Shown here one piece after another: positions 1 to 64,000 of a DNA stretch of 64,000 nt. How positions within the stretch are numbered: the stretch's first letter is position 1; each line of letters opens with the position of its first letter. Under the pieces are notes generated by a model. That model did not search any database and was not told the DNA's origin. It saw only the letters and a program-made list of their open reading frames with translations. The DNA is taken from positions 96,001 through 160,000 of the forward strand of contig CAVTRY010000022.1 in NCBI GenBank assembly GCA_963737265.1, in the 5' to 3' direction. This stretch comes from an uncultured delta proteobacterium. GTDB taxonomy: Bacteria > Myxococcota_A > Polyangia > Fen-1088. The position numbers and the translations under genes were made by a program.

Positions 1-1162
1 GTTCGTCGAAGATTTCCTTGTACGGGAACGGAATGAGCGACATCTCGTCGCGGCCGATGGCCATCTCGTCGGTGTCGGTGCGCAAGATAAAGAACGACAC
101 CAGATCGACGTTGGGGTCGAGGCGCAAGATGGAACGCAGAAAGCGTTCGTTCCACGAGGGACGGCCGCACACGTGCAACACGCGCACGCGATCGCGAATC
201 ACCTTGAGCGTGAACATCTGGCTGTTGTTGCTGTCGAGCGCCTCGCCGGCCAGCACGGGCGTCTTGATCTCGAACACGTAGTTGCCCGGGTGATCCGGGG
301 TGAAATCGAAGACGACGCGTTCCTGCGGCGATTCGTCGCGCAGAAGCACGGCCTTGGCATCGATCAAGCGCCCGTCGCGTAGCAGCGATACTTCCACCAT
401 CCGGCCACCCAAGCCACTGTGGCGGAGGATGGCTTCCAGCTTGACCGGCGTGCGCACGAAGGCGAAGTCGTCGGCCAGCACGGCGGCAACGGAAAGGTCG
501 CGCAGCTCCTTTTCGCCCACGAGAACGGTGTGCACCGGCGCGCCCAGCGCTGCGAGCGTCTTGCGTGTATCGGCGTCGAGGGGTCCGCGGCCGATGCGGC
601 CGGTATCGATACCGTCGGAGACGAGCACCACCGCGCCGAGATCGCGACCCGCGAAGCGCCCGTGCAGCTCGGACAAGGCCTCGCCGATGCGCGTAGCCTC
701 GGCCTTGGGCGGAACCGGCAGGGCGGCGCGCGAGGCCGGCGCGAGAACCTCGCCGAAGGTATAGAACTCCACCTTGTGGCCGCTGCTCTCCCACGCGGCC
801 AGCGTGGGCGCCGCGCGGGCGAGCAAATTGGCGGCGCGTTCGGATCGTGCCCCGCCGCGGTCGGGGGCCGTCACGCTCATCGAGCGCGAGGCGTCCACGA
901 GCACGGCCACGTGGTTGGGAACGACGCTGACCTGACCGAACTCAAGCTTGGGTTGCAAGGCCACCATGAGACAGGCGCCGACGGCAACCAAACGCATGGC
1001 GAGCAGTGCAAGCGCCCGGCCCCGCCGCCGTTCGCGCCACAGAGAAAACGCCGAGAGCGCGACGGCCAACACGGCGGCCGCGACGATGAACGCGCAGGCG
1101 GTTCGCCCAAGCTGGGTGCCGAACGCCAGGCGCCAATCGGTCATGAGCCGAAGGTGATTCAC
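1..1162 (-). CDS. Membrane protein with VWA-like MIDAS motif and glutamine-amidotransferase-like domain (truncated by window edge)
   Basis: Hand-translated. GTG at 1162 overlaps the upstream stop; two TM segments, then VAVLVDASRSM (DxSxS); later VLHVCGRPSWNERFLRS...DLVSFFILRT. Typical neighbour of DUF4159 genes. Confidence 0.7.
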   Translation of the reverse strand, partial: MNHLRLMTDWRLAFGTQLGRTACAFIVAAAVLAVALSAFSLWRERRRGRALALLAMRLVAVGACLMVALQPKLEFGQVSVVPNHVAVLVDASRSMSVTAPDRGGARSERAANLLARAAPTLAAWESSGHKVEFYTFGEVLAPASRAALPVPPKAEATRIGEALSELHGRFAGRDLGAVVLVSDGIDTGRIGRGPLDADTRKTLAALGAPVHTVLVGEKELRDLSVAAVLADDFAFVRTPVKLEAILRHSGLGGRMVEVSLLRDGRLIDAKAVLLRDESPQERVVFDFTPDHPGNYVFEIKTPVLAGEALDSNNSQMFTLKVIRDRVRVLHVCGRPSWNERFLRSILRLDPNVDLVSFFILRTDTDEMAIGRDEMSLIPFPYKEIFDE

Positions 1163-1932
1163 GGGCGCGCTCTCCGCGTGCGCATGATGAAGTCGATGTG
1201 CGCCTGCTCGGTCTTGTAGTCGAGGCAGAACGCGTACATCACCACGTTCACGGCGAAGCGAAAGGCGCGCTCGCGCTGGTCTTCGCCGCCTGGAACCACG
1301 TCGTGCTCCCAGCGCCCGAAGCCATCGCGCGCCAGGGCGCCGCACAGGTCGTTTTGGGTGTAGATGACGGCCAAGCGACGGTCGCGCTCGACACATTCCA
1401 AGATGGGCGAGGCGAGCAGCCGGCCAGGCACGTCGTGCAGAATGTAGAAGGATTTCCACAGCACGTGGTCGTCGGGCACGCGTTTGGGAATGTCGCCGGG
1501 CAGAACCCGGGCGAGCAGCTTGCGCACCGATTCGTCGAAAGCGCCGCCCGCGCGTCCTTCGGCCGAGTCGATGAGCAGGCAGCCGCCAAAGGTGAGGTAG
1601 CGGCGCAGGCGCACGACATCGGAATCGGAAGGCATGGCGAAGCCGCGGTCGCCGGACAGCAAGCACAGCGGATAGCGGAAAAGATCCAGGCTGGCGAGCG
1701 GCAGGTCGAGCGGATCTGGAATCGTCACCAGGCTGGTTCGCCGCTCTACCTCCCACGCCAGACGGCGCAGGGCCGTGGGACGCGGGTCGGGTAGATCGGC
1801 AAAGCGCAGGCGCACCAAGCGCAGTTTGGAGAGATCGCCGAGGGCGAGCGCGCGGCGGGCGACGAACAGCAAGCCGGCGGAGGCAAGTCCGGTCAAAAAC
1901 CTCCGCCGGGCGAGCAGCCCTGGGCTGGCCAT
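1159..1932 (-). CDS. DUF4159 domain protein with Tat-like signal
   Basis: RRRFL twin-arginine-like N-terminus; LFRYP, LRRYLTFGG, NDLCGAL, LDYKTEQAH motifs. Confidence 0.8.
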   Translation of the reverse strand: MASPGLLARRRFLTGLASAGLLFVARRALALGDLSKLRLVRLRFADLPDPRPTALRRLAWEVERRTSLVTIPDPLDLPLASLDLFRYPLCLLSGDRGFAMPSDSDVVRLRRYLTFGGCLLIDSAEGRAGGAFDESVRKLLARVLPGDIPKRVPDDHVLWKSFYILHDVPGRLLASPILECVERDRRLAVIYTQNDLCGALARDGFGRWEHDVVPGGEDQRERAFRFAVNVVMYAFCLDYKTEQAHIDFIMRTRRARP

Positions 1933-2037
1933 GCCGCACTCGGCGATGCGGCGCGCCGCAAGCCCATCGACCGCATTGTTGTCAATCGATCGCCGCGCTG
2001 GCAAACGGTTCGCGCTCATCCGATACTAGCGCCTGTC

Positions 2038-2838
2038 ATGAGGTACCTGTCTAGGTCGTTCATCGCCCTGAGTATGATGGTTGTTGTTTCGGCTGTCGCG
2101 CCCAACCCTGCGCGTGCCCAAGAAACCGCCGCCGGTGCGGCGGCGCCCGCTGCGGCGCCCGTGCCAGCCGAACCTGCAGCGCTGCCCGAGGCCGCGCCCG
2201 CAACAAGCGAGGATGGGGCCGCGCCCAAGAAAAGAAAACGGGCGGCGCCCGTGGCGGCAGCCCCGGCCGAGGCTGGCGAGATGCACGCGACTTTCGGCGG
2301 CCCGGCCGAAATGAACCACCGGCTGCAAACCGGGCTGTCCGTCATGCCAGGCACGGGTTACCGGTTGATCGTTCCTTACAAAGAAGGCCAAAAATGCGGT
2401 GACTCCTCGGGCGTCGATAATAAACGGGTTTGCGCCCACAGCGTCCCCGCGTTCTTGGACTTCCAACTTTCCTTCGGCGCGGGCTCGCGGGTAGACCTCA
2501 TCGCCGACATCCGCTTTGGCTTGCAGAGCGATCCCGCGATATCCGGCGCGGGCAGCCACCAGTTCGCGCTGGCACCTGGGTTGCGATTCTGGCTCGATCA
2601 GGAGGTGGCGTTGAAGTTCTACACCACCCTTCAGTTCGTCTACGACTACACCGACTTCTCCGCTTCCGGGACGGGCATCAGCAGCAGCGATGTGGGCGTG
2701 CGCAACGCCAACGGCCTCATGTACGATCCCATCCGCAACGTGGGCTTCTTCGTGCAATTCGGTGAAACCATCGGATTTATGCGCTGGTTCCGCATCGATT
2801 TGGACGTGGGGCTGGGCGCCCAAATCCGCTTTCCGTAG
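2038..2838 (+). CDS. Secreted/outer-membrane beta-barrel-like hypothetical protein
   Basis: Signal peptide, Ala/Pro linker, amphipathic beta strands, ends in QIRFP. Confidence 0.6.
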   Translation: MRYLSRSFIALSMMVVVSAVAPNPARAQETAAGAAAPAAAPVPAEPAALPEAAPATSEDGAAPKKRKRAAPVAAAPAEAGEMHATFGGPAEMNHRLQTGLSVMPGTGYRLIVPYKEGQKCGDSSGVDNKRVCAHSVPAFLDFQLSFGAGSRVDLIADIRFGLQSDPAISGAGSHQFALAPGLRFWLDQEVALKFYTTLQFVYDYTDFSASGTGISSSDVGVRNANGLMYDPIRNVGFFVQFGETIGFMRWFRIDLDVGLGAQIRFP

Positions 2839-2839
2839 C

Positions 2840-3451
2840 TCACTCGGTGGCGGCGACGGGGCGCGCACGGCGCTTGCGGTACATCTTGATGGCGATGAAA
2901 AGAGCGGCAATCGCCACCAAGAAAAGAATGCCGTACTCGGAACGCCTGGCCCATTTGATGACGTAATCGATGTTATCGCCGAAGAACCACGCCAGGTACA
3001 CCAGGGCGGGAACCGAAAGCAGGGCAGCCATCGCATCGTAGACGATGAAGACGTAGGGCCGGACGTGCAACATGCCCGCGGACAGGAAAATGGAAAAACG
3101 CAGACCGGGCAAGAATCGGGCGATGAAGACTACCTTGCTGCCGTATTTGCGGAAGTAGGCGCGCACGCGAAGCTGCCGGCGCGGGGTAAAGTAGCGATGA
3201 CCGAACCGGGTTGCGAGCAGGCGGGTGCCGAACAGGCGCCCCATGGTGAAGGCCATGCTGTCGCCCCCGAGCACCGCGGCAAAGCAAACCAGGAACACGG
3301 TGTGAAGATCGACGGTTCCTCGGTGGGCCAGGTAGCCCGCCGAGATGAGCGAAATGTCTTCGGGAATAGGCAGGCCAAGACCGCAAAGCAGGAGGATTGC
3401 CGCCAGCTTGGCGTAGACATGCGACGTGAGATAACCGAGCAGTGACTCCAT
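2840..3451 (-). CDS. dedA: DedA/SNARE-associated family membrane protein
   Basis: GLPIPED, GDSMAFTMGR and ARFLPGLR motifs. Confidence 0.9.
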   Translation of the reverse strand: MESLLGYLTSHVYAKLAAILLLCGLGLPIPEDISLISAGYLAHRGTVDLHTVFLVCFAAVLGGDSMAFTMGRLFGTRLLATRFGHRYFTPRRQLRVRAYFRKYGSKVVFIARFLPGLRFSIFLSAGMLHVRPYVFIVYDAMAALLSVPALVYLAWFFGDNIDYVIKWARRSEYGILFLVAIAALFIAIKMYRKRRARPVAATE

Positions 3452-3529
3452 TCGAACCAACTCGTGGCCACATCCCATAGCACGGATTCGCATCCTGGGC
3501 GGGATCCCGTGATACTCTCTCGACGGCGA

Positions 3530-4108
3530 GGGTGCCTCCCTGAAACGGGGGCCCCAGCCGGGGGCTCGGTGAGGTAGCAACTTCTGGCGGAGTGCCGCCG
3601 AAAACGCAGATATGGAACAGCGAGGAACGGAGAAACAGAGACAGGATGACTTTACTGGGCAAATTATCGCCGCCTGCATCGAAGTCCACCGTCACCTCGG
3701 TCCCGGGCTGCTTGAGTCGGCCTACGAGCACTGCCTGGCGCGCGAGCTAGGCCTGCGTGGATTTCGCACGCAACGTCAGGTCGCGATTCCTCTGCAGTAC
3801 AAAGGCATTGACCTCGACTGCGGCTATCGCCTCGACCTCATGGTGGAAGGCCGTTTGGTCGTCGAAGTCAAGGCGGTAGAGCAGTTGCTTCCTGTCCACT
3901 TGGCACAGGTCATTACCTATCTCAAGCTCCTACGACTGCCGGTGGGCCTGCTCGTCAATTTCCACGTCCCCGTACTTCGCGAGGGTCTCCGCCGCCTCGT
4001 CAACCCAACCCGTGATTCCTCTGGTCCTCCGTTCCTCCCTGTTTTTCCCTCCGATCCCACCTGCGCGGGGCGAGGTGAAGCCCCAGCCCCCATTTCAGGG
4101 AAGCACCC
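3530..4108 (+). mobile_element. 579-bp TIR-bounded element (MITE/IS-like) carrying GxxExxY ORF, copy 1
   Basis: TIRs GGGTGCCTCCCTGAAACGGGGGC (3530-3552) and 4086-4108 match at 21/23. Direct repeat CGACGGCGA at 3521-3529 and 4109-4117. Near-identical copy at 46591-47169. Confidence 0.93.
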
Positions 4109-4367
4109 CGACGGCGACTGGCCATTGACAGCGGGGCGAGACCGCCTTAGAAGCCAGTCAGAAAGCCATGCAAATGAAAAACTACCAGTGGACGCTAGGA
4201 TTTTTCGTGGCCGCGCTTTTCGTGGCCACCCCGGCATGCAAGCCCGAGTACCCGGCTTGCGAAACCGACAAGGACTGCAAGAGCAAGGAATTTTGCGTAG
4301 CCCGCAAGTGCCAGCAGTGTCGCGACAGCAACGACTGCGGCGAGGGCCGCGAGTGCAGCAACGGTAA
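3612..4367 (+). CDS. GxxExxY protein (PD-(D/E)XK nuclease family); ORF reads through the element end
   Basis: LGPGLLESAYE, YRLDLMVE..VVEVKAV, QVITYLK, GLLVNF motifs. Conserved domain ends near 4004; no in-frame stop inside the element. Confidence 0.9.
   Translation: MEQRGTEKQRQDDFTGQIIAACIEVHRHLGPGLLESAYEHCLARELGLRGFRTQRQVAIPLQYKGIDLDCGYRLDLMVEGRLVVEVKAVEQLLPVHLAQVITYLKLLRLPVGLLVNFHVPVLREGLRRLVNPTRDSSGPPFLPVFPSDPTCAGRGEAPAPISGKHPDGDWPLTAGRDRLRSQSESHANEKLPVDARIFRGRAFRGHPGMQARVPGLRNRQGLQEQGILRSPQVPAVSRQQRLRRGPRVQQR
4125..4153 (+). promoter_or_regulatory. Possible sigma-70 promoter for pal-cpoB
   Basis: TTGACA-17 bp-TAGAAG just upstream of the ATG at 4168/4174. Confidence 0.45.
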
Positions 4368-4926
4368 GTGCAACGCCATCCCCGGCTTCTGCAGGGACAG
4401 CTCGCAATGCCGCGTCGGCGAGGTCTGCGCGGCCAACCGCTGCGGTCCCTGCCAGGCGGATAGCGAATGCCCCGCCGGCTCCATCTGCAACGCCGGCCTG
4501 TGCGGGAAAGCCCAGTGCAAGAAGGACGACGACTGCCCGCAGGACATGGATTGCAAGAAGGGTCGCTGCGTGGGGAGCGCGAAGAAGCCGGAAGCCGGAC
4601 CTCCCTGCCCGCTCGAATCGGTGTACTTCGGCTTCAATCTTTCTTCGATCACCACCGACGGCAGCAATGCTCTGTCCAAGAACGCCGCTTGTCTTAAGAA
4701 GACCGGAAGGTCCATCGATCTGACCGGTCACGCCGACCCGCGCGGCACCACCGAGTACAACATGGCGCTCTCGGATCGCCGTGCGCAGGCCGTGCGCGAC
4801 TACCTTCGCCGCGCTGGGATCGATAGCACCCGGCTGCGTCCTGTGCCGCGCGGATCCCTCGATGCAACCGGCACCGACGAGTCGGGCTGGGCACGAGATC
4901 GCCGCGTCGACTCGGAATGGAAGTAG
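4168..4926 (+). CDS. pal: OmpA/Pal-family lipoprotein with Cys-rich repeats
   Basis: Lipobox PAC; about five C-x5-C-x5-C-x4-C repeats; GHADPRGTTEYNMALSDRRA and RRVD OmpA motifs; adjacent to cpoB. Confidence 0.85.
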   Translation: MQMKNYQWTLGFFVAALFVATPACKPEYPACETDKDCKSKEFCVARKCQQCRDSNDCGEGRECSNGKCNAIPGFCRDSSQCRVGEVCAANRCGPCQADSECPAGSICNAGLCGKAQCKKDDDCPQDMDCKKGRCVGSAKKPEAGPPCPLESVYFGFNLSSITTDGSNALSKNAACLKKTGRSIDLTGHADPRGTTEYNMALSDRRAQAVRDYLRRAGIDSTRLRPVPRGSLDATGTDESGWARDRRVDSEWK

Positions 4927-4928
4927 GC

Positions 4929-5726
4929 GTGCGGATTCCAGCAGCGTTCGCCCTGCTGGGCATCACCCTGGTCGGTTGCGTAACCACCGGCCAGGGCGAC
5001 AAGATGAATGCCGACATCGCCAATCTGCGCAAGCGACTGGACGATCTCGACGAACGCGACAAGGACATCAACCAGAAGGTCGCCCAGCTTCGCTCCGTGC
5101 TCGACGAGGCAACGGCATTGCTCGGGCGTAATTCCGCCGATCTCGGCACCAAGGTGGCCAAGAACGAAACCGACATCGCCACCATGACCGGCAAGATCGA
5201 AGAAGCCACCCACCTGGTGGACGAGCTGCAGAAGCAGGTAACGTCGGCGTCGAGCAAACTGGGCTCGCTGGAACAGAACCAGCAGCGCATTGTCGATCGC
5301 GTGGCGCCTACCATGCCCGAGGATAAGGAGGCATTGTGGAAGGAAGCCCAAAAACGCCTGGCCGACGGGCAGCGCGATGAGGCTCGTCGATTCCTGCGGT
5401 CATTCATCCAACGTTTTCCCGACGACCCACGCGCGCCGCAGGGATTGCTCCAGGTAGGAATCTCGTTCACGCAAGAGCTCAAGCACAGCAACGCTGTCGC
5501 CGAGTTCTCGAACCTGATTCAGCGCTTTCCGCGCGCGCCCGAGGTTCCCGAGGCCATGTGGCAGCTCGCCGAATCGTTCGTGGTGCTCAAATTCTGCGGC
5601 GACGCCAAGGCGATGTATCAAGACCTCGCCAGGCGCTATCCCAGGTCTCCACGCGCCGCCAGGGCCAAGGAGCGTCTGCACGATGTGCAGAAGATCGCCA
5701 AGGACAAGAACCTGTGCACGAGCTGA
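4929..5726 (+). CDS. cpoB: Tol-Pal system TPR protein CpoB/YbgF-like
   Basis: Lipoprotein signal, coiled coil, TPRs (IQRFP..P.AP); directly after pal. Confidence 0.8.
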   Translation: MRIPAAFALLGITLVGCVTTGQGDKMNADIANLRKRLDDLDERDKDINQKVAQLRSVLDEATALLGRNSADLGTKVAKNETDIATMTGKIEEATHLVDELQKQVTSASSKLGSLEQNQQRIVDRVAPTMPEDKEALWKEAQKRLADGQRDEARRFLRSFIQRFPDDPRAPQGLLQVGISFTQELKHSNAVAEFSNLIQRFPRAPEVPEAMWQLAESFVVLKFCGDAKAMYQDLARRYPRSPRAARAKERLHDVQKIAKDKNLCTS

Positions 5727-5736
5727 AGCCTCGCTC

Positions 5737-6576
5737 TTACATGCCGAAAAGCTCTAGCACCTTGCCGAAGCGCCCGCTGACGGCTTGGCAAACGCGCTGC
5801 TCTAGCTCGGTATCCACCCCCAGTTTGTGGAACGACGCCGAGTGATCCTCGGGATAGGGCGGCGTCTGAGTCACGGGCTCGATGGTCTTGGCCAGCACGT
5901 CGGCCACGCACACGACATGACAGACCAGCGGGTGCTCTTCCGTCGGCGTGTGGTGGTACTGGACGCCGAGGGCGATGATATTGGGCAAGCCCCAGTGGCG
6001 CGCGATGAGCCCGCCGAGCTCGGCGTGGTTCACTTCCAAGATCTCCATCTCGGCTTGCAGAGGATTGCAGTGACCTTCTTCCTGGGCGCGCTGCAAGTAC
6101 GACAGCAGGTCGGGATCGAGGAAACGCGCGAGCACCAGTTTGCCGATGTCGTGCAGAAGCGCTGCCGCGTAGGCTTCGGGCGGGATCCGCGCCTTGCCCA
6201 TGGCGCCCAGCGACTCTGCCACGAGCGCGGCCGCCACCGAATGGCGCCAAAGCACGTTTTCCGCCAAGCCGAATTCCGGCACAGCCTGTTGTAGATTCTG
6301 CCGAACCTTGGGCCCGAACCCAAGCGTAAGCATGGTGCTGCGGCCGAGCCGAACCACGGCGTCTTTGACCGTCGTGATGGGCGAGCGCGCCGCGCTGGCG
6401 GCGGAGTTGGCCGCGCGCAGGGCCCGTCCGGTCAGGGCCTGATCGAGGCTGACGACCTCGGTGATGCTTTCGAGGGTGGAATCGGGGTCGGCGACGAGAC
6501 TGGCCAGTTTCGTCCCGCTCATGGGTATCGGCTCGAGATCGTAGGCCTTGGCAATGAGCTGGTGTAGGTCGAGCAC
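5737..6576 (-). CDS. HDOD domain protein
   Basis: DQALTGRALRAANS, WRHS, LLHDIGKL, HAELG, HH motifs. Confidence 0.9.
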   Translation of the reverse strand: MLDLHQLIAKAYDLEPIPMSGTKLASLVADPDSTLESITEVVSLDQALTGRALRAANSAASAARSPITTVKDAVVRLGRSTMLTLGFGPKVRQNLQQAVPEFGLAENVLWRHSVAAALVAESLGAMGKARIPPEAYAAALLHDIGKLVLARFLDPDLLSYLQRAQEEGHCNPLQAEMEILEVNHAELGGLIARHWGLPNIIALGVQYHHTPTEEHPLVCHVVCVADVLAKTIEPVTQTPPYPEDHSASFHKLGVDTELEQRVCQAVSGRFGKVLELFGM

Positions 6577-6599
6577 GATGGTCCTCGCGGGCCCAAATT

Positions 6600-7895
6600 C
6601 TAGGGCAGTGGTTCCTCACATTCGGTACGCACCAGATCATCGACGGTTTCGCGCCGGGAAATAAGGGTGGCCTGGCCGCCATCCCACAGAATCTGCGGCG
6701 CGCGACCCTGCGAGACATAGTTCGAGCTCATGGACGCGCCGTAAGCGCCAGCATCGTGGAGCACCAGCAGGTCGCCCGGCTCCGGGCACGGCAGCATGCG
6801 GGGGTCGAGAAGCTCGTGCTCGTCGCGCGTGAACACATCGCCGCTTTCGCACAGCGGGCCGGCGACAATCAGCGGCTCGGGATTGCGCTCGGCGCCCTGG
6901 CCGACGATGGAGATGTGGTGGTAAGCGCCGTACATCGCCGGACGCACGAGGTCGCAGAAACCGGCGTCGACCATGACGAAGCGATGGCCCGGGCCTTTTT
7001 CGTTGCTCTGCGTGCTTTTGATGTCGTGCACCCGGCTCACTAGAATGCCCATGCCGGCGACGGGATAGCGGCCTGGTTCTATTTCCACCCGCACCGGGCG
7101 ACCGCGCAGGGCCGCGAAGCGGAGCGCGGCGTCTGCCAGCACGGGCCTGAGCCAATCGAGGTTGTACGGCTCGCGGCCGGGTCGGTACGGATGGGGGATG
7201 CCGCCGCCAAAGTTGACCGCCTCCACGTCGGGAAAGGCCGGCAAAAGCCCGGCGAAGAAGTCCACCAGCTTGCGCGCGTTGCCGTCGAATTCGCGCGGAT
7301 CGGGTCCGGTGCCGATGTGCGCGTGCAAGGCGACGATCTTGAGGCCAGCCACGGCTACCTGCCTGCTTGCCTCGGCGAGGGTCGGATCCTGGTGCCAAAT
7401 GCCGTGTTTCGACGACGGGCCGCCGGTGTCGCACGACTGCACGTGGCCGTGACCGAAGCCAGGGTTGGCGCGCATGGCGATAGGACCGCGGTAGCCGGCC
7501 TCGGCAAGCTGCCCAATCTGCGCGGGCGATCCCACGTTGGGCATGGCTCCGTTTTCAAGCACGACCCGCAACGCATTGTCGCGGTACACGTCCGCCGTAA
7601 GCATTACAACCGGCGGGTTGGCACCCATCGCGAAGCCCGCGCGTGCCGCGCGCAAAACTTCGTTGCCGCTGACGGCGTCGATCCACAGGCCCGCATCGCG
7701 CACGATGCGCAGAACCTTGTGCGAGGAGTTAGCCTTCATCGCGTAGCGAACCACCAGATTCGGGCCGCTCGCCATCGCGACCAGCCGCTCCAAAGCCGCG
7801 CGCAAAATTCCCGCGTCGTACAGATAAAAGGGCGTGCCGACCTGGGACGCGATTTTGTCGAGCGGCAGTGAGCGCAGATAGGTGTCGAGTGGCAT
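6600..7895 (-). CDS. lysA: Diaminopimelate decarboxylase
   Basis: YAMKAN (PLP lysine), HIGTG, EPGR, GPLCESGD, GAYG motifs. Confidence 0.93.
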   Translation of the reverse strand: MPLDTYLRSLPLDKIASQVGTPFYLYDAGILRAALERLVAMASGPNLVVRYAMKANSSHKVLRIVRDAGLWIDAVSGNEVLRAARAGFAMGANPPVVMLTADVYRDNALRVVLENGAMPNVGSPAQIGQLAEAGYRGPIAMRANPGFGHGHVQSCDTGGPSSKHGIWHQDPTLAEASRQVAVAGLKIVALHAHIGTGPDPREFDGNARKLVDFFAGLLPAFPDVEAVNFGGGIPHPYRPGREPYNLDWLRPVLADAALRFAALRGRPVRVEIEPGRYPVAGMGILVSRVHDIKSTQSNEKGPGHRFVMVDAGFCDLVRPAMYGAYHHISIVGQGAERNPEPLIVAGPLCESGDVFTRDEHELLDPRMLPCPEPGDLLVLHDAGAYGASMSSNYVSQGRAPQILWDGGQATLISRRETVDDLVRTECEEPLP

Positions 7896-8060
7896 CGGAA
7901 GCGGCCATCATAATCGATCGTTGCGCGTCTTGCCTACCGTCGCGCGCCAAGCGCAGCTGCAACCTCCAGGCCCATGCCCGGGGCGCGAGAAAACCTTGTG
8001 AGAAACTTGGCTAACTGCTTTCAGCCCGGACAGCGGAAACTGCTATGCTTCGCCGCCAAG

Positions 8061-8810
8061 ATGACTGCAACGAAGCACGATCGAACAGCATGGTTCAAAG
8101 GTGGTTCCGCCAACTGCCAGGTAACGCTGGCCCCAGGCGCGCGCGCGTTCAGATTGGTACTGCTGGGCGCCCCCGGCGTCGGCAAGGGAACGCAAGCCGA
8201 GCTCATCAGCGAACGCCTTGGCCCCTGCCACCTGTCGACCGGCGACGTGTTTCGCGCGGCCAAGACGCTGGACCCGAGCGAACGGACGCCCGCGCTCACG
8301 GCGGCCCTCGACTTCATGAAGCGCGGCGCGCTTGTGCCCGACGAAACCGTGATCGGGATCGTGCGCGAGCGTCCCAATTGCCTGCGCTGTCCCGGCGGAT
8401 TCCTGCTCGACGGCTTCCCGCGCACGGTGCACCAGGCCGAGGCCTTGGACGACATGCTCAAGGATCTCACCATGAAGCTGGATGCGGTGCTCAGCTACGA
8501 TTTGCCTATCGATCAAATCGTGTCGCGTCTGTCGGGCCGTCGCACCTGCGGCGGCTGCAAGGCCGTGTACCACGTGACCACCAAGCCGCCCAAGGTGGCC
8601 GACGTGTGCGATCAGTGCGGCGGCAAGCTGATCCTGCGCGAAGACGACCGGCCCGAGGCGATTCGCGTGCGTATGGAGGCCTACGAGAAAAGCACCGCGC
8701 CCCTGGCCGACTACTACCGTCAGCGCGGCCTGCTGGTTTCCATCCCGGCCGAAGGCTCGCCCGAGGACATCTATAAGCGCACCGCGGCGGCGCTGGCCGC
8801 ACGCCCGTAG
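8061..8810 (+). CDS. adk: Adenylate kinase (Zn-type LID)
   Basis: GAPGVGKGTQ, HLSTGD, LLDGFPRT; CGGC/CDQC LID. Confidence 0.95.
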   Translation: MTATKHDRTAWFKGGSANCQVTLAPGARAFRLVLLGAPGVGKGTQAELISERLGPCHLSTGDVFRAAKTLDPSERTPALTAALDFMKRGALVPDETVIGIVRERPNCLRCPGGFLLDGFPRTVHQAEALDDMLKDLTMKLDAVLSYDLPIDQIVSRLSGRRTCGGCKAVYHVTTKPPKVADVCDQCGGKLILREDDRPEAIRVRMEAYEKSTAPLADYYRQRGLLVSIPAEGSPEDIYKRTAAALAARP

Positions 8811-9081
8811 CGCGCTCGGTCCGGGTCAAGATCGGCAAATTCGGTCTATTTGACTCGGCAATTGGTCGGCGCTGTTATCCGCCCGCGCATTGCGGGATCT
8901 GCACGAATCGCGCAGGATCGCTCGGCGTTTGTCGATTGCTCGACGCCTTCGTCGTGCTATGACTAAAGTGTCTTTTAGGATGCTAAATTCCGTCATTCGT
9001 AAACCAGACTAGGCGACTCATCTTTCAGTAGCCCTGCCGCAGCAAGCGTTCTACCCTCCGGACGAAGATCGGAGCCCCGCC

Positions 9082-10593
9082 ATGGCGATTTTCCCCAAGT
9101 CCTTTCCCTCTTCCCTGGCCCGATTGGCCAGTGACGCTCGTAACCCGCTGACCGTGGTCGGCTTCGGTCTCACCACGCTGTCAGGAATCGCGCTCGTCGT
9201 GTTCCTGATTCTTGAATCGATCGGCGTCATCGACAACCCGTACGTAGGCTTGCTCGGTCTGGCATTTCTCCCAGTCGTGTTCGTCACCGGTCTCGTTAGC
9301 ATGCCGGTTGGCATCCTGTTCCGCCGGCGCAGGCAGCGAAAGAGCGGCGCCTCGCCCGAAGAGAGCCCGGCCTACCCGAAGCTGGATTTCAACGATCCCC
9401 ACATTCGGCGAGTAGCGCTGGTCATCCTGTTTCTGACCGTGGTGAATGCGATCGTGCTATCGACCAGTACGGCGGCGGCGCTCAGTTTCATGGACTCGCC
9501 GAAGTTCTGCGGCACCGTCTGCCACACCGTGATGCGGCCCGAATACACCGCCTATCAGAATTCCCCCCACTCGCGGGTCAAGTGCGTCCAGTGCCACATC
9601 GGCCCGGGAGCCTCGTTCGCCGTGCGCTCGAAATTCGACGGCTTACGGCAGGTGTGGAAGGTTCTGCTCGGAAATTACGCGCGGCCGATCGCCTCGCCCG
9701 TTCACACGCTGCGCCCCGCGCGCGACACCTGCGAGGGCTGTCACTGGCCCGCCAAGCACTACGGCGACAAGCTGCGCCTCATCGCCCGATTCGCCGAAGA
9801 CGAAAAGAACACCGCCAGCTTCACCGCCCTGCTGCTGAAAACCGGCGGCGGCGCGGTCAACGCCGGACAGCAGCACGGCGGCATCCACTGGTGGCACATC
9901 TACGCCGATAATCGCATCCGCTACCTCGCCACCGACGCCCGCCGCCAGGAAATGGCGTGGGTCGAGCTGACCACGCCGGACGGCAAGCGGACAGAATTTG
10001 TCCGAGATGGCGTACAGGCGCCTTCGCCCGACAGCATTCGCACCTCGGCGCGGCTGATGGACTGCATCGACTGTCACAACCGGCCGACCCACCTGTTCGA
10101 AACGCCCGCCAAGGAGGTCGATTCGGTTTTGCAGCGGCAAGCGGAGCTGCGCGCCCTGCCGTTCTTCAAACGCGAGGCGGTCAAGGCTGCATCCGTCGCC
10201 TACACCACCCACGATCAGGGCGTCGCGGCCGTGCGAACCGCTCTCACCAACTTCTATGCCTCCACCTACCCCAAGCTTGTCGCAGACCAGGGCACTCTGG
10301 TGGCGCGCGGGGCCGAGGAAGCCGCGCGCGTCTACGACCGGACGGTGTTCCCCGAAATGAACACCAGCGCCAAGACTCACCCGACCAACATCGGCCACGA
10401 CGATTCCCCTGGCTGCTTTCGCTGCCACGACGGCAACATGAAAGATGCCAAGAGCGGGCAGGTGATCCCCAACGACTGCGACACGTGCCACGGCATTCTG
10501 GTCGACAGCAGCCCGACCGAGCCGGATCTGACCAAGCTTTCGATGTTGCAGCCCCCGGCCGAGCCGGCACCTGTGCCTGAAGCCAAACCGTGA
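9082..10593 (+). CDS. NapC/NirT-family membrane multiheme cytochrome c
   Basis: Three N-terminal TM helices; heme motifs CGTVCH, CVQCH, CEGCH, CIDCH, CFRCH, CDTCH. Confidence 0.88.
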   Translation: MAIFPKSFPSSLARLASDARNPLTVVGFGLTTLSGIALVVFLILESIGVIDNPYVGLLGLAFLPVVFVTGLVSMPVGILFRRRRQRKSGASPEESPAYPKLDFNDPHIRRVALVILFLTVVNAIVLSTSTAAALSFMDSPKFCGTVCHTVMRPEYTAYQNSPHSRVKCVQCHIGPGASFAVRSKFDGLRQVWKVLLGNYARPIASPVHTLRPARDTCEGCHWPAKHYGDKLRLIARFAEDEKNTASFTALLLKTGGGAVNAGQQHGGIHWWHIYADNRIRYLATDARRQEMAWVELTTPDGKRTEFVRDGVQAPSPDSIRTSARLMDCIDCHNRPTHLFETPAKEVDSVLQRQAELRALPFFKREAVKAASVAYTTHDQGVAAVRTALTNFYASTYPKLVADQGTLVARGAEEAARVYDRTVFPEMNTSAKTHPTNIGHDDSPGCFRCHDGNMKDAKSGQVIPNDCDTCHGILVDSSPTEPDLTKLSMLQPPAEPAPVPEAKP

Positions 10594-10646
10594 CTTGCGT
10601 CTAAAGAGACTTTTGCGGCTTGACCCGCTTCGAGCCAAGTCTCGGC

Positions 10647-11945
10647 TCAGCGGGATTCCGGCTCGTACAAGGCCAGGCCGCCTTCTGTTCCCACCCACAA
10701 GCCCGCGGCGCTGCTGGCGATTGCGTGGACGCAGGGATGGGGCAACGCCGGCAAGGCATGCGCGCCAGTTGCATCGAGGCTGGTGGCGCCGGACTGCGTG
10801 CCGACCCAAAGACCGCGCTCGCCGCGGCGGACGCGCAATAGCCAAGGATCCGAGATTTCTGCGACCGGTGTGCCTTTGCCGTGTTGGTCCACACGGACGA
10901 GGCCGTGGCGGAGGGTAGCGCCATAGACGCTGCCGTCTGGCAACGCCGCCACGTCGACCATCCAGCTCGTGGGCAGGCCGGCGGCTCTGTCGAAGATGTC
11001 GAATTTGCGGCCGTGCATGCGCAGGAGGCCCCGATCTTCGCTGGCCAGCCATACCTGGCCGTTCGCCACGTCGACCGCCTGCAAGGAATGGGTTCCGCCG
11101 GGCTGCCAGTACCCGCGCGGCAACCCGCGACGGCCGAGCGGGATCTTCCACAGTACGGCGGGGCTGGTGGCCCACAGGGTGTCGCCGTCCACGGCCAGGT
11201 CGTTGATGGCGCGGGTGTCGAAGAGAAAGACCGACTCGAAATGGCGGCCGTCGCGGGTGCGAAACAGTCCGGATGCGGTGGCCGCGAAAAGGCCGTGCGT
11301 GGTGCTGGCCAAGGCATTCACCATGCGAAAGGGTGCGGACACGTTGAAGAACGCCCGGCCGTCGAAGCGACAGAGTCCTTCGTCGAAGGTGCCGAGCCAC
11401 GTTTGATTAGCGAATTCCGCGATGGCCGTAACGTGGTTACCGCACAGTTGCTCTTCCGGAGTCAGGCGGCGGGCGCGGGCGCCGGCGAGCCACACGCCCT
11501 GTCCCGCGGTACCGACCAAGCGGCGTGGTCCAAGCTGCAGCTCGGCGGTGATGCGGGCGCCTTGGAACAACCGTGGCATCGCGGGCGCCGCAGGCTCGAT
11601 GGCAGCGCCAGGCGCGCATTGAAAAGAACCATTCCGTAGCATGCAGCGTGCGTCCGCCAGCACGGCCACGACCGCGCCCTCGACGACCCGCACGTCGTGG
11701 ATGGCGGTGGTGGGCAAACCATCGTTGGTCGTGTAGACGCGGCGGCGTTGCCATGTGCGTAGGTCATATTCCTCGACTCCGCCCCGGGTGGCCACCCACA
11801 ACGCCGACGTCGTGGCGGCCAGACCCTCGACGTATTCCGTGTTGGTAAAGACGGTGGGTTTGGCAGATGCCGCGTCGGCGCCCCACGCGCTCTGGGAGGA
11901 GACCGCCGCTGCAAGCAGCACGCTGAGGCGAAAGAGCAACATCAC
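10647..11945 (-). CDS. Secreted beta-propeller protein (two-component regulator propeller-like repeats)
   Basis: Signal peptide; repeated LWVAT/LWVGTxGGL and DGLP motifs; overlaps the stop of the VIT-VWA gene. Confidence 0.75.
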   Translation of the reverse strand: MMLLFRLSVLLAAAVSSQSAWGADAASAKPTVFTNTEYVEGLAATTSALWVATRGGVEEYDLRTWQRRRVYTTNDGLPTTAIHDVRVVEGAVVAVLADARCMLRNGSFQCAPGAAIEPAAPAMPRLFQGARITAELQLGPRRLVGTAGQGVWLAGARARRLTPEEQLCGNHVTAIAEFANQTWLGTFDEGLCRFDGRAFFNVSAPFRMVNALASTTHGLFAATASGLFRTRDGRHFESVFLFDTRAINDLAVDGDTLWATSPAVLWKIPLGRRGLPRGYWQPGGTHSLQAVDVANGQVWLASEDRGLLRMHGRKFDIFDRAAGLPTSWMVDVAALPDGSVYGATLRHGLVRVDQHGKGTPVAEISDPWLLRVRRGERGLWVGTQSGATSLDATGAHALPALPHPCVHAIASSAAGLWVGTEGGLALYEPESR

Positions 11946-14368
11946 TGCACCTTCACCGCGACCAGCTCGTCGGCTTCGTTGCGGGCCTCGTCGGCGGCGA
12001 CCACGCGCAGCTGGTAGGTTCCAGCAGACAGTCCAAGCGTGCCAGTAAAGACGCGGCCGTCGGCGCTTCGGTCGAGGTAGATGCGCACAGCCGGCTGGTC
12101 GGCGCGAACAACGGCCACCTCGCGCAGCGGCTCCCTGCTCACCACCTCGACGGTGACGCCACCGGCGGTTGGGCTGGCATGGGTTTCGAAGTCGGGTGCC
12201 TGGCTGTCGATGCGGTAGCTGGCCATGCGTCGCTCCACGGTTCCGTCCTTGAGAAGAATCACCACCGGCACCTGGTAGTCGCCATCAGCTACCGTGTTCG
12301 GCACCAGGAATCGCGTCTGCCACAGCTCGCGTGCGGGATCGTAGGTCAGATCCTTGACTAGGCCGAAGGGAAAGTACGCCGTCACCTTGAGCGCGTCGCC
12401 GGGAGCGGTCGCGGTGAGCAGTGGATCGCCTGGCGGCATCGATGAACGCGAGAGTTGCACTTCGGAGCCCACAGCTAGGTTCGACACGCCTTCGGGCAAA
12501 GGCAGAGGCTGGTTGCTGGTTGCGAGATAGCCGGTGGTGTTGGCCACGACGTGATCGATGGCGACAAACGACGTTTCTCGGGTCAAAAGGCCGTAGCGCA
12601 CACCGAGCGCGCCAAGCTTTTCGGCCAGCCCGTCGTTCGGGCCGAACGCGAGCTCGTCCTCGATCCACTCGGCCTGCTTGCGCGCCCACAGCTTCACTAG
12701 GGCGGCGTTATCGTTGTGGGCCAGCTCCGGCTTGACCGCGACCGTGCTCTGCCAAGGACCCGCGCCGTTTCGCCCCTTCACCGTGATGCTGCCCACGGGC
12801 TGGCCACGGTATTTGCCGAACACAATCAAGGGCCGGCTAGCCATGAGGTCGGGGATTGCCGACGGCAACACCTCGTAGGCGTCGAAGCCGCGGAACGCAA
12901 CCTGGATGTTCGTCAGCACCGGGCTTTCGATGTACTTGCGGAAGCGCTCGGCCACCGCAGCGGCTTGGTCGGGCTTGCTGACCACGAAGGGCTCGCCGAA
13001 TCCGGCGCGGGACATGCCTTCCATGAGCGCGCGATTGACCGAGCTGCCGATGCCGAAGGCGAAAAGATTGGCGTCGGCTAGGTGTTCGCGCACGAAACCA
13101 AAGGCTTGGGTCTCGACGCCCACGTAGCCATCGGTGACCAGCACGACCGAACGGGAAAACGCCGCGCTCGTGCGCGGCACGGCGTAGGCTGCCTGCAAAC
13201 CACCCATCAGCTCGGTACCGCCGCCGCCCTGCTGGCGCGCGAGCAGGGCCAACATCTCGTCGAGATTCTCCTGCGTCGCAGGCACCGACCTCGGCCACAG
13301 GGTTTTCGACGCCCCGGCAAAGAGAACGAGGTCGAAGGTATCCGTCGGGCGCAGGCCCTTGGCGAGATCGCGCAGCAACGCCTTCGAGGTTTCGAGGGGA
13401 AAGCCGAACATCGAACCCGACACGTCGACGAGAAAGACATACTCGCGCGGCGGCAAGTCTGCGGCGCTCACCCGCGCTGGCGGCTCCATCATCAGGGCAA
13501 AGTGTCCCTCGCCATTCGCGCCTGGCGCCGTCGGGGGCGACAGCAGCAGACCGGTCTGCACCTCGCCGCCTGCTAGTTTGTAGCGCAGGATGAAGTCTTT
13601 GGTGCCTCCGCCGGGATTCTTGAGTCGCACGTCGGCGTCGCTTGGTCCTGACCTGCTCACGACGATCTCGTGCGAGGGCGACGAGATCTCCTGAAGCGCG
13701 ACGCCGGTGCGCAAATGCGCGGTCACGCTGTAGGCGTAGGTTTCCGGGGTGCCTTCCTTTAGGTACGGCGTGGCCATCCAGCCGTCTTTCTTGGCGTCGG
13801 CCCCGCCGGTGCAGCGCGGACCCACCACCGCCGGCAAGGTCAGCTCGTACATCGACGACTCTGGCACAAGCAACTCGGAATAGTCGAGCTCCACGGCGAT
13901 GTGGTCGCCCGGCATGATGTTGGCCACGCTCATACTGAAGACGTTGGGCCGGTGCTGCTCGAGCAGCGAAGCTCGCTTACCTTCCTTGTTGGCCGCCTCG
14001 TAGTCTTCGCGCGCCTTTTTCTTGCGGTCGATACGTGCCTCAATCACGCGATTACCGATGCGCATGCGCATGCCGTGTACGGCTGCGCGGGTCGAAGCCG
14101 GAAATACATAGACCGCCTCGATGGGCTTACTGGCGTGGTTTTCAAAGACCTGATTCACCTTCACCGCCGCGATAGCGCCGGTGATGCGCAGGTCGGCGGA
14201 AAGGCTCCTAAGCGGCAGGCGATCGGTGTCTGGGTCGCCGCCAGCGACGTAGAAGTAGGGCGAGATCGCTTTCGTGGCGGCGGCGTCTTCACCGGAATCA
14301 CCCGACTGGGCACGGGCGTTGCTTGCGGCGGACAAGCTAATCAGAATGGCCAGACTCTTTTTCAACAT
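11942..14368 (-). CDS. Secreted VIT (vault inter-alpha-trypsin) + VWA domain protein
   Basis: Signal peptide; PIEAVYVFP and GKRASLLEQ (VIT); VDVSGSM, GGGGTEL, VTDG (VWA). Confidence 0.92.
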   Translation of the reverse strand: MLKKSLAILISLSAASNARAQSGDSGEDAAATKAISPYFYVAGGDPDTDRLPLRSLSADLRITGAIAAVKVNQVFENHASKPIEAVYVFPASTRAAVHGMRMRIGNRVIEARIDRKKKAREDYEAANKEGKRASLLEQHRPNVFSMSVANIMPGDHIAVELDYSELLVPESSMYELTLPAVVGPRCTGGADAKKDGWMATPYLKEGTPETYAYSVTAHLRTGVALQEISSPSHEIVVSRSGPSDADVRLKNPGGGTKDFILRYKLAGGEVQTGLLLSPPTAPGANGEGHFALMMEPPARVSAADLPPREYVFLVDVSGSMFGFPLETSKALLRDLAKGLRPTDTFDLVLFAGASKTLWPRSVPATQENLDEMLALLARQQGGGGTELMGGLQAAYAVPRTSAAFSRSVVLVTDGYVGVETQAFGFVREHLADANLFAFGIGSSVNRALMEGMSRAGFGEPFVVSKPDQAAAVAERFRKYIESPVLTNIQVAFRGFDAYEVLPSAIPDLMASRPLIVFGKYRGQPVGSITVKGRNGAGPWQSTVAVKPELAHNDNAALVKLWARKQAEWIEDELAFGPNDGLAEKLGALGVRYGLLTRETSFVAIDHVVANTTGYLATSNQPLPLPEGVSNLAVGSEVQLSRSSMPPGDPLLTATAPGDALKVTAYFPFGLVKDLTYDPARELWQTRFLVPNTVADGDYQVPVVILLKDGTVERRMASYRIDSQAPDFETHASPTAGGVTVEVVSREPLREVAVVRADQPAVRIYLDRSADGRVFTGTLGLSAGTYQLRVVAADEARNEADELVAVKVQ

Positions 14369-14396
14369 CGCGGATCCTCCTTGCAGAGTCCGTCAT

Positions 14397-14412
14397 TGCA
14401 GGGGCGATGCCA
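14397..14412 (-). promoter_or_regulatory. Sigma-54 -24/-12 promoter of the VIT-VWA operon
   Basis: TGGCATCGCCCCTGCA has exact GG-N10-GC spacing, 28 bp upstream of the ATG. Confidence 0.7.
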
Positions 14413-14472
14413 GCGCGGGTGTCGGCGGAAAGTCGAGAGATTGGGCCGAGGCGAGTCCGACTCTTGCGATAT

Positions 14473-14502
14473 TCTACGTATAGAAATATAGAAAATATAG
14501 AA
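14473..14502 (-). promoter_or_regulatory. AT-rich candidate enhancer (UAS) site
   Basis: TTCTATATTTTCTATATTTCTATACGTAGA; 20/30 identical, ungapped, to 19891-19920. Confidence 0.55.
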
Positions 14503-14517
14503 ATGACTCCAGCTCGG

Positions 14518-14961
14518 CTACGCCACCATCTCGCGAATTTGGCGCGCAATCTCAGGCAGACTGATGCCGCTCGAAAGGATGCGCAACGGCGCGAGCGTGG
14601 TCTCAAGGTAGGCGAGCTGGCCGGAATCGTCGAGGTCGGCGAAGAGCAGAGCGGGCAAGGCGCAGCCGAGGCCGCGCAAGGCACGCAGAATCAGGATGCC
14701 CTGCATCTCGGCCAGCCGCTTGCGTTCGTCGTCGGTCAGCGCGACTTGCGTCTTGCCGTTTTCGTCGACGAGGTCGAAGGTGCTGGTGCGACGAAAGTCG
14801 AGGTCAAGCAGCAGTCCACGACTGCCGTCCAAAAGCTTGAGCCGGACCTCGGCCAGGCAAGCCGCACGCGCAAATTGGATTTCCTGCCCGAGAAAACGAC
14901 GGAATCGCTCGCTGTACTCGTGTCCGTCTTCGATGACGAGGATCCTAGGCAGCAAGGTCAC
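14518..14961 (-). CDS. Stand-alone atypical response-regulator receiver
   Basis: ILVIED, LLLDLDF, QGILILRALR; GTG start overlaps the upstream TGA. Confidence 0.7.
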   Translation of the reverse strand: MTLLPRILVIEDGHEYSERFRRFLGQEIQFARAACLAEVRLKLLDGSRGLLLDLDFRRTSTFDLVDENGKTQVALTDDERKRLAEMQGILILRALRGLGCALPALLFADLDDSGQLAYLETTLAPLRILSSGISLPEIARQIREMVA

Positions 14962-17831
14962 GGCTTGCTCTCCGCCGCCACGGGGAAGACGACGCCAATG
15001 GACTTGCACAGCGGGGCGGGTTCCGGCCGGACCACGAGATGCCCGCCCCAGCGGCGAGTGGTGTCGCGTACGATGCCGAGCCCGCGCTGCCCATCGCGTG
15101 CTTCGATATCAGCCAAAGACACGGCTACCGGGGCGGAATCGGCAACGAGCACGGAAACCAAGCGGCGGCCGGTGACGTCACGGCCGCTCTCCACGCGCAG
15201 TTGAAGACGCGCATCGGGCCGGCCCGCCACCGCTGCGGCGGCATTGCGCAGAAGGTTGACGACTGTAGTAGCCAGGGCAGATTCGGGCACTGGCACGGCA
15301 ACGTCGTACGCGTCGACGAGAACAGCGGGTCTCGTCCACCCGCCTTTGCCGATCTCGGTTTCTACCATCTCGATGAAGCGCAGGAGCCGCCCGGGATCAA
15401 TCTCCGTGCGCGGACCCGCGGTAAGGAGTGCCTGCAACTTGGGCGCGTGTTCCTCGCGGAAAATGGCATCGAAGGCGCGCAGTTTTTCGTCCCGGTTTTT
15501 CTCGCTCACGAGTTTTTCCACGTTCTCGAAATCCCGGTGCAAGGGCCCCAGCACGGGTTCGCGCCGCAAGGGCCGCAGCACCAGCCCGAGCGAGCGCGCG
15601 TGGTCGGCCAGGCGCTGGTAGAGGGTCTCAAGCGCTTGGGAGAGCTTGCTGGGTTCGAGGAAGGTTCGCACGACCGAATCGCGCGCATTCGCCGTCCCGA
15701 TCATGCCGAGGCTGCTGGCGCGATGTTTGAGTAGATCGTGGCGAATTTCAGCCACGGAGCGCGCCAGCTCGGGGAAGAAGTCGGGCTTGCGTCGTACGGC
15801 GCGCGCGAGGCTGCTGCCGCGAAGGCGGGCGCGCAAGAACGCGACAAGCACGACGGCCGCGGCGAAAAGCCCTAGCCACCCGATGCGCGCGGTCCGAGCC
15901 GCTGCGCGCGCCCGCTCGCTTTCGGCGGCGGCGCCGAGCTCAGCGACCAATCGTTCGGCGACGCCGCGGTAGGGATCGTCGCTATCGGCCTCGGCGAGAA
16001 ATGCGCGCGCCAGTCCAAGCGCTGCATCTGGTTGCCCGCGCTCTCGCTCGATTCTTGCCAGCGCCCAAGCAGCGAGCGGCAGCCCCGCGCGACGCGCCTG
16101 GCGCAGATAGGATTCAAGCGCGACCGATTCCGCCTGGGGAAGACGGGCCGCGAGGAGCGCCAAGCGAGCAAGGGCCGCCCGCTCTTGGCCGGCCTGCGCT
16201 GCCCCGACCGCCTGACGATAGCAGATCGTGGCGCCCACTCGGTCACCTTGGTATTCCCGCACGCGCCCCAATTCGACGAGATACGCCGACGGCAAGTCGG
16301 CGCGACAGGGGCCGCCTAGAATCTGCTCCGCAGCCTCGGGCTGGTCCGCGAGCACCAAGCGTCGCGCATGCTGTATGGGATCCGTTTGCTGGCCAGCGAG
16401 CGTGGAGCGCAATGCGCGCGCCTCGGCTAGGTGCGGTGGATCCGAGCGGGTGGTGACGTAGACCTGCAGGTCGGCGAGAGCGCCACCCTTGTCGCCAGTG
16501 CGGCTGCGCAGGAGTGCGCGCGCGTAGCGCGCCTCGGACGCACCTCGTTCGATGGCGCGATCCAGCCACGGTAGAACCATGGCTTGGATGGTGCCATCGG
16601 CGCGCTGGCCGAGCACGAGTTCGGACAAATGGGCCAGCGAAGGTCCGTCGGACCACAGCGCCTTCACCGTCGCGCTCGGCACCTTACCGGTCAGACTGAA
16701 ATTCGCCGCAGCCGCCTCGACGAAAGCGGGCGACTCGGCCAGCGCCTGCGACAGAAGGGGCAGAGCCAGCTCGGGCGCATCGTCGTCGATCCAGCGCTGG
16801 GCTTCTTGGAAGAGCTCGCGCGCCTTCCCCGTCGGCGCCGGTGACGAAGGCGCGGCCGGCTGCCCCGCCTCGACCTGGTGGCGCAAGGCGAGTTTGCGTC
16901 GCAGCTCGCGCAGCTCATCCCACGCGGGTTCGAGGGCCAGGGCTCGGCGCAAAGCGAGGTCGGCACGCCCGGCTTCGAGGGCGCCGCCGTGCTCGGCCAG
17001 AATGGTGCCGAGGAGGCGCCACGCCTCGCCGTGCGAGGGACGAAACTGCAACAATAGTGACAGCTCCGCCTCGGCCCCGTCGAAACGACCATCCTGCGCC
17101 AGGGCGCGAGCGCGCAGGAAACGAGCCTGGCCGCAGCCGGGCTTGCCGGCGAGGAGAGTAGCAGTGCGTTCGAGCACGAGGCGAACGTCACCCTGACGCA
17201 AGGCAAGCTGGGCGCGTGCTAACGACTGGCGCTCGCCGTCGGAAAGCAGCGGCTCGGGCCAGTCTTCGAGCGCGAGCGCCGCTTCGTCGGCTGCGATGGC
17301 ATCGACCATATCGTGCAGTCGAGCGGGCTGTGGTCCAGGAAGCGCCAGGAGAGGTTGCAGCCTTGCGCGCGCGGCAGCGAGACGGCCCAGGCTCCGTTCG
17401 AGGTTGGCCAGAGCCATCGTGATCGCCGCCTGGCCGCGCTCGTTGCCCTTGACGTCGCCGAACCCGCGTTCGAGGCGCGCGACGATCTCATTGCCACGCT
17501 GAAATCGATCGGGAGATTGCGCGAGAAGGTCTGCGAGATTGACGTAGGCATAGAATCGATGGGGATCGAGATCCATCGCGCGTCGCAAATATAGCTCCGC
17601 CTCGCGTGGTTTTCCTTGCTTGCCAAGTGCAAAGCCGAGGTCGGTGGCGATGGCCGCGCTGGTCGGTCGTTTGGCCAAAGCGACTCGCAACTCGGCCACG
17701 GCGCCATCGAGATCCCCGCGCCGCAATTTGCCGAGTCCAGCATCGACGAAGGTCTGCGGCGCGAGTGCGGTACCTCCGTCCTGGGCAAACGCCGCGGATC
17801 CGGCCAACAACAGCAGGACGGCGCTTCTCAC
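14958..17831 (-). CDS. Periplasmic TPR sensor with degenerate histidine-kinase-like C-terminus
   Basis: Signal peptide, many TPRs, one TM helix, EIRHDLLKH (H-box), NLLRNA (N-box), VADSAP and RGLGIV (degenerate G boxes). True start is probably the GTG at 17831. Confidence 0.75.
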   Translation of the reverse strand: MRSAVLLLLAGSAAFAQDGGTALAPQTFVDAGLGKLRRGDLDGAVAELRVALAKRPTSAAIATDLGFALGKQGKPREAELYLRRAMDLDPHRFYAYVNLADLLAQSPDRFQRGNEIVARLERGFGDVKGNERGQAAITMALANLERSLGRLAAARARLQPLLALPGPQPARLHDMVDAIAADEAALALEDWPEPLLSDGERQSLARAQLALRQGDVRLVLERTATLLAGKPGCGQARFLRARALAQDGRFDGAEAELSLLLQFRPSHGEAWRLLGTILAEHGGALEAGRADLALRRALALEPAWDELRELRRKLALRHQVEAGQPAAPSSPAPTGKARELFQEAQRWIDDDAPELALPLLSQALAESPAFVEAAAANFSLTGKVPSATVKALWSDGPSLAHLSELVLGQRADGTIQAMVLPWLDRAIERGASEARYARALLRSRTGDKGGALADLQVYVTTRSDPPHLAEARALRSTLAGQQTDPIQHARRLVLADQPEAAEQILGGPCRADLPSAYLVELGRVREYQGDRVGATICYRQAVGAAQAGQERAALARLALLAARLPQAESVALESYLRQARRAGLPLAAWALARIERERGQPDAALGLARAFLAEADSDDPYRGVAERLVAELGAAAESERARAAARTARIGWLGLFAAAVVLVAFLRARLRGSSLARAVRRKPDFFPELARSVAEIRHDLLKHRASSLGMIGTANARDSVVRTFLEPSKLSQALETLYQRLADHARSLGLVLRPLRREPVLGPLHRDFENVEKLVSEKNRDEKLRAFDAIFREEHAPKLQALLTAGPRTEIDPGRLLRFIEMVETEIGKGGWTRPAVLVDAYDVAVPVPESALATTVVNLLRNAAAAVAGRPDARLQLRVESGRDVTGRRLVSVLVADSAPVAVSLADIEARDGQRGLGIVRDTTRRWGGHLVVRPEPAPLCKSIGVVFPVAAESKP

Positions 17832-19549
17832 GGTTCTCTCAGCTCGCGCAGGCGCAGGCCCAGTTGGTTGAGTCGCAGATGCACCTTGCGGGCCGCGCCC
17901 TTTTGGCCGAGCAATTCTTGCCCCATGCGCTCCAGATCGCCGTCGGTGGCCCGAAAAAGGGCACGCAAGTATTGGCGCTCGACCTCGGCCGAGATGCGGG
18001 CGAAGCTCGATGCGCGCGGGATCTCGATCTCCAGGCGGCGTCCGCGATCGCCAGCCCCCGGCGGGCGGCTGGGCCGAAGCGTCGGCGTGCGGTCGGCCGC
18101 ACCGCCGACGAGCTTCTCCACCTGGGCATCGGACAGGTTGAGGATGGCGGGCGCGCGCACGATGGGACCGTCCGTCGCCACATCCAAGTGACCAGCCAAG
18201 GCATGCACCAAGGCATTGATGGCAAATAGCCGCAGCTCGCGCAGATTTCCCGGCCAGTCGTGTTCGCCAAGCCGGCGCAAGGCCACGCGCGATAGAAAAA
18301 CGGTGAAGCCCTCGGACACCGCCTCGCGCACGGTTGGGCGGGCGAAGTGCACGATGGAGGCGTCGTCGCGAAAGTCGCTCGGCGTGGGGAAACGGGCGAG
18401 GAACTGCCGCACCAGCGGGCGCAGGCCTTCCGAGCGCAAGGCTTCGAGAAGCAGAAAGCGCAATAGCTCCGACAGATCCTCCCGCCGCTCGCGCAGCGCG
18501 GGCATGTGGAGCCGCGTCGAGGGATCGAGGCGCATGTAGAGGTCGGCGCGAAATCGGCCGGCGCGCACCAGGGCCGCGAGATCCTGGTTGGTGGCCGCCA
18601 CCAGCTTGGGCGCCGCGGGTCGGGGCTTGGCGTCGCCGAGACGCGTGACCTGACCGCGTTCGAGCACCAGCAAGAGCTGGCGTTGCAGATCCAGATCGAG
18701 GTTGGCGATTTCGTCGAGAAACAACGTGCCGCCGTGGGCGTGCTCGAACACTCCGACGTGGTCGTCGACAGCGCCGGTGTAGGCTCCGCGGCGAGCGCCG
18801 AAAAGATGGGCGGGCAAAAGCGTCGCGGGAATGGTGGATAAATCCGTCACCACGAGCGGGCCCTTGGCGCCCGAGCGAGGATGAATCACGTGTTCGGCGA
18901 TGAAACTCTTGCCTGTGCCGGTTTCGCCTTCGACCAGCACCGGCAGCGGCGAACGCGCGAGCACGTCGATGGATCGGCGCAATTCCAGCATGGCCGGGCT
19001 GCGGCCCCAGAACACCGGACCATCCTGCGTGCTGGTGTGAATGGCCAGAACGCGGCGGATCTCGGCAGCGAGGCTGCGTGAATCCACGATTTCGTTCTCG
19101 CAAAAGTAGACCAACGGATCGCACGCCAGGGAAGGCCCGAGCTCGGCACCGGTGGTGGTCAACATGACCACGGGCAGGCTGGGCCAGGCCGCGCGCAGGC
19201 GATCGAGGATGAGCAGGCCCTGGCGGCGGCGCAAATCCTCGACAGCGGCGCGCCGGGCGCGCGCCTCGCTGGGCAGGGCGGACTTGTCCTGTGGTAGGAG
19301 CCGCGCTTCGGGCAGGGCGAAGTGCAGGTCGAGAAGAACGAGGTCGGGCAACGCCTCGGCCTTTTGCAAAACCTCGTCCGCCTCGACATAGTCATGGGCG
19401 CACTTGAGGGTACAGCCGCGGTCACGCTCTTCGCAGACCTGGCAAGGGATCTTGCGCCCACACCGGGTCAAGTAGTCGAACTGCGCGAGTTGGCGATGGC
19501 ACATCTCGACGGTCTGGTCGCGATCGTCGATCACGAGAATTCTAGGCAT
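17828..19549 (-). CDS. Sigma-54-dependent transcriptional activator with atypical receiver domain
   Basis: GETGTGKS, GAYTGA, LFLDEI, WPGNLREL; receiver ILVIDD/LLDL with a Cys-rich insert. Confidence 0.92.
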   Translation of the reverse strand: MPRILVIDDRDQTVEMCHRQLAQFDYLTRCGRKIPCQVCEERDRGCTLKCAHDYVEADEVLQKAEALPDLVLLDLHFALPEARLLPQDKSALPSEARARRAAVEDLRRRQGLLILDRLRAAWPSLPVVMLTTTGAELGPSLACDPLVYFCENEIVDSRSLAAEIRRVLAIHTSTQDGPVFWGRSPAMLELRRSIDVLARSPLPVLVEGETGTGKSFIAEHVIHPRSGAKGPLVVTDLSTIPATLLPAHLFGARRGAYTGAVDDHVGVFEHAHGGTLFLDEIANLDLDLQRQLLLVLERGQVTRLGDAKPRPAAPKLVAATNQDLAALVRAGRFRADLYMRLDPSTRLHMPALRERREDLSELLRFLLLEALRSEGLRPLVRQFLARFPTPSDFRDDASIVHFARPTVREAVSEGFTVFLSRVALRRLGEHDWPGNLRELRLFAINALVHALAGHLDVATDGPIVRAPAILNLSDAQVEKLVGGAADRTPTLRPSRPPGAGDRGRRLEIEIPRASSFARISAEVERQYLRALFRATDGDLERMGQELLGQKGAARKVHLRLNQLGLRLRELREP

Positions 19550-19886
19550 GGTCTCCCTTTCCCTTCACGGCTCGTGCCAGGACGTCGAAGGCAGTCTCCA
19601 GGGCCAGTACGGGCGCCAAATCGTCGGCCAGCGCCGCGCGTTCCGCCACGGCCACCGCTTCGGCAAAGGCCCGACGAACATGCGGTGTCAGCGCAGCGGG
19701 CGCGTCGGCCACGAGCGCCTCCCACAGCGCGTTGGCCATGATGGGCCGGCCCTCATCATCGACGAGAGCGGCGCGCAGCTCGCCGGGGCGCACGGGACCG
19801 CCGAGGTCGCGTCGGTCGCGCGCACACCACAGCAGGCGTTTGACGAGATCGTGGCGAACCCGGGCCAGCCACGCGTGCTCTTGCAT
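19542..19886 (-). CDS. Small hypothetical protein with H-box-like motif
   Basis: RVRHDLVKR resembles the EIRHDLLKH of the TPR kinase; overlaps the activator start. Confidence 0.65.
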   Translation of the reverse strand: MQEHAWLARVRHDLVKRLLWCARDRRDLGGPVRPGELRAALVDDEGRPIMANALWEALVADAPAALTPHVRRAFAEAVAVAERAALADDLAPVLALETAFDVLARAVKGKGDHA

Positions 19887-19890
19887 GAGA

Positions 19891-19984
19891 TTCTATATAA
19901 ACGATAGTCGCTTTCGTAGATACGGTCGTGGCGCCTCGTCGAAAGCCACGCATCTTCACCTCCGGCGCTGGCATGGCGACTGCA
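19891..19984 (+). promoter_or_regulatory. Candidate UAS (19891-19920) plus sigma-54 promoter (19969-19984) for the DUF2914 gene
   Basis: TTCTATATAAACGATAGTCGCTTTCGTAGA, and TGGCATGGCGACTGCA with GG-N10-GC spacing. Confidence 0.65.
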
Positions 19985-20021
19985 TTGTCCAACTCCTCGA
20001 ACCCCAACCAAGGAGACTTCG

Positions 20022-20426
20022 ATGATAAATATGACCGGCCTCGCATTTTTCCTCTCGGCTTCCTCATTCCCTGGCGCCCCAACCGTCGCCGTGCAACCCG
20101 AGGTGCGGTTGGTTCTCGGCTATCAAGTCAAAGACCACCAGATCGTCGAGGTCCCGGACCCGCACGTGTATCGCGCGGGTGAACCCATCATCGCCTGGAC
20201 CGAAATCGCCGGGCTTGCCACGGGGTTCGTTGAGCACGTGTGGTTCCGTAACGGCCAGGAGGTCGCGCGGCACTATCTGCCGGTCAGCCACGGACGGCGC
20301 TGGCGAACCTGGTCGCGCCACACACCCTCAGCCGGCAATTACCGCGTCGATGTGCTTGGTCCCGACGGAAAAAGGCTGGCGGTCACCGCCTTCCAGGTAA
20401 CCAGGCGGACTAGCAAGCCGGACTAA
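20022..20426 (+). CDS. DUF2914-like secreted protein
   Basis: AWTEIAG, HVWFRNG, WRTWS, GNYRVDV motifs; GGAG RBS upstream. Confidence 0.75.
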   Translation: MINMTGLAFFLSASSFPGAPTVAVQPEVRLVLGYQVKDHQIVEVPDPHVYRAGEPIIAWTEIAGLATGFVEHVWFRNGQEVARHYLPVSHGRRWRTWSRHTPSAGNYRVDVLGPDGKRLAVTAFQVTRRTSKPD

Positions 20427-20530
20427 GCCCGCAGGCGGCGTCACGCCGTGGTGCGAAGTGATGCGAAATGATGCGAGGACAGGCAGGACGACAGGGAGGG
20501 TTATGTCCGCTACAATGACCCTCCACGACT

Positions 20531-23035
<2,505 letters not shown>

Positions 23036-23038
23036 CCG

Positions 23039-24808
23039 CTAGAAACGGCCTTGCGACATCAGGCCGGGCAAGAGCTCGGGCGTACCCGAGGTCGACTCGA
23101 CAGGCACGACCCCGGGCATGGGCATGAAGGACAGCAGTCGCCGATCCGGCAACGCCTCGTGGACCTTGTCGTAGCTCATGGTGAGCAGCCAACCGGTGAC
23201 GAGACCGAGGCCCGCGCCAACGAGGGCGAATCGAGCCGAGCGGTCGTTCAGGGCGAAGGACGAGTCGGCGCAGTGGATGCGCGTGGTCTCGGTACCGATG
23301 GTGGTTGTTCGGGAGCATAGTTCAATCGTGGTGGCGAAGACCGCCCCCGCGAGGCCCGCCAGATCGACCATCATGACCCGTTGCCAAGTTGGCCCATAGA
23401 CGCGCTGGTCGGGCAGATACGCCATGGCCAGGCCCGTGCCCAAGCCGAGGTTGAGGCCAGCAAGTATGCCCCAAGCCAGCCGCTGCTTGATTTGGTTGCG
23501 GTAGTGAGCGTACGCGCTGGCTTCGCCTGGAGTCGTGCGCGCAGGTACAGTTTGGGGCAAGCTCAGCTGCGGCTCCGCGACCGCCGTGGGGTACAGCCCG
23601 AGCGCCGGTACCGCGATCGCTCCCGCAATGGCGCCGAGGACGGCAGCGCTTTGCACGAGAGCCACGCGCCCATAGTTGGGTGATTTGTCGTCGAGCCACC
23701 AACCTGTGAAGGCACCGGCGGTAAGTCCGGCGGCGCCGCCGAGCCAAGTTGCCGTCCAGTTATGGGAAAGCCCCATGGCCAGCGTGGCGCCCTCCACGTC
23801 CGCTATCCACATCGAGCCGATGCGAAACAGGGCCAGATTGTCGCGAATGTAGTTAGGCACGAGCGCCGTGGTCGACGACAAGACGCCGAGACTGAGTCCA
23901 CCGGCGAGCATGCCGGCGCCAAACAGCGAGATCGACAGCGAGGCGCGAAGATCCCTTGGATTTCCCTGCGTGAGCACCGCAAGGCCCCCGCTCACGGCGC
24001 CAACTCCACTCCAGAAACCAATCAGCTCGGGCCGCCCCGAGCGCTGCACGTAGTTGAGGGGAAGCTCGATTACACGATTTTCACCCGGGCCAAGCGTGAT
24101 GACTTCGCGCTTAGCTTGGTAGTAGGACGCCTCGGCGTAGATTTCGTAGCTGCCGGGGGGCACGTCCTGAACGTAGGGATTCTGCGTGCGGTTGCCGCGC
24201 ACGAACAGCGCCGCGCTGGCGGGAAGCGTGCGCACTAGGAGATGGGCTGGGATGGGTTCGAGCTTGAAGAAGAGCGGCTTGGTCTCCGCCACCTCGATGG
24301 ACAGCTCGCGCGATTCGCTGGCGAAGTTGGGTTTGGCTACGGTCACGCGATAGTGGCCGCGCGGCACGCGAAACTGGTTGGGGGCCTGGCCGGTCATGGC
24401 CGTGCCCTCGCCCTCGATGCGCACCTCGACCTGGTCGGGCACGGTGTTGATAGCGAACACGCCGGGCCGATGGTTGATGGCCTCAATGCGCAGGCGGGCC
24501 AGATCCGACAGCTCGCCCTGCGGTTGGTCGTTCAAGAACGTCTGGTAGTGGGCGCGCGCATCCACGAGCTGGCCCAAGTGGTATTCGCACTGGGCGATCA
24601 TGAAGATGTTTTCCTTCTTGGGGGCGAGCTCGTTGGCGAGCTGAAACTCGACCAAGGCCTGCTCCTTGTTGCCCGATTCGAAGAGACCTACGCCGGCTTC
24701 GTAGTGCTTGTGCGCGCGTTCGAGCGCATCCGTCTCCTGCGCCCGTGCCGCGTGGCCGTGGACGACGAGGAGGAGCACCAGCGAGCCGACGAGCGCACGC
24801 ACAGTCAC
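23039..24808 (-). CDS. TPR + PEGA domain membrane/secreted protein
   Basis: Signal peptide, TPR, two PEGA-like repeats, Gly-rich hydrophobic C-terminus; GTG overlaps the kinase stop. Confidence 0.75.
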   Translation of the reverse strand: MTVRALVGSLVLLLVVHGHAARAQETDALERAHKHYEAGVGLFESGNKEQALVEFQLANELAPKKENIFMIAQCEYHLGQLVDARAHYQTFLNDQPQGELSDLARLRIEAINHRPGVFAINTVPDQVEVRIEGEGTAMTGQAPNQFRVPRGHYRVTVAKPNFASESRELSIEVAETKPLFFKLEPIPAHLLVRTLPASAALFVRGNRTQNPYVQDVPPGSYEIYAEASYYQAKREVITLGPGENRVIELPLNYVQRSGRPELIGFWSGVGAVSGGLAVLTQGNPRDLRASLSISLFGAGMLAGGLSLGVLSSTTALVPNYIRDNLALFRIGSMWIADVEGATLAMGLSHNWTATWLGGAAGLTAGAFTGWWLDDKSPNYGRVALVQSAAVLGAIAGAIAVPALGLYPTAVAEPQLSLPQTVPARTTPGEASAYAHYRNQIKQRLAWGILAGLNLGLGTGLAMAYLPDQRVYGPTWQRVMMVDLAGLAGAVFATTIELCSRTTTIGTETTRIHCADSSFALNDRSARFALVGAGLGLVTGWLLTMSYDKVHEALPDRRLLSFMPMPGVVPVESTSGTPELLPGLMSQGRF

Positions 24809-26190
24809 GGAGTATAGGGCGAGGGCGCGACTTTGTCGTCGGCCTTGCTCTTCTTGGGCGGCGGTGTGGCCTGCGCCGCCAGCCCTGCGGGGCGCGCCGG
24901 GTGGCTCTTGCCGACCCGCCGGATGCGCTCCATCAGGGAGCTGGGGATGGATGGCGGTACGCTCGCAGCAACCGCGCTGACGACCGGGGCTTTGCTCGGC
25001 TCTGGATTCTTCTCCGAACGAGGATTGGCCGCGGTGACAAGAGTGGTCGGTGGCGCTGCGGGTGGCGAAATCGCCGTCTCCTTGCCCGCCCTGGCCAGCA
25101 TAGCCGCGCTGCCGATGCCGACCACGAAAATTCCAGCCACAGCGAAGTGCCACGGCCAGCGGCGACGCGCCCGCGGCACAGGACCCGGATCTGTGCCCGC
25201 GCTGCCATCGGAAGACACATCCATCTCGCCGGCGAGCAAGCGATCCATGTCGCGCTCGAACTCCGCCATCTGTTGGTAGCGCCGGGTGCGATCCTTTTCG
25301 AGCCCGTGCATGACCACGCGATCTACCGCGCTCGGAATGCCAAGCTCCGGCCGCAGCGCCGACGGCGGTAGCGCCTCCTTGTTCAGGATTTGCGAAATCA
25401 CGCCGAGATAGTTGGCGCCGCGAAAGGGAAGCTCGCCGGTCAGGCATTCGTAAAGAATGAGCGCCGCCGCCCACAGGTCGGCACGCTCGTCGATGTCCTC
25501 GTTGCCGCTGGCTTGCTCGGGCGACATGAAGAGCGGGGTTCCCAGCACCGCGCCCGTGCGGGTGAGCCGCTGCCAATCGCTGCCGGCCTCCTCGCGCGTG
25601 CGCACCGCCTTGGACACGCCGAAATCCACCACCTTGACGAAATCCTGATCGTCGCGCCGGACGAGGTACACATTTTCCGGTTTCACATCGCGATGAACGA
25701 TTCCCTTGCGATGTGCCGCGCCGAGCGCGCTGGCGATCTGTTTGGCGATGGCGAGACTGCGCTCGATGGGCAGAGGAGCGTCGCGCATGATGAGCTCGGA
25801 CAGGGGCTCGCCCTCAAGGAACTCCATCACCACGAACGCCCGGCCGTCGCGCGTCGTGCCGAAGTCGGTCACGTCCACGATGTTCTGGTGACCGATGGAG
25901 CTGGCGAGGCGGGCCTCTTGCAGAAGGCGCGCGATGAGCTCCTGGTTTTCGAGGAACTTGTCGAGCAACACCTTGATAGCCACGCGCTTGCCGATGATGC
26001 TGTGGCGTGCTTCATAGACCGCGCCCATGCCGCCCTCGCCGATGCGGCGGATGATTTCGTAGCGCTCGGCCAACGTGGTGCCGACGAGGGGATCGAACTT
26101 GGCCGCACCTGGCGCACCCTTCCCAGTCGCCGCAGCGCTCGGATCGGTGTTCATCAGCGAGGGGTCGATGTCAGTCACGCGTCGGCGCAT
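24805..26190 (-). CDS. Ser/Thr protein kinase with TM helix
   Basis: IGEGGMGAVY, VAIK, HRDVKPEN, DFG, GTPLFMSPEQ. Confidence 0.95.
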   Translation of the reverse strand: MRRRVTDIDPSLMNTDPSAAATGKGAPGAAKFDPLVGTTLAERYEIIRRIGEGGMGAVYEARHSIIGKRVAIKVLLDKFLENQELIARLLQEARLASSIGHQNIVDVTDFGTTRDGRAFVVMEFLEGEPLSELIMRDAPLPIERSLAIAKQIASALGAAHRKGIVHRDVKPENVYLVRRDDQDFVKVVDFGVSKAVRTREEAGSDWQRLTRTGAVLGTPLFMSPEQASGNEDIDERADLWAAALILYECLTGELPFRGANYLGVISQILNKEALPPSALRPELGIPSAVDRVVMHGLEKDRTRRYQQMAEFERDMDRLLAGEMDVSSDGSAGTDPGPVPRARRRWPWHFAVAGIFVVGIGSAAMLARAGKETAISPPAAPPTTLVTAANPRSEKNPEPSKAPVVSAVAASVPPSIPSSLMERIRRVGKSHPARPAGLAAQATPPPKKSKADDKVAPSPYTP

Positions 26191-26315
26191 TGTAGCGCCG
26201 AAAGCCGGTCACGGCACGGGCGCGGATGGCTGCGCATTCCGCAGCGATCCGCCTTATCCGTTCTCGGCCCGGCGCGCTTGCTTGATCGTCCGAGCCGTCG
26301 TGGTAGGAAACCCGC

Positions 26316-28175
26316 ATGCCTCACTATCGTTCTCGCACGTCCACCCACGGTCGCAACATGGCTGGCGCGCGCGCCTTGTGGCGTGCCACCGGCATGAAGG
26401 ACGGAGACTTCGGCAAGCCCATCGTCGCGGTCGTGAACAGCTTCACCCAATTCGTGCCCGGCCATGTGCACCTCAAGGACTTGGGACAAATGGTTGCACG
26501 CGAGATCGAAGCCGCGGGCGGCGTGGCCAAGGAATTCGACACCATCGCCATCGACGACGGCATCGCCATGGGTCACGACGGCATGCTCTATTCGCTGCCC
26601 TCGCGCGAGCTCATCGCCGACAGCGTCGAATACATGGTCAACGCCCACTGCGCCGACGCCATGGTGTGCATTTCCAACTGCGACAAGATTACGCCCGGCA
26701 TGCTCATGGCCGCCCTGCGCCTAAACGTCCCGGCGGTTTTCGTGTCGGGCGGCCCGATGGAAGCCGGCAAGGTGAAATTGCCGAGCCAGGGCGGCAAAGA
26801 AGTTCACGTCGATCTCATCGACGCCATGGTCCAGGCGGGCAATCCCGAGGTCTCCGACGCCGACGTGGCCGAATACGAACGCTCGGCCTGCCCCACATGC
26901 GGTTCTTGTTCGGGCATGTTCACCGCGAATTCCATGAACTGCCTGACCGAAGCGCTGGGGCTTTCGCTGCCCGGCAACGGAACGGTGGTCGCCACGCACG
27001 CCGATCGCAAGGCGCTGTTCTTGCGCGCCGGCCGCGTTGTGGTCGAGCTCTGCAAGCGCTACTACGAAAAGGACGACGCCTCGGCGTTGCCGCGCTCGAT
27101 CGCCACCTTCGAAGCCTTCGAGAACGCTATGTCGCTCGACGTGGCCATGGGCGGCTCGACCAACACCGTGCTGCACTTGCTCGCGTGCGCGCGCGAGGCC
27201 GAGGTAAAATTCACCATGACCGACATCGACCGCATCTCGCGCCGGGTGCCGTGCCTGTGCAAGGTCGCGCCCTCGACCACCAAATACCATGTGGAAGACG
27301 TGCACCGCGCGGGCGGGGTGTTCGGCATCTTGGCCGAGCTCAACCGCGCCGGACTTATCCACGGCCAGGTGCCCACCGTGCACAGCAAGACCCTGGGCAA
27401 GGCCATCGTCGGGTGGGACGCGGCGACCAGCACGGATCTCTCGGTGCGCACGTTCTATTCGGCCTCGCCGGGCGGCATTCCGACCCAAGTGGCGTTCAGC
27501 CAGGATCGGCGTTTCGACACCCTCGATCTCGATCGGCATGACGGCTGCATTCGCGACAAGAAGCACGCGTACTCGCAAGACGGCGGCCTCGCCGTGCTCT
27601 ACGGCAATCTGGCCGAAAAGGGTTGCATCGTGAAGACCGCGGGCGTGGACGAGTCAGTGTGGAAATTCTCGGGCAGGGCGCGCGTATTCGAAAGTCAGGA
27701 AGAATCCGTGGAAGCCATCCTGGGTGGCAAGGTGGTCGCCGGCGACGTGGTGGTAATCCGCTACGAAGGCCCCAAAGGCGGCCCGGGCATGCAGGAAATG
27801 CTCTATCCCACGAGCTACCTCAAGTCGCGCGGCCTCGGCAGGGCGTGTGCCCTGCTCACCGATGGGCGCTTCTCGGGCGGCACGGCCGGCCTTTCCATCG
27901 GCCACGTCTCGCCCGAGGCCGCGTGCGGCGGCGCCATCGCGCTCATCGAAGAGGGCGACACCATCGAGATCGACATCCCCAACCGCCGCATCCACCTCGC
28001 CGTCGGCGAGCAAGATCTGGCCAAGCGCCGCGCCGCCATGGAAGACCGCAAGGCCTTCGCTTGGAAGCCCAAGGCCCGCCAGCGCCAGGTTTCCGCCGCG
28101 CTGCAAGCCTACGCCGCGATGACCACCAGTGCCGACACCGGCGCAGTGCGGGACATCAGTCAGCTGAAGAGCTGA
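26316..28175 (+). CDS. ilvD: Dihydroxy-acid dehydratase
   Basis: [41 protein letters not shown]. Confidence 0.97.
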
Positions 28176-28179
28176 CCAA

Positions 28180-28270
28180 AAGCGCAGCCACCTACTTGGA
28201 GCTTGCCTTGCGCAGGGGTGTCCTCTTTGCGAGCCTCGACGGTCAGTTGCGGGCCGCAATGAAAAAGGGC
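28180..28270 (+). pseudogene. PIN/VapC toxin C-terminal remnant
   Basis: Translates as AATYLELALRRGVLFASLDGQLRAA, like the VapC DAxYLELA..LATLD..L motif; no N-terminus. Confidence 0.55.
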
Positions 28271-28320
28271 CGGCGGCCGTCTCGCCCTTTGAGCCACGCT
28301 GACAGAGTGGCCGTTCCAGT

Positions 28321-28385
28321 GGGGCGGCCACTTCCATGGTCACGACCTCGTACCCTTCCATCGCCGCCTGCAAGGCGCAGATGGG
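28321..28385 (-). pseudogene. 65-bp fragment of an ahcY allele
   Basis: 60/65 identical to 30809-30873; encodes [21 protein letters not shown]. Confidence 0.85.
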
Positions 28386-28554
28386 CAGGATGGTCCTCGG
28401 TGACGACCGCGCCCCCAGGCAGGGTTTCCATACCTTTCCGCGATGGTGCGCGGCCAGCAAAGCTGGCCGGCTCGCTCTGCCCTCGGCACCCGCCACCCGG
28501 ACTGCCTCCTCCGCGCTTCGCGCGGCCTCGCCCACGCGACTAGTACCGGTAATG

Positions 28555-28588
28555 GTTATACGCAGCTTCATGGTAATCTACGTATAAC
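28555..28588. promoter_or_regulatory. Inverted repeat upstream of the nucleotidyltransferase gene
   Basis: GTTATACG-N18-CGTATAAC, perfect 8-bp arms, ending 5 bp before the ATG. Confidence 0.5.
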
Positions 28589-28593
28589 TCGCC

Positions 28594-29652
28594 ATGACCC
28601 AGCCCTTGCCTCTCGAGACCCAGACCCTCTATGCGGAGCTCCTGGAGCATCTGCTGGGCCTCGAAGCCCAGCGCTCGATCGGCAGCCTGGCGGGTTCGTT
28701 CACCTCGAAGCAGGTCAAGGGAGAAACCTACGTCTATTACCAGGCGTCACTTCCGGGCGGTAAGACACGGCAGTTCTATCTGGGTCGAGAGTCGCCGGCA
28801 CTCGGTCGTCTGGCAGCGCGCTTCGAGCGAGAACATGCCTCGTTCGCAGCCGACGTCGCCCGCGTTGCGAGGATCGCGGCGCAGCTGCGCGCTGGCGGGG
28901 CCGGCGCAACCGATGCCGCCTCGGCCCGCGTTCTCTGCGGCCTCGCCGACGCGGGCGTCTTCGCGGCGGGCGGCGTCCTGGTCGGCACCCACGCATTCAT
29001 GGCGATCGGCAACCTGCTGGGTGTCAGATGGGCCTCGGGATCGCTCCGGACGCAGGACGTGGACGTGGGAGGCAGCCGCGCGGTCGACGTCGATGTCGCC
29101 GTTCCCGATGTGCAGATTGACCTGCCGGCCGCGCTGGATAATCTCCAGATGGGCTTTCTTCCGGTCCCGGCCCTGGACCCGCGAAATCCGAGCACATCAT
29201 TCAAGGTGCGCGGCCAGGCCCTGCGGGTCGACCTCCTCTGCCCCAAACGCGGCCAAGCCGAGACTCCAATCTTCATCCCACGCTGGAACGCCGCCGCGCA
29301 GCCGCTTGCCCATCTCGGGTTTCTCCTCGAATCGCCCGAACGAGCCATGATCCTGGCAAGCACGGCTGCCTTGGTGAACGTTCCAGCGCCAGCGCGCTTT
29401 GCACTTCACAAGCTTCTCGTCGCGCAGCTCCGTCCGGCTTCGCTCGCCGCAAAGGCCGCGAAGGACATCCTCCAGGCCGTGCAGGTTCTTGAGGTGCTCG
29501 TCGAGGATCGCCCAGGCGACATCGCACTCGCTTGGACTGCCCTCGAAGCCCTGGGCCCGACCATGAGCAAGCCCATCCAGCGCGGGCTGGCCGCAGCCGA
29601 TGCGCGCGCCCGTGGCCTGCGCAAGCGGGTGCGTGATGCGGCGGGAAAGTAG
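28594..29652 (+). CDS. GSU2403-family nucleotidyltransferase-fold protein
   Basis: LYAELLE N-terminus; VLVGTHAF, RTQDVD, RVDLL, PAPARFALHKL, KDILQA motifs. Confidence 0.8.
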   Translation: MTQPLPLETQTLYAELLEHLLGLEAQRSIGSLAGSFTSKQVKGETYVYYQASLPGGKTRQFYLGRESPALGRLAARFEREHASFAADVARVARIAAQLRAGGAGATDAASARVLCGLADAGVFAAGGVLVGTHAFMAIGNLLGVRWASGSLRTQDVDVGGSRAVDVDVAVPDVQIDLPAALDNLQMGFLPVPALDPRNPSTSFKVRGQALRVDLLCPKRGQAETPIFIPRWNAAAQPLAHLGFLLESPERAMILASTAALVNVPAPARFALHKLLVAQLRPASLAAKAAKDILQAVQVLEVLVEDRPGDIALAWTALEALGPTMSKPIQRGLAAADARARGLRKRVRDAAGK

Positions 29653-29675
29653 GCGGATCGAGTACAGAGATTGCT

Positions 29676-30150
29676 TGCATGTGCCCCACATGCAGGTATC
29701 CTAGTATCACAGCCAAGATGATTCAGGTCAGACACGTTCCCGACGACGTCGCTGTCCGACTATTTGCTGGCCGAACTGGAGCGGACGAGTCTACGGCCGT
29801 CCCCGAGAGAGATTCCGGCGCGGCTGTCGAAATTGCGACCTGTTGCCACACCTGCATCCATCGTGTCGGCGTTGCGAGAAAAGAGGGATCGGCACTGACT
29901 GTCCTTGACGCCTCGGTCGTGGTCTGCTTGGTGGCAGAAGAGCGGCCGAGATCCATGCGCGCCTGGCAAGTGAAGGACAGGCCTGGCACGCGCCGCACTT
30001 AATCGAGGTGGAGGTGTGCCATGTCCTCCGGCTGCTCTAACAGGACAACCGCAGCCGAGGATTCGGTGTTGGCCGGCGAACCCTGAACGGAGCGCTTGCC
30101 CGGCAGCCCGAGCCGACCGTGGCCGAAGGTTTCAAGATCTTGCGCGAGTG
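29676..30150 (+). pseudogene. Degraded FitA/VapB antitoxin + VapC toxin pair with operator palindrome
   Basis: Palindrome TGCATGTG-CCC-CACATGCA (29676-29694). MIQVRHVPDD (ATG 29718), then out-of-frame SLSDYLLAELER. LTVLDASVVV, then out-of-frame WHAPHLIEVEVCHVLR. Confidence 0.65.
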
Positions 30151-30276
30151 CCGGCAACCCGGCCAATACGCCACCAAGAATTCCAACACAGGAAGAACCA
30201 TAGGAAAAAATAGGTGGCCTCCGCCGAAGGGCACCGAAGCGGACGAGCAACGCTCGCCCGCTCCCCACGATTACTC

Positions 30277-31735
<1,459 letters not shown>

Positions 31736-31762
31736 GAAAGCTCCTTCGCGAATGTGAACGGG

Positions 31763-32707
31763 TTACGGGTTTACGATGCTTTTTCCAACAAGCAATTGAA
31801 GAGGCGGCGTGAAAGCGCCGGGCAGGGGGCCGACTGCGACTACTTCAAGTCCTGCCTCGCCGAGCCAGGAGCGCAGCTTGTCGGGTTCGAAACCCAGCCA
31901 CACGTGCCCTTGCTCGCGCAGGCTTTCGTCCTTGTGGGGCACGTGATCTGCGACGACGAGATGCCCGCCCGGCCGCAGGAAACGCGCGGCGGTGGCGACC
32001 ACATCGCTCGGACGCGCGATAAATTGCAGGACGCGCACGAGGGTCACGAGATCCGCGCCACCGGCCTTGGCAATCTCCTGCGCCAGGTTGCTATCGTCCA
32101 TCTCCGCCTGGCGCAGGCGCACGTTGGACAATCCGCTTGACGCCACCCGCGCGGCGGCGCTGGCCAGTCGGGCCGCGCTGCGATCCACCGCAATCACGCG
32201 ATCATAGAGCGGTGACAGCAGCGGCAAAAGCAATCCATCGCCGCAGCCGACGTCGACGGCGAGATGGTGCCCAGGCAACAGCGTGGACAGAAGAGGCAGG
32301 AAAGGCTCGACCGAGACATTCGGGATGGGCGAGGGTTCGGCGGCGCCGTCGGCGAACCGCTGGCGCGCCGTCTCTTCCCGCTTGGCGACGATCTTGGGAA
32401 TGCGCGCCAGCCGCCCTTCGGCCAGGCACAAGTCATTTCCAGTGCGCAGCGCCGCTAGCACGATAGGATTGTCCTTGGCCTTTGTCCGCAAAAGAATGCG
32501 CGTGCCGTCCCTCCGCTCGCCGAGCAAGCCAGCATCCCGCAAGGGCTGGGTCTTGCGCGTGACCTGCGGCTGACTCTGCTTGAGCAGCGTGGACAGCTCG
32601 CCCACGGTCAGCTCCTCCGCGTCGCACATTGCGAGAAGGCGCAAGCGATCTTCATCGCCGAGGAGGCGGAAGAGGTCAGCGTGCGCGCGAGCGGAAGTGG
32701 CGGCCAC
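31763..32707 (-). CDS. ArsR HTH + SAM-methyltransferase fusion regulator (SahR-like)
   Basis: LGDEDRLRLL..ELTVGEL (ArsR HTH); VDVGCGDG (SAM motif); immediately upstream of ahcY. Confidence 0.85.
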   Translation of the reverse strand: MAATSARAHADLFRLLGDEDRLRLLAMCDAEELTVGELSTLLKQSQPQVTRKTQPLRDAGLLGERRDGTRILLRTKAKDNPIVLAALRTGNDLCLAEGRLARIPKIVAKREETARQRFADGAAEPSPIPNVSVEPFLPLLSTLLPGHHLAVDVGCGDGLLLPLLSPLYDRVIAVDRSAARLASAAARVASSGLSNVRLRQAEMDDSNLAQEIAKAGGADLVTLVRVLQFIARPSDVVATAARFLRPGGHLVVADHVPHKDESLREQGHVWLGFEPDKLRSWLGEAGLEVVAVGPLPGAFTPPLQLLVGKSIVNP

Positions 32708-33020
32708 GGATCTGTCATATGCTATCATGCGCAAGTATGCAAGTATGGCGGCGGGCGATGGATCCCTTGTTCGCTCAGTCGTGACACTTTCGCGCAGCCA
32801 ACCATGGCATGTGGGAATCTCCGCTTGTTCGAGGGCCAGTCGTGGTAGTGGTAGGGGACCATCTCGGAGCGAGGGCGCGATGAGCATCGAGCACGGATCC
32901 AAAGTGGCAGGAAGGTCTCTATCTGGGAGATTCCCGGCGATAGTCTTGCCGATCGGTGCCGCCAAGCTAGACTCGCCGCCCTTGAAGGTGTTCCTCAGGA
33001 CGGCTCGGGGCGACGACCGG

Positions 33021-33284
33021 ATGCCGATGCCGAGCCGAGCCACCGGAACGCCGGCCCTGGTCGCGACCCATCGCTATTGTTTCGGCGAGGTGTATCGCCA
33101 CCCCTGTTCCGAGGACAGCGACCTGCTCTCCTGCCACCGCTGCCATTTGTCCGCGGTGATTCCCAGAACGATTGCCACTTACGACAGTCTGGACGCGTAT
33201 TTTCGCGGGGCGCGCCAGCGAGTGGACGACTTCCGCGCGCAAGTCGGGTCGCTCGTGGCAAGCAAGACCGTTCACGAAGCGTGA
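33021..33284 (+). CDS. Small hypothetical Cys/His protein
   Basis: ORF fills an intergenic gap; HRYC...CHRCH; start uncertain. Confidence 0.35.
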   Translation: MPMPSRATGTPALVATHRYCFGEVYRHPCSEDSDLLSCHRCHLSAVIPRTIATYDSLDAYFRGARQRVDDFRAQVGSLVASKTVHEA

Positions 33285-33359
33285 CGGTCGGCCGCACAAG
33301 TTTGGGGTGCGTGCCTGTGGTGCCGGAAGGTTGAATCCGCGGCTTCACGGACGGCCCGT

Positions 33360-34283
33360 TCAGCGGCCGAGCTCTTCGTCGATCCAATCCTCTAGACCGG
33401 GAAGGTCGAGCTCGTCGGTGTACCTGCGGCCGTTGATGAAAACGGCGGGCGTTCTGTGGATCTCCAGGCTGCGTGCTTCGGTCTTGTCCCGTTGCACGTG
33501 TCCGCGGACCTCTTCCGACCCGACGTCGCCGTACCAGCGCGAGAAGTCGAGGCCCATCTCCTTGGCCAGGCCCTCCAGCAAGGCTGGCGTAAGGTGCTGC
33601 GAGTTTTCCCAAACCTTGTCGCTGAACTGCCAGAACTTCCCCTGATTTTGCGCCGCTGTCGCGGCAAGTGCGGCATTGAGGGAATTGTTCGAGCTGATGG
33701 GGAAGTGCTTGAAATACAGGGTGATGTCGTTCGAGTATTTGGCCAAAAGTGCCGGCAGCAGGGTCTGCGCCTCTTTGCAATGCGGGCACTCGTAGTCGGC
33801 GAACTCCACCAAGGTCACACGCCCGGACGGGCCGCCCTTGTGGGGTGCCTGCGACACGTCGATGTACGGGACGCGAGGCGCGCGAAAGCGCTGCTCTATC
33901 TTCCCGCCGATTTCGGAGTCCGAGAACCCCGAATCGGCCAGACGCGCGACGTAGCGGACGGCATAGAACGAAGCCCGGCAGGAACCGTCGTGCTGGACCG
34001 AGTAGAGCAGGCTGTGGCCCTTGCCACACGCCGAGGGTTCGCGGTTGACCACTTGGTCGAAGACCTTGCGTTTGAAATCATCCAGCTTGCCAAGGTCGAT
34101 GCCCGCGGAAGAAGAATCGCCCGTCGCCGAAGGTTTGCCGGCCTTGTCTGCGACCGCGGCCGGGGCGGAATTGGGCGATGTCGTCTGGGACTGCGCGGCT
34201 CTTTTCGAGCATGCGCCCGCGACAACGAGCACGCCGACGACCAGCACGTTGCGCAAAAGCCCGCGTGATTCTTGCTTCTTCAT
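33360..34283 (-). CDS. DsbA/thioredoxin-like lipoprotein
   Basis: Lipobox AGAC; EFADYECPHC, KHFP, TPAVFING. Confidence 0.9.
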   Translation of the reverse strand: MKKQESRGLLRNVLVVGVLVVAGACSKRAAQSQTTSPNSAPAAVADKAGKPSATGDSSSAGIDLGKLDDFKRKVFDQVVNREPSACGKGHSLLYSVQHDGSCRASFYAVRYVARLADSGFSDSEIGGKIEQRFRAPRVPYIDVSQAPHKGGPSGRVTLVEFADYECPHCKEAQTLLPALLAKYSNDITLYFKHFPISSNNSLNAALAATAAQNQGKFWQFSDKVWENSQHLTPALLEGLAKEMGLDFSRWYGDVGSEEVRGHVQRDKTEARSLEIHRTPAVFINGRRYTDELDLPGLEDWIDEELGR

Positions 34284-34318
34284 GTTCTTGGTCTTTCCGC
34301 GATGGGGTCGGAACGACT

Positions 34319-35236
34319 TTACACCCGCTCGATTGTCGTCGCGCGCTCGCAGCGCAGGCCGTCAGGCTTGGTGACCGCGCCGTGGATGCGGGCCACGGCG
34401 CCGCGCTCGAGCTCGTCGAGGGCTTGATTGTCGGGCGAACGGTCGCGGTCGAGGCGGGTGAGGAGCAAGCGGCCGGCGGGACCGCAGGCGAAAAAGCGCA
34501 GGCGGCCCTTGTCTTTCATGGCATCGCTCACGATGCGGAAGAGCGCGCGATCCGTGCTGGCGCTGCCGCCCTTGCGCAGAACGAGGTAGCTGAAGTCGAC
34601 GCGCGAACGGCCTTGCGCGATGGCGGCGGCGCTCATGTGGCAGAAGTCGCGCTCGCGCGCCAGCGCGGGGCAAGCGGCCTGCCAAAGACAGGGCGCGACC
34701 ACGAACAGGCCGGCGGCGAGCAAGCGGTCGCGCACGGCGAGCAGATCGCGCGAGGTGGCGCGTAGGGCGGGCTCGACGAGAATGCAGGTGCCGGTGGGAT
34801 CGAGGAGCTCGCGGGACCAGCCCAGCACCAAGCGCGCGCGGCCTTCCACGTCGAGCGTTCCAGCTAGCTCGTTGAGCAAATGGGCGGCGACGATCAGATC
34901 GAAGCGGCCTTCCACGCCGGCGGGTCGCGGCGAACGCGTGACATCCGCGCGCAGCACCCCCGGGCCGGCAACCTTGTCGACGGCGACCATCACGACGCCG
35001 CTCCAGCGGGCGCGAATCGCCTCGCCGACGGCGCCGGTGCCGGCACCGAGATCGAGCACGCGGTGCGGTTCAGGCAATCCGCTCTCGGCGAAGATGCTTG
35101 CCAGCGCCGCGACGGTGCGCGGTGCGATCTCGCGCTCGTAGTCGCGGCGAATCTCGGGCTCGGCCAGGTACGAGGCGCCGACCAGATCGCGCGCACCGAC
35201 AAGTCCGCGATGGATCCGGCTCGGCGGTCTCGGCAA
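34319..35236 (-). CDS. Rsm22-family SAM-dependent methyltransferase
   Basis: VLDLGAGTG, HLLNEL, LVEP, VVAPC..CP..DFCH, FSYLVL. Confidence 0.8.
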   Translation of the reverse strand: MPRPPSRIHRGLVGARDLVGASYLAEPEIRRDYEREIAPRTVAALASIFAESGLPEPHRVLDLGAGTGAVGEAIRARWSGVVMVAVDKVAGPGVLRADVTRSPRPAGVEGRFDLIVAAHLLNELAGTLDVEGRARLVLGWSRELLDPTGTCILVEPALRATSRDLLAVRDRLLAAGLFVVAPCLWQAACPALARERDFCHMSAAAIAQGRSRVDFSYLVLRKGGSASTDRALFRIVSDAMKDKGRLRFFACGPAGRLLLTRLDRDRSPDNQALDELERGAVARIHGAVTKPDGLRCERATTIERV

Positions 35237-35241
35237 GAGGG

Positions 35242-36279
35242 CTAGCCCATTTTCTTGAAGAAGATGCCCTTGATGTCGTTGAAGGTGACGACCACCAGCA
35301 CAAGCAGCAAGACCATGATGCCGACCATGTGGATCTTGGTCTCGATGGCTGGGCTGACGTCGCGGCGGCGCAGGGCGCTGATGCCCACGAAGAAGATTCT
35401 GCCACCGTCGAGGCCGGGCAGGGGCAGGAGGTTGAACACGCCGAGCGCGACCGAGATGAGAATGAGAATTTCGAGGAACTTGAGCACACCCTGCTTGGCG
35501 GCACCGGCCATTTCGCGGGCAATGCCGAGCGGCCCGGTGAGGCCGCCTTCAATTTTACGCGTGATGAGATCCCAGATGTTCTTGAGCAACACCGCCGAGA
35601 TCGCCACCGGCATGACGACCGCTTCCTTGACGGAGTCGAGGAAGGGACCGGGGGCGCGCGCCTGACCGAAGCGCACGCCGATCATATAGGCGGCGCTGGG
35701 CGAATCCTTGCGCGGCGCAACCGACAAGGTTATGGGCTTCCCCGCGCGCACGACTTGGAGCTCGATGGCCGAGCCACCCGAGGCGCGCACGACCTGGGTG
35801 ACGTCAACCGGCTTGGCCACCGGCTTGCCGCCCACGCCCGCGACGATGTCGCCAGGAAGAAGCCCGACCGCCTGAGCCGCGCTGCCCGGCACGACTTCGT
35901 CGACGGTGGTGGTGCCGGTGTACTGGCCGTAGGCGAGCAGCACGAAGAAGCCGATGAGCACGGCGGTCAGATAGTTGGCAGCGGGGCCGGCGACCAGCAC
36001 CAAGAAGCGCATCCAGCGTGGCCGATTGGGATAGACGTACGGATCGGCGTGGTCGAATTCCTCGTGCGGGTTCATGCCGGTCACTTGCACGAAGCCGCCG
36101 AGCGGGATAGGCGCGATCTGGTAAATCGTGTCGCCGCGCTTGAACGAGACGAGCGGGTTGCCGAAGCCGATGGAGAAGCGCTCGACGCGCATCCCGCACA
36201 GACGCGCGGCCAGGAAGTGACCCGCCTCGTGCAGCACGATGAGGAGCGCAAGGCCGACAATGGCGATCAGAATGGACAT
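35242..36279 (-). CDS. rseP: RIP metalloprotease (M50 + PDZ)
   Basis: HEAGH, FSIGFG, GPAAN, NLLPLPGLDGG. Confidence 0.92.
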   Translation of the reverse strand: MSILIAIVGLALLIVLHEAGHFLAARLCGMRVERFSIGFGNPLVSFKRGDTIYQIAPIPLGGFVQVTGMNPHEEFDHADPYVYPNRPRWMRFLVLVAGPAANYLTAVLIGFFVLLAYGQYTGTTTVDEVVPGSAAQAVGLLPGDIVAGVGGKPVAKPVDVTQVVRASGGSAIELQVVRAGKPITLSVAPRKDSPSAAYMIGVRFGQARAPGPFLDSVKEAVVMPVAISAVLLKNIWDLITRKIEGGLTGPLGIAREMAGAAKQGVLKFLEILILISVALGVFNLLPLPGLDGGRIFFVGISALRRRDVSPAIETKIHMVGIMVLLLVLVVVTFNDIKGIFFKKMG

Positions 36280-37439
36280 CGTGAGGCCAAATGTAGCAGG
36301 CTTCGCCCGCTATCACAGCCGCGGAATTCACAACCGGCGGTACGAGACGCCAGTCCGCGCGCGATGGCACCGGCCAAGGAGTTCGCGTCATCAGGGTTCA
36401 CCAGCGCAAGTCCCGGCGTACCTTCGAGCTCGCGCAAACCGCCGCTGGCGGATGCAACCACCGGTAGCCCGCAGGCCAGGGCTTCACGCACGACAAGCGG
36501 CATGCCTTCGCTGCGGCCACCCGGTAGTGTCCGGCAGGGATGCACGAAGAGATCGGCTGCGGTCATGAGATCGGCGAGCGCCTGCTGCGCGAGAAGTCCG
36601 GGCAGGTGCAGGCGAACCCCGCCGGCCATTGCCTGTCGGGCGAGGCGACCTTTTTCCGGGCCCTCTCCGGCAAGCACGAGGTCCGGCCGCGACGCGGGCG
36701 GGATGCGCGCGAGCGCAGCGAGCAAGACGTCGTATCCCTTGATCGGCACCAGGCGGCCGGCGCCGACCAGCGTCGGTCGCGAGAAGCCATGCGAGCTCCG
36801 CAAACGTTGCCGTTCGTCGTCCGCATGGCGGCGGAAGAGCGCGGTATCGAAGGGGGCTGCTTCGATGCGGCAGCGCGCTCCCAGCGACTCGGGCGACGCG
36901 CCGACAAGCGCAGCGAATTCATGGAGCAGCGACGCGCTGGCAAAGACCAACTCGGGGCGGCTGCGGCACAGGATGCGGCCAACGCTGTCGCCGCAGGGCA
37001 GGCCGGCGAGTAGAAAGACGTCACCGCCGTGAACGTGAGCGCGGTGAGGAAGTCGTGGCAGGGCAGCGCAAGCCAAAAGGCCACAAGGAACGAGCCAGTG
37101 GCTTTCCACCGCTTGCCAGCGCTCTTGCGCTCCGGCCAAAGCCGACCGCATGGCGAAGGTAAAGCCAAAGGCTTCGCCCCAAGCTTCGAGCCTACGCACG
37201 AGGCGCTGGTCTTCGAGCTTTTCCGGGGCGCCGCCCGTGTAGAACAGCTTCTCGGACCGAATGCGCAGCACCTTCTCGCGGTCCGGCCCCTCCCACGCGC
37301 CGGCCGCGTGACCGTCGCCGGCCGCCAGCACTTCCACCGCGTGTCCTTCGCGCAACAGCGTCCGCACGCGCTGGCGTACAAACACCCCCGCCGGATCGCC
37401 GGCGAAGCGCGGGTAGGAAGTGGTGAGGACCCCAATCAC
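36267..37439 (-). CDS. Glycosyltransferase family 4
   Basis: VLTTSYPR, GRLVPIKG, EGMPLVVREALACG; 3' part of the merged 1262-aa ORF. Confidence 0.88.
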   Translation of the reverse strand: MIGVLTTSYPRFAGDPAGVFVRQRVRTLLREGHAVEVLAAGDGHAAGAWEGPDREKVLRIRSEKLFYTGGAPEKLEDQRLVRRLEAWGEAFGFTFAMRSALAGAQERWQAVESHWLVPCGLLACAALPRLPHRAHVHGGDVFLLAGLPCGDSVGRILCRSRPELVFASASLLHEFAALVGASPESLGARCRIEAAPFDTALFRRHADDERQRLRSSHGFSRPTLVGAGRLVPIKGYDVLLAALARIPPASRPDLVLAGEGPEKGRLARQAMAGGVRLHLPGLLAQQALADLMTAADLFVHPCRTLPGGRSEGMPLVVREALACGLPVVASASGGLRELEGTPGLALVNPDDANSLAGAIARGLASRTAGCEFRGCDSGRSLLHLASRCPF

Positions 37440-38212
37440 GGCGGCGGCGATTCGGGAAACGCCATGGGGTCGCTCCTCAGGATGCGGCGCTGAAGCGAGC
37501 GCAAGCCACGCGCGCCGATTCCACGCAGCACGATCCGCAAGAGCGGGCCGACAACGCGCGGGATGCGAATTCCCGAATGCCACTCGGGCCCGTACACCGG
37601 CCGCACCGGCACGTCGACCACCGCAGCGCCATGAGCGCCCAGGCGCGACAGGATGTCGTTGGGATAGCCGTAGCGGGGAAAGACCGAACCCGACAGGATG
37701 ATGGAAAGCGCGCGGCGATTGGCGGCGGTGTATCCGCACTGCGAATCGAACACCTTGCCGTAGCCTGAGGCCAAGCGAGTCAGGTGCGACAGCACGACGT
37801 TGCCGATCAGGCGCGAGGCGGGCATCACGCGATACACGCCTGGCCAAGCGAAGCGGTTGCCCTTGCTGTAGTCGGCACGTCCCGCGACCACAGGTTCGAC
37901 GAGCGCGGAGAGATCCGCGGGATCCATCTGCGAATCGCCTGCCATCACCGCGGTCACCTCGGCGCCGGCCGCGAAGGCAACGGCGTACCCGGTGGCAATC
38001 GCGGCACCCACGCCACGATTTTGTTGGTGGCGGAGCACCGCCAAGCCACGACGTTGGCTGCGCCGGGCGATGCGGCCCGTGCCGTCCTGGCTGGCGTCGT
38101 CGACGACGATGACGTGATCGACGAAGCCTGGAACGGAACGCAAGGCGCGCGCGATCTTGCCGGCCTCGTTGAAGGCGGGAACCACGACCGCGATACGACG
38201 CCCCCTGTACAT
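37436..38212 (-). CDS. Glycosyltransferase family 2
   Basis: VVVPAFNE, VVDDASQD, DSQCGY, YGYPND. Confidence 0.92.
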   Translation of the reverse strand: MYRGRRIAVVVPAFNEAGKIARALRSVPGFVDHVIVVDDASQDGTGRIARRSQRRGLAVLRHQQNRGVGAAIATGYAVAFAAGAEVTAVMAGDSQMDPADLSALVEPVVAGRADYSKGNRFAWPGVYRVMPASRLIGNVVLSHLTRLASGYGKVFDSQCGYTAANRRALSIILSGSVFPRYGYPNDILSRLGAHGAAVVDVPVRPVYGPEWHSGIRIPRVVGPLLRIVLRGIGARGLRSLQRRILRSDPMAFPESPPP

Positions 38213-38230
38213 CGACCCGCAGTCCAGCGC

Positions 38231-39983
38231 CTAGAAGGGATCGGCCTTGGGTGCGCCGCTCGGCCCCTCGCCCGCGGAAGTCTCGAAAGGATCTCTGATC
38301 CTTGGATTTGCCGCGGCCCTTGCCGTGAGGCTTGGACGGCTTGGTCCTGTCGATCGAAGGCGCCTTGGCTGGGGCGGCAACCGCAGGCGCGGGCGCGGGC
38401 GCGACCGTCGGCGCGGGCGGCGGAGTTGGCGAGGTGGGTGGTGCAACGGGAATGTCTGGTAGCAAGGTCACGCTACCGGACCAGTCTGGCCTCACCTCTT
38501 TGGTCATCTCCGAATGTCCCGACAGGCGGAAAACCACAAAGGTCGAACGGTCGTCGCGGTATTCCACCTTGTGCCGGAACGGAGTCCGGCCGAGGTACTC
38601 GTTGCTGCCCACGATGTACACGTCGGCTCCCATGGGGCTCGACTGGAACGCGAGATCGACCAGCTGGATCTTGGGGATTGGATTCTGCACCGAGGTCGCG
38701 CCGGGACCGCGCAGGCTCCACAGCGCCCCCGCGGATGCGAAGGCGAACAAAAGAAAGACCGACATGACGACCCAACCCGGAATCGGTCCAAGAAATGGGC
38801 GCGCCAGGAAAGCGCTGAAGCCGGGCGCCGGCGCGACGATGTTGGAGCGGCTGGTCGGAAGGCGATGCGAACCCGTCGTGATCGGTGCGGGCGGAATCGT
38901 CGGCGAGCGCGTGCTGGCTGGACCCGGCCGCGTTGTCTGCGAACCCGTGCGCGAAATGGCGCTGCTGGAGCGCGATGGGCTCACCGAGCCGGTCGGCAGG
39001 TGCGTCAAACGGCGTCCACCGGTGGTGCGCGGATCCCCGGCGAGGTCGGCCGGAAACAGACCGCGCATGGTCTGCGCCAGGTGGGTGGGCTGATAGCGAG
39101 CAGCGTAGACGACGTCGTCGAGCGCGTCCGCCATTTCCGAAGCGGACTGAAACCGCTCGTCGGGATTCTTGGCCAGCGCCTGCAACACGATGGCATCGAG
39201 CTCGGGCGGACACAGCGGGTTGTGCAGGGAGGGCGGCAGCACTTCGCACTTGCGAACGCGCTCGATGGTCTGCATGTCGTTCTCGCCCTTGAATAAGCGG
39301 CGACCGGCGAGAATTTCGTGCAGGACGATACCGGTGGCGAAAATATCGATGCGCCGATCGATCTCATTCGACACTGTCTGTTCCGGTGCCATGTACGCGA
39401 ACTTCCCCTTGAGCGTGCCGCTCTTGGTGCCTTCCTCGGCGGTATCGCCGCCCAGCGCCTTGGCGATGCCGAAGTCGAGAATCTTCACCGCTCCGTCGTA
39501 CGACAGCATGACGTTCGACGGCGAGACGTCGCGGTGGATCATGCCGAGGGGTTGTCCGTCGTCCGAGGTGAAGTCGTGCGCGTAGGCCAGCGCCCGACAC
39601 ATTTCGCGGCCGACATACGCGACCATTTCGGGCCGCGGCGGTCCCACGCGGGCCCACAACGTGCGCATCGTCTCGGCGAGATCGTGGCCGCGCACGTACT
39701 CCATGGACATGAAGTACTCATCGTCCACCGCGCCCAGCTCGAAAACCTGGACGATATTGGGATGATTTAGCTTGGCCGCGATCTTCGCTTCATCGATGAA
39801 CATCTTCGTAAACGAAGGGTCATCCGACAGATGCGGCAAGATGCGCTTGACGACAAAGGTTCGCTCGAAGCCCGCCGGGCCTTGGATCCGCGCCTTGAAC
39901 ACATCGGCCATACCACCCCGCCCGATGCGTTCAAACAGCGTGTACTTGCCGAATGGTATCGGCTGCGGTAGCGCTACCCCCAC
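38231..39983 (-). CDS. Ser/Thr protein kinase with TM and PEGA-like domain; probable frameshift near 38300
   Basis: IGRGGMADVF, HRDVSPSN, DFG, GKFAYMAPEQ; a natural-looking end IRDPF...ADPF* lies in a shifted frame. Confidence 0.88.
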
Positions 39984-40146
39984 GACTTTACAGTAGATTG
40001 TATCCTGAAATGTCCCAGCTCCGCCCGTTCCTGGGCCACAATCTTCTGGGAACACTCCGATTTCTGTGATCTGCGGGTCAACCTACTCACGAGTCACGCA
40101 CCCGTGCAAGCATTCCCGCAGCCAATCTGAGCACAAAGGGTAGCAC

Positions 40147-40941
40147 TTGGACCTACATCATTCAACTGGCGAGCCTCCGCGTGTCAGCGTTGTGCTGGTG
40201 GGAGGACTCGACCCGGGCACCGGGGCCGGACTCGCTCGCGACCTCCTTACCGCCAGCAGCGCAGGTGCGCACGCCATCGTGATCGGAACCGCTTGGACCC
40301 TGCAAGACTCGACGTCGGTGCGCACCGTCGAGCCGCGCCAGCCAGAGAGCGTGCAAGCCTCACTCGCCGCCGCCCTGGCAAAAATCGGTGCGCAAGGATG
40401 CGCGGTCAAGATAGGAATGGTCGCCACGGCGCCGATTGCGCGAGCCATTCTGGCTGCCCTAGCGAACTTTACCGGGCCGGTGGTTTACGATCCGGTTGTG
40501 CGCGCGTCGAGCGGAGGTCTGCTCTATGACGGCGACCGTGAGGCGATTCTGGCGCTGGCGAACCTGTCAACCTTGGTCACGCCCAATCTTGGCGAGGCAG
40601 CGTGGCTGCTCGGGCGACCGGTGCGCACCGAGTCCGACGCTCGCGCCGCGGCCCGCGATTTGCGCACACTCGGAATGGTGGCGGTTCTGGTAAAGGGCGG
40701 TCACCTCGAAGGCGAAGCTACCGACGTGCTGCTTTCGCCCGCTGGCGAGCGGTTGCTGTCAAGCCCTCGCATCGCCGGACCGAGTCCGCGGGGAACCGGC
40801 TGCGCTCTAGCCACGGCCATCGCCGTCGAGCTGGCGAGGGGCGAGATGCTTGAACAGGCAGTCACTTCGGCCAAGGCTTGGCTCACCCGACATATCAAGA
40901 ACGCGCGTGTGGTCGGCGACGAACGCCATCTGTTTGGCTAG
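40147..40941 (+). CDS. thiD: Hydroxymethylpyrimidine/phosphomethylpyrimidine kinase
   Basis: GLDPGTGAG, VKIGM, DPV, TPNLGEA, VKGGH, RGTGC. Confidence 0.9.
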   Translation: MDLHHSTGEPPRVSVVLVGGLDPGTGAGLARDLLTASSAGAHAIVIGTAWTLQDSTSVRTVEPRQPESVQASLAAALAKIGAQGCAVKIGMVATAPIARAILAALANFTGPVVYDPVVRASSGGLLYDGDREAILALANLSTLVTPNLGEAAWLLGRPVRTESDARAAARDLRTLGMVAVLVKGGHLEGEATDVLLSPAGERLLSSPRIAGPSPRGTGCALATAIAVELARGEMLEQAVTSAKAWLTRHIKNARVVGDERHLFG

Positions 40942-41046
40942 CTCCGAGATTTATCGAGCTGATCGCAGCCCTCGACCCGAGGATCTGAAGCCTGGAGCCT
41001 GAAGCCTTGGGTCGCGGCGAGACCCGCGTTGTGACTCGGCCGCACT

Positions 41047-42261
41047 TCAGCCAGAGACTTGCTTTCCCGGCCACGTGCACAACTTTTCCGTCAGCGCACA
41101 CAGACTCGCCAGGCGTGTCCCGCCCCGGCCCGGGGCCCACGACGCCGGGGATGGAAGCTCCATGTGTCGCAAGCAATCTTCCACCGTGCCGGTGCGGCGG
41201 CGGAGCACGATGCCAGCGACGGGCCGCGCGTCGACGCGCGCGTTCTCAATCGGCAATCCGTCCGCGGCCAGCGTGGCGAGCGCGAAGAATCCCCAGGCCA
41301 CAAGAACGTCGGTTGGGCGAATAAAGGCGCGAAAACGCGACACGAAGGCATCCCAAGCGTCGCCAGCCGCGAGAGCCTCGGGAGCGAGCCGCGTGTGATA
41401 GCAAGTCGCTGGGGCTAGGCGCTGGCGTGGGGCCATGATGGATTCGAATACCTCGCCGGTGGACACGCGACGGGCAAGCCAGTGCACGGTTTCGGGCGGG
41501 CTGCGATCCGGATGCTGGCGCGGCCACGCGTTGGCTTCGCCGTGCACGCAGACGAGATCGCCCCAGCGTTGGCGCAACAGCACCGGGATTGGATCGCGCG
41601 GCTTGCGCTTGGCAAGCTGGCGCCGCGGCCGGCCGGCCGCGACCTCGGTGGCAAAGTAGCGCTGGCGTTCGACCATGGCGGCGAACGGACGCAAGAGATC
41701 GCCGAAGCGCGCCGGATCGCCTTCCAGGTGCCCGAGGACGTGAGCTATCGCCTCGATGGTCGCCACGCAGTGGTCGGCGGGTTCGCGCCTGACTTCGGCA
41801 TAGAGGCTCGGCTGGAGAGGCGTCAGGCGCAGTCGTGGCAGTGCCGCCAGGGCGGGATTGGCCTTGAGCAGCTTGTGCGCCTGCCACCAGGTGCCGTCGA
41901 GCACGACGAGGGTGATGGGAGCGGGAAAGCTCGCCGTTTCCACATCGACGGCAAGGGAGCCCGGAAAGAGAATGTGCGCGTTTCCCGCCGCCAGCAGGTT
42001 GCGCACGACCGGGTCGCCGCTGAAGTCGACATCGGTGCGCAGGACGGCACCGGGCAAGCACAGGCGTGCGATGCGCGCGGTCCCTATGCCCACGTCGCGT
42101 TCGCGCGGGTGCTGCAAGATTACGACGCGGGTTTTGGTTGCGATGGGCTCGATGCCGGCGCAATAGCAGACGGCAAGCGGACGTCGGCAGCGGTCGCACA
42201 GCGCGCGCGGCTCGATCGGCCTTGGCCGATCTTCGGTCGTCTCGACCGTTTCCCTGCTCAT
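41047..42261 (-). CDS. DTW-domain tRNA aminocarboxypropyltransferase with C-terminal extra domain
   Basis: CDRC..CYC, LQHPRE, LDGTW, ATIEA; about 180-aa C-terminal extension. Confidence 0.85.
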   Translation of the reverse strand: MSRETVETTEDRPRPIEPRALCDRCRRPLAVCYCAGIEPIATKTRVVILQHPRERDVGIGTARIARLCLPGAVLRTDVDFSGDPVVRNLLAAGNAHILFPGSLAVDVETASFPAPITLVVLDGTWWQAHKLLKANPALAALPRLRLTPLQPSLYAEVRREPADHCVATIEAIAHVLGHLEGDPARFGDLLRPFAAMVERQRYFATEVAAGRPRRQLAKRKPRDPIPVLLRQRWGDLVCVHGEANAWPRQHPDRSPPETVHWLARRVSTGEVFESIMAPRQRLAPATCYHTRLAPEALAAGDAWDAFVSRFRAFIRPTDVLVAWGFFALATLAADGLPIENARVDARPVAGIVLRRRTGTVEDCLRHMELPSPASWAPGRGGTRLASLCALTEKLCTWPGKQVSG

Positions 42262-42285
42262 CGAAACCGCCCCAGCGGCGGCAGC

Positions 42286-43026
42286 CTACGAAGGCTCTTG
42301 CTGCTCGTTGATGAGGTACTTGGCCACCACGGACTCGACCGGAACTGCCGACGGCTCGCCACGCAGAAGATGGGCCAGCGCTTCGACATCGGTCTTCCAC
42401 GCCAGATCGCCGGTGGCCAGCACGCACACGCGGCCAACGTCGTAGGTGTCGAACAGCTTGCCGTCCTTGAAGTAGTAGTGCGACTTGCTGACTTCCGTCG
42501 GGTAGGGGTGCATCGCGGGCGGAATATCGCCGGGCTTGAACCACAGTTTGATTTCGCGTTCGGCGTCGGGGAGGTTGGCCGAGGCGTGGATGAGATTGTC
42601 CATGCGGTCGCCCAGCACCTCGCCCTCGGCGTCCTTGACCTGCTCGACGGTGCCGAGCGATCGGATGCAACCCGGCTGCTTGTCGCGTGCCACGTGCGGA
42701 TTGGTCGGGCCGCACAGCTCGCGCACCCGGCTTACCGCCTTCGGACCCTGGTACATGAGCGCGATCACCCGGCGCTTCCACGGCTCCTTCGGGTAGTGCA
42801 GGTGGCCTTGGATGTATTCGAGCAGCGACGGAAAGAAAAACTTTCCGCGGTGCTCGGCGTAGTGCTCGCCCGCCAGCATGGTGCTGACGTTGACGATCTT
42901 CGCACCCGCGAAGCGCAGCCCGGTGTGGAACTCCGAAAGCAGCGACAGCACGTAGCCCGTCAGCGAGTTCTTGAGCGCGTCGGGCTTGATGAGCACGAGC
43001 GTTTGTTCGACATCCTTCTGTTCCAC
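42286..43026 (-). CDS. ndk: Nucleoside diphosphate kinase with C-terminal extension
   Basis: TLVLIKPD, HYAEH, GPTNP, NLIHAS, EREIKLWF. Confidence 0.88.
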   Translation of the reverse strand: MEQKDVEQTLVLIKPDALKNSLTGYVLSLLSEFHTGLRFAGAKIVNVSTMLAGEHYAEHRGKFFFPSLLEYIQGHLHYPKEPWKRRVIALMYQGPKAVSRVRELCGPTNPHVARDKQPGCIRSLGTVEQVKDAEGEVLGDRMDNLIHASANLPDAEREIKLWFKPGDIPPAMHPYPTEVSKSHYYFKDGKLFDTYDVGRVCVLATGDLAWKTDVEALAHLLRGEPSAVPVESVVAKYLINEQQEPS

Positions 43027-43094
43027 GATCCGGATCCTTTCTACTCGCCACGGTCGGGCGAGGGGCTTCCTACATTTACATTCCCAAACGCGGT

Positions 43095-44342
43095 CTAGCC
43101 AATCTTGTTTGGCCCTTGGCCCGATTCTTGGTCCGATTCCTCGACGACGGTCTTGGTCTTGCGCGCGATCATCAACTCCTCGTTGGTCGGCACCACCCAG
43201 GCCGCGATCCGCGAGCCATCGTGCGTGATGACCTTCTCCTTGGCGTCGGAGCCGTTGCGTACCGAATCGAAATCGGCGCCCATGAAGGCCAACGGTTCGA
43301 GAATCTTGGCGCGTATGGCGACGGCGTTTTCGCCGATTCCGCCGGTGAACACGATGGCGTCCGCGCCGCCCATGGCGGCCACGTAGGAGCCGATGTACTT
43401 GACCACGCGATAGACGAAAACATCGAGGGCGAGCTGGGCGCGGTGGTTGCCCTCCGCCGCTTTCTCCCCGATCTGGCGCATGTCGTTGCTGATGCCCGAA
43501 AGCCCCTTCATGCCGCTCTTGTTGTTGAGCAGGGTGTTCATTTCCTGCGGCGACAGCTTCTCCTTGTCCATGATGTAGAGCACGACCGCGGGATCCATGT
43601 CGCCGGTGCGCGTGCCCATGACCACGCCTTCGAGCGGCGTGAGGCCCATCGACGTGTCGTACGAACGGCCGTTCTTGACCGCCGTGATGCTGGAGCCGTT
43701 GCCCATGTGGCAGGTGATGAGGCGAAGCTTGGTAAAATCCTGCTTCATCAAGTCCGCGCAGCGACGGGCGACGTACTCGTGCGAGGTGCCGTGGAAGCCG
43801 TACTTGCGGATGTGGTAGCGCTCGTACTGCTCGTAGGGCAGGCCGTAGAGGAACACGTGCGGCGGCATGCTCTGGTGAAATGCGGTGTCGAACACCGCCA
43901 CCTGCGGCAGTCCCGGAAAAATCGTCTCGCACGCCGCGATGCCGGCGAGATTGGGCGGATTGTGCAGCGGCGCAACCGCGATGCACTCTTCGATGGCCGC
44001 GCGCACGCCGGGCGTGACCAGCGCCGAATTGGAAAACTTTTCGCCGCCGTGAACGACCCGGTGCCCGACGGCGTCGACAAGGATCTTATCCTTGAATAGG
44101 CCGTGTTCCGGGTGCAGAAGCGCATCCTTCATCGCCGCCACGGCTTGCGTGTGATCCTTGGCGATGACGTCAAGCACGACCTTGTTGGGAGACTTGTGGC
44201 TCTTGTACGTGAATTTCGATTTCTCGCGCCCGATTTCCTCGACCACGCCTTCGGCAAGCAGGGTCGAAACCTCGGCCGATGGCAGATCGTAGAGCTTGAA
44301 CTTGAGCGACGAGCTGCCGCAGTTGACGACAAGGGTCCGCAT
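43095..44342 (-). CDS. ackA: Acetate kinase
   Basis: NCGSSSLK, HRVVHGG, APLHNP, YGFHGTSH, FTGGIGEN, TNEE. Confidence 0.97.
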   Translation of the reverse strand: MRTLVVNCGSSSLKFKLYDLPSAEVSTLLAEGVVEEIGREKSKFTYKSHKSPNKVVLDVIAKDHTQAVAAMKDALLHPEHGLFKDKILVDAVGHRVVHGGEKFSNSALVTPGVRAAIEECIAVAPLHNPPNLAGIAACETIFPGLPQVAVFDTAFHQSMPPHVFLYGLPYEQYERYHIRKYGFHGTSHEYVARRCADLMKQDFTKLRLITCHMGNGSSITAVKNGRSYDTSMGLTPLEGVVMGTRTGDMDPAVVLYIMDKEKLSPQEMNTLLNNKSGMKGLSGISNDMRQIGEKAAEGNHRAQLALDVFVYRVVKYIGSYVAAMGGADAIVFTGGIGENAVAIRAKILEPLAFMGADFDSVRNGSDAKEKVITHDGSRIAAWVVPTNEELMIARKTKTVVEESDQESGQGPNKIG

Positions 44343-44357
44343 GAGCGCCTCCCGAGA

Positions 44358-45365
44358 CTACTTCTGCGCAAATTGCAGACGGACGACGTTGATGGCGATG
44401 ACGTTCAAGATATCGGCCGCGTTGCAGCCGCGCGACAGATCCGACGACGGCTTGGCCATGCCCTGCAGCACGGGGCCCAAGGCCTGCGCCTTGGCAAGGC
44501 GCTCGGTCAGTTTGTAGCCGATGTTGCCCGAATCCAAATCCGGGAAGATCAGCACGGTGGCCTTGCCGGCAACCGGGGATCCCTTGGCCTTGCGTTCGCC
44601 CACCGACGGAACCAGCGCGGCGTCGCCCTGCAATTCGCCGTCGATGACGAGGTCTGGCCGGCGCTGTTTGGCGAGCGCCATGGCGGCCAAAACCTTATCG
44701 ACGCGCGCGTGCTTGGCGCTGCCCTTGGTCGAGAACGATAGCATGGCCACGCGGGGCGCCTCGCCGACCAGGCTGGCGTAGCTGTCGGCGGTGGCGATGG
44801 TGATGTCCGCGAGCTGCTCGACGGTGGGGTCGATGACGACGCCGCCATCGCCGTAGAAGAGAATGCCGTCTTTTCCGAACGACTTATCCGGCAAGATCAT
44901 GGCGAAGAAGCTGGACAGCGTTTTGAGCCCCGGCTGCATGCCGACGATCTGGATGCCGGCGCGGCAGACGTCCGCCGTCGTGTAGGTCGCGCCGCCGACG
45001 AAGCTGTCGACCAGCCCCTTGCGCACCATCATGGCGCCGTAGAACAAGGGATCCTTGATGGTCTTCTCCGCCTCGGCCTCGGTCATGCCCTTGGCCTTGC
45101 GCAGCTCGAAGTACGTGTGGGCGTAGTCGGCGAAATTGGGTGCCTGGGTCATGTCGACCACGTTCACCTTGTCGAGCGAGAGCGACGACGACGCCGCCGT
45201 GGCCTTGATCTTGGCCGCATCGCCGAGGATGGTCACCTCGGCGATGCCTAGCTTGGTCGCCCTGCCGGCTGCCTCGATCACACGGACGTCCTCGCCCTCC
45301 TGAAGAACCACCTTCTTGGGGCTGGTTTTCGCCTTCTCGTGGATCTGCTCGATGAACGTGCTCAT
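44358..45365 (-). CDS. pta: Phosphate acetyltransferase
   Basis: AMLSFSTKGS, DGELQGDAA, GNIGYK, DLSRGC. Confidence 0.95.
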   Translation of the reverse strand: MSTFIEQIHEKAKTSPKKVVLQEGEDVRVIEAAGRATKLGIAEVTILGDAAKIKATAASSSLSLDKVNVVDMTQAPNFADYAHTYFELRKAKGMTEAEAEKTIKDPLFYGAMMVRKGLVDSFVGGATYTTADVCRAGIQIVGMQPGLKTLSSFFAMILPDKSFGKDGILFYGDGGVVIDPTVEQLADITIATADSYASLVGEAPRVAMLSFSTKGSAKHARVDKVLAAMALAKQRRPDLVIDGELQGDAALVPSVGERKAKGSPVAGKATVLIFPDLDSGNIGYKLTERLAKAQALGPVLQGMAKPSSDLSRGCNAADILNVIAINVVRLQFAQK

Positions 45366-45679
45366 GGTACAACTCCTGGGGCCGTGTCCGCGCGCACCGG
45401 CTGTGTTTTCTGTCACGAGTGCCTCGGCGCGGACGTGGGGAGAGTAGTCCCCCGCGGGGGGTCAATTCAACCGGGATCTGGATATTTTCAGACGGTTACG
45501 GCAGGAGATCCGAGAACCTTGAGCGGCCAGGAACCGGCGCCGCGTCCTCGCCATATCACCCATCGTTCTTACAGGGTAGCTATGATACCTAAAGTGATCG
45601 ACTCCGCAGAATTCGCCATACCTGGCTGCGCAGCGCTTGTGACGATGTACGACGGCGAGGAGGTTCGCCGAACCTGCTG

Positions 45680-46243
45680 TCAGAACCAGTAGATGCTGGC
45701 GTAGTCGACAGAGCCTGCACTCGCATCGAAGTAGTAGTAACCGTTGACTTTGGGGGGAAGGGGCAATGCCCCACACGTCTCGGTGACACCATTGACCTTC
45801 AGGGTGCGACCGGTGAGATTCGAACAGCCCCAGCCGTTGATATTGTCCGGCGTCCTGAAGCAAAACTCGCCAACAGTTCCAAAATTGCCGCTGCTTGCGC
45901 TGCCAGTGCCAGTAATGGTTTGGACCGGCACGCAAGGTTCGCTTCCTTCTCCGCCGTCATCCGTGCCGATTGCACCGCCGGTACTCGTATCACCGCCCGT
46001 GCTTGCCACGCCGCCGCTGCTCGCCGCGCCGCCGCTGCCGAATGGGGAGCCGCCTGCGCCGCTGCTAAACGGGTTGCCGCCGTTCGCGGAGATAGCCCCG
46101 CCGGTGCCGCTAGGCGCCCCGCCGCTGCCGCTACCGCTACCGCCCTGGGAAGGCGTAACGGTCTCGCCGGGCAAGCGAGCGTTTGGATCGGGACCGCAGG
46201 CCAGAAAAAAAAAGGTCGTTGCAACGAAAACTACTTGCCGCAT
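45680..46243 (-). CDS. Lipoprotein with Gly/Ser linker and small Cys/aromatic-rich C-terminal domain
   Basis: FLAC lipobox; GG-rich linker; GWGCSN..VNG..CG.LPLP..NGYYYF..ASIYWF. Confidence 0.75.
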   Translation of the reverse strand: MRQVVFVATTFFFLACGPDPNARLPGETVTPSQGGSGSGSGGAPSGTGGAISANGGNPFSSGAGGSPFGSGGAASSGGVASTGGDTSTGGAIGTDDGGEGSEPCVPVQTITGTGSASSGNFGTVGEFCFRTPDNINGWGCSNLTGRTLKVNGVTETCGALPLPPKVNGYYYFDASAGSVDYASIYWF

Positions 46244-46357
46244 GACAATTTACCAACACCTTGGACGGCTACGATGAGAACGATGACACACCAAACAAAT
46301 CCGGCCTCCCGAGAGAAAGCCCAAACCTCACGGAAACTAAGGGATAATGGCCCCGAG

Positions 46358-46534
46358 CTAGCAAGCCCCCTGGGCCATCAGATCCTGGATACGATCCTTG
46401 ATGGCCAGCTTCTCCTTCTTGAGCTTGGCCCGATCGGCCTGTTCCTTGGAGGTTAGAGAGACATGCGCGTCGATAACGGCCAGTGCTTCTTCCAATTCCC
46501 TGTGACGCTGCCTTAACGCATCGATCTCGTTCAT
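46358..46534 (-). CDS. DUF465/YdcH-family small coiled-coil protein (58 aa, not in ORF track)
   Basis: Hand-translated: MNEIDALRQRHRELEE...KLKKEKLAIKDRI. Confidence 0.8.
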   Translation of the reverse strand: MNEIDALRQRHRELEEALAVIDAHVSLTSKEQADRAKLKKEKLAIKDRIQDLMAQGAC

Positions 46535-46541
46535 GGACCAC

Positions 46542-47087
46542 CTAGATCGTATACGTGCGCCGCCGCGGAGTCAACCGAGGCGACGACAGAGGGTGCTTCC
46601 CTGAAATGGGGGCTGGGGCTTCACCTCGCCCCGCGCAGGTGGGATCGGAGGGAAAAACAGGGAGGAACGGAGGACCAGAGGAATCACGGGTTGGGTTGAC
46701 GAGGCGGCGGAGACCCTCGCGAAGTACGGGGACGTGGAAATTGACGAGCAGGCCCACCGGCAGTCGTAGGAGCTTGAGATAGGTAATGATCTGTGCCAAG
46801 TGGACAGGAAGCAACTGCTCTACCGCCTTGACTTCGACGACCAAACGGCCTTCCACCATGAGGTCGAGGCGATAGCCGCAGTCGAGGTCAATGCCTTTGT
46901 ACTGCAGAGGAATCGCGACCTGACGTTGCGTGCGAAATCCACGCAGGCCTAGCTCGCGCGCCAGGCAGTGCTCGTAGGCCGACTCAAGCAGCCCGGGACC
47001 GAGGTGACGGTGGACTTCGATGCAGGCGGCGATAATTTGCCCAGTAAAGTCATCCTGTCTCTGTTTCTCCGTTCCTCGCTGTTCCAT
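46542..47087 (-). CDS. GxxExxY protein, copy 2
   Basis: Same as copy 1 except V->I (HLAQIITY); different read-through tail. Confidence 0.9.
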   Translation of the reverse strand: MEQRGTEKQRQDDFTGQIIAACIEVHRHLGPGLLESAYEHCLARELGLRGFRTQRQVAIPLQYKGIDLDCGYRLDLMVEGRLVVEVKAVEQLLPVHLAQIITYLKLLRLPVGLLVNFHVPVLREGLRRLVNPTRDSSGPPFLPVFPSDPTCAGRGEAPAPISGKHPLSSPRLTPRRRTYTI

Positions 47088-47169
47088 ATCTGCGTTTTCG
47101 GCGGCACTCCGCCAGAAGTTGCTACCTCACCGAGCCCCCGGCTGGGGCCCCCGTTTCAGGGAGGCACCC
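46591..47169 (-). mobile_element. 579-bp TIR-bounded GxxExxY element, copy 2
   Basis: Reverse complement of 3530-4108; direct repeat GACGACAGA at 46582-46590 and 47170-47178. Confidence 0.93.
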
Positions 47170-47352
47170 GACGACAGATGCGACAGATGACGGACCATCC
47201 ATTCGCTGATTCAGTTAGCCAGAATGTACGATCCTGCCGCGCACCGACGTTGACGGTTTGCGGCTAAGTGAATAGAATCGCACCGTTTGGATTCATTAAG
47301 GCCTAGCAACATTGCAGCCGAGGATATAGGCCCCGCCGGGGTCGAGAGCACC

Positions 47353-48273
47353 ATGTGGACCCTGAAATTCATCTCGGGCAAGTACCAGGGGGGCGAATTT
47401 CCGCTCCGGCCCAACCGTGAGATCATCGTTGGTCGATCGTCCGACCTCGACATGGTCTTGGTCGAGGACATGGTTTCGCGCAAGCACGCCAAGATCGCGA
47501 CCGACGAACATTCGGTTTCGATCCAGGACTTGGGCTCGACCAACGGAACCTTCGTCAACGGCGAAAAGATCCGCACCGTCCGCTTGAAAGAGGGCGATCG
47601 AATCTTGGTCGGCACGTCGATCATCAAGTTGATCGCGGCGAACAGCGAAGCGCCGATTCCGTCGTCGGGGCTATCGGAGAACGAGGCGCGCTCGAAGATG
47701 CAGGTCACCGCCAACCGCCGGCCCGAGCCCAAGATGATGCAGGGTAATATCGAGGAGATTCCCTTGCCGGATCTGCTGCAACTGCTTTCCACCAGCCGCA
47801 AGTCCGGCGTGCTTGTGCTGCGTTCGGAATGGGGAACCGGGCGGCTTTACATGCGCAAGGGCCAGATCTATTTCGCCAACGTCGACGAAAGCTTCGACGT
47901 GAGCCCACGCAAGGCCATGTTCCGCATGTTGACGTGGGACAAGGGCTTGTTCGAACTGGAGCCGCCCGACGACCGCACGGTGATGGAGGAGATTCAGGAC
48001 AGCACCGAGGGCCTACTGATGGAGGGTATGCGCCAGCTCGACGAATTTCGCGAGCTGTCGTCCAAGCTGCCGCCGTTCGAAGCCATCGTTTCCATCCCGC
48101 ACCCGCTCGCGCCGCGCCTGCGCGACCTCAAACCGCAAGAGCTGGATTTGATGCAAACCGCGCTCAACGAAGCGACGGTGCAACAGATCATCGACCAAAG
48201 CCCGCAGACCGACCTCGACACCGCCCAGGCGCTGCTGGCGTTGCTCGAACGCGGCTATTTGATCGTCGGATAG
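47353..48273 (+). CDS. FHA + DUF4388 domain protein
   Basis: VGR, VSRKHA, DLGSTNGTFVNG (FHA); GNIEEIPLPDLLQLL..KSG, LMEGMRQLDE (DUF4388). Confidence 0.9.
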   Translation: MWTLKFISGKYQGGEFPLRPNREIIVGRSSDLDMVLVEDMVSRKHAKIATDEHSVSIQDLGSTNGTFVNGEKIRTVRLKEGDRILVGTSIIKLIAANSEAPIPSSGLSENEARSKMQVTANRRPEPKMMQGNIEEIPLPDLLQLLSTSRKSGVLVLRSEWGTGRLYMRKGQIYFANVDESFDVSPRKAMFRMLTWDKGLFELEPPDDRTVMEEIQDSTEGLLMEGMRQLDEFRELSSKLPPFEAIVSIPHPLAPRLRDLKPQELDLMQTALNEATVQQIIDQSPQTDLDTAQALLALLERGYLIVG

Positions 48274-48294
48274 CTCGGGTAGCCTACTTGACGG

Positions 48295-49884
48295 CTATCC
48301 GGTGTTTTGCCGGCGTGATTCTGTCGACAAGCGTGACAAGCGTAGACTGGTGGCCCTGTCGCCGCGCAACGCCTCCACATGCATGGGCATGCGGTAGGTC
48401 CAGTTTCGATCGTTGACGGAGCCCGGAACGTTGACCTGTTCGCGCGTGCCAAGCAGATCCTGGAAGGGAACCAGACACAGATCCGATGCCGCCTGGTAGA
48501 GAACGCGCAACAAGGCCTCGCGAACATCTTCGTCGAAGCCGCCGTTGCAGTCGAGCTGCTCGAGGCCAGGGATGCGGGCCAGGAAGCGCCGCTTGTCGGG
48601 CGGCAGATCGTCGTACCACACGGCTTGCGTTTCGGTGTCGTGCGTGCCCGACGTGGCCACGGAGATCTCCGGCCACTTGGCGGGATCGCGATAGATCTGT
48701 TGAAAATTTCCGTCGCGCCACACGTCGTCCTTTTCCCAGCGCAGAACCCGGTAGCCGGGCAGGCGCAGGCGCACGAGCGACGGGCGCAGGAACTCGGGCA
48801 CCATGCCGAGATCCTCGGCGATGACCTCGCCATACTCGTCCATGATCGCGAGCAAGGTTTCCCCGAGGCGAATCTGCGCCTCCTCGTCCGACGGTGAAAA
48901 GCCGGTCTTGCGGCCGTCGGCGGTTCGGTAATACGTGCGGTACATACCGATGACGTGGTCCACGCGGTAAAGACCGAACAGCCGACCGGCGCGTTCGGCG
49001 CGCCTGCGCATCCACGCGAAGTCGGTCTGTTCCATCGCCCGCCAGTCGTAAAGCGGCAGGCCCCAGTCCTGGCCGTCGGCGCACAGAGCGTCGGGCGGCG
49101 CGCCCACGCGGTACCCGATACGAAAGAGCTTGCGCTCTTTCCAGACGTCGGCGGAATCTTCCGCCACTACGAAGGGCAGGTCGCCCATCAAATCCACGCC
49201 GAGCGCCGCGGCCTCGCTGCGCGCGGCCCGCCACTGCTCGTCGAGCTGCCACTGCTGCCAGATGACGAAAAGAATTTCTTCCGCGTTTTCCTTCGCCGTG
49301 CGCGCGAGGGCAGCGGGCCGGCGATTCGCGATGTCCGCGGGCCATTCCTTCCAGTGCTTGTTGTAGAGCTGGTGCAGGACCGCGAACAGCGCGTAGTCTT
49401 CAATCCAGTCGCGGCTCTCCTCGCGAAACTGGGCGAGCTGTCGCGCCCGCTTGCTCCGGCGTCGCCATTCCTTAGCGCGAAAATGTGCGAACGCCAGCCG
49501 CGTGCCGCGCTCCTTGAGCGGTCGCAGCCGATTCCAGGGCACCGTCGCGTGCGCCGCGACCTCGTCAAGCAAACGCCGATCCTCGTTGCAAAGGGCGTCC
49601 CGGCCGCCGGCCGCCGAAAAATCCTCGCAGCTATCGAGGCCGAGATACACGGGATCGATGGCGAAGGCCGTCGACGCGGAATAGGGGCTGGTTTCGCCGC
49701 CGGCGACCGCGCACACCGGTAGCATCTGCACCACGCGAATCCCCGCTTCGCGGGCCCAGCCTGCCATGGGCACGAGATCGGGAATTTCGCCCAAGCCCCA
49801 ACCGGTCGGCGTGCGCACCGAAAATAGCGGGATGAGAACACCTGCGCGCCGGTGTCGCGGTCTTGGCCCGTTCGTACCAGGCAT
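48295..49884 (-). CDS. malQ: 4-alpha-glucanotransferase (GH77)
   Basis: SPYS, GDLPF, GAPPD, GQDWGLP, RVDH, AEDLG, THD, NWTYR. Confidence 0.93.
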   Translation of the reverse strand: MPGTNGPRPRHRRAGVLIPLFSVRTPTGWGLGEIPDLVPMAGWAREAGIRVVQMLPVCAVAGGETSPYSASTAFAIDPVYLGLDSCEDFSAAGGRDALCNEDRRLLDEVAAHATVPWNRLRPLKERGTRLAFAHFRAKEWRRRSKRARQLAQFREESRDWIEDYALFAVLHQLYNKHWKEWPADIANRRPAALARTAKENAEEILFVIWQQWQLDEQWRAARSEAAALGVDLMGDLPFVVAEDSADVWKERKLFRIGYRVGAPPDALCADGQDWGLPLYDWRAMEQTDFAWMRRRAERAGRLFGLYRVDHVIGMYRTYYRTADGRKTGFSPSDEEAQIRLGETLLAIMDEYGEVIAEDLGMVPEFLRPSLVRLRLPGYRVLRWEKDDVWRDGNFQQIYRDPAKWPEISVATSGTHDTETQAVWYDDLPPDKRRFLARIPGLEQLDCNGGFDEDVREALLRVLYQAASDLCLVPFQDLLGTREQVNVPGSVNDRNWTYRMPMHVEALRGDRATSLRLSRLSTESRRQNTG

Positions 49885-49923
49885 CGATTACCAGTTCGGT
49901 TATGATACGGCCACTTGTTCCCC

Positions 49924-50910
49924 ATGAGCGACACTTCTTTTGCAGGTCCCAAGATTTCCGCGCACCGAATTCTTCTCACCGGAGGCGCCGGATTCATCGG
50001 CTCGCACCTGGTGGAGCGCTTGGCGCCGGACAACAAAATCGTCGTGCTCGACACCCTGAGGCGCAATGCCTTGGGGCCGGCCGGTCTCGACAAGCACCCG
50101 CACGTCAAGACCATCCAGGGCGACGTCCTCGACGCCACCGCGGTGAAGAACGCCATGGCGGGCTGCGATGCCGTGATCCACCTCGCGTCCATCGCGGGCG
50201 TCGACACCGTGCTCGGCAACCCGGTGCTGACCATGCGGGTGTCGCTGCTCGGAACGATGAACGTGCTAGAGGCCGCTCTCGCGGCGGGCGGCGTGCAGCG
50301 ACTCATCGATTTTTCGACCAGCGAGGTGTTCGGCCGGTACGCCTACAACGTGACCGAGTGGGACGCGACCACGCTCGGCGCCGTGGGCGAAGCGCGCTGG
50401 ACCTACGCCGTCGCCAAGCTCGCCACCGAGCATTTGGCCATGAACTACTGGAAGCAGTACCAGCTGCCCACGGTTTCGATTCGGCCGTTCAACATCTACG
50501 GGCCGCGCCAGGTGGGCGAAGGCGCCGTTCACCATTTCATCGTGCGTGCCTTGCACGGCCAGCCGCTCACCGTGCACAACGACGGCGCACAGATCCGCGC
50601 ATGGTGCTACGTCGACGACATCGTCGACGGCATCATGCTCGCACTCACGCGCAACGAAGCGGTCGGCCACGCCTTCAACATCGGCAATCCGCGCTCCACC
50701 CTCACCATTCACGCCCTGGCCAAGGAGATCGTCCGCCTGGCGTCGAGCGCGTCCCACATCGAATACGTGCCGTGGAACCAAGCCGACGTCGAGCTACGCA
50801 TTCCCAACATCGACAAAGCAAAGGAGCTCTTGCACTTTGCCCCCAAGGTCGATCTCGAGGAAGGTCTTCTGCGCACGATCTACTGGTACCGCAGGCACCT
50901 TGAGGGCTAA
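49924..50910 (+). CDS. NAD-dependent epimerase/dehydratase
   Basis: TGGAGFIGSHL, STSEVFG, YAVAK, FNIYGP. Confidence 0.92.
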   Translation: MSDTSFAGPKISAHRILLTGGAGFIGSHLVERLAPDNKIVVLDTLRRNALGPAGLDKHPHVKTIQGDVLDATAVKNAMAGCDAVIHLASIAGVDTVLGNPVLTMRVSLLGTMNVLEAALAAGGVQRLIDFSTSEVFGRYAYNVTEWDATTLGAVGEARWTYAVAKLATEHLAMNYWKQYQLPTVSIRPFNIYGPRQVGEGAVHHFIVRALHGQPLTVHNDGAQIRAWCYVDDIVDGIMLALTRNEAVGHAFNIGNPRSTLTIHALAKEIVRLASSASHIEYVPWNQADVELRIPNIDKAKELLHFAPKVDLEEGLLRTIYWYRRHLEG

Positions 50911-50925
50911 CCCGGAGTCGCGACA

Positions 50926-51879
50926 ATGAGCGAGATTGTTCTACGCGCCGACGGGTTGGCCAAGACATTTCATCTCGGATTTTTTCGCAAGCGCGTCGAG
51001 GCCGTCAAGGAAGCCAGCTTCGACGTCCGGCGCGGCGAAGTATTCGGCTATCTCGGTCCCAACGGCTCGGGCAAGACCACCACGCTCAAGATGCTCATGG
51101 GCCTGGTGTTCCCGTCGCGCGGCCGCGCCGAGGTGCTCGGACGATTGGTTCCCAATCGCCAGGCCAAGCGTCGCCTTGGCTATTTGCCCGAAAGTCCCTA
51201 TTTTTACGACTACCTCTCGCCCGAGGAATTTCTCGATCTCGTGGGTTCGCTCTTCGATGTTCCCCGGCGCGAGCGGCGCCTTCGCGCCGACACGCTCATC
51301 GGCCGCGTGGGGCTCGATCACGCGCGCGGCCGGCCGCTGCGGAAGTTTTCCAAGGGCATGCTTCAGCGCATCGGCATCGCGCAATCCCTCATGGGCGATC
51401 CCGAGCTGGTCGTGCTCGACGAGCCGATGACCGGCCTCGACCCGATCGGGCGCAAGGAAATCCGCGACCTCATGCTCGAGCTTCGCCGCGAGGGACGCAC
51501 GGTGCTTTACTCGACCCACATATTGCCCGACGTGGAAATGACCTGCGATCGCGTGGCCATGATTTTCGCCGGCCGCATTCGCAACGTCGGCCCGCTGTCC
51601 GAGCTTCTGACCGCGCGCTTGCTCTCCACCGAAGTTTGCCTGCGCCATAACGTGGGGCAGATTCCGCCGCTTCCCGTCGGCGCCCAGCTTCGCCAAACGC
51701 CCGACGGCATGATGGTGGATCTGCCCGAAGGGGCGGACGTGGATGCTTTTCTCAAGGCCGCGCTCGCCAGCGCAACCAACATCATCTCGGTCACGCCGCG
51801 GCGCGAGTCGCTCGAGGATCTGTTCGTGCGCGAAGCAGCGACGGACGGTTTGAACGATGCCAAAACGGGGGCGGTATGA
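50926..51879 (+). CDS. ABC transporter ATP-binding protein (myxobacterial PilH-like)
   Basis: GPNGSGKTT, FSKGM, LDEP, STH. Confidence 0.92.
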   Translation: MSEIVLRADGLAKTFHLGFFRKRVEAVKEASFDVRRGEVFGYLGPNGSGKTTTLKMLMGLVFPSRGRAEVLGRLVPNRQAKRRLGYLPESPYFYDYLSPEEFLDLVGSLFDVPRRERRLRADTLIGRVGLDHARGRPLRKFSKGMLQRIGIAQSLMGDPELVVLDEPMTGLDPIGRKEIRDLMLELRREGRTVLYSTHILPDVEMTCDRVAMIFAGRIRNVGPLSELLTARLLSTEVCLRHNVGQIPPLPVGAQLRQTPDGMMVDLPEGADVDAFLKAALASATNIISVTPRRESLEDLFVREAATDGLNDAKTGAV

Positions 51880-52661
51880 ATCGCATCGGCGCCATCGCCT
51901 GGAACACCTTTCGCGAAGCGGTTCGCAACAAGATCCTGTACAGCCTGCTGTTCTTCGCCGTCCTCCTCATCGTGTCGGCACTTGCGCTCGGCAACCTCAC
52001 CTTGCACGAGGAAGTCCGCACCATCCGCGACGTGGGCCTTTTCGGTATCGACATCTTCGGCGTCATTATCGCCATCTTCGTCGGCGTCAACCTGCTCTAC
52101 AAAGAGCTCGACCTCAAGACGGTTTATACGATCCTGCCCAAGCCGCTCTGGCGCTGGGAATTCGTGCTTGGCAAGTGGCTGGGCATGTTGCTGACCTTGT
52201 CGGTTCAGATGGCGGTGATGGGCCTAGTCCTCGGTCTCATCTTGGCGCTGGAAGGCGCCCGCTTCGATGTTCCCATGGTCAAGGCGGTGTGGCTGCTCTT
52301 CGTCAACGTCATGCTGGTCACTTCCATCGCCGTGCTTTTTTCAGCCTTTTCCAGCCCATTTCTCTCAGGGTTCTTCGCCTTGGGCTGCTTCGTGGTCGGC
52401 CGATCGGTGCCCGATATTCGCGCCCTCGGTGGCAAGATGAGCCCAGGCGGCAAGGCCGTGCTCGACTTCTTTTGCAGCTTGATACCCAACCTCCACCTAT
52501 TCTATCCCTCGGGTGCTATCGTGGGGGCGGAGGAGGTGTCGGTGCATCGTCAGTTCGTCGGCGCCGACTACATTCTCTCGGCTACGGCCTACGGCGTGAC
52601 CTACTCGCTGGTCGTTCTGATTTTGGCCATGCTGATCTTCCGCAAGAGGGACTTCGTCTGA
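51876..52661 (+). CDS. ABC transporter permease (PilI-like)
   Basis: NTFREAVR, KP..RWEFVLGK, C-terminal FRKRDF; multiple TM helices. Confidence 0.88.
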   Translation: MNRIGAIAWNTFREAVRNKILYSLLFFAVLLIVSALALGNLTLHEEVRTIRDVGLFGIDIFGVIIAIFVGVNLLYKELDLKTVYTILPKPLWRWEFVLGKWLGMLLTLSVQMAVMGLVLGLILALEGARFDVPMVKAVWLLFVNVMLVTSIAVLFSAFSSPFLSGFFALGCFVVGRSVPDIRALGGKMSPGGKAVLDFFCSLIPNLHLFYPSGAIVGAEEVSVHRQFVGADYILSATAYGVTYSLVVLILAMLIFRKRDFV

Positions 52662-53299
52662 TGCGCGCGTGCCGACGTCAGGCCGTCATCGTGCTGGCCG
52701 GCGTTGCGGTCGCACTGCTGGTGGTCGTCGTTCGGCTGCTCGTCGATGCGCGAAGCGCCTACCAAAACGGCGCCGTCGCCGAGCAGCGTGGCGATACCTC
52801 GGAGGCGATTCGCTATTATCTCGAAGCCGGTCGTCTCTATGTGCCCGGCAGTCCATTCACTCGCAACGCCATCGACCGACTCGATGCGATTGCCGCCGCA
52901 TGTATTGCCAAGAGCGACTACACCACCGCGCGCTTGGCGCTCGAGGCCGAGCGCGCGGCGCTGCTCGGCACGCGTTCGTTTTACATACCGAATGCCGCAC
53001 GCCTGCCGGGCATCGAGCGCCGCCTTTCCAGACTGCTCGCGGCGATCGAAGCACAAGGCGCGCCGTTCGAGGAGCGTGCCAGGTGGCATGCGCAGCGTCT
53101 GGCGGAGCGGCCGTGGCCGAAAACATCTTTGGTTTTTCTCGCCCTGCTTGGCCTCGGGCTGTGGCTGGGATCCGCTATCGGCTTCTTTCGCAAGGGCGTG
53201 GATGAATCGCTTCGCTTGAGACGCTTGCCGGCGATTGTCGCGGGTGTTGGCTTTGTCGTCGGGCTTGGCCTTTTCCTGGTTTGCCTTCGCTTGGCCTAG
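52661..53299 (+). CDS. Hypothetical membrane protein
   Basis: ATG overlaps the permease stop; three TM segments. Confidence 0.65.
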   Translation: MRACRRQAVIVLAGVAVALLVVVVRLLVDARSAYQNGAVAEQRGDTSEAIRYYLEAGRLYVPGSPFTRNAIDRLDAIAAACIAKSDYTTARLALEAERAALLGTRSFYIPNAARLPGIERRLSRLLAAIEAQGAPFEERARWHAQRLAERPWPKTSLVFLALLGLGLWLGSAIGFFRKGVDESLRLRRLPAIVAGVGFVVGLGLFLVCLRLA

Positions 53300-53329
53300 C
53301 AGGCCAGACTATAGTCCGAGCTCAATTCC

Positions 53330-54580
53330 ATGGATGTTCGCTGCGAGCGCTGCCAAACCGAATACGAAGTCGAGGACGCTAGGGTAAGCAACCTCGGCAC
53401 CGAGGTGCAGTGTAGCGAATGCGGCCACCGCTTCGTAGCCAGGCGACCCAGCGGCGGCGAAGCGAAGTCCAGAAGCCCGGACGAGTGGCTGCTCGAAACT
53501 GTCGCTGGCCAATCCCATCGGTTTCAGAGCTCCTTCGTCCTGCAAAAGTGGATCATCGAAGGCCGGGTGAAACGTGAAGACAGGGCTTCGCACAGGGGGC
53601 GACCTGGGCAACCGCTGGGTGAAATCGCCGAACTGGCTCCGTTTTTCACCATCGCGGACGACGCTGTCAGGGCAGACGCCTCGCCAGCCACGCCGGCCCC
53701 GGTGATTTCGCCATCCATACCTGCGAAAGCTCCCCCGAATCGGCCCGCGGTGGCGGGGCCGGCAGCTGCGCTGCCGGTCGCTGGCCGACCGGAAGGCGAA
53801 GCTCCGACGGAGCGTCCTGCCTCACCGTCCCCGCTTCCCTCGCCCGCCGATAGCCTGGGTGGGGTCCACCTGGGTGCATTTCCCCAGGCCTCTGATCCGG
53901 GCGAAACGGAGAGCATTCGCATCGGATCGCGGAAGTCTCGCGGCTTTCTCAAGCTGATGCTTACCACGCTCGTGGCGGCCGCGGTCGCGTACGCAGGCAT
54001 CGCATGGCAGCACCAACGCCTGCGCTCCGCGATGATTTCTTCGTCTGGCACGGCCGCAGGGGAATCGCTGCGAGATCACGCGCGTGCAAGCGAACCGACA
54101 CCGCGCGCGCCAGCGGACGACTCGGTGTCGGCACAGTCGCCCGACCGGGGCGACAGCGTGGCTCGAAGCGGACCGTTGGTGGAGCCCGAAGCCGAGAGCG
54201 GCCGGGCGAAAAGCGCTCTTCGAGGCGGGAAGAGGGCCATGGCGATGCGTAAGCCGAAGCCCGAGGCGGGCCACGCCACACGCCCGATTTCGCAGCCAAA
54301 CCGGGCGCAGCCGGAAGCGCCTGAAGAACTGGCAGCGCAGGGCTTTGCGGCCCTGACCCATCACCAGTACCCGCAAGCCATCGGGCTTTTCAAGCGCGCG
54401 CTCGTCGGTAGCCCGCCCAACGGCACCGCCCGCTTCGGTCTTGCGGAAGCCTATCGGGCAAGCGGCCAGAAGATGGCGGCGCTTCTCGCCTACCGGCGCT
54501 ACGTCGACGCCTTTCCCGCTGGACCCAACGCAATCGCCGCCCGAACCCAAATCCGACTCCTCGAAGGCAAGCAGCGCTAG
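53330..54580 (+). CDS. MJ0042-type zinc-ribbon, TM and TPR protein
   Basis: CERC..CSEC, Pro-rich linker, TM helix, C-terminal TPR. Confidence 0.8.
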   Translation: MDVRCERCQTEYEVEDARVSNLGTEVQCSECGHRFVARRPSGGEAKSRSPDEWLLETVAGQSHRFQSSFVLQKWIIEGRVKREDRASHRGRPGQPLGEIAELAPFFTIADDAVRADASPATPAPVISPSIPAKAPPNRPAVAGPAAALPVAGRPEGEAPTERPASPSPLPSPADSLGGVHLGAFPQASDPGETESIRIGSRKSRGFLKLMLTTLVAAAVAYAGIAWQHQRLRSAMISSSGTAAGESLRDHARASEPTPRAPADDSVSAQSPDRGDSVARSGPLVEPEAESGRAKSALRGGKRAMAMRKPKPEAGHATRPISQPNRAQPEAPEELAAQGFAALTHHQYPQAIGLFKRALVGSPPNGTARFGLAEAYRASGQKMAALLAYRRYVDAFPAGPNAIAARTQIRLLEGKQR

Positions 54581-54660
54581 CTAGCAGACAAGGACGACCG
54601 ACGTTTCTTGTCCGAAGGATTCTCTCCCAATGACCTTCCAGGCCAACGGCGAGATTCTCT

Positions 54661-56433
54661 TCATTCGGAATGCTCGCGGCGCAAAATCAGGTATCCATCG
54701 GTCTCGAAATCGACTGCGAACGTCGGTTGCAGAAAGCGCACGGGATCGCCTCGCGTCGAGTAGCGATCGAGCACCACGTGGGTCACCTCCGGGGCAAGAA
54801 TCTCGAGCGGCAAGGGCGGAGCGTTCAGTCGCGCCACGACCGCGTTGTCGATCCAGCGCCCATCGGGCAACGGCTCGCCCAGGCGCAGCGCATACCCGAT
54901 GTCCTTGCGACAAACGGGCACGTCACCGGGGCGAAGTGTGTTGCGTAGTCGCGCCACAACCGGCGCGAAACTCGGCTCCGCGTAGTTCGGCCAATTGGGT
55001 GCCGTGGTGTACGTCGCCTGTTGCTTCCAGGCCAGCCCCAACTGCGCCCCCAAGGTTCCGATGATGAGAGCGGCGGTGAGAATCGGTTCGGGCGCACGCC
55101 AACGACGGCGGTTGAGCACGAACAAGATCCCGACGAGGGCCGCACCCAGCACCAAGTAGAAGAGCATGAGAACGCTCGCGGTGGCGTGCTGGGAGACCAC
55201 CAGGTCGTATACGGTCGACACGGGATCGCCTAGCGCGACCACTTGCACCCAGGCGACCGCAATCATCAGGATGCCGGAGACCGCCAGCCTTCGCCAGGGA
55301 GGACACGACAACCGCGGCGCCAGCCACAGCGCAATCAGCAGCGTCAACGGCGCGTACGCCGGATACTCGTACTTGAGAAACCACCCACTCGGCCGAACAA
55401 TCTTCGCGAGAATCAAGAGAAACAGCACGAAGATCGTCAAGAGGTCGACCGGCTCGGGCGCTCGGCGTCGCCATACTTGGCGCACGCGCGATGCCAGGGC
55501 GACAAGGCCGAGCGACGCCCAGAAGGGCGAAACCCACGTCGCGCTGTGAACCAAGGTCTTTCCAATAGTGACGAAGGTGCCGGTGAACCCGCGGCGGGCC
55601 ACGACCTGCGTGAGTACGCCGTCCGCCTTGGCCAGACGGCGCTCGATCGAGAAGGCGATGAAGTAGTCGGCCGGCACGTGCAGCGCCCGGCACAATGCCA
55701 TCCACAATGCCGCAAACAGCGCCACGCCGAAAAGCGCCGCGATCAACAAGGCGGCGACCCGGCGCCAGCGACGGGCCAGGATTTCGTATCCGGCAACGGT
55801 GACGAGGATGTAGGGAGCGGCAAGCTCCTTGGCCCAGGAAACGAGGCTGAGCAGGAGAGCGAGACGCAGGACCCGCCCGAGCCACGAAAGCCCTGGACGT
55901 TCCATGCGTAGGTACTCGTGCAGGAAAAACAACAGCGCCGTCGTCATGACGGTGTTGTCGATATCGAGCATCAGCCCCTCCTGCAGAAGGAAGGGATTGG
56001 CGAGAAACAGAATCGCCATCAGGCTGGCCGTCCACGCGTACCTTTCCGCCTGAACAATCCGGCGCAGGATGCGCAACAAGAGCCACAGGTCGAGAGCCAA
56101 GCACGCGGCGCCGGTCAGCCGGGCTGCCCAGTTTTCCGGCCCGAACAATCGATAGCACAGCCCAATGAGAAAGACATAGATCGAGGCGTGCCAAAGTCCC
56201 AGCTGAACGTGCGGTTGGCCGCCCGAGTTGTATAGCCAGCGATCGGATTCCGGGATGAGGCGCTCGGGCACGTCGCCCATGTAGTAAATCGGCCGCCCAG
56301 TCCGCGCAACCCCCAAACCCGCGGCCGCGCACTCAGCCTCGTCGGTCGACGGCGGCTTGTCCATCGCCGCCGCGCCAGCGACCAGGAACACCACGACGGC
56401 CAACCCGACCAGCAAGAGCGTGCTCCGGTTCAT
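54661..56433 (-). CDS. ArnT/PMT-like (GT-C) membrane glycosyltransferase
   Basis: Many TM helices; DE after TM1; LFG..WAARL, P..Y motifs. Confidence 0.7.
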   Translation of the reverse strand: MNRSTLLLVGLAVVVFLVAGAAAMDKPPSTDEAECAAAGLGVARTGRPIYYMGDVPERLIPESDRWLYNSGGQPHVQLGLWHASIYVFLIGLCYRLFGPENWAARLTGAACLALDLWLLLRILRRIVQAERYAWTASLMAILFLANPFLLQEGLMLDIDNTVMTTALLFFLHEYLRMERPGLSWLGRVLRLALLLSLVSWAKELAAPYILVTVAGYEILARRWRRVAALLIAALFGVALFAALWMALCRALHVPADYFIAFSIERRLAKADGVLTQVVARRGFTGTFVTIGKTLVHSATWVSPFWASLGLVALASRVRQVWRRRAPEPVDLLTIFVLFLLILAKIVRPSGWFLKYEYPAYAPLTLLIALWLAPRLSCPPWRRLAVSGILMIAVAWVQVVALGDPVSTVYDLVVSQHATASVLMLFYLVLGAALVGILFVLNRRRWRAPEPILTAALIIGTLGAQLGLAWKQQATYTTAPNWPNYAEPSFAPVVARLRNTLRPGDVPVCRKDIGYALRLGEPLPDGRWIDNAVVARLNAPPLPLEILAPEVTHVVLDRYSTRGDPVRFLQPTFAVDFETDGYLILRREHSE

Positions 56434-56513
56434 CGGATTCGAGTATCACACAACTCTTCAATCGAGCGTTGAGGCGGACCGTGGTCGGCGCTTGTGCAGG
56501 GTCAGGCAACAAG

Positions 56514-58163
56514 TTAAGGTCCTGCAATTCGGAGTTGGGGGCCATGAATCGCTGCCTCGACGGCGGCAAAGTCGGCGGTCGCCTCGGGCACGGCGGCGCG
56601 GCCGCGCTCGAGCAGGGCGCAGGCGGCGTCGCGGCGGCCAGCCTCGGCCAGGACCACGGCCAAGTCGTGATAGGGCTCGTGCCACTTAGGCAGAAGGGCA
56701 ATGGCGCGCTCGATCGCCTCGATGCCCTCGTCGAGCTTTCCCTGGCGCGCGAGGGATAAGCCAAGGCCATTGTGGGCGAAGGCGTGATTTGGATTCTGTG
56801 CCAGCGCGCGCCGGTTGTAGTCTTCGGCGCCTGGGTAATCACACAGCATGAAGCAAACGAAGCCAAGCAGATCGAGAACGGTGAGAGCGCTCGGCGCTTT
56901 TTCGAGAGCAGACAAGAGAAGTCGGTGCGCCTCCTCGAAGCGGCGAGCATCCGCGGCTTCGCGCGCCTTCTGCACCAGCGTCGGCACATCGGCGGATCCT
57001 TCTGTGATCGCCGAGCAGGGCACGATCTTGCCGCCCAAGAACGCCGTCTCGGCTTCGGTCGGATTCTCGGTTAGCAAATCGAGGCGTCCGTGCTTTTGTG
57101 CCTGGTAGTAGAAGCAGAAGGGATTGCCCTCGCCGCCTAGGGCGGCGTGACAGTGGACGGTCCACGTGCAGCCGCCGCGGCAGAAGTCGCGGTAGCGGCA
57201 AACTCGGCAAAATCCCGTGAGCTTGCCTTCGCCGGCCGTCCGGTTGTAGGCGAAGGCGCCCGCCGCGTTCCAGATCTCGGCCAGCGGTTTGTCACGAACG
57301 TTGCCTTCGACGAAGCGAGACTCGCCGTGCATGGACGACGGCAGGGACAGGCAGCCCTTCACGTTGCCGTTGCTCTCGATGCCCACCACCTGGCAACCCG
57401 CGCGGCATCCGATCCAAAACGGTATCTCGCCGCCGTCGTCGCGCAGGCCTTGCTCGGGCTTGCCGTAATAGCCGATGTCGTCGGCGGCGACGGTAAAGAA
57501 TTGGCGCGTGTTGGAGCGACACAAGGCTGCCAGCTCGGGCACCAGCCACAGCAGATCCGCCGGATCCACCACCAGGTCGCGATGCAGTCCCATGGTTCCC
57601 GACGGCGTCGCCAGCTGCACCTGCATGGAGAACACGCCGCGAGCCGCGATGAAATCCCGCAGCTCGCGCAAGATGCGCTGGTTGAGCTTGTTCACGGTGG
57701 TATTGACCGCAACTGGCAGTCCGCCGGCCACGCAGGCATCGATGGCCGCGACGACGCGATCGAACGAGCCCGGCTGGCGAAATTCGTCGTGCTCGCTCTC
57801 AAAGCCGTCAAGGCTGAAGGCCGCGCCACACAGACCGGCCGCCTTCGCGCGCTCGACGTACGCTACGTTCCAGTGCCAGCCGTTCGAGATCAGATTGACC
57901 TTGATACAATGATCGACGAGGCGTTTGCCGATGCGATCCCAATCCGGGTTGAGCGTGGGCTCGCCACCGCTCAGGGTTACCCGCCGACAGCCGAGCGCCG
58001 CGAGTTGGTCGGCGACGCGCAGGTTTTCCTCCAGGCTCATCTCGTCGTCGCGCCGGCTGCCCGCGAAGGAGCCGCAGTGCTTGCAGCGCAGGTTGCAGGC
58101 CAGCGTCAGCTCCCAGACACAGGCCCGAGGCGCGAAACCGACTTGTTTCAGAATCTCGAGCAT
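56514..58163 (-). CDS. Radical SAM/SPASM peptide maturase (splicease/PlpX-like) with C-terminal TPR
   Basis: VWELTLACNLRCKHCGS, SGGEP, GCRAG..GIESNGNVKGCLSL, CRVC..CRGGC, NPFC; TPR tail. Confidence 0.88.
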   Translation of the reverse strand: MLEILKQVGFAPRACVWELTLACNLRCKHCGSFAGSRRDDEMSLEENLRVADQLAALGCRRVTLSGGEPTLNPDWDRIGKRLVDHCIKVNLISNGWHWNVAYVERAKAAGLCGAAFSLDGFESEHDEFRQPGSFDRVVAAIDACVAGGLPVAVNTTVNKLNQRILRELRDFIAARGVFSMQVQLATPSGTMGLHRDLVVDPADLLWLVPELAALCRSNTRQFFTVAADDIGYYGKPEQGLRDDGGEIPFWIGCRAGCQVVGIESNGNVKGCLSLPSSMHGESRFVEGNVRDKPLAEIWNAAGAFAYNRTAGEGKLTGFCRVCRYRDFCRGGCTWTVHCHAALGGEGNPFCFYYQAQKHGRLDLLTENPTEAETAFLGGKIVPCSAITEGSADVPTLVQKAREAADARRFEEAHRLLLSALEKAPSALTVLDLLGFVCFMLCDYPGAEDYNRRALAQNPNHAFAHNGLGLSLARQGKLDEGIEAIERAIALLPKWHEPYHDLAVVLAEAGRRDAACALLERGRAAVPEATADFAAVEAAIHGPQLRIAGP

Positions 58164-58177
58164 CGGGCAAACAACGT

Positions 58178-58633
58178 CTAGGACTTCGCTTCCGGAAAGA
58201 TCGCCATGTAGATCACGACACCGTGTCCGATGTCCGCATCCGCGGCGGCATCGGGTGGCTGCTGGGCCATGTAGCGCACCGCCGGCCCGCTGTCCGGCAA
58301 TTGCTGCGCCATGTACATCGGCGCCATGTAAAGCGCGGCTGCGCCTTGCGCATCCGCGCCAGCGTCGGGCAGCGGTGCCATGTACTTCGCGATCATGCCG
58401 GTGTCTCGGGCGCTGCCGCCGGCCTCGCTGAGATCTGCGTCCGGTGCAAGCTGCTGGTCCGCGGTCGCGACGTCTTTCGCGGTCGCGTGGCCGCCATCGT
58501 CACCCGAGTCCATGGTGGTGCTTCCGCAGCCACCCAAGGCGAGCCCCAAGCCCAATGTCGCTGGCATCAGCATATTGCGCAGTCGGATCTGGAGGAAACG
58601 CTCCACCCGCTGTCGCATTTCTCGCTCTCGCAT
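58178..58633 (-). CDS. Lipoprotein-like putative precursor with five YMA repeats
   Basis: AAGGAG RBS; LALGGC lipobox; AKYMAP, ALYMAP, PMYMAQ, VRYMAQ, VIYMAI. Confidence 0.75.
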   Translation of the reverse strand: MREREMRQRVERFLQIRLRNMLMPATLGLGLALGGCGSTTMDSGDDGGHATAKDVATADQQLAPDADLSEAGGSARDTGMIAKYMAPLPDAGADAQGAAALYMAPMYMAQQLPDSGPAVRYMAQQPPDAAADADIGHGVVIYMAIFPEAKS

Positions 58634-58703
58634 GCTCGCTCCTTCACGTAGGTGAATAACGCCGCGGCCAGAGATTGCGGGCCGCCAACCGTCAGCATAG
58701 ATC

Positions 58704-58719
58704 AGCAAAACAGGTGCCG
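58704..58719 (-). promoter_or_regulatory. Sigma-54 -24/-12 promoter for the precursor-rSAM operon
   Basis: CGGCACCTGTTTTGCT matches YGGCAC-N5-TTGCW; palindrome TCGGCACGTGCCGA at 58727-58740. Confidence 0.6.
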
Positions 58720-58819
58720 CCCGAAATCGGCACGTGCCGAGTCCAGCGCGCTAATAGTTTCAACCAGTTGACCCCGAAAGGCCGACCACGAGTCTCAGAT
58801 TTCCGAGGATAGTCAGCAT

Positions 58820-59776
58820 TCACGACCATGAATTGGAGTTATCAACCGCCTCGACGAGAAACTTCACCTCGGGTTGGGGTGGTTCGTGGTTGGCCCGATG
58901 GGGGCGAAGCAAGATCGGCAGGGCGCGGATGAGTAGAAACAATTTGCGTGCCTTGCTGGTGTAGGCGCGCGTGGTGACCGAATCGTAGCCATTCTTCGCG
59001 ACGACGCGGCCAATTTCGGCGTAAATCAGACGGGCGGCGCGGACGCCGAGTCGACAGTCGGACGGATACATCGTTATGCCGCGATCGGCCCGGCGGTAGC
59101 AGGCGTCGGCCAGCGCCAGCACACGCTTGACCACACTGGCAAGGGCGGGACTAGGCGCGGGACGCGCGAGCAGCTCGTCCACGTCGACCCCAGCCTCCGC
59201 TAGCCAATCCTGGGGCAAATAGACGCGACCCGCGCGGGCGTCTTCGCCGACGTCGCGGCAGATGTTGGTAAGCTGCATGGCCAAGCCCAGATCGCAGGCG
59301 CGCGCCAGCAGGCCGGGCGACCGCTCGCCGAACAGCAAGGTCATCATCACGCCCACGGTGGACGCCACCCGCGCGCAATACGCTTCCAGATCTTGCTGGG
59401 TGGAATAGCGCCGCCGCTCGGCGTCCCACTCGAAGCCCTCGATCAGGGCGCGCGGGATCGCCTGCGGAATTCCGTGAGCCTCCACGACGCTGCAGAACGA
59501 ACGGTCGACAGCGTTTTCCTCGGGCTGGCCGGCGTAGATGCGATCCAGTCGCTCGTGCAAACGGACGATGGCGGCTCTGACGTCGGTTCCCAAATCCACG
59601 GCGTCGTCGGCGACGCGGCAGAAGGCGTACAGCGCCGCGGTACCGTCGTGCAGCCGCTTCGGCAGCAAGCGGGAGGCGGCGACGAAGCTCTTGGATCCAT
59701 TGCGCAGGATCTCGTGGCAGACGCGGAGATCTGCTCGCCGCTGTTCCTCGCTGCTGGCTGGGGCGTTTACGCGCAT
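58820..59776 (-). CDS. crtB: Phytoene/squalene synthase
   Basis: SKSF, LYAFCRVADD, YCARVASTVG, MQLTNICRDVGED, GRVYLP. Confidence 0.9.
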   Translation of the reverse strand: MRVNAPASSEEQRRADLRVCHEILRNGSKSFVAASRLLPKRLHDGTAALYAFCRVADDAVDLGTDVRAAIVRLHERLDRIYAGQPEENAVDRSFCSVVEAHGIPQAIPRALIEGFEWDAERRRYSTQQDLEAYCARVASTVGVMMTLLFGERSPGLLARACDLGLAMQLTNICRDVGEDARAGRVYLPQDWLAEAGVDVDELLARPAPSPALASVVKRVLALADACYRRADRGITMYPSDCRLGVRAARLIYAEIGRVVAKNGYDSVTTRAYTSKARKLFLLIRALPILLRPHRANHEPPQPEVKFLVEAVDNSNSWS

Positions 59777-59780
59777 CGCG

Positions 59781-60683
59781 CTAGCCGCAGTCGAGAGCGG
59801 AGCCCGACCGACCGGCAGCAGTTCGCTGGCGGATCTCTGGTGGGCATAGACGCGCCGCCGCGAGCGACAGAAAATCCTGAACGTCCCTGCGACCGCGGCA
59901 TTCCGGAATGGATTGCATGGCTTGACCAATGAGTCGGTCGAGTTGGGCGAGGGCTCCCGCAACGCCAAGATCCGCGACGGCGCTTGGCCGCGACTTATGG
60001 CCATCTTGATGGATGGGTTTGCCGAGGCGCCCCGATTCGCCGAGCGCGTCCGCGAGATCGTCCGCTACTTGGTAAGCCTCGCCGAGCTGTCCTCCGGTCG
60101 CGCGCCAGGCCTCGGGATCGGCGTCGCCGACAATGGCGCCGGCCACGGCAGCGGCTTCGAACAGCGCCGCGGTTTTCGCGTGATGGTAGGCCCGCACATC
60201 GACGCTGGGCTCGCTCTCCCATGCCTGGCCCGCGGCGATTCCAGCCGGCGCCCCTGCCGCACGCGCCAGCGCGCCCAAAATGGCCGCGGACTTGGCGGGC
60301 TGTGCGGCCACGTGGGATGAAACCGCATCGAACGCCATCACGATCAACGCGTCGCCGACCAGAATTGCTACCTCCTCGCCGAAGCGTTTGTGGAGCGATG
60401 GCTGTCCCCGCCGCAGCGACGCGTCGTCGAAACACGGCAGATCGTCCTGCACCAGGGATGCGCAATGAAACAGCTCAACGGCCGCTGCCGAGGCGTCGGC
60501 CAGGCCGGGATCCGGATCGTCATGCGCCCTGGCCACCGCGAGGCAAAGCCCGGGTCGCACCCGGCCGCCACCAGGAAACACGGCATAGCGGACCGCCGCC
60601 GCCAAGCGCTGGGGACACGGCGGCGCAGTGGCTGCCCGCACAGCCTGCTCCAGCGCTGCCTCGATCCTTGATTCGGGTTCCAT
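59781..60683 (-). CDS. crtE: Geranylgeranyl diphosphate/polyprenyl synthase
   Basis: DDLPCFDD..RRG, KTAALF, YQVADDLAD. Confidence 0.88.
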   Translation of the reverse strand: MEPESRIEAALEQAVRAATAPPCPQRLAAAVRYAVFPGGGRVRPGLCLAVARAHDDPDPGLADASAAAVELFHCASLVQDDLPCFDDASLRRGQPSLHKRFGEEVAILVGDALIVMAFDAVSSHVAAQPAKSAAILGALARAAGAPAGIAAGQAWESEPSVDVRAYHHAKTAALFEAAAVAGAIVGDADPEAWRATGGQLGEAYQVADDLADALGESGRLGKPIHQDGHKSRPSAVADLGVAGALAQLDRLIGQAMQSIPECRGRRDVQDFLSLAAARLCPPEIRQRTAAGRSGSALDCG

Positions 60684-60847
60684 GGAATTTAGAAGTGACC
60701 GGCGTGGGCCTAACTATGCCCGATTTCGCCTGGGCACCGACAATAACCTAACGGGCTGAGCGCCTCGCGCGGCGCATCCCCAGCCGCGGCCAGTCGACCC
60801 CTTTTTCTTGACAGTTTCCCCATCCGGACCAACCTAGTCACATTCCC

Positions 60848-61156
60848 ATGGCTATCCAGTCCAATTCGAAATCAAACAAGGCAAAAAACGAAAAGCCCGC
60901 GCCTGCCGCCAAGGCACCCGCGCCTGCCGCCAAGGCGGCACCCGCGCCTGTCGCCAAGGCACCCGCGCCTGTCGTCAAAGCGCCCGCGCCCGCGCCCAAG
61001 GCGACGGCCAAGCCGCGTGCTCCCTACGAGCCAACCCAGGAGGAGATCCAGACCCGCGCTTTCGAGATTTATGTCAGCGAGGGATGCAAGGAAAACAACG
61101 ATCTCGAGTACTGGCTGCGCGCGGAACAAGAACTGCGCGCGCAAGCCAGCCGCTAG
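60848..61156 (+). CDS. DUF2934 protein with Ala/Lys/Pro repeats
   Basis: EEIQTRAFEIY..G...DLEYWLRAEQEL; AKAPAP tandem repeats. Confidence 0.85.
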   Translation: MAIQSNSKSNKAKNEKPAPAAKAPAPAAKAAPAPVAKAPAPVVKAPAPAPKATAKPRAPYEPTQEEIQTRAFEIYVSEGCKENNDLEYWLRAEQELRAQASR

Positions 61157-62169
61157 TTCGGCCGACGTTCTGTCGTGAACGGCGCGAAAGTGCCGCCAGG
61201 GGTGTCACCGTGGGTGCGCAACGCCTCGGTTCTCTCTGCGCCGGCGATGGCCAACGCCAACAGCCCGCACAGAGTGAAAAGAGCCGGCTTGGGCGAGGTG
61301 ATCTCGAGGCCCGCGACGGCCAGAAGCAGTAATCCCCAACCGATCAGACGCGATTGGCCTGGTACGGCCAGGCAGCTTACGGTGGATGCGCCAAGGCAGG
61401 CTAGTGCAACGATGAGCGCGCCGGTGTACAGCCGCTCCGTAGATGATGCGAGGCCAGTCAGATCGACGTGCAGCCCGTAGAACGCCACCGCCTGGACCAG
61501 GTCGAAGCGGAGCATGGCGGCGGCGCCAAGCGCGACCGCTAGCAAGATTCCAGCGCCGACGGTGATGGCGGCCCTGCCGGCACTCCAAGGCCTCGGGGTC
61601 AAAAGGACCGGTGTCGCGGTCATGGCGGCCAGGGCAACCGCGTGGGCCACGCGAACCATCTGACTCGGCTCGAGCCGCGACCACGACATGCGATCGCAAA
61701 ACAGCGCCACCGCCTGAAGCACGATAGGAAGCGCGAAAAGGGTCACGCCAAGTTTTGAACGCCAGGGGCGCGCGCCATGCCAGACGCCAAGCGCCAGGAA
61801 GAAGACGAGAAAGCCGTGACTGATGCGCAGATGGATGTGGTATCGGGGCGTGCCGAGGATCCAAAGCACGCCGAGGGCGGACAGGACCGAGAAAAACAGT
61901 CCGACCGTGCTAACCGTGATGCGCATGGAGCGGGGAAAGACGTCGTCCGAGCGCAGGGCGCGCAGCAACGCTGCCACCGCGAGCAGCAGGGCCAAGATCC
62001 CCGCCAGGTTCGAGACGAAGAGGCCGAAATCGGAGAGCAGGCGCTCGGCCGCGGTGCCGTGCCGGCTGGGTAGGAAGACCCCGTTGACGATGCGATAGAA
62101 GACGAGGTCGGCCAGCGCCGCGAGGGCGAGCAAGGCCGTCAGATTCAGTGCCAGCAGCAGTCTGCGCAT
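61153..62169 (-). CDS. Hypothetical multi-pass membrane protein
   Basis: About ten hydrophobic segments starting at MRRLLLAL. Confidence 0.7.
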   Translation of the reverse strand: MRRLLLALNLTALLALAALADLVFYRIVNGVFLPSRHGTAAERLLSDFGLFVSNLAGILALLLAVAALLRALRSDDVFPRSMRITVSTVGLFFSVLSALGVLWILGTPRYHIHLRISHGFLVFFLALGVWHGARPWRSKLGVTLFALPIVLQAVALFCDRMSWSRLEPSQMVRVAHAVALAAMTATPVLLTPRPWSAGRAAITVGAGILLAVALGAAAMLRFDLVQAVAFYGLHVDLTGLASSTERLYTGALIVALACLGASTVSCLAVPGQSRLIGWGLLLLAVAGLEITSPKPALFTLCGLLALAIAGAERTEALRTHGDTPGGTFAPFTTERRPN

Positions 62170-62348
62170 CGCCGCGCAGTATATGCCGATGGGGTTGCGT
62201 GTGCCCGCGGAAGCGCGCCCCAAGGATTGCGAAAAGGCAATGCCTCCGTGCTCTCGCGGAATTTTGCCAGGGTGGTACCATTGCTCCACAGCCATGATTT
62301 GCGCACCGGCCGGCAACGAGACTTGGGCGCAAGACCCAAGAAACCAGC

Positions 62349-64000
62349 ATGCACGGCAGTGACGACTACCTTGCCGGCTTGGCGCAGATCCATTCGCGCG
62401 AGAGCCTGGACGATCGCCGATCGCTGTGGCGCCAGGGCTTGGCCAGCCTGGCGGCGGCCGCGGCGGATCAGCAGCCCACGCCGCTCGAAGGCTTGGCCAC
62501 CGATCAACTTTTGGCCAGTGTGCGCTGCGCGCTTTCCACGGGTCTGGCCGAGGATCTGTCCTTTCTCTCCCGGCCCGTGGCGGCCGCGGCCATGTTCGAA
62601 TTGGCCGGCGCCTTGCCACCAAGCCCCGAAAAGCGCGAGCTCGGCCGCCGCGTGCTAGTCGAGCTGCACGAAGGCGACGCGGCGACCTTCGTGACCTTGG
62701 CCACGGCGTTGGCGCTTTCGTCGCCGCGCGCGCTGGGCGGAGCGCCGGTTCGTGCGCGCGTGGCCCTTTCGCTGCGTCTACCGCTCGCCACCGGGGCTCA
62801 TGTGGATGGCTTGGCGCTGGCGCTGGTCTCGCGCCCCGAGCTCGAACGCGGATGGCTTTCCGCGCATTCGATGGGCGCCTTGCCGGCGCGGCGTCTAGCG
62901 GCTCGGCTGCTCGAACGGGCGGCGCGCGAGGCGGCGCGACGGGCCAAGGAAGGCGACGACAGCGGCGTGCGCGTGTTCGAACGTCCGTCGGTGCGCACGG
63001 CATGGACGCGACTTATCAGCGACCGCGAGTCGCTGGTGTGGCGGCACGTGGCGGTCGCGCGCGGCTTGCTTGCGGTGGCGGCCCCCATGCGCGCGGCGGA
63101 AATCGAAAGGGATTTGGCGCCACGGTTTGGTCCGAGCGAATGGCGTCGCTCGGCCACGTCGCTGGCCGCCACCGTCGCCCACGACCCCACCAACGCTTTG
63201 CCCGCCTGTCTGAAACTGCTGCAAAGCGATCTTCAAACGCGCGACAACGGGATCGCGTCGGCCATGATTTTCGGCCTGTCCCGCGTGGTTGAGCAGGAGC
63301 CCGAGGCCGCCGACGAGCTTTTGGCCAGGCTGGTTCCTTGCGGCGGCATCGAGGCCATCGAGGCGCTGGCCGACCTGCGCGAAGAACACTTCGGCCATCC
63401 CATCGGCGCGCAGGCGGCGTTCATGGCCATCGATCGCTTGCGCGCCAAGGAATCATCGTCGGACGACGGCACCGTGGCTCTTATCGAAGCCCTCATCGAC
63501 GATCTCGACATGGGCGCCGAGCGGCCGCGCAGCTCGTTGCGGTTGCATCTCAGCGACGCCTTGCAGGCCTTTGCCGAGGGGCGCGAGCTCGGCAGCGCGA
63601 CCGATGCCGCGCTCGAACGTGGCGAGTACGGCGATGGACATCCTTGAGAGCACTGGCGATGAGGGCGCGAAGGAACGTCAAATCACCTTCCGAGCCCTGC
63701 GCGAGCTGGACGCCGGGCTGCTCGTGACCTCGGTTCTCTCCGACCTATTGACCGTGCGCAGCCGAAGCGAGCGCGGACCGAGCCCGTTGACTGGTATCTT
63801 GTGGCGTCTCGGCAGTTGGCTGCTCGTGCGCGAGCACCAACCCGTCACCAGCGAAGAGATCCCGCACCTCACCCTGCGCTTTCGCCAGCTACGCACCTTG
63901 CTGCACCTGGTGGATTCGGACATCGCCGACACTGAAGAACCCACCACGGAGTCGCGCGGCCGGCGCCTGCACATGTTCAAGTTGCTCGCCCAGCGCGCGC
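62349..64000 (+). CDS. Large helical hypothetical protein (partial; frameshift near 63618)
   Basis: 432-aa ORF whose coding-like frame continues after a one-base shift (VASTAMDILE...FRALRELDAGLL) to the window end. Confidence 0.6.

Follow-up and report, generated by a model that had tools for sequence, protein, structure and literature searches.

A recently multiplied 579-bp element with ISKra4-type ends and a repeat-armed GxxExxY gene, probably moved in trans

A passage of PMC4337579 defines mobile insertion cassettes (MICs) and MITEs as elements that have the inverted repeats of an insertion sequence (IS) and a passenger gene, lack a transposase and are activated by a cognate transposase. 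The examples named there are MIC231, which is moved by IS231A in Bacillus cereus, and the TnXax1-derived MICs of Xanthomonas, and Chen et al. 1999 is cited in the same source. In an excerpt of the literature on PF13366, the family to which the passenger gene described below belongs, the function is given as 'Unknown'. Our search of the literature, in which candidates were judged by title, found no described MITE or MIC of the ISKra4 family. Inverted repeats that start with GGG, together with a 9-bp target duplication, are typical of the ISKra4 family in ISfinder. A further point of reference is Tn7, in which the PD-(D/E)XK nuclease TnsA works beside the DDE transposase TnsB.

The DNA analysed here (hereafter the window) is a stretch of 64,000 nucleotides, G000:C22:96001-160000, from a genome assembly (G000) of 6.55 Mb in 25 contigs with an estimated contamination of 7.6%. 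An earlier interpretation of the window, made from the letters alone and called here the sequence-only reading, had described a mobile element of 579 bp with a GxxExxY gene and no transposase. We report below how this element compares with the systems mentioned above.

Copies of the element, target duplications and an empty site

The 579-nt sequence at 3530-4108 on the + strand of the window (copy 1) recurs at 46591-47169 on the - strand (copy 2), that is, in the opposite orientation. The two copies differ by one substitution, a G>A change at element position 380 (window 46790), which results in V100I in the ORF of copy 2. The element is bounded by terminal inverted repeats of 23 nt that match at 21 of the 23 positions (91%). 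In copy 1 the left repeat, GGGTGCCTCCCTGAAACGGGGGC, lies at 3530-3552 on the + strand, and the right repeat, which reads GGGTGCTTCCCTGAAATGGGGGC on the - strand, lies at 4086-4108. Each copy is flanked by a perfect 9-bp direct repeat of its own, CGACGGCGA at 3521-3529 and 4109-4117 for copy 1, and GACGACAGA (+ strand) at 46582-46590 on the low-coordinate side and 47170-47178 on the other side for copy 2. In all these respects, namely the repeated sequence with its orientation and single V/I change, the 21/23 match of the inverted repeats and the distinct direct repeats, the sequence-only reading was borne out. Its count of two copies was far too low.

The element was aligned by BLAST against the whole G000 assembly and 44 pieces were obtained, which correspond to 31 full-length copies and 8 other copies, 5 of them interrupted or internally deleted and 3 truncated, giving about 39 copies. 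The 23-nt terminal inverted repeats are present in all of the 31 full copies. A perfect 9-bp duplication flanks 29 of them, one has a perfect 10-bp duplication, and one, belonging to an older subfamily, has a duplication matching at 7 of 9 positions. The 29 perfect duplications comprise 28 distinct 9-mers with a GC content of 65%, compared with 63% for the genome, and across these duplications and their flanks there is no target consensus, just a weak C before and a weak G after. A homing endonuclease element was ruled out because such a consensus is absent, the insertion sites having no single recognition sequence in common. Four copies are identical to one another, copy 1 being 100% identical to 3 further copies in the genome; most of the others show 1-4 differences from the consensus, and a second subfamily of 4 copies, with 93-94% identity, has a 10-bp deletion.

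The site of copy 1 was found to be empty in the sister genomes G002, G008, G010 and G001. In these four genomes the corresponding intergenic region has a single 9-nt stretch, and it aligns gap-free to the G000 sequence from which the element and one 9-mer have been taken out. At the site of copy 2, synteny of the left flank is lacking in the 12 relatives of the genus. Since many copies are identical and the site of copy 1 is empty in four sister genomes, the 579-bp element is mobile and recently active, in agreement with the recent activity claimed earlier.

Coding-like DNA holds only 2 of the 31 insertion sites, whereas 289 of 500 random positions fall in it (local test, Fisher p 1e-8). This result supersedes an earlier, less sensitive test of coding context, which gave 1 of 31 sites and 90 of 400 random positions. 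The bias reflects either a preference of the transposase for non-coding DNA or the purging of insertions in genes.

The terminal repeats and the candidate source of transposase

When the G000 assembly was scanned for the 23-nt repeat with at most 4 mismatches, 75 matches were obtained, of which 73 are in copies of the element. The remaining two are the ends of a 2,120-bp IS at G000:C20:66979-69098 (hereafter the C20 IS), which is flanked by the 9-bp duplication GGAAAGCGG. This IS has a 466-aa ORF (G000:C20:67126-68523) that scores 256.9 bits on NF033572, the ISKra4 transposase model of NCBIfam (cut-off 205), and a 141-aa ORF without a family match. It is single-copy in G000, where tblastn revealed no other transposase close to that of the C20 IS. 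Its repeats match those of the element at 19 of 23 positions at each end, and the left repeat of copy 1, which is of ISKra4 type, matches either end to this extent; similarity between the C20 IS and the element was not found beyond the repeats. The C20 IS thus differs from the element at 4 of the 23 repeat positions per end and has no subterminal sequence in common with it.

Another ISKra4-like IS, 1,782 bp in length, is present in G000 in 10 full copies and 1 partial copy. It starts with GGGTG and makes 9-bp duplications; its 576-aa ORF scores 178.1 bits on NF033572, which is under the cut-off, and its repeat matches that of the element at 11 of 23 positions. Repeats starting with GGG and a 9-bp duplication are therefore found in both ISKra4-type ISs of G000 and in the element. 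The sequence-only reading had advised a search for a full-length IS with the same terminal repeats. The C20 IS is an ISKra4-family IS with a DDE transposase and repeats related at 19 of 23 positions; no IS with the exact repeats of the element was found in the G000 assembly, and a scan of species-representative genomes for the repeat pattern gave 3 records, none of which is a full IS. By the criterion of the sequence-only reading, the presence in G000 of this IS, with its related repeats and its DDE transposase, refutes autonomy of the element but leaves its mobility intact.

A closer match came from the sister genome G009, in which four contig ends bear a related IS end. One of these, GGGTGCTTACCTGAAACGGGGGC, matches the element copies at 22 of 23 positions. 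An ORF begins about 170 nt inward from the G009 end, and its first residues, MSRRRRKPK, resemble the start of the G000 transposase, MSHYRRRSK. In addition, the right subterminal 12-mer of the G009 IS, CCTCGCCCCGCG, also occurs in the right end of the element. This better-matching IS is assembled only at its ends and is known from these alone. By protein search and with NF033572, no match to an ISKra4 transposase was obtained in G009, G018, G005, G003 and G004, which are fragmented assemblies, so that this result is not evidence of absence. Among 13 genus genomes, a transposase more than 33% identical to that of the C20 IS occurs in G000 only, and the burst of the element likewise; the co-occurrence of the two rests on one genome.

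Because of the related repeats, the 9-bp duplication and the similarity of the G009 end, we consider that the ends of the element derive, as far as can be judged from the sequences, from the G000/G009 clade of ISKra4-type ISs. Within the genome, the C20 IS stands out as the best candidate for the driver, and it most likely plays that role.

Taken with the mobility, the target duplications, the empty site, the absence of a transposase, the related ISKra4-type IS with the same duplication length and the decay of the ORF described below, all of which are directly supported, these data make it probable that the element is a non-autonomous MITE or mobile insertion cassette with ISKra4-type ends, which underwent a recent burst to about 39 copies and was moved in trans by an ISKra4-family transposase. 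The outer 45 bp or so on each side, consisting of the 23-bp inverted repeat and subterminal sequence, would be derived from an ISKra4-family IS, and the interior would be a pre-existing, selfish-looking module, a gene for a GxxExxY protein of PD-(D/E)XK nuclease type with short phased repeats in inverted arrays on either side. The transposase-less element would be cut out and inserted by a DDE transposase of the ISKra4 family, which would act in trans and is best attributed within this genome to the single C20 IS; the cuts in the target would be staggered by 9 bp and their filling-in would produce the 9-bp duplication. The burst would have left survivors almost all in non-coding DNA, and GxxExxY would be a passenger, outside the transposition chemistry. 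Of the explanations offered by the sequence-only reading, the first, a MITE-like element moved in trans with GxxExxY as cargo, is thus the favoured one, in view of the ISKra4 ends and the 9-bp duplication common to the element and the in-genome IS.

That some other transposase was the driver is the alternative that survives best, and we hold it to be unlikely, if still worth serious attention. The driver could be the 11-copy ISKra4-like IS, whose duplications are likewise 9 bp long, or a cognate IS bearing the exact repeats that has disappeared from the genome or is missing from the assembly. The match of the C20 IS does not exceed 19 of 23 positions and the closer end, at 22 of 23, is that of G009; a binned-out contig is possible because the assembly is in 25 contigs with 7.6% estimated contamination. 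However, the 11-copy IS matches at only 11 of 23 positions, the assembly contains no further repeat-like site at up to 4 mismatches, and tblastn shows no other close transposase. Moreover, since several copies of the element are 100% identical, the driver should still be present.

The GxxExxY gene, its repeat-armed cassette and its decay

The GxxExxY ORF of copy 1 extends over 3612-4367 on the + strand (251 aa), with its domain at 3648-3998; it begins at element position 83 and the domain ends at residue 129. In the consensus element there is no in-element stop codon, and the ORF continues through the right repeat into the flank, as it does in copy 1. The ORF of copy 2 (46542-47087 on the - strand, 181 aa) exits in the same way through the repeat at 46591-46613 and has its stop in the flank. 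For want of an in-element stop, the copies would specify about 39 proteins with varied tails rather than 39 independent genes, and their ORFs should not be counted as the latter in annotation. The ORF scores 140.2 bits on PF13366 PDDEXK_3 (cut-off 22) and 142 bits on TIGR04256 GxxExxY (cut-off 35). This is the only family match in the element, consistent with the earlier claim that GxxExxY is its sole gene, and no match to a transposase family was obtained within it (main ORF searched). A Tn7-like TnsA/TnsB system was ruled out because the element has one family-matched ORF and no DDE gene beside the nuclease.

In an alignment of 12 sequences, D62 and K74 do not vary, and E22 and E72 are kept in at least 90% of them; by sequence, these four residues are candidates for a catalytic set of the E...D...ExK type. 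A structure model of GxxExxY has a pLDDT of 73.6. With Foldseek, no PDB structure was matched at E <= 0.001, whereas the top matches of VIA-align are nearly all restriction-endonuclease-like with Z scores of only 5-6.8, the best being 1y88 (Z 6.8, rmsd 3.1, 87 aligned). A sequence search of the PDB found no relative at E <= 1, and GxxExxY fell into none of the PADLOC or PHROGs families. A scan of 3480-4160 gave 0 sigma-70 promoters and 0 intrinsic terminators; the host may use other signals.

Within the element, the domain is bracketed by an inner inverted repeat with arms of 25 nt, 88% complementary. The 5' arm (3616-3640, +) overlaps the start of the ORF and the 3' arm (4019-4043, +) lies within the C-terminal tail of the ORF. 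The repeat is made up of three purine-rich words in a phase of roughly 9 nt, which in the 5' arm are AACAGCGAG, GAACGGAGA and AACAGAG. The one other GxxExxY gene of G000, at C22:198320-198790 between a comM-like gene and recA, is unrelated to the element at the DNA level and has the same arm layout with cleaner arms. Of 80 GxxExxY loci sampled across many phyla, 77 could be evaluated. Inverted repeats flanking the gene with a score of at least 14 were present in 40 of the 77 loci versus 0 of 282 shifted control windows from the same loci, and the arms in the sampled loci are arrays of the type ACCACAGAG-CACAGAG-CACAGAG. In 11 single-copy loci of the same class, the arms are clear in 5 and borderline in 1. 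No paper on repeats around GxxExxY genes was found in a search of the literature on GxxExxY, PF13366 and TIGR04256/TIGR02436/PF05635.

Related cassettes are present in G005 and G009. G005 has one that is 91% identical over element positions 41-514, and G009 has two copies at 81-82%. The 23-nt repeat was not found within the G005 and G009 cassette loci at up to 6 mismatches, yet the statement that the cassette occurs there without these ends is not clean for one G009 copy, because in that copy 11 nt match the beginning of the repeat and there is similarity in the right subterminal sequence. This copy may be related to the composite element and have decayed. Of 13 small elements aligned from G003 and G004, 12 bear the cassette with the nuclease core deleted at a shared junction (element positions 180 and 454 joined), and these core-deleted cassettes are located in a different MITE of about 365 bp with other inverted repeats. 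Since the same arm layout surrounds GxxExxY genes in many phyla, the cargo is, to judge from these comparisons, a pre-existing repeat-armed module and not a lone captured gene as had been supposed in the sequence-only reading. All new insertions in G000 carry the DDE-type repeats and the 9-bp duplication, so the spread of the cassette in this genome appears to be hitch-hiking and not the route by which the cassette travels elsewhere.

Only 16 of the 31 full copies retain a start codon together with an unbroken reading frame through the whole domain; in the other 15 the ORF is broken. Several lesions recur in copies at separate sites with duplications of their own: 379delG in 8 copies, 470delG in 5, 366insC in 3 and ATG>CTG in 3. 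The pattern of markers among the copies is mosaic. The defective copies either moved or were converted; gene conversion between copies could also yield the same lesions at separate sites. As defective copies occupy separate sites whether they moved or were converted, an intact ORF is not required in cis. Likewise, because copies with the same frameshift or with a lost start are at separate sites, GxxExxY is probably not the transposase.

The new point variants within the burst are neutral-looking, 2 being synonymous and 10 non-synonymous, including a nonsense codon and a lost start. Between the two subfamilies, the domain shows 7 synonymous and 3 non-synonymous changes, corresponding to a dN/dS of 0.15 on a small count of 10 changes, and in comparison with the G005 and G009 cassettes the dN/dS is 0.11-0.28. 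The arms co-vary between the subfamilies, 106A>T occurring with 495G>A, and 92C>G restores a pair (arm comparison, 7/11 entries). On these small numbers, purifying selection across lineages together with neutral decay within the burst looks like the behaviour of a gene that counts for those lineages which have descendants. Purifying selection is not obviously expected of a pure passenger at about 39 copies.

These data bear on a second alternative, to which we give a low probability, that the element is a two-part parasite in which the DDE transposase acts in trans and the element's own GxxExxY nuclease aids its spread or persistence. The helper role might be cutting of the second strand, as by TnsA in Tn7, action on the hairpin arms, or punishing loss of the element. 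In its fuller form, which seems to us no more probable, two selfish systems would form a chimera in the element, and GxxExxY, with its own hairpin arms or the intermediates of transposition as substrate, would raise the spread or retention of a DDE-mobilised mini-transposon. The constraint on the domain between lineages, in contrast to the neutral-looking variants within the burst, the co-variation of the arms and the conservation of the putative catalytic E, D and ExK positions are in favour of such a role. A chimera with an active nuclease, if true, would explain purifying selection between lineages alongside the decay of single copies, and would provide a first testable activity for GxxExxY, a large orphan family, in a system that has about 39 natural replicates. 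On the other side, the counts are small, with 10 changes between the subfamilies, and the same frameshift is found in copies at separate sites, though intact copies could complement these in trans. Furthermore, no TnsB-like or other partner gene is present in the element, and the same kind of cassette occurs in many phyla without ISKra4 ends. As cassettes without such ends surround GxxExxY genes in many phyla, the function of the cassette would be independent of the ISKra4 transposon.

It is very improbable that the element is autonomous with GxxExxY itself as the transposase or as a homing nuclease. The element has no gene besides GxxExxY, and homing nucleases of the PD-(D/E)XK type exist, but the 29 perfect duplications are without a target consensus, the repeats and the 9-bp duplication are as in the ISKra4-type DDE elements of G000, the ORF is broken in 15 of 31 copies, and the core-deleted cassette still multiplied in G003 and G004.

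Independently built contigs from four public soil runs were also inspected. They break at 3530 and 4108-4110, and their loose ends are the flanks of other G000 insertion sites. In run X2 the word depth is 59-113 on the element versus 1.5-4.6 on the flanks, a 15- to 30-fold excess on the element. No joint skipping the element was found in the contigs of the four runs, in which rare empty alleles cannot show. No RNA run was among the public runs listed for this DNA. An artefact of assembly or duplication, including the misassembly that the sequence-only reading had allowed for, has a negligible chance of explaining the repeat and is refuted, since 31 sites have differing flanks and each its own duplication, the same junctions occur in independent contigs of four runs whose loose ends match other sites, and the word depth rises 15- to 30-fold from the flanks to the element.

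Comparison with known systems

The preferred reading, a passenger-carrying element moved in trans by an ISKra4-family transposase, describes a clean, very recent burst of a gene-carrying mini-transposon, in which one selfish module, the repeat-armed GxxExxY cassette, would hitch-hike on another. Because the candidate driver is in the same genome, trans-mobilisation by the ISKra4 transposase is directly testable, and selection across lineages as against neutral decay within the burst offers a way into the function of GxxExxY.

In comparison with the repeat-armed GxxExxY cassettes of other genomes, the cassette of the element has in common a gene between inverted arrays of phased 7-nt words that are purine-rich upstream on the coding strand. 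The positions of its arms are typical, with about 10 nt between the 5' arm and the domain and about 20 nt between the domain and the 3' arm. It differs in being set inside DDE-type inverted repeats, and its arm words are degenerate, with AACAGAG/AACGGAG instead of CACAGAG.

With a putative restriction-endonuclease fold for GxxExxY, the element would resemble Tn7 and its TnsA in that a protein of this fold is carried on a DDE-type transposon. Unlike Tn7, it has no adjacent DDE gene, and GxxExxY is mostly found outside transposons; searches of PDB sequences and structures gave no sequence match or specific fold match of GxxExxY to TnsA. With the ISKra4 family (NF033572) it has in common the repeats starting with GGG and the 9-bp duplication, and its repeat matches that of one G000 IS at 19 of 23 positions, but it has no transposase gene and shares the ends only.

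The closest likeness is to the MICs and MITEs. As these are described in the passage of PMC4337579, the element has in common with them IS-type inverted repeats, a passenger gene, the lack of a transposase, a duplication of the length made by the parent family and a presumed mobilisation in trans. By its sequence it is a MITE or mobile insertion cassette under the definition given there, with trans activation by a cognate transposase presumed. The element has ISKra4 as its parent family; its copies, about 39, are as numerous as those of a MITE and unusually many for a cassette that carries a gene; and its passenger is itself a repeat-armed, selfish-looking module with an ORF that lacks an in-element stop. 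It is unusual in its many copies, in the kind of passenger that it carries and in the absence of a stop codon.

Element copies in tandem and element copies split by another IS

Beyond the window, contig C17 of the source assembly, G000, holds a co-oriented, head-to-tail pair of copies of the 579-bp element (C17:62354-63520), with exactly one 9-mer as the spacer between them. Because a single 9-mer separates the two copies, GCGCCACGG is seen three times at this site, once in each outer flank and once between the copies. The second copy of the pair is a recombinant of both element subfamilies. The head-to-tail arrangement could have resulted either from repeated insertion into the same target or from a tandem-dimer intermediate.

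Two further element copies of the source assembly, at C20:14118-16133 and C23:162554-164571 (loci L032 and L033), are each split by the same IS of about 1,430 bp, which lies in the left subterminal region of one element copy and in the right subterminal region of the other; both insertions adjoin a CCCAGCC-like stretch. This IS has repeats beginning CATAGGCATTAACCC..., an 11-bp duplication and a 438-aa IS4-like transposase, which scored 97.6 bits, under the cut-off of 115.

GxxExxY cassettes outside the element

A divergent stand-alone cassette, in which the GxxExxY gene lies between inverted arms of short phased repeats, was observed beyond the window at C22:198320-198790, with a comM-like gene on one side and recA on the other. 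The inverted arms are almost perfect (TTCACCACAGAG.GCACAGAGG.CGCAGAGGAC), and ISKra4-type ends are absent from this cassette. At L034:1440-1990, on contig C17 of another genome, G005, a leftover 3' arm and tail corresponding to element positions 478-532 immediately precede a full cassette that has the same orientation; this looks as if an older cassette had been replaced or abutted by a new one.

The GxxExxY cassette of the 579-bp element, with its core deleted at a junction common to the copies, is enclosed in a MITE of about 365 bp at loci L045-L056 of the genomes G003 and G004. The repeats of this MITE are approximately GGGAACCCTG.GAGGGCA.CCCTTTCAAGGT, and at least 12 copies were found across the two species.

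Other repeats of the window and ISKra4-type ISs of the source genome

Four tandem units of 21-24 nt, CCCGCGCCTGCCGCCAAGGCA and variants, occupy window positions 60896-61003 and, if translated, would probably give a Pro/Ala/Lys-rich repeat. A 65-nt direct repeat of the window (28321-28385 and 30809-30873; 92% identity, 2.5 kb apart) probably represents conserved parts of two paralogous genes.

In addition to its transposase gene, the single-copy 2,120-bp ISKra4-family IS on contig C20 of the source assembly has a 141-aa ORF, located 3' of that gene (L031:2137-2562), for which no match was obtained in Pfam, NCBIfam, PADLOC or PHROGs. A second, ISKra4-like IS of 1,782 bp was detected at C22:80621-82403 and at 10 other places (10 full copies and one partial copy), one copy being 13.6 kb upstream of the window start; it has repeats beginning GGGTGGGTTGCACGGG..., 9-bp duplications and a 576-aa ORF.

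Follow-up and report, generated by a model that had tools for sequence, protein, structure and literature searches.

The question raised by this locus is whether a radical SAM enzyme of an uncultured myxobacterium from soil or wetland (Polyangia, Myxococcota) modifies the protein encoded directly upstream of it, and by what chemistry. The locus lies within a stretch of 64,000 nucleotides, here called the window. We read the two genes as a probable self-contained enzyme-substrate module and consider the chances somewhat better than even that its chemistry resembles tyramine splicing. The genes and the signals that precede them are as follows.

56514..58163, minus strand: radical SAM/SPASM-TPR enzyme gene, 549 amino acids plus stop
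58178..58633, minus strand: precursor gene, 151 amino acids plus stop (ATG at 58633, stop at 58178)
58639..58644, minus strand: putative ribosome-binding site AAGGAG, 5 nt 5' of the ATG, read from the sequence
58703..58718, minus strand: sigma-54-type -24/-12 element GGCAC-N5-TTGCTG, GGCACCTGTTTTGCTG, assigned from a single match in the window and from conservation

The precursor gene is separated by 14 nt from the enzyme gene, which lies on its 3' side. Opened at an upstream TTG by a mechanical ORF call, the precursor frame comprises 176 amino acids. The reading frames and their coordinates, the 14-bp gap, five xYMA motifs and a lipobox-like segment are all as an earlier note on this DNA had described them. 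Within the precursor, the following parts were distinguished.

58574..58633, minus strand: leader, charged helix, residues 1-20, MREREMRQRVERFLQIRLRN (invariant residues and AlphaFold2 helix)
58526..58573, minus strand: hydrophobic segment and lipobox-like L-G-G-C ending in Cys36 (invariant residues)
58181..58525, minus strand: predicted disordered core, rich in Ala, Asp, Pro and Gly, with the Tyr sites (composition and model)
58376..58387, minus strand: site 1, K-Y-M-A, residues 83-86 (aligns with KYMAQ of orthologues)
58322..58333, minus strand: site 2, L-Y-M-A, residues 101-104 (motif and alignment)
58307..58318, minus strand: site 3, M-Y-M-A, residues 106-109 (motif and alignment)
58265..58276, minus strand: site 4, R-Y-M-A, residues 120-123 (same column as RYGAQ in L052 and L067)
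58202..58213, minus strand: site 5, I-Y-M-A, residues 141-144, the invariant C-terminal site (alignment)

The precursor contains exactly five Tyr residues, every one of them in an xYMA motif, and the AlphaFold2 model showed the core without secondary structure (pLDDT about 50). When YMA was counted in every six-frame open frame of 60 or more amino acids in the genome (9,345,213 residues), it occurred 104 times and the precursor, with five, was the sole frame with three or more, so that the repeat is far beyond chance. No other open frame of the genome contained two or more matches to the site motif, and substrates encoded in trans were thus not found. Site statistics were compiled from 29 distinct precursors with 114 Tyr residues. 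The residue at +1 was M in 81 cases, L in 11, S in 9, G in 6, Y in 3, A in 2, and I and T in one each; the +2 position was more conserved than +1, with A in 105 of the 114 (92%), and P occupied +5 in 94. The 2687 core residues included W once and F 16 times. Core length and the number of sites (2-6) vary among orthologues, and the core is poorly conserved outside the Tyr motifs, mean column identity of the whole-precursor alignment being 39%. In site 5, Y142, A144 and P147 were invariant in 28 sequences, and Tyr was the only residue never replaced at aligned sites. Met and Gly replace each other in one column, that of RYMAQ and of RYGAQ in L052 and L067, and FYGA or FYGT is present in L016, L052 and L054; YG sites account for none of the five in the window precursor and 6 of the 114 among orthologues. 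The proposal of a non-canonical YM motif therefore holds in that Met stands where relatives and some orthologues have Gly, but a residue other than Gly also follows Tyr in the DUF1843 precursors considered below.

Residues M1, R2, E3, M6, R7, R9, E11, F13, R17, L18 and R19 of the leader were invariant in 28 sequences, as were P24, A25, G28, L29, G30 and C36, and the residue at -1 of Cys36 was G or A in all of them. The AlphaFold2 model of the precursor placed a helix at residues 4-22 with a pLDDT of 62-66. Inspection revealed the features of a lipoprotein signal peptide, namely a charged n-region, an h-region and a lipobox with an invariant Cys, in keeping with the lipobox first noticed here, and we infer that Cys36 is lipidated. 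The n-region, at 20 residues, is unusually long; by the PROSITE lipoprotein rule, Cys36 presumably falls one residue past the usual signal-peptide window. A Tat signal was rejected by inspection, there being no twin arginine ahead of the F-L of the leader. The precursor had no match in Pfam or NCBIfam at an E value of 0.01 or better, neither collection yielded a Nif11 or NHLP match, and BLASTP gave no alignment of a Nostoc Y-like protein with either the precursor or its leader.

Pairing of the two genes was surveyed at 41 loci, of which the 37 holding the N-terminus of the enzyme were counted. An upstream homologous ORF with the Tyr motif adjoined the enzyme gene in all 37, and the leader was intact in 33. 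With this co-occurrence, and with Tyr alone never replaced at aligned sites, the upstream ORF behaves as a multi-site substrate, as had been supposed. At 16 loci no flanking gene was kept beside the pair (the downstream GT-C gene in 0 of 16, the upstream phytoene synthase gene in 2 of 16), and the GT-C membrane protein and the adjacent carotenoid-type genes were therefore excluded from the module. No gene for a Y protein, RRE, protease or transporter was attached to the pair, and no small ORF was found 3' of the enzyme gene. The module is abundant in metagenomes of peat and wetland Polyangia. The same genome carries two paralogous copies (contigs C7 and C11) with interrupted enzyme frames; both reading frames of the window copy are intact. 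In a wetland metatranscriptome, three short contigs 90-99% alike covered 58254-58676, 58003-58163 and 57123-57287; coming from an RNA library but from a relative, they are a hint only and indicate neither transcription of this locus nor its start or level.

The pattern GGCAYN5TTGCTG matched once in the window versus 0.14 matches expected from shuffles, and 14 of 100 window shuffles reached one match, so that the real support for the sigma-54 element is its conservation. Among the 28 upstream regions of orthologues that were 100 nt or longer, GGCAY-N5-TTGCTG was kept in 27, at 41-88 nt before the ATG, with variable sequence around it, and AAGGAG was kept at the same place in all of the orthologous upstream regions printed. 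The genome encodes one rpoN and 39 enhancer-binding-protein (activator) domains. By sequence and by the rpoN and activator genes, the element agrees with the usual description of a sigma-54-dependent promoter: GG-N10-GC with flanks resembling TGGCAC-N5-TTGCW, at a fixed spacing upstream of the gene, in a genome with sigma-54 and activators. The sigma-54 consensus reported ahead of the pair was thus recovered, and such a promoter would drive both the precursor and the enzyme genes. A terminator-like hairpin at 58733-58714 overlaps the element.

The enzyme itself comprises three regions.

58074..58097, minus strand: CX3CX2C radical SAM cluster motif, C23, C27 and C30 (invariant in 19 orthologues)
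57108..57407, minus strand: SPASM domain, C253-x3-C257-x8-G-x4-C271 and C319-x2-C322-x5-C328-x3-C332 (Pfam SPASM at residues 253-322)
56529..56981, minus strand: C-terminal TPR, about residues 395-545, ten helices (Pfam TPR families and model)

Pfam Radical_SAM and SPASM matched the enzyme, and all cluster cysteines were invariant in 19 orthologues. Enzyme orthologues are 71-93% identical and come from one Polyangia genus and from metagenomes. In the AlphaFold2 model, helices at 393-540 had a pLDDT above 85; the mean was 71.9 and SPASM fell below 50, which is too weak for reasoning about the active site there. A sequence search of solved structures returned no splicease, the best radical SAM matches being SkfB, PqqE and MoaA.

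The best NCBIfam matches of the enzyme were TIGR03913 (256.4 bits, cut-off 591.75) and TIGR04103 (252.3 bits, cut-off 725), followed by TIGR04133 (128.2 bits versus a cut-off of 425). Identity to RefSeq-named members was 37.9% for TIGR04103 and 38.2% for TIGR03913, and at about 38% a change of chemistry is possible. The motifs VWE.TL.CN..C.HCGS and G.E..G..KGC.S., both quoted in the earlier note, were indeed present in the enzyme as well as in RefSeq-named members of both families, among them a Nostoc protein with the RefSeq name 'nif11-class peptide radical SAM maturase 3'. Among 41 genomes of the order, no TIGR04103 match exceeded the cut-off; scores fell into two tiers, with group E near 500 bits and the clade of the window enzyme near 250. 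A search of the genome contigs with degenerate patterns back-translated from PlpA splice tags (PMC10533398) found no stretches, and an alignment-based genome scan for splicease loci found, among the best 80 of 566, only Myxococcota group E.

For the tree, RefSeq-named family members taken from plasmids served as reference sequences. The window enzyme falls in clade A, with YM sites (support 100/98), which unites at 100/100 with clade B, whose sites are YG/YA, and clade C, whose sites are YL/YV. All three unite at 84/88 with clades D and F, which bear YG. A separate 99/100 clade holds TIGR04103 (the RefSeq-named Nostoc member), TIGR03913 and group E, with the window enzyme outside it. Kinship with PlpX, as proposed from the letters, thus stands in that TIGR04103 and TIGR03913 are the nearest curated families, but the enzyme lies far below both cut-offs and, placed by phylogeny against their RefSeq-named members, in a different clade, so that membership in either was not borne out. 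Clades A, B, C, D and F have the leader, hydrophobic segment and G-C architecture in common; in D, F, G and E the predominant sites are canonical xYG. Sites in sister clades include YGLG, YGAD, YGIV and YLVV, the +2 residue not being kept, and in class-level relatives a lipobox-like segment and xYG/xYM repeats form the C-terminal tail of the enzyme itself. The enzyme-substrate pair is probably a variant of a known protein-modification system.

Among the homologues listed, a TPR was present in those at least 73% identical and in one of 61%. Given that clades B, C and D lack a TPR and share the leader architecture, the domain appears to be an addition specific to clade A rather than the reader of the leader; the suggestion that the fused TPR replaces a separate RRE partner consequently found no support. 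Prediction of the complex of enzyme and precursor with custom alignments gave weak support for binding: an ipSAE of 0.47 versus 0.00 for the best of three controls. Of 80 solved complexes, 58 attained the mark for support, as did 2 of 110 mismatched pairs; only 7 of the 80 solved complexes, and both of those mismatches, attained it with a value no higher than 0.60. The runs agreed in at least 16% of contacts, with a partner pLDDT of at least 56, and the prediction reported no interface.

We consider tyramine-splicing-like chemistry at xY(M/L/S/G)A sites, preceding Sec export and lipidation, to be modestly favored. The suggested link to spliceases rests on RefSeq-named family members, the xYG sites of sister clades, the Met/Gly swap and the DUF1843 register. 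In the cytoplasm, the enzyme would bind the precursor, probably via the leader helix, as in the binary RhaX/RhaA splicease, and would act on each Tyr, most likely with the chemistry of its nearest characterized relatives, the tyramine spliceases. Each Tyr except its carbonyl carbon would be excised (C8H9NO, about -135.06 Da per site) and the backbone rejoined, yielding an alpha-keto-beta-amino amide that bears the side chain of the residue preceding Tyr (Lys, Leu, Met, Arg or Ile), with Met in the place of the Gly of known splicease products. Radical SAM enzymes are cytoplasmic, so that an exported substrate needs to be modified before Sec, and modification of the disordered chain before export is plausible. 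The unfolded product would then be exported by Sec, signal peptidase II would remove the leader and Cys36 would be lipidated, the lipoprotein signal peptide thus doubling as a RiPP leader. The product would be a membrane-tethered chain of electrophilic ketoamides and, by analogy with spliceotides, may be a protease inhibitor of multiple specificities. A broader reading is offered only tentatively: a radiation of splicease-like enzymes in Myxococcota would rewrite lipoproteins rather than secreted peptides, with the signal peptide as leader, and the enzyme of clade A would have come to splice at Tyr-Met (also Tyr-Leu and Tyr-Ser) in place of Tyr-Gly, making a lipid-anchored, surface-tethered multi-ketoamide protease inhibitor under sigma-54 control. 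Up to six alpha-ketoamide warheads would be present in such a product, with P1 residues Lys, Asp, Arg and Leu/Ile conserved by position and Met at P1'.

If the pair is genuine and Tyr is the target, the reaction may yet be other radical chemistry, such as cyclophane-type cross-linking, in which the ring or beta-carbon of Tyr would be joined to a nearby residue by a C-C or C-O bond, or else beta-hydroxylation or cleavage of the side chain. The low identity to named TIGR04103 and TIGR03913 members, the separate clade and the scores below the cut-offs all leave room for it, as does the fact that the TIGR03913 reaction is not described in searchable papers. It is also favored by the strong retention of +2 Ala and +5 Pro in clade A; the three-residue Tyr-x-Ala unit may resemble cyclophane-forming radical SAM motifs. 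We nevertheless regard such chemistry as possible but doubtful, for sister clades of the same architecture do not retain the +2 residue, +1 is open to M, L, S, G, Y and A alike, leaving Tyr and no cross-link partner conserved family-wide, canonical xYG is the predominant site of clades D, F, G and E, and the flanks of the sites resemble PlpA tags.

That the upstream protein is instead a lipoprotein partner or an unrelated operon neighbor, with the enzyme acting on a small molecule or another protein via its TPR, seems improbable. TPR domains usually bind other proteins, and the presence of one here, together with the weak support from complex prediction and the pair of undefined relationship that NCBIfam lists as 'rSAM with lipoprotein' (TIGR04133/TIGR04134), fits such a role. 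Against it, a fast-evolving disordered core conserves only its Tyr motifs, numbering 2-6, relatives fuse a Tyr-repeat tail to the enzyme, TPR-less sisters keep the same type of neighbor, and the precursor is the one frame of the genome with at least two site-motif matches. That the module is a remnant, decaying or silent and no longer functional, is scarcely credible. The interrupted paralogues on C7 and C11 might speak for it, as might the RNA evidence, which amounts to three short contigs from a relative and a single metatranscriptome, but the window frames are intact, orthologues 71-93% identical keep every cluster Cys, and conservation extends to the leader, the Tyr sites, the ribosome-binding site and the promoter element. 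We therefore retain splicing-like modification of a lipoprotein precursor as the preferred reading.

Should the clade splice at Tyr-Met/Leu/Ser, the sequence scope for ribosomal installation of beta-amino acids and ketoamides would be wider, which would matter for protein engineering with splice tags, and splicing would be in use on membrane-anchored proteins, with the signal peptide as leader. Scott et al. 2022 searched for spliceases by counts of YG motifs (PMC10849128), an approach that would miss YM-type systems. With only two genes, the module is a convenient system for tests, and its control by sigma-54 suggests a role that is regulated and perhaps tied to development or predation.

The closest characterized systems are the tyramine spliceases of NCBIfam TIGR04103 and InterPro IPR026482 (PlpX-PlpY-PlpA and PcpXYA of Pleurocapsa; the binary RhaX/RasX and RcsX of Rheinheimera). 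As excerpted, one study describes excision of tyramine at XYG and a leader helix that binds the enzyme in binary type II systems (PMC11414181), and another a loss of 135.06 Da and protease inhibition for splicease products (PMC11626197). The window pair shares with them a radical SAM enzyme with a full SPASM domain, both signature motifs, a precursor gene directly upstream and multiple Tyr sites that are preceded by small or hydrophobic residues and followed, a few positions on, by Pro. Like type II spliceases, as these appear in the same excerpts (PMC11414181), it appears binary, with no Y protein beside it, and its leader is predicted to be helical. The PlpA splice tags PIRP-L/G-YGLPI and AVAA-G-YGVVFP (PMC10533398, Table 1) are built alike, as small/hydrophobic, x, Y, x, hydrophobic, P. 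The Nostoc Nif11 precursor ends in ...SIALYGLPPELF. The window clade differs in having Met at +1 in 81 of 114 sites and Gly in only 6, a leader that resembles a lipoprotein signal peptide and begins with a long charged helix, rather than Nif11/NHLP, and an enzyme with a C-terminal TPR. In the passages of the splicease literature that were covered, sites are always XYG and a conserved +2 Ala is nowhere described.

The TIGR03913 GDL-motif/DUF1843 systems, such as that on plasmid pAB510c of Azospirillum sp. B510, provide the top NCBIfam match to the window enzyme. Their DUF1843 precursors lie in tandem upstream, and in a shared register their Tyr precedes Gly, Met or Ala; in Azospirillum, paralogues by the TIGR03913 enzyme read ..PYGPAMVEAISTGDL and MYMATVTDAIAKGDL, placing YG and YM in one register. 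A +1 residue other than Gly is thus natural in the superfamily. Unlike the window precursor, each of these is a small, helical DUF1843 domain that lacks a signal peptide and has one Tyr site, at its N-terminal end; the window precursor had no Pfam DUF1843 match and no GDL motif, and in the tree the TIGR03913 enzyme sits beside TIGR04103 and group E, apart from the window clade. A description of TIGR03913 chemistry was not found in searchable papers, and the excerpted text of PMC10994174 describes DUF1843 as a domain whose function is unknown.

The TIGR04133/TIGR04134 pair (NCBIfam hypothetical equivalogs, mainly from Bacteroidota) likewise places a radical SAM/SPASM enzyme beside a lipoprotein, but the window enzyme scores under its cut-off and the precursor matches none of the NCBIfam families at an E value of 0.01 or better. 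Also among the closest systems are the sister clades B, C, D and F and the fused clade G of Polyangia/Myxococcota, with enzymes 45-61% identical and repeated Tyr sites. Scott et al., in Chem in 2022, are said to define splicease types and may already include lipoprotein-type families of Myxococcota. The sister clades have no TPR, and clade G encodes enzyme and substrate as one fused protein. At +1 they carry Gly (D, F, G and part of B), Ala (B) or Leu/Val (C), whereas the window clade carries mostly Met.

The pair consists of a precursor gene and, 14 nt behind it, a gene for a radical SAM (rSAM) enzyme. Features of the unit and its surroundings are as follows.

Features of the two-gene unit and its neighbours (coordinates in the window)
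58703-58718, minus strand: sigma-54 type -24/-12 element GGCACCTGTTTTGCTG, 5' of the precursor gene
58639-58644, minus strand: ribosome-binding site AAGGAG, 5' of the precursor gene
58178-58633, minus strand: precursor ORF, 151 aa
56514-58163, minus strand: enzyme gene, 549 aa, with Pfam Radical_SAM, SPASM and several TPR families
58820-60683, minus strand: neighbours, SQS_PSY-family synthase and polyprenyl synthetase, the listed ORFs overlapping by 224 nt
54661-56433, minus strand: neighbour, weak PMT_2-like membrane protein, 590 aa
53330-54580, plus strand: neighbour, zinc-ribbon/TPR protein
60848-61156, plus strand: neighbour, DUF2934 protein

The precursor opens with the charged stretch MREREMRQRVERFLQIRLRN, which leads into a hydrophobic segment ending in L-G-G-C (Cys36) and then into a core rich in Ala, Asp, Pro and Gly. 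All five of its Tyr residues lie in xYMA motifs (KYMA, LYMA, MYMA, RYMA and IYMA). In the enzyme, residues 23-30 form a CX3CX2C motif, and both SPASM cysteine groups are present. These ORFs and coordinates bear out the earlier note, which had described a 151-aa ORF with a lipobox and five xYMA motifs 14 bp from an rSAM gene. The Y-M-A repeat was also rightly singled out there: YMA occurs 104 times in the open frames of 60 aa or more from all six reading frames of the genome (9,345,213 residues), and the precursor frame is the only one of these with three or more.

The pair is real and conserved across relatives. We examined 41 loci, namely the window's own, 10 in congeneric genomes and 30 of metagenomic origin; four of the 41 were without the enzyme N-terminus and were left out of the pairing count. 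A Tyr-motif ORF was found directly 5' of the enzyme gene in all 37 loci that hold this terminus, so that the co-occurrence of Tyr-repeat ORFs with enzyme orthologues, which had been proposed as a check, was seen in every judgeable locus. An intact, recognisable leader was present in 33 of the 37 and was not found in four: locus L058 is cut by a contig end, the precursor of L064 is split over frames, L066 has no match to the leader pattern used, and L012 (G008:C25) retains only the last precursor site (..LYLAQLPVPRS), where an unrelated open frame of 414 aa ends. The state of L012 may reflect an insertion or rearrangement within the precursor gene. None of the listed neighbours was conserved beside the pair; in the 16 loci compared, a downstream GT-C/PMT_2-like gene was found in none, and the upstream phytoene/squalene synthase was kept only in the two closest. 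Because the flanking genes are not conserved, we take the conserved unit to be the two genes and their promoter. Given its overlap with the polyprenyl synthetase, the SQS_PSY-family synthase probably has a later start than the ORF listed.

The sigma-54 consensus that had been reported before the pair held up on closer analysis. GGCAY-N5-TTGCTG has one match in the window against 0.14 expected, and it is kept 41-88 nt 5' of the ATG in 27 of the 28 orthologous upstream regions that span 100 nt or more, with freely varying bases around it; the exception, L010, reads TTCC where the others have TTGC. A terminator-like hairpin with a T-run behind it (58714-58733, minus strand) overlaps the -24 half of the element and may be the terminator of the upstream phytoene/squalene synthase gene. 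The promoter reading of the element is favoured because it is also kept in loci without that gene. The genome contains one rpoN and 39 sigma-54 activator domains. One of the latter lies inside the window at approximately 18524-19006 (minus strand; G000:C22:114524-115006), about 38 kb from the pair, and another lies about 6 kb from a paralogous cassette on contig C7 (C7:163562-164062).

That cassette (L002, G000:C7:168603-172532) is one of two in the same genome, the other being L003/L004 (G000:C11:634346-638499). The C7 precursor has YL, YV and YM sites, and the C11 precursor is Gly-rich with MYAAP and LYAAG. Both enzyme frames are broken by frame changes or a TGA, so the cassettes are either pseudogenes or contain assembly indel errors.

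The 33 leader-bearing loci yielded 29 distinct precursors with two to six Tyr residues each, 114 in total. The residue after Tyr (+1) was Met at 81 sites, Leu at 11, Ser at 9, Gly at 6, Tyr at 3, Ala at 2, and Ile and Thr at 1 each. Ala occupied +2 at 105 of the 114 sites and Pro occupied +5 at 94; Gln (70) or Pro (27) stood at +3, and Val at -3 in 56. At -1, the residue type was kept site by site among orthologues (K, D, R or L/V/I). Mean column identity in an alignment of 28 precursors was only 39%, and the invariant columns comprised positions in the leader, Cys36 and, within the last site, Y142, A144 and P147. Trp occurred once and Phe 16 times in the 2687 core residues of the 29 precursors. 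Judged from these sequences, Tyr is the only constant core residue. One aligned site reads RYMAQ in most orthologues and RYGAQ in L052 and L067, and FYGA or FYGT is present in L016, L052 and L054; by this alignment Met and Gly are equivalent at +1.

The earlier note had pointed to two motifs like those of PlpX-type spliceases, and had proposed a comparison of the enzyme with PlpX and TIGR03913-type enzymes. Both motifs are indeed shared with RefSeq-named members of TIGR04103, the PlpX-type family, and of TIGR03913, to which the enzyme is 37.9% (Nostoc) and 38.2% (Azospirillum) identical. We take IPR026482 to be TIGR04103, an equation that fits the RefSeq name of a Nostoc gene adjoining a Nif11 precursor ending ...SIALYGLPPELF. 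PlpX is assigned to IPR026482 in a review (PMC11002830). No match in 41 genomes of the order passed the TIGR04103 cut-off; scores fell into two tiers, one of approximately 500 bits for group E, from other genera, and one of approximately 250 bits for the clade of the window's enzyme (clade A) and paralogues. The third-best NCBIfam match of the enzyme was TIGR04133 (128.2 bits), and membership of TIGR04133 or TIGR04134 was rejected on the family-model test. A sequence search of the PDB found no splicease structure.

An IQ-TREE phylogeny was built from 38 rSAM/SPASM domains, hand-picked from the loci in hand and rooted on one distant rSAM of the same genome; its family references were RefSeq-named members, without an experimentally characterised splicease. 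Clade A, with TPR and YM sites, was monophyletic (support 100/98), joined clades B and C at 100/100 and then D and F at 84/88. Grouped apart from these, at 99/100, were the named members from Nostoc (TIGR04103) and Azospirillum (TIGR03913), an Aureibacter enzyme and group E. A quick tree of 35 rows agreed. Four tandem-pair and two fused enzymes had long branches and unsure places. Clade A thus lies outside the clade of named members, and the proposed family membership is mistaken or lacks support, whereas the broader proposal of a splicease-related enzyme with a multi-site, lipoprotein-like substrate and a non-Gly site was right in kind. At loci L032 (G001:C9) and L033 (G001:C7), divergent rSAM/SPASM genes belonging to this superfamily stand in tandem pairs; they sit on long branches and have no obvious Tyr-repeat ORF beside them; similar pairs occur in genomes G005, G006, G012, G041, G055, G056 and G059.

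Substrate sites of related enzymes, with identity to the window's enzyme
Clade B, ~61%: LYAAP, LYGLG, AYGLG, VYGTG, VYGMP
Clade C, ~54%: PYLAP, PYLVV, YVPLP
Clade D, ~48%: VYGAD, IYGAM, AYGIV, AYGIM; also YP and YA
Clade F, ~50%: AYGVPD (two copies), AYGIPS
Clade G, class-level relatives: FFYGPVP, GWYGPPP, CDYMGPS, NDYGVPI, PEYGIKP
Group E, ~38%: downstream zinc-ribbon/membrane protein ending PPYGIAPAYGIAAMYGAPP

All sister-clade substrates run from a charged helix through a hydrophobic stretch and G-C to a disordered core with Tyr sites. Since these sites mostly show xYG, the canonical motif is the common state around clade A, and a Met, Leu, Val or Ala at +1 appears to be derived. Residues other than Gly at +1 are also natural elsewhere in the superfamily, because Azospirillum DUF1843 paralogues adjoining TIGR03913 enzymes read ..RPYGPAMVEAISTGDL and MYMATVTDAIAKGDL, with Tyr 11 residues before GDL in both, and Aureibacter paralogues read LYAAG, MYAAS and PYGAG. 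At L165 (Azospirillum sp. B510 plasmid) and L166 (Aureibacter tunicatorum plasmid), the precursors have a single N-terminal Tyr, in a shared register, with Gly, Met or Ala after it. This pattern suggests that Tyr is the modified residue in the TIGR03913/DUF1843 family too.

Clade G enzymes carry the substrate as their own C-terminal tail, after a lipobox-like segment. At L022, L023, L024 and L025 the rSAM/SPASM tail is a lipobox-like segment ending in G/A-C, then xYG/xYM repeats; by this layout, these proteins are enzyme-substrate fusions. With a lipobox inside the protein, the tail might perhaps be cut off and lipidated. Group E (L029, L030 and L031, from other Polyangia genera) is closer to TIGR04103 and still below its cut-off; downstream of the enzyme gene lies one that encodes a zinc-ribbon/membrane protein whose C-terminus has xYG sites. 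The group is widespread in Myxococcota (at least 80 further loci, L084-L163) and occurs in the cultured species Polyangium jinanense SDU13 (L151).

Among the 120 matches listed, TPR families were recorded in homologues of at least 73% identity and in one of 61%, and 375-400-aa proteins of 58-66% identity had no TPR. Because TPR-less sister clades keep the same leader architecture, the TPR is unlikely to read the leader, and the suggestion that it replaces an RRE partner is unsupported. The AlphaFold2 model of the enzyme (19 rows, mean pLDDT 71.9) had a confident barrel, a poorly modelled SPASM region and TPR helices at 393-540. That of the precursor (28-row alignment) had a helix at 4-22 (pLDDT 62-66), the rest being without secondary structure (pLDDT ~50). 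Complex predictions from self-built alignments gave ipSAE values of 0.46, 0.47 and 0.52 in three runs (contact agreement at least 16%, partner pLDDT at least 56), against 0.00 for the best of three controls. Of 80 solved complexes, 58 attained the mark, as did 2 of 110 mismatches; only 7 of the 80 did so at 0.60 or less, along with both passing mismatches. These models weakly support binding of the precursor by the enzyme.

On sequence grounds, the system is a two-gene unit with a conserved promoter element and a leader/lipobox/core layout. By homology, tyramine would be excised at each Tyr site, leaving ketoamides that bear the -1 side chain (here Lys, Leu, Met, Arg or Ile) with Met next. The signal-peptide-like leader suggests that modification would precede Sec export, after which signal peptidase II would take off the leader and Cys36 would be lipidated. 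The positional conservation of the -1 residue would fit warheads of differing protease specificity. In one wetland metatranscriptome, three contigs 90-99% alike matched the pair: one over 58254-58676 (precursor gene and 43 nt of its 5' leader), the others over 58003-58163 (start of the enzyme gene) and 57123-57287. Coming from a relative in an RNA library, they are only a hint that the pair is transcribed.

Spliceases cut a tyramine equivalent out at XYG, which leaves alpha-keto-beta-amino amides; a Y protein is required in type I systems, and in binary type II systems the leader helix is predicted to sit in the Y-protein site (PMC11414181). Splicing lowers the mass by 135.06 Da, and its peptide products act as inhibitors of serine and cysteine proteases (PMC11626197). 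Scott et al. 2022 are described as having mined rSAM-SPASM genes by adjoining YG-motif frequency, finding candidates across 189 genera and confirming 27 pairs (PMC10849128). In the accessible portions of the splicease, TIGR03913 and DUF1843 literature, Scott et al. 2022 lying outside this scope, we found no description of lipoproteins being spliced or of a spliced site without Gly. The PlpA splice tags PIRP-L/G-YGLPI and AVAA-G-YGVVFP, as tabulated (PMC10533398 Table 1), resemble the clade A consensus (A/V)-V-A-x-Y-M-A-Q-h-P, including the Pro at +5.
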